Shown here piece by piece: positions 1-13,643 of a stretch of DNA of 13,643 nt. The notes below the pieces were generated by a model. That model did not search any database. It was given only the letters and a program-made list of their open reading frames with translations, and was not told the DNA's origin. How positions within the stretch are numbered: position 1 is the stretch's first letter; each line of letters begins with the position of its first letter. The stretch lies in NCBI GenBank assembly GCA_016839365.1, contig JAEOUH010000038.1, positions 1 through 13,643 on the forward strand. Reading direction: 5' to 3'. Both the position numbers and the translations under genes were made by a program. This DNA is from Candidatus Hermodarchaeota archaeon. GTDB lineage: Archaea; Asgardarchaeota; Hermodarchaeia; Hermodarchaeales; Hermodarchaeaceae.

Positions 1-573
1 ATTGAAGAAGAACTCCCCTTCGAGGAAGCTCCCCCAATCGAAGAGTTTGTGGAAGAAGAGATGGAACCGGCTCCTGAATCTGTCGAGCCAGAAACCTCAG
101 TAACCCCTGAGGTCGAACCAACCCCCGAACCCTCCTCTGAACCTGTTCCAGAAGAAGCCCCACCCGCAGAGGAAAAACCTGCACCTGAAAAACCAAAGCC
201 TGAGGCCAAACCCAAGGAAGGCCCCGAAGCTGAAGCTCCAAAGGAAAAGGCACCTGAAACGCCCAAGGAAAAACCAAAGCCAAAGAAAGAGGCCGTCAAG
301 GAGAAACCGAAGGCCAAGAAGGAGAAGGCAGAGCAGAAACCTAAAGCCGAAGCCAAACCCAAGGCCAAGGCCAAGCCAGAGCCTAAGAAGAAGGCGGAGG
401 AGAAACCGAAGGCTAAGGCGAAGCCCAAGGCCGCTAAAGCTGAAGAAAAACCCAAGGCCAAAGCTGCAAAGAAGCCGAAGACGGAGAAAGCAGCCAAGAA
501 GGAAAAGAAGACGAAACCCGAAGCGGCAAAGGAGAAGGCTTTGAAATCCAAGAAGGAATCTTCAAAAAAGTGA
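1..573 (+). CDS. rps3: 3' part of a CDS, probably the long low-complexity C-terminal tail of 30S ribosomal protein uS3 (5' truncated)
   Basis: Frame 1 is open from base 1 (IEEELPFEEAPP...) to TGA 571-573. An acidic E/P block is followed by a K/A/P/E block. The identity comes only from synteny (immediately upstream of uL29); no S3 core domain lies inside the window. Confidence 0.65.
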   Translation: MEEELPFEEAPPIEEFVEEEMEPAPESVEPETSVTPEVEPTPEPSSEPVPEEAPPAEEKPAPEKPKPEAKPKEGPEAEAPKEKAPETPKEKPKPKKEAVKEKPKAKKEKAEQKPKAEAKPKAKAKPEPKKKAEEKPKAKAKPKAAKAEEKPKAKAAKKPKTEKAAKKEKKTKPEAAKEKALKSKKESSKK

Positions 574-593
574 GATGAGGAGGCAAAGGACCA

Positions 594-827
594 ATGCCAC
601 TACTGAAAATGGACGAAATCCGGAATATGACTCTCGTTGAACGGGAACGGAAGCTCGATGAACTCCGTGCAGAGCTTGCAAAACAACGAGCTGCAATGAT
701 GTCGGGTGCGGGAATGGAAAATCCCGGCGTCATCCGTGGGATTCGTAAGAACATCGCTCGGATTCTAACTGTGAATAATGAAGAAGCACGTAGGGCTGAA
801 GAAGAAAGCTTGGAGGAGGGTGAATAG
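594..827 (+). CDS. rpl29: 50S ribosomal protein uL29
   Basis: EIRNMT..ERERKLDELRAEL...ENPGVIRGIRKNIARILTV is the typical archaeal L29 motif; GAGGAGG lies upstream. Confidence 0.96.
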   Translation: MPLLKMDEIRNMTLVERERKLDELRAELAKQRAAMMSGAGMENPGVIRGIRKNIARILTVNNEEARRAEEESLEEGE

Positions 828-829
828 CC

Positions 830-1111
830 ATGCAACACACCAGCCATCTGGTCATAAAACCCCTCATTGGCCTCTTAGCAACTGTGAAGCAGGCGACCAA
901 TCCGATGCTCCGCAACATTTCCGGAATCATTGTGGACGATACCCATAACATGATTACACTCGCTGACGGACTTCGACACCGTCAGATTCCGAAGACCTCC
1001 ACGGTCTTCGAGCTGTCCCTGCCTAGCGGCGAGACAGCAAAAATTAACGGGACGGCTCTTCTGGGCACTCCCGCAGAACGCCTAAGGAGGGCGAAAAAAC
1101 TACGATGGTAG
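830..1111 (+). CDS. rnp1: Ribonuclease P protein component 1 (Rpp29/Pop4)
   Basis: LIGL...NP...ISGIIVDDTHNM...IPK...VFEL...INGTALLGTPAERL matches Rpp29, at its conserved position between L29 and S17. Confidence 0.92.
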   Translation: MQHTSHLVIKPLIGLLATVKQATNPMLRNISGIIVDDTHNMITLADGLRHRQIPKTSTVFELSLPSGETAKINGTALLGTPAERLRRAKKLRW

Positions 1112-1449
1112 CAAAAAATATCGGTCTGAAGGTCACGCCTCCTGAAGAGGAATGTAGCGATCCTAATTGTCCATTTCATGGAACACTGCCAGTTCGTGGA
1201 CGAACCATGGATGGGGTTGTTGCCAGCACCAAGATGCGGGGCACTGTTACTGTCCGCCGTGATTACCTCAAGTTCATCAAGAAATACCGCCGATATGCGC
1301 GGAGTCACTCTATGACTGCGGCCCACCATCCACCCTGCATCCCTCTTGAGGTGGGAGACACTGTCCGGATTGCTGAGTGCCGACAAATTAGCAAAACGGT
1401 ATCCTTCGTCGTTGTTGAACGCATCAAATCCAAGGAGGCGACCGACTAA
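1105..1449 (+). CDS. rps17: 30S ribosomal protein uS17
   Basis: [16 protein letters not shown]...KKYRRY...HHPPC...[20 protein letters not shown]. Confidence 0.97.
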
Positions 1450-1871
1450 TGGTGAAACGAGGTAAAAAAGCCGCAGGTGTTGCGCGCACCAAGATCAGTC
1501 GTGGTCTACCCACAGGGGCTAGACTCATCGTTGCTGATAACAGTGGGGCACGGATAGTAGAAATCATATCTGTCATTGGCTGGCACGGACGACTCCGACG
1601 TCAACCGGCCGCTAGTGTAGCCGATATGGTTGTAGTCTCCTGCAAGGCGGGGACTCCCAAGATGCGCCGCCAAGTACTCCGTGGTATCATTGTGCGACAA
1701 CGCAAGCCCTTCCGCCGTAAAGGTGGTCAATGGATTCGCTTTGAAGATAATGCTGTCGTTATCACTTCAGAAGTTGGGGATCCACAAGGATCCGAAATCC
1801 GTGGCCCCATTGCCCGAGAAGCCGCTGAACGCTGGCCACGTATTGCTAGCGTCGCCAGCATCATCGTTTAG
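1449..1871 (+). CDS. rpl14: 50S ribosomal protein uL14
   Basis: ADNSGAR...[10 protein letters not shown]...FEDNAVVI...[21 protein letters not shown]; TAATG overlap with uS17. Confidence 0.97.
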
Positions 1872-1885
1872 GAGCTGAAAAGAAA

Positions 1886-2272
1886 ATGACCTCACGAAAA
1901 CCCAAGAAGCAGCGTAAATCGCGATATACCGCACCCTGGCACCGTCGCCACAGATATCTCACCGCAAAACTGGCTCCTGAGTTGGTGGATAAACACGGCA
2001 TCAAACGACTGCCGGTCCACACCGGTGACACCGTCTATATCACACGAGGCGCCTTCCGAGACTCCGAAGGCGATGTGATTGAAATCGACATGAAAAACCT
2101 CAAGCTCAGCATCGAGAACATCACAATCGAAAAAGTGGATGGCTCCGCCGTGCCTTTTCCGATACGCCCCGAAAACGTCATGATTACCAAACTGAACCTC
2201 GATAAAACCCGTCAAACGGCTATCGATCGTAAAGCTGCCGCCCGAGCCGACTTGACAAAGAAGGAGGATTAG
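1886..2272 (+). CDS. rpl24: 50S ribosomal protein uL24
   Basis: SRKPKKQRK..YTAPWHRRH...LPVHTGDTVYITRG (KOW)...PIRPENVMITKL. Confidence 0.96.
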   Translation: MTSRKPKKQRKSRYTAPWHRRHRYLTAKLAPELVDKHGIKRLPVHTGDTVYITRGAFRDSEGDVIEIDMKNLKLSIENITIEKVDGSAVPFPIRPENVMITKLNLDKTRQTAIDRKAAARADLTKKED

Positions 2273-2276
2273 CACT

Positions 2277-3017
2277 ATGCCCAAAGGTCCCCGAAAACAT
2301 CTGAAACGATTGGCTGCCCCTGGTCACTGGCAAATTAAGCGCAAGGTTCGTCCCTTCACTATCCGCAGTAATCCTGGCCCCCATGCGCTCCAAGAAGGAA
2401 TTCCATTGGGGGTCGTCATCCGAGATATGCTCAAATTAACCACCACGCTGAATGAAACACGGCGTGTCATTGCGCAAGGGCACGTGAAGGTAGACGGATG
2501 CATACGTAAAGACTACAAATTCCCCGTTGGCTTAATGGATATCATCGAGGTGGATGAAGCCAAAACACGCGTTCGCGTTATGCCCGATTCACAACACCTC
2601 CTCCAACTTTTAAAAATCACCAAGAAAGAACAGAACCTCAAACCCTGTAAAATCACTGGTAAGAACACAGTGTCTAAAGGAAACATACAACTCCATCTTC
2701 ACGACGGCCGCACCATCCAACTTCCCATAGAAGATCCCAAAGTCAAGCCTAAAATTCCCTATAATCCCGGCGATACACTACTGATCAAGTTGCCCGATCA
2801 AACCATTCAGGAACATATCCCCCTTAAGAAAGGAATCACAGTTGTCATAACAGGCGGAGATCATACGGGTAAAGTGGGCACACTCATCGAGATTGATCCT
2901 GAGAATCAACTGGGAACCATCCAGATCGCGGAGAAAAAGACCATTTTGACCGCTATTCGGTACGTCTTTCCTCTAGGTATAGATACTCCATTGGTTTCCA
3001 TTCCGGAGGCTGGCTAA
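2277..3017 (+). CDS. rps4e: 30S ribosomal protein eS4 (S4e)
   Basis: GPRKHLKRLAAPGHW.IKRK...PGPH...VKVDG.IRKDYKFPVGLMDII...QLHLHDGR. Confidence 0.97.
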   Translation: MPKGPRKHLKRLAAPGHWQIKRKVRPFTIRSNPGPHALQEGIPLGVVIRDMLKLTTTLNETRRVIAQGHVKVDGCIRKDYKFPVGLMDIIEVDEAKTRVRVMPDSQHLLQLLKITKKEQNLKPCKITGKNTVSKGNIQLHLHDGRTIQLPIEDPKVKPKIPYNPGDTLLIKLPDQTIQEHIPLKKGITVVITGGDHTGKVGTLIEIDPENQLGTIQIAEKKTILTAIRYVFPLGIDTPLVSIPEAG

Positions 3018-3019
3018 CC

Positions 3020-3682
3020 ATGTCAACAGCAAAGAAATCATCTCAACCAAAATCCTCACCCAAACAGTCGGCTTCAGTGAAGGCTAAGGATGCCGGAGCG
3101 GAGGCTAAGCCAGCGAAGCCCCTGCCGGCTCCCCAACCAAAGGCGAAGAAGGATAATGTCATGCGACAAATCTTCATTTCGAAAGTGGTCGTAAACATGT
3201 CCTTGGGCACCGGGGGCGAACCCTTAGCGAAGGCTAAGGCAATTCTTGAAAATCTAACGGGGCAAAAACCAGCAGATATCTTAGCCAAACGCACAAATCG
3301 TGACTTCGGGCTCCGTCAAGGTGAACCCATGGGCTGTAAAGTGACCCTACGTGGTGAGAAAGCCATGGAATTTGCCAAACGAGCTTTAGATGTTGCCGAT
3401 TTCCAAATACCGGAAAATGCTGTCGACCACTCAGGGAACGTTTCGTTCGGTATCTCTGAACACATTCAGATTCCAGGTGTCAAATACGATCCCAATCTTG
3501 GAATCTTTGGAATGGACATTGCCATATGCACGGAGCGTCCTGGATACCGAATTAATCGGCGACGGCGAGGACGCCATAAAGTTCCCCTTCGCCACCGGAT
3601 TACCCCCCGTGAAGCGATGACGGTTCTCTCCACAGAGCTGGGAATTCAATTCACACGACCCGATATGGAGGAGGACTACTAA
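3020..3682 (+). CDS. rpl5: 50S ribosomal protein uL5 with an N-terminal extension of about 45 aa
   Basis: NVMRQIFISKVVVNMSLG...LTGQKP...DFGLRQGEPMGCKVTLRG...SFGISEHIQIPGVKYDPNLGIFGMD. Confidence 0.96.
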   Translation: MSTAKKSSQPKSSPKQSASVKAKDAGAEAKPAKPLPAPQPKAKKDNVMRQIFISKVVVNMSLGTGGEPLAKAKAILENLTGQKPADILAKRTNRDFGLRQGEPMGCKVTLRGEKAMEFAKRALDVADFQIPENAVDHSGNVSFGISEHIQIPGVKYDPNLGIFGMDIAICTERPGYRINRRRRGRHKVPLRHRITPREAMTVLSTELGIQFTRPDMEEDY

Positions 3683-3831
3683 TGTCACAGGAGAAAAAAC
3701 AGGGCAAAGGACACCGCGCATGCAAACGATGCGGGACTCACCGTGCCATTATTCGCAGTTTTAAAATTGGTTTATGCCGACGCTGCTTCAGAGAAGTCGC
3801 CGAAGAGCTCGGGTTTCGAAAATTTAGTTAG
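3682..3831 (+). CDS. rps14: 30S ribosomal protein uS14, zinc-binding type (49 aa, absent from the ORF track)
   Basis: Hand translation gives [49 protein letters not shown], with two CxxC pairs. The ATG overlaps the uL5 stop (TAATG) and GGAGGAGG lies upstream. Confidence 0.96.
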
Positions 3832-3845
3832 AGGTAGAAAAGACA

Positions 3846-4238
3846 ATGACAGTAAAGAAACCATTGGCAGATGCCTTCTCAAACATCATGAACCACGAGC
3901 TACTGCGTAAATCAGAGGTAGTCATTGCACCTGCCTCGAAGAAAATCGGCGCGGCGCTCCGGATTATGCAGCGAATGGGCTATGTTGGGGAATTCGAATT
4001 CATCGATGATGGTAAAGCCGGCATGCTCCGTGTGGAGCTTCTTGGCCGTATCAATCAATGTGGTATTATTAGCCCCCACCACGCGGTGAAACGCCACGAC
4101 TTCGAAGAATGGGAGAAGCGGTTCTTGCCCTCCCGGGCATTCGGCTTCCTCATTGTATCAACTCCCAAAGGCTTCATGACTCATCGTGAAGCTGAAGAAC
4201 AAGGTCATGGAGGACGGCTCATCGCCTACGTCTACTAA
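3846..4238 (+). CDS. rps8: 30S ribosomal protein uS8
   Basis: [12 protein letters not shown]...[15 protein letters not shown]...[13 protein letters not shown]...[25 protein letters not shown]...GGRLIAYVY. Confidence 0.97.
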
Positions 4239-4253
4239 GCTAAGGAGCGGATT

Positions 4254-4823
4254 GTGACAATGCCAGCCAAAACCACACATTTCGAAAAATCGACTCCTAT
4301 CCTGGAGAATACCACCTTAACCCTTGATGGGAAGTGTGTGACTGTGCAAGGACCCAAAGGCGAACTCGCCCGTGATTTCAGCCACGTCGACGTAGATATT
4401 CAAAAAACCCGAAATAAAATCGTGGTCTCCGTCGAGTATCCCCGGAGCCGTCAAATCGCTCTTGTGGGCACTGTTGTCTCCCACATCAGAAACATGATGC
4501 TTGGTGTCATTCATGGTGTCACATACAAGATGAAGGTGGTCTACGCCCACTTCCCCCCCAGCGTGAAAGTTGAAGGAGATCGCCTTATTGTCGAGAACTT
4601 CTATGGCGAGAAAGCTGCCCGCCGTGCCAAAATACTTCCTGGTGTCAACGTTAGTGTGCAAGGTGACGACGTGATCCTGGAAGGGATTGACATCGAACTT
4701 GTTGGTCAGACAGCAGCGAACATTCAACATTCAACGAAACTTCGTCGAAAAGACCCCCGCAAGTTCCATGATGGGATATACGTGTACGAAAAACAGCTTG
4801 GAGATCAGCATTGGAAGATTTAG
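4254..4823 (+). CDS. rpl6: 50S ribosomal protein uL6
   Basis: VQGPKGEL.RDF...SHIRNMMLGV..G.TYKMKVVYAHFP...ENFYGEK...KDPRKFHDGIYVYEK; the start is GTG 4254 or ATG 4260. Confidence 0.96.
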   Translation: MTMPAKTTHFEKSTPILENTTLTLDGKCVTVQGPKGELARDFSHVDVDIQKTRNKIVVSVEYPRSRQIALVGTVVSHIRNMMLGVIHGVTYKMKVVYAHFPPSVKVEGDRLIVENFYGEKAARRAKILPGVNVSVQGDDVILEGIDIELVGQTAANIQHSTKLRRKDPRKFHDGIYVYEKQLGDQHWKI

Positions 4824-4844
4824 CCAACCCGGATGTGTAAGATT

Positions 4845-5291
4845 ATGAAGAAGAGTAAACGTGTCAAACAACTTCAACGCGAACTACACAAGAAGCGACA
4901 ATTGAATCAACGAAAACCGAAGTTTCGGCGTCCGGAGAGTTGGCGGTATAAACGATTAAACGCCAGATGGCGGCGTCCCAAGGGCATTGATACTGCAATT
5001 AGGAAACGCGAAAAAAGCCAACCGAAAATGCCCCGCATTGGCTACCGAAGTCCGGTCAAGCTCCGGGACTACCACCCGTCTGGCATGAAAGAAGTGCTCG
5101 TTCACAACCTCCAAGAAATGGAAGGGCTTCATCCCAAAATTCATGCCGTCCGAATCGCTCATCGCGTAGGTGATCGCAAACGGATGGCCATCATTGATCG
5201 AGCAGATGACCTCGGCCTTCGGGTAATCAACCCTCAACTGAAATCGGAGATACGCGAACTCCTCGACCTTGACACAGAGGAAACTAGCTAG
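4845..5291 (+). CDS. rpl32e: 50S ribosomal protein eL32
   Basis: KPKFRRPESWRYKRL...WRRPKGID...IGYRSP...HPSG.KEVLVHN. ATG 4845 is preferred over 4833 because the SD-like GGATGTG lies at 4831-4837. Confidence 0.95.
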   Translation: MKKSKRVKQLQRELHKKRQLNQRKPKFRRPESWRYKRLNARWRRPKGIDTAIRKREKSQPKMPRIGYRSPVKLRDYHPSGMKEVLVHNLQEMEGLHPKIHAVRIAHRVGDRKRMAIIDRADDLGLRVINPQLKSEIRELLDLDTEETS

Positions 5292-5306
5292 AAGGTGAAT
5301 ACAACC

Positions 5307-5756
5307 ATGAATGTAAGAGCCCAACGAAAACTTGCAGCGCGGATCCTGAAAGTCGGTGAAAATCGGGTCTGGATTGACCCCGAACGACTTGATGACGTAT
5401 CATTAGCCATTCGACGCGATGATATCCGTCGGCTAATCCATGAAGGGGCTATCCGCAAAGTGCCAATTCAGGGTATTAGTCGTGGTCGAGCAAAAGCTGT
5501 TCATCTAAAGCAGAAACGAGGTCTTCGTTCAGGATCAGGCAGCCGAAAGGGTAAACGGACAGCGAGACTCTCAGGCAAAGAACGGTGGATGTTAAAGATT
5601 CGGGCTATCCGTCGACATCTCAAACAACTCCGAGCTCGACGGATCATCAAACCCCGTGATTACCGACGATTATATCGGCTCTCGAAAGGTGGGATGTTCC
5701 CCAATATCCGACGAGTCGACATGTATATTCAAGAACATAAAATGAAGAGGCGATAA
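5307..5756 (+). CDS. rpl19e: 50S ribosomal protein eL19
   Basis: MNVRAQRKLAARILKVGENRVWIDP...AIRRDDIRRLI...GSRKG...WMLKIRAIRR. The SD AAGGTGA at 5292-5298 supports ATG 5307. Confidence 0.96.
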   Translation: MNVRAQRKLAARILKVGENRVWIDPERLDDVSLAIRRDDIRRLIHEGAIRKVPIQGISRGRAKAVHLKQKRGLRSGSGSRKGKRTARLSGKERWMLKIRAIRRHLKQLRARRIIKPRDYRRLYRLSKGGMFPNIRRVDMYIQEHKMKRR

Positions 5757-5759
5757 AAA

Positions 5760-6368
5760 ATGGCACACGGACCACGATACAAAGTTCCTTTCCGTCGACG
5801 TCGTGAAAGTAAAACCGACTACCACGCACGACGCCGTATGGTAGGCTCTGGACGACCACGCCTAGTCGTACGAAAAACCAGTACTCGCGTCATCGTCCAA
5901 ATCATTGAAGCCCTACCGGAAGGAGACAGGTGCATCGCAGCGGCTGATTCGCGACAGTTAAGCGAATTTGGTTGGCGTGCTGGTGTAAAGAACATCCCTG
6001 CAGCGTATCTCACAGGATTCTTAGCTGCCAGTCGCGTTCTGAAACTAGGAACAAACGCAGCCATTGTTGACATTGGATTATCCCAACCGATACCCGGATC
6101 CCGAATCTTTTCAGCTGTCAAGGGTGCTATCGACGCTGGACTTGAGGTTCCCTGCTCAGACAAGATGTTTCCAAAGGAAAAACACCTTCGAGGCGAACAC
6201 ATCGCTAGCTACGCCAAAGACCTCAGCGAGAACCAGCCCAGCACCTTTCAACGCCAATTCGGAAAGGTTTCGAAGGGCCGCACCGATCTTACTCAGCTCC
6301 CAAGCATGTACGATACTACCAAGAAGAATATCACAGCGAAATACACTCGTGGAGGGTCGAAAGAATGA
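5760..6368 (+). CDS. rpl18: 50S ribosomal protein uL18
   Basis: MAHGPRYKVPFRRRRESKTDY..R...RLVVRKT...NIPAAYLTG...AVKGAIDAGLEVP. Confidence 0.97.
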   Translation: MAHGPRYKVPFRRRRESKTDYHARRRMVGSGRPRLVVRKTSTRVIVQIIEALPEGDRCIAAADSRQLSEFGWRAGVKNIPAAYLTGFLAASRVLKLGTNAAIVDIGLSQPIPGSRIFSAVKGAIDAGLEVPCSDKMFPKEKHLRGEHIASYAKDLSENQPSTFQRQFGKVSKGRTDLTQLPSMYDTTKKNITAKYTRGGSKE

Positions 6369-7033
6369 GCCGAAGACCGCGAGAACAACAGCAACGCCCA
6401 CGCGGCTTCAATGTCGAGGAGTGGGAACCAGTCACAAAAGTTGGTCGACAGGTGAAGGCTGGCGAAATCACCTCACTGGAAGATCTCTTTCAGTTAGCTC
6501 TCCCAATCAAGGAGCCTGAAATCATCGACGTATTGCTGCCAGACCTTCAAGAAGAAGTCATCGACATCAACTTGGTACAAAAACAGACTGATGCTGGCGA
6601 AAAATCTCAATTCAAAGCCACTGTCATTGTAGGTAACGAAAACGGCTTTGTCGGTATTGGTGAAAGCAAAGCACCAGAAATTGGACCGGCCATTCGGAAA
6701 GCCATTCTTCGGGCGAAGCTCAATCTCATTTCAGTTCGGAGAGGCTGTGGAAGTTGGGAATGTGGGTGCAGCGACCCCCACTCCGTTCCCTTTCAAGTGA
6801 ATGGTAAAACAGGAAGTGTTCGTGTGAAGCTCCTTCCTGCGCCTAAAGGGGTGGGGCTGGTTACAGCCGACACCATGAAAGTTGTCCTTAGGCTAGCTGG
6901 CATCCACGATGTATGGTCCCGAACACGTGGGCATACGCGCACCACCCTCAACTTCGCACGGTCAGTCTTCAATGCATTAAAAGGAACCAATCAGATCATG
7001 ACTCCCCAAGATTGGACGCGGAGATCTGAATAA
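6365..7033 (+). CDS. rps5: 30S ribosomal protein uS5
   Basis: WEPVTKVGR.VK.G.I...IKEPEIID.LLP...VQKQTDAG...RRGCGSWECGC..PHSVP...PAPKGVGLV. Confidence 0.97.
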   Translation: MSRRPREQQQRPRGFNVEEWEPVTKVGRQVKAGEITSLEDLFQLALPIKEPEIIDVLLPDLQEEVIDINLVQKQTDAGEKSQFKATVIVGNENGFVGIGESKAPEIGPAIRKAILRAKLNLISVRRGCGSWECGCSDPHSVPFQVNGKTGSVRVKLLPAPKGVGLVTADTMKVVLRLAGIHDVWSRTRGHTRTTLNFARSVFNALKGTNQIMTPQDWTRRSE

Positions 7034-7034
7034 C

Positions 7035-7529
7035 ATGTCAACAGAGACCCAACAAAATCATCCATTGGTGGCTGTCATCCGCATTCGCAGCAGCATAGGC
7101 TTGCGCCAAGAAGCCAAAGACACACTAGCCCTGATGAATCTTTCCCGTGTGAATCATGCCGTGGTTCTGGATAAGCGACCAACCTATCTAGGAATGTTTC
7201 AACGGGCAAAAGATGCCATCACTTGGGGTGAAATTGACGCCCCTACTTTATCACGCCTTCTCCGAAAACGAGGTCGGTTGATTGGGGAAAAACCTGTCAC
7301 TGACGAATATGTGGCACAGCATACTAAATACAAATCCATTGACGAATATGCCAAAGCCCTTGTCGCGCAGAAAGAGGTGTCACTGGCTCTTCCCAAGCTG
7401 AAAAAGGTCTTCCGTCTACACCCACCTTCGAAGGGATTTCGAAGAAGTGTTAAGCGAACTATCCAACAGAAGGGTGAACTCGGTTACCGCGGTGAGGATA
7501 TTAATACCCTCCTCAAACGAATGTCATAA
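7035..7529 (+). CDS. rpl30: 50S ribosomal protein uL30 (long archaeal form)
   Basis: AVIRIRS...DTL.LMNL.RVNHAV...KDAITWGEID...KRGRLIG...VFRLHPPSKGF...GELGYRGEDIN.LLKRM. Confidence 0.96.
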   Translation: MSTETQQNHPLVAVIRIRSSIGLRQEAKDTLALMNLSRVNHAVVLDKRPTYLGMFQRAKDAITWGEIDAPTLSRLLRKRGRLIGEKPVTDEYVAQHTKYKSIDEYAKALVAQKEVSLALPKLKKVFRLHPPSKGFRRSVKRTIQQKGELGYRGEDINTLLKRMS

Positions 7530-7561
7530 GAGGGAGAATACGAAAACAGGATTGATGAAAT

Positions 7562-8101
7562 ATGGCCGAAAACGATGATCGTTCTAAACGGAAGCGTTGG
7601 TGGGATGATAAGTCCAATGATTCACAGTTCGAAGCACTTCAACGGATGTTTGAAGAAATCATGAAGATGATTTCTGATATTAATCCTGAGGACATGTTTG
7701 GTCCTGATGCCGAGCACCAACTTGAAGAAATCCTCGAACAGCTCCAAAAGAATCCCATGGTTTGGGGCTTCTCTGCAGGTATCGGGCCAGATGGTAAGAT
7801 ACGATTAAATCCATTTGGCAACCTTAACCCCGAGGGTGGACCGCCAGTGGTCCGCAATGAACGTGAACCACTCATTGATGTTATGGATCAAGATGACCAG
7901 CTTATTATCATTGCAGAACTCCCAGGCGTGAAACGGAATGAAATCCACATCAAAGTGAATGATTATAGTCTAACTCTCCAAGTGGATTCAAAGGATCGAA
8001 AATATGCAAAAGACATCGATCTTCCCGCACCTGTTGATGTTGACTCCGCCAAGACCAGTTATCGTAATGGCATCTTAGAAATACACCTCCAGAAACGTTA
8101 A
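7562..8101 (+). CDS. hsp20: Archaeal small heat-shock protein (Hsp20/alpha-crystallin family)
   Basis: PMVWGFSAGIGPDGK..LNPFGN (archaeal Hsp20 pre-ACD motif), then REPLIDV...IIAELPGV.R.EI...IDLP..VD.DSAKTSYRNGILEI (alpha-crystallin domain). Confidence 0.93.
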   Translation: MAENDDRSKRKRWWDDKSNDSQFEALQRMFEEIMKMISDINPEDMFGPDAEHQLEEILEQLQKNPMVWGFSAGIGPDGKIRLNPFGNLNPEGGPPVVRNEREPLIDVMDQDDQLIIIAELPGVKRNEIHIKVNDYSLTLQVDSKDRKYAKDIDLPAPVDVDSAKTSYRNGILEIHLQKR

Positions 8102-8122
8102 CCCCAAAGGAGACAAACAACC

Positions 8123-8806
8123 ATGTCGACACGAAAACCCAAAAAAGTCCGCAAAATGCGTGGGAGCCGCATGCACGGTTATGGACGAATAGGCCAACAT
8201 CGCAAAGGTGGCCAACGCGGTGGCAAAGGCAAAACTGGTGGACATAAACACGACTGGACCTATGTAACCGCTCATGACCCAGACCGCTTTGGCAAACAGG
8301 GCTTCCACCGCCATACCAAACTCCGTCAAAGTCACACCACCATTAATGTGGGCGAGATTGCTCGTAGTCTTTCTCAATTCACCGAAGGAAAACCTGCAAC
8401 TAAAGATGCACCCATTTCTATTGATCTTGCCGCACACGGTTATGATAAGGTGCTTGGAGCCGGATCGATAACGGTTCCCATATCAGTTACTGCTCCAATT
8501 TTTACTCACCGTGCAGCTGAGAAAATTAAAGCCGCCGGAGGGAAAATCAAAGGTTCTGTCCAAGAACCCACGAAGCATCCTGCACCGTCTCTAACTGAAC
8601 CCCCCAAACCCGCACCTAAGCCGAAGCCCAAGCCCAAAGCAAAAGGCGAACCGAAAACCAAGCCAAAAGCCGCAGCGAAAAAGGCAACCGGCAAGCCGAA
8701 GAAAGCACCTAAATCAGAAACTACGACCAAGCCAAAACCGAAAGCTGCTTCCACCAAGACAAAACCCAAACGAGCGGCAGCTACAAAAGGAAAGGCTAAG
8801 ACCTGA
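8123..8806 (+). CDS. rpl15: 50S ribosomal protein uL15 with a K/P/A/T-rich C-terminal extension of about 85 aa
   Basis: RKMRGSRMHGYG..GQHRKGGQRGGKG.TG..KH.W...FGKQGF...GYDKVLGAG...AAEKIKAAGG; SD AAGGAG upstream. Confidence 0.96.
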   Translation: MSTRKPKKVRKMRGSRMHGYGRIGQHRKGGQRGGKGKTGGHKHDWTYVTAHDPDRFGKQGFHRHTKLRQSHTTINVGEIARSLSQFTEGKPATKDAPISIDLAAHGYDKVLGAGSITVPISVTAPIFTHRAAEKIKAAGGKIKGSVQEPTKHPAPSLTEPPKPAPKPKPKPKAKGEPKTKPKAAAKKATGKPKKAPKSETTTKPKPKAASTKTKPKRAAATKGKAKT

Positions 8807-8820
8807 ACCAAAACATAATT

Positions 8821-8850
8821 AAACAGCAAAACCTTCCGCTGTTTTCACCT
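8821..8850 (+). terminator. Possible hairpin terminator or RNA processing site between uL15 and secY
   Basis: AAACAGC (8821-8827) pairs with GCTGTTT (8838-8844) as a 7-bp stem with a 10-nt loop, ending in a pyrimidine-rich run within an 88-nt intergenic gap. Confidence 0.3.
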
Positions 8851-8894
8851 TTGACACGGATTAACTACAAACACCAAATTTTGGGGCAAACGGC

Positions 8895-10433
8895 ATGAGT
8901 CGGTTTCTCAACGCACTGCGTCCATTGATTCGCATCATGCCAGAGGTCAAGGCACCTGACCGGAAGGTCTCGTTCCGGGAAAAAATCGTCTGGACCGCAG
9001 TCATCCTCATCTTATACCTCATAATGGCCAGCTTGCCTCTCTATGGTATCAACCAACAATTAGGATTTGACTACTTTTTCTGGCTTCGTACAATCCTCGC
9101 CTCTTCGCGAGGTACACTCATGGAACTCGGCATCGGTCCCATCGTGACAGCCGGGCTCATCATGCAGCTTCTTGTGGGTTCCCAACTTATTCGTGTCGAC
9201 ATGTCTGACCCCTATCAGCGGTCGCTCTACACTGGTGCTCAAAAAGTTCTTGCTATCTTCATGACCGCATTCCAAGCCTTCGCTTACATCTTCGCAGGTG
9301 CTTACGGGCAGATCCCCACTCAACTGTCCTTTGGCAACGCCATCTTGGTCTTCATCCAATTGATGTTTGCTGGCATTGTGGTCATCATGATGGACGAAAC
9401 CATTCAGAAAGGTTGGGGTCTTGGTAGCGGTGTCAGTCTCTTCATCATGGCCAACGTTTGCACCCAAATCATCTGGGGTATGATAGCAATCGTACCCCCA
9501 CAAAACCCAGACCTCACCACCATCCCCGCAGTACTCACCTACCAAGGAATCATCCCCTACGCCCTTCAAAACTTCAGCGGTTGGTCCGCGAGTGGTTTTA
9601 ATCCTGCTGCAATTTATGACCCATTCGCCGGTACTGGATGGGTGGCCGATCCGGTGACCATATGGTTTAGACCACAAAATCCCCGCGCCAGTGGCCTTGG
9701 CCTCATCACAACCTTCGTTACCTTCGTCATTGTCATTTACATGGAATCCTTCCGTGTCAATATCCCCCTGCAATACGCCCGCTACCGTGGCTTCCGAGGT
9801 CAATATCCCATCAAGCTCCTCTATGTCTCGAATATCCCCGTCATCTTCACCCAGGCTCTCTACGCCAATGTCCTCTTCATCACCCAAATCCTCTGGGTTC
9901 AAGTCCCCGCTCTCCAAACATCTTTCTGGTTCAACCTAATCGCCAGCTATTCTGCAGCATCTGGCGGTGGCAACTACTTGGTACCCAATCCCTTCTGTTT
10001 TGTCTGGTTCCTCACACCACCCATCGGCATTCTCTCACTATACGAACCCGGTGGATGGGTCAGAGCTGTTGGCTACGCTCTCCTCCTCATGGTCTTCTGT
10101 GCCGGCTTTGCTAGGCTCTGGATCGATGTCTCTGGTATCTCCCCACGCGACGTTTCCCGCCAACTCATTGGCGCTGGCATGCAAGTCCCCGGCTTCCGCC
10201 GATCACCCCAAGTCATTGAAAAAATCCTCAACCGCTACATCCCCACCGTCGCCGTACTCGGCGGAATCATCGTTGGTGGACTCGCCGCCTTCGCTGATTT
10301 CCTCGGTGCACTTACTACTGGCATTGGAATACTCCTTGCTGTCGGCATCATGCGGCAATACTTCGAGCTGTTAGCAAAAGAGCAGTTGGGTGAAATGCAC
10401 CCGATGATGCGTGGTCTCTTGGGTGTTGGCTAG
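8895..10433 (+). CDS. secY: Preprotein translocase subunit SecY (Sec61alpha-like)
   Basis: [19 protein letters not shown]...[26 protein letters not shown]...[13 protein letters not shown]...[14 protein letters not shown]...GMQVPGFR...LNRYIP; multiple TM segments. Confidence 0.98.
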   Translation: [512 protein letters not shown]

Positions 10434-10464
10434 CTAGGGCATAATGAGTCCTTTGTTGCAGGCT

Positions 10465-10479
10465 CGAAAAGCTCTTAAG
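10465..10479 (+). promoter_or_regulatory. Putative archaeal BRE/TATA internal promoter for the adkA-cbf5 segment
   Basis: CGAAAA (BRE-like, 10465-10470) followed by CTTAAG (TATA-like, 10474-10479), about 45 nt before the adk start in an 89-nt intergenic gap. Confidence 0.4.
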
Positions 10480-10522
10480 GCTAGGACCTTGAGTGTGCTA
10501 AGTTCCGCTGGAGGCCAATCGA

Positions 10523-11110
10523 TTGCAAGTGCGTAAAGTCGTCGTTGTGAGTGGTGTACCCGGAGTCGGGAAAACAACTGTGGTTACTGATGCGATTCGG
10601 ATGGTTGAGGACCGGCTTAATGTCTCGCTGATTACCTATGGGTCGGTGATGTTTGAGATTGCGCAGAAGATGCGGTTGGTCGAGAGCCGGGATGAACTTC
10701 GTCAGTTACCGGTGAAGAAGCAACGTGAAGTTCAGAAGCTGGCCGGTGAGCGCATCGCCGCGATGAGTAAGACGCAAGTTGTAATTGTCGACACGCACAC
10801 TCTGATTCAAACCGCGGATGGTGGCTATCTAATTGGTCTTCCTAAATGGGTGGCTGAAGCCATTCGTCCGGCGTCAATTGTGCTGGTCGAAGCGGATCCC
10901 GTGGATATTGCATCTCGTCGGACGAAGGATTCGACTCGGACCCGGGATGAGCAGATGATTGAGAATATTGCTTCTCATCAGTTGCTATGTCGGTCAGCTG
11001 CGATAGCTGTGGGTACCTTAACTGGTGCTACCGTAATGATTCTTAAGAATGTAGAGGGTAAAGCTGAGGAGACAGCAACCGCTTTTGCGGAGTTACTCTT
11101 GAAAGTGTGA
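10523..11110 (+). CDS. adkA: Archaeal adenylate kinase AdkA
   Basis: VVVVSGVPGVGKTTV P-loop, YGSVMFEIA...RDELR.L...IVDTH..I.T..GYLIGLP.WV...RR.KDSTRTRD; TTG start 8 nt after GGAGG. Confidence 0.95.
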   Translation: MQVRKVVVVSGVPGVGKTTVVTDAIRMVEDRLNVSLITYGSVMFEIAQKMRLVESRDELRQLPVKKQREVQKLAGERIAAMSKTQVVIVDTHTLIQTADGGYLIGLPKWVAEAIRPASIVLVEADPVDIASRRTKDSTRTRDEQMIENIASHQLLCRSAAIAVGTLTGATVMILKNVEGKAEETATAFAELLLKV

Positions 11111-11760
11111 TGGCCTTGCAAAATATATTCATTGAAATCGCCGTTGCTATCCGAGCCGCGCTGGGCTTTTGGGCCTATCCACCTTTGTCTGCGGTGGTTG
11201 TACTGTTGGTCAGTATCATAATCTCCTTGACATCGAATTTGGTGAACCGTCATTTCATTGATTATGACCGGCTCAAGCGATCGCGAGAAGAGATCAACAA
11301 ATACAACGCTATGAAAAAACAAGTCAAAGAGGAGGCTGATCCGAGGGCGCGTCGGAAACTCGAGTTGAAGATTAAGCGGCGTGAACGGTACATCATGAAA
11401 CTGCAAGGTGAAGTGAGTAAACAGTCGTTTGTTCCCATGCTGGTGACCATCATTCCCTTCATGCTGGTGTTCACGATTATGAATGGAGTTTTCGTTGATC
11501 CAGGATTGGCTTTCCCGCCAAATGCTATTCCCGCTCCGGTTCTTTGGTCTCCTCTGAATTTCGGTCAGTTATTAGGGCCCTTTGGTCTTGGGTTCGGGTG
11601 GCAGTATGGGCAATGGGTTGATACAGGTCCATACGCTCCAGGGGTACCATTTATGGGAATGGGCTTGCTCTACATCTACTGGTATATTATCTGTAGCTTC
11701 ACCATGAATATGATTATCCAGAAATTGCTAGGAACCACCATGACTTCTGCTTATGGATAA
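11110..11760 (+). CDS. EMC3/TMCO1 (DUF106, Oxa1-superfamily) membrane insertase homolog
   Basis: TM1, then a charged coiled coil (IDYDRLKR...MKLQGEV), PMLVTIIPF TM2, and the C-terminal YIYWYIICSF...IIQKLLG motif. It sits at the conserved position after adkA with a TGATG overlap. Confidence 0.9.
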   Translation: MALQNIFIEIAVAIRAALGFWAYPPLSAVVVLLVSIIISLTSNLVNRHFIDYDRLKRSREEINKYNAMKKQVKEEADPRARRKLELKIKRRERYIMKLQGEVSKQSFVPMLVTIIPFMLVFTIMNGVFVDPGLAFPPNAIPAPVLWSPLNFGQLLGPFGLGFGWQYGQWVDTGPYAPGVPFMGMGLLYIYWYIICSFTMNMIIQKLLGTTMTSAYG

Positions 11761-11776
11761 AGGCGCGTGTGATGCC

Positions 11777-12331
11777 ATGGGCTTGACAATTGCCATCAGT
11801 GGCTTACATGGAGCAGGCACAACTACCGTCGCTCAAGCGTTGGCTGAAACCTTCAATCTCCGTTACATTTCAGCAGGCATGATTTTCCGACAACTTGCTA
11901 AAGAACGGGGTATGTCTTTATCTGCATTCAGCAAAATCGCTGAACAAAATCCCCAAATCGATCAAGAAATAGATGATCGGACCCAACGTGAGGCAGAAAT
12001 CGGTAATGTAGTCATAGACGCTTATATCGCGGGATGGGTGGCGCGACGGTACGCGGACTTGACAATTTACCTGCATGCACCCCTTGAAGTTCGCGCCCTC
12101 CGGATTGCGAATCGCGAATCACGTCCTTATGAAGAAATCCTGGAAGAAACACTGACACGGGAAGAAAGTCAGCATGATCGATTCCAAGAATTCTATGGTA
12201 TAGATGTGACGGATACTCGCCTCTTTGATTTGGTTTTGAACACCGAACGATTTAACGCTGTTGCTACGATAAGTATATGTACCGCAGCGGTGAAGGCGTA
12301 TCTCGCGTCCTCCGGGAAGCCATCTGAATGA
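11777..12331 (+). CDS. cmk: Archaeal cytidylate kinase
   Basis: IAISGLHGAGTTTVA...YISAG.IFRQLAKERGMSL..FS..AE.NP.ID.EID...APLEVRA.RIA.RE...RF.EFYGID; an alternative ATG lies at 11753. Confidence 0.94.
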   Translation: MGLTIAISGLHGAGTTTVAQALAETFNLRYISAGMIFRQLAKERGMSLSAFSKIAEQNPQIDQEIDDRTQREAEIGNVVIDAYIAGWVARRYADLTIYLHAPLEVRALRIANRESRPYEEILEETLTREESQHDRFQEFYGIDVTDTRLFDLVLNTERFNAVATISICTAAVKAYLASSGKPSE

Positions 12332-12384
12332 CGCTGTTATGGTAACACGACAGTTGACTGCTAACCGGTGGAGGTTGAATCCCC

Positions 12385-12660
12385 ATGAGTTTAGTTGAAG
12401 TTGGCAGAGTTTGCGTGAAAACGCATGGCCGTGAGGCCGGAAAGAAATGTGTTGTAGTTGAACGTGTAGATAAGAACTTCGTCCTCGTCACCGGACCACC
12501 AGAAGTAACAGGTGTCCGTCGGCGGCGCTCCAATGTTGATCACCTGACTCCGACGAAGAATAGTGTCGACATCAAAGCTGGTGCAGAGGATGCCGCTGTT
12601 GCGAAAGCTATCACGAGTGCGAAGCTCACACCCTTTATGAAAGCAAAAGGAGATGAATAA
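12385..12660 (+). CDS. rpl14e: 50S ribosomal protein eL14
   Basis: VEVGRVCVKTHGREAGKKCVVVERVDKNFVLVTGPP.VTGVRRRR.NV.HL.PT; SD GGAGGTTGA upstream. Confidence 0.95.
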   Translation: MSLVEVGRVCVKTHGREAGKKCVVVERVDKNFVLVTGPPEVTGVRRRRSNVDHLTPTKNSVDIKAGAEDAAVAKAITSAKLTPFMKAKGDE

Positions 12661-12698
12661 CACAGGCCCTTCTAAAGGGGCTGAGGAGGACTTCGAAT

Positions 12699-13643
12699 CT
12701 GACAAAGTCGCAACTCCCTGCGGATAAGAAACGAACCCTAGTCACCCGTGCGGAGGACACCACGAACCCTGCCCATGGTGGTATCCCCCAGGAGCGAACC
12801 ATTCCCGAGCTGTTTCGGGATGGTATCATCAATCTGGATAGTTTGCTGAAAGGTGCTGAGCTCCCTTCCAAACCCAGAAAAACCTCCTGGACCAACCAGC
12901 CACGAAGTAGTTTCGTGGGTTAAACGCATTTTGGGACTGGATCGCGCAGGGCACTCAGGTACATTGGACCCCCAAGTTACAGGGGTACTACCCGTCATGC
13001 TTGGGAATGCGACAAAAATTGCGAATGCCCTCCTGACATCCGGCAAAGAATACATCTGTGTGATGCGAGTACACCGAAAGGAGAATCCCCAAAAGATCCG
13101 AGACGCCGCTGGTGAATTCGTTGGCACTATTTATCAGCGCCCGCCGGTTCGCTCTTCGGTGAAACGGAGACTGCGAACACGAGAAATCTACTACCTTGAG
13201 GTTCTCGAAATCGAGGATCAAAACGTCCTTTTCCGTGTAGGATGCCAAGCAGGGACATATATCAGAAAATTGGTCTTTGATCTCGGGGAGGTCCTCGGAG
13301 GAGGTGCCCACATGGCTGAACTCCGACGCACTCGCACTGGCCCTTTCAGAGAGGATGCCACTTTGGCTTCGCTCTATGATGTGATGGATGCCTTTCATTT
13401 CTGGAACGAAGAGAAGGATGAACGGCTTCTTCGCCAATATGTGCAACCATTAGAAAATGGGGTAGAACATCTTCCCCAGATTATCATTCGCGATACTGCA
13501 GTTGATGCGATTTGTCATGGGGCTAATCTTGCGGTGGCTGGTGTATTAAAACTCCATACGGATATTCAACCTGGTGACATGGTAGCTATTATGACCCTAA
13601 AGGGAGAGCTGGTGGCACTTGCGGTTGCGCAGCAGGAGAGTTC
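12699..13643 (+). CDS. cbf5: H/ACA RNA-guided pseudouridine synthase Cbf5 (TruB family plus PUA domain); spliced join(12699..12839,12880..>13643), 3' truncated
   Basis: Exon 1 reads (M)TKSQLPADKKRTLVTRAEDTTNPAHGGIPQERTIPELFRDGIINLD. Exon 2 is in a different frame and reads KPPGPTSHEVVSWVKRILGLDRAGHSGTLDPQVTGVLP...KEY...IYQRPPVRSSVKRRLR.R...CQAGTYIRKL...GAHMAELRRTR...DTAVDAICHGA, open to the window end. The CTG start is inferred. Confidence 0.95.
12840..12879 (+). other. Putative 40-nt bulge-helix-bulge (BHB/HBh') type pre-mRNA intron in cbf5
   Basis: CTGG (12834-37) pairs with CCAG (12874-77) as the 4-bp central helix. The 3-nt bulges are ATA (12838-40) and AAA (12878-80), and the inner helix is GTTTG (12841-45)/CAAAC (12869-73). 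Cleavage after the second nt of each bulge removes exactly 40 nt and joins GAT|AAA, giving D|K. Confidence 0.88.

What the first reader, a model, noticed from the sequence alone, without database searches (positions are those of the whole stretch)
12828..12890. Frameshifting 40-nt BHB-type mRNA intron in cbf5 at the NLD^KP motif
Seen in sequence: the conserved Cbf5/TruB motif I (GIINLDKPPGPTSHEV) is split between D and K by AGTTTGCTGAAAGGTGCTGAGCTCCCTTCCAAACCCAGAA (40 nt, not a multiple of 3). Unspliced, exon 1 runs into TAA at 12921-23 and gives a 74-aa peptide lacking the catalytic Asp (GAC 12967-69). The junctions fold as CUGG/CCAG (4 bp) with a 3-nt bulge AUA, an inner stem GUUUG/CAAAC, and AAA on the opposite strand. 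The adjacent outer helix is only 1 bp (U12833-A12881), so this is a relaxed HBh'/bulge-helix-loop form. Established knowledge: the archaeal tRNA splicing endonuclease EndA cuts after the second bulge nucleotide, and that rule restores the frame and motif with no residue gained or lost. cbf5 is the classic archaeal protein gene with a BHB intron, known from Crenarchaeota (Aeropyrum, Sulfolobus). From memory, and needing verification, that intron lies at the catalytic Asp codon, about 29 codons downstream of this site. Inference: this is an independent intron gain at a new position in an apparently non-crenarchaeal (Asgard/Bathyarchaeia-like) host. That would suggest convergent splicing-based control coupling pseudouridylation capacity to EndA/RtcB activity.
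Basis: partly seen in the sequence, partly recalled or inferred. Interest (0 to 1): 0.95.

Follow-up and report, generated by a model that had tools for sequence, protein, structure and literature searches.

The report
tRNA-type intron in Asgard cbf5
The only gene found for the RNA-modifying enzyme Cbf5 in this Asgard archaeon is broken by a 40-base insert shaped like a tRNA intron, at a different place from the one archaeal coding-sequence intron I found in print, so its messenger RNA very probably has to be cut and rejoined by the tRNA-splicing enzymes.

Summary
Observation confirmed. A 40-nt insert (12840-12879) splits cbf5 motif I (NLD^KP) in a Hermodarchaeota (Asgard) genome. All 14 genomes of the genus with cbf5 carry it (40-43 nt, all three phases; every in-frame copy has a stop); the sister genus (4/4) lacks it. 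The 4-bp central helix holds in 22/22 distinct copies, inner helices covary, and both exons are under purifying selection. The host has a two-subunit EndA with the broad-specificity loop lysine, and RtcB. The site lies 88 nt upstream of the crenarchaeal catalytic-Asp intron, so it is a separate, genus-level gain. Splicing is inferred (about 0.93): no RNA contig covers the junction. The cbf5-specific control reading is weak. The same genome has like inserts in dnaG and an EF-2-family gene, and other Asgard families carry an intron at the crenarchaeal Asp site. Entrenched, near-neutral introns tolerated by a permissive EndA fit better. No paper on it was found. This scan noted the same intron before on other DNA (at least five notes).

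The parts
12683..12689 (+). Shine-Dalgarno-like GAGGAGG, 9 nt before the start
   Evidence: sequence; a similar element lies before the start in most genus members
12699..12839 (+). cbf5 exon 1, 47 codons, CTG start, DKCLD domain up to motif I ...NLD
   Evidence: Pfam PF08068 model positions 2-47 of 58; pN/pS 0.20 over 14 genomes; start aligned with ATG/GTG of relatives
12834..12837 (+). exon strand of the 4-bp central helix (CUGG)
   Evidence: Leu codon CTG invariant in 14/14, one of only 4 invariant codons among 110 conserved degenerate ones
12838..12840 (+). 5' bulge AUA; predicted cut between 12839 and 12840
   Evidence: fold; cut after the second bulge residue (Yokobori 2009)
12840..12879 (+). 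40-nt intron: inner helix 12841-45/12869-73, apical hairpin, central-helix strand CCAG 12874-77
12878..12880 (+). 3' site AAA (open bulge; outer helix 0-1 bp); predicted cut between 12879 and 12880
   Evidence: AAA in 22/22 distinct copies; outer helix 1 bp in 16 and 0 bp in 6
12880..13643 (+). cbf5 exon 2 (TruB_N, TruB_C_2, PUA); runs off the window and ends on contig C20 through a 127-nt overlap; spliced product 337 aa
   Evidence: pN/pS 0.12
12921..12923 (+). TAA that ends the unspliced frame (74-aa peptide)
12967..12969 (+). catalytic Asp codon, uninterrupted here; site of the crenarchaeal intron and of an intron in other Asgard families

Best explanation
The insert is an intron of the cbf5 pre-mRNA, removed by the tRNA-splicing route. 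Shown in sequence: exon CUGG pairs with intron CCAG next to a 3-nt bulge and an intron stem, while the exon-exon helix is 0-1 bp (HBh' form). Inferred: the two-subunit EndA, helped by its CSL-like loop, cuts after 12839 and 12879; RtcB joins the exons, giving a 337-aa Cbf5 from a CTG start; the intron probably circularises. It was gained once, in the ancestor of this Hermodarchaeia genus, independently of the Asp-site intron. It most likely persists by entrenchment: a permissive EndA removes it, and in an invariant motif only an exact deletion would be viable. Cbf5 thereby depends on EndA and RtcB, but this need not be a selected control.
For: 14/14 genus genomes with cbf5 and 16 metagenome contigs carry it; 22 distinct sequences of 40, 41, 42, 43 nt; 7/7 in-frame copies hold a stop. 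Central helix 4/4 in 22/22. On 14 aligned copies 96% of cells pair and 6 pairs change on both sides (0/500 shuffles; slid controls at most 63%). Both exons under purifying selection. No second cbf5 in the 84%-complete assembly. EndA alpha keeps Tyr/His/Lys and aligns without a gap to the Aeropyrum CSL (IRKPK against VEKPR, K44); a beta paralogue and RtcB are present. Carriers form one clade (100/98) sister to four intron-less genomes. Same relaxed geometry in dnaG and EF-2-family inserts of this genome.
Against: No spliced RNA seen: neither RNA run covers the junction, and no full-length protein of this genus is among 107 hits or 57 listed cluster members. The central helix itself shows only one-sided changes. 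A competing exon-1 hairpin wins in the RNAalifold consensus and in a few members. Kin are not independent, so the shuffle counts overstate.
Confidence: 0.93

Rival explanations
1. Same intron, but selected as a regulatory switch: splicing efficiency sets Cbf5 level and ties RNA pseudouridylation to EndA/RtcB activity. (Confidence is for regulation, on top of splicing.)
For: cbf5 has been hit at two sites in separate lineages; weak CTG start in part of the genus and a competing exon-1 hairpin that hides the helix strand; Watanabe and Yokobori proposed negative regulation for the crenarchaeal intron.
Against: Like inserts in dnaG and an EF-2-family gene, each in an invariant motif; two genus members also carry a LAGLIDADG intein in cbf5, so cbf5 attracts intervening elements in general; sister genus lacks the intron; the long exon-exon stem shows no covariation beyond shuffles.
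Confidence: 0.15
2. Translational recoding (frameshift, read-through or ribosomal bypass) on the unspliced mRNA.
For: A stable hairpin in the insert; in this genome AAT 12831 and AAC 12871 are matching Asn codons 40 nt apart (sequence).
Against: Lengths 40-43 would need different shifts and stop read-through in close kin; the landing codon is AGC or GGC in most relatives; a hop would replace the conserved LD by PE; conservation centres on EndA geometry.
Confidence: 0.02
3. Split gene: a short N-terminal peptide plus an exon-2 protein from an internal start, as databases annotate it.
For: Gene callers give 229-310-aa products lacking DKCLD for this genus; many keep the catalytic Asp.
Against: KPPGPTSHE is invariant with synonymous change in 14/14, yet in this genome it lies upstream of the first in-frame start (TTG 12931, no clear SD); unspliced tails differ arbitrarily (49-78 aa).
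Confidence: 0.03
4. Pseudogene or assembly error.
For: The assembly is 84% complete, so a second copy could be missing.
Against: Insert in an independent run and in all relatives; pN/pS 0.20 and 0.12; no intron-less second copy found in any genus genome searched.
Confidence: 0.01

Closest known systems
cbf5 pre-mRNA intron of Desulfurococcales and Sulfolobales (Watanabe 2002 as cited in Yokobori 2009, PMC2738675)
   Same: Same gene; short (16-44 nt there, 40-43 here); relaxed BHB; hetero-oligomeric EndA; variable interior; missed by annotation.
   Different: Position: phase 0 between D47 and K48 of motif I, against phase 1 inside the catalytic Asp codon 88 nt downstream. Host is Asgard. Confined to one genus. 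Splicing is shown there, inferred here.
Non-canonical HBh'/BHL tRNA introns cut by CSL-bearing (alpha-beta)2 EndA (PMC3241643); intron-rich Asgard tRNA genes (PMC11291895; bioRxiv 10.64898/2026.10.13.758758)
   Same: Same motif class and enzyme type; Asgard lineages are known to gain such introns repeatedly.
   Different: Substrate is a coding sequence; word searches of the two Asgard papers found no mention of cbf5 or of mRNA introns.
Haloferax HVO_1309 5' UTR BHB intron (PMC7714728)
   Same: EndA-processed mRNA.
   Different: In the untranslated leader; does not break a reading frame.

Membership tests
EndA-spliced (BHB/HBh') archaeal intron | 4-bp central helix between exon and intron strands | tested here: met
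   4/4 in 22/22 distinct copies
EndA-spliced (BHB/HBh') archaeal intron | 3-nt bulge and intron-side helix h' | tested here: met
   AUA/ACA bulge; h' 94% paired with two-sided changes
EndA-spliced (BHB/HBh') archaeal intron | Cut after the second bulge residue restores the functional sequence | tested here: met
   Restores NLDKP with no residue gained or lost, for all four lengths
EndA-spliced (BHB/HBh') archaeal intron | Host has broad-specificity EndA and RtcB | tested here: met
   Alpha subunit with catalytic triad and K44-equivalent loop lysine, beta paralogue, RtcB; subunit assembly inferred
EndA-spliced (BHB/HBh') archaeal intron | Excision from RNA in the cell | tested here: inconclusive
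   The two RNA runs that hold part of the stretch do not cover the junction
EndA-spliced (BHB/HBh') archaeal intron | Cleavage by EndA in vitro | not testable with these tools
   bench test
Strict canonical hBHBh' motif | Exon-exon helix h next to the 3' bulge | tested here: not met
   0-1 bp in 22/22; it is the relaxed form
Crenarchaeal cbf5 intron (orthologous) | Between first and second base of the catalytic Asp codon | tested here: not met
   Asp codon intact; insert 88 nt upstream
Group I/II or homing-endonuclease intron | Ribozyme core or encoded endonuclease | tested here: not met
   40-43 nt single hairpin in all copies; too short for either

The most novel reading that the evidence does not exclude
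Asgard archaea use EndA/RtcB splicing of messenger RNAs as a regulated switch, in the manner of HAC1/XBP1, with cbf5 recruited twice at different sites and the competing exon hairpin gating the cut. The weaker form, that several conserved genes of this lineage are spliced without regulation, is much more likely (about 0.85).
Probability: 0.15. Interest if true: 0.85.

Novelty: new variant of a known kind. Interest (0 to 1): 0.62.

Why it matters
In the papers I could search, the crenarchaeal cbf5 intron is the only coding-sequence intron of this type shown in archaea. A second, independent site in the same gene, in relatives of eukaryotes, with further cases in dnaG and an EF-2-family gene of the same genome, says that endonuclease/ligase mRNA splicing arises repeatedly where EndA is permissive. 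The sister genus without the intron gives a dated gain and a natural control. In practice, Cbf5 of this whole genus is annotated as a truncated protein, and other Asgard core genes may be too.

Tried and rejected
RNA evidence: runs X1 and X2 hold only the L14e part; the X2 piece at 12870-12908 continues as another organism's intron-less cbf5 and is no evidence. Looking for a full-length, spliced-form protein among homologues and cluster members found none; the JGI scan gave only unspliced contigs. A long exon-exon stem (12811-24 with 12895-909) pairs in 88% of cells but shows no covariation beyond shuffles, 245/500 (one search was mis-registered by me); not claimed. A genome-wide scan by shape plus frame-joining ranked cbf5 first and dnaG second but did not beat decoy geometries and missed the EF-2 case, so it cannot count introns. 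No similar sequence elsewhere in the genome as a donor. Paper searches for cbf5 + intron + Asgard gave 0 hits, and for Hermodarchaeota + intron nothing relevant; subscription journals are not covered. One Pfam call failed on a frame slip (57) and was repeated.

Full report
Observation. The window is contig C6 of a 2.2-Mb, 84%-complete genome and holds the ribosomal protein cluster ending secY, adk, DUF106, cmk, L14e, cbf5 (gene names from my own knowledge of these families). Named relatives at 73-83% identity are Hermodarchaeota, and the closest (95%) is filed as Promethearchaeota, so the host is an Asgard archaeon. cbf5 starts at CTG 12699 behind GAGGAGG; relatives have CTG, GTG or ATG at the same place. 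The frame matches the DKCLD model to position 47 of 58 and then breaks. Removing 12840-12879 restores NLDKPPGPTSHEV; the only other 40-nt deletion that does so, one base to the right, gives the same product. Unspliced, the frame stops at TAA 12921-23. The gene ends on contig C20 through a 127-nt overlap, giving 337 aa, and no other copy was found.

Is it real and more than chance? A contig from another run spans the insert without a gap. Nine Watson-Crick pairs in this geometry occur in 4.5e-6 of 40-nt segments of this genome, and here the ends are fixed by homology. Shape alone would not be enough: decoy geometries score about as often genome-wide.

Relatives. All 14 genomes of the genus in which cbf5 was found carry an insert at the same junction; the four genomes of the sister genus do not. 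Sixteen JGI contigs add further copies. The 22 distinct sequences are 40, 41, 42 or 43 nt long, so all three phases occur, and all seven 42-nt copies hold an in-frame stop. The central helix is complete in 22/22, the 3' site is AAA in 22/22, and the outer helix is 0-1 bp. On 14 aligned copies 96% of cells pair, with two-sided changes in the intron stems; the central helix changes on one side only. The Leu codon that forms the exon strand is invariant CTG, one of 4 invariant codons among 110. Both exons are under purifying selection, pN/pS 0.20 and 0.12. This argues strongly against decay, recoding and a split gene.

Machinery. The genome encodes two EndA paralogues and RtcB. One aligns over nearly its whole length to Aeropyrum EndA alpha (E 6e-46), keeps the catalytic Tyr, His and Lys and has a lysine at the place of K44 in the Crenarchaea-specific loop, which is needed for relaxed motifs (PMC3241643). 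The other lacks the catalytic His and looks like the structural subunit. Cutting and joining are inferred; no RNA contig covers the junction.

Position and history. Yokobori 2009 places the crenarchaeal intron between the first and second base of the catalytic Asp codon. Here that codon (12967-69) is intact and the insert lies 88 nt upstream. In a tree built from the part downstream of both sites, the 12 carriers included form one clade (100/98), sister to the intron-less genus (the two intein-bearing rows were left out). Among 301 Asgard genomes searched, a break at this site was seen only in this genus; the match table was cut, so in-frame copies elsewhere are not fully excluded. One gain in the genus ancestor is the simplest reading. 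Separately, 13 genomes of five other Asgard families carry a 26-41-nt BHB insert exactly at the crenarchaeal Asp site.

Function. Following leads from earlier scan notes, I confirmed in this genome a 28-nt insert in dnaG, present in both genera, and a 31-nt insert in the RGITI motif of an EF-2-family gene; both restore the conserved motif under the same cut rule and both have a 0-1 bp outer helix. Two genus members also have a LAGLIDADG intein in cbf5. Inserts in invariant motifs of several core genes suggest elements that are tolerated because EndA removes them and that are hard to lose (inference; such sites are also the easiest to detect). Regulation of Cbf5 was proposed for the crenarchaeal case and is not excluded here: a competing exon-1 hairpin can hide the helix strand. 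Nothing tested supports it directly.

Novelty. No paper in the library joins cbf5, intron and Asgard; a 2020 paper still calls the crenarchaeal cbf5 intron the only other mRNA case; word searches of two Asgard intron papers found only tRNA introns. This is a new variant of a known kind: known mechanism and gene, new site and lineage. The scan has noted the same intron in other genomes; those notes are not used as support. Interest 0.62.

Noticed in passing
L031-L041, L181, L183 (genomes G024, G029, G034, G037, G039, G041, G044, G047, G049, G053, G056, G069, G086): cbf5 of five other Asgard families has a 26-41-nt BHB insert exactly at the crenarchaeal catalytic-Asp site, mostly with a 4-5-bp outer helix. 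Whether it is ancestral or regained is open.
   Followed up: partly
G000:C19:62740-62767 (in L198): 28-nt BHB insert in dnaG after GQTEGL, found in 10 of 19 class genomes by an exact pattern, in both genera (28-31 nt); so it is older than the cbf5 intron.
   Followed up: partly
G000:C47:14879-14909, minus strand (L191): 31-nt BHB insert in the RGITI motif of an EF-2-family gene; removal restores the motif and frame.
   Followed up: partly
L043:204-2693:- and L042 (G010, G005): cbf5 carries a LAGLIDADG intein of about 530 aa after YIRKL, besides the intron: both RNA and protein splicing are needed for one enzyme.
   Followed up: partly
window 12699-12701: CTG start codon behind a strong SD, shared by at least six genus members; others have GTG or ATG.
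   Followed up: yes
L011, L012, L042 against L199, L200, L204: The 9-mer TGAAGGGGT is shared by the cbf5 intron and the 3' end of the dnaG intron in G001, G004 and G005; a weak hint of a common source, possibly chance.
   Followed up: no
window 12814-12838: Exon-1 hairpin that can hide the CUGG strand; the third-position G at 12818 is kept in 14/14 across Gln, Arg and Trp codons.
   Followed up: partly
L185 (G157:C57), L186 (G083:C131): Second cbf5 copies with very short (19 and 17 nt) Asp-site inserts in genomes whose other copy has none; perhaps bin contamination.
   Followed up: no
P0001-P0030, P0108-P0154: Database Cbf5 proteins of this genus are all called truncated (at most 310 aa, no DKCLD domain).
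   Followed up: yes
G000 tRNA genes: ARAGORN finds only 20 tRNA-like genes, many over-long or with wrong anticodons, which suggests several non-canonical introns per gene.
   Followed up: no
window 7562-8101: A small heat-shock-like gene sits between L30 and L15 inside the ribosomal protein cluster (named from my own reading of the sequence).
   Followed up: no
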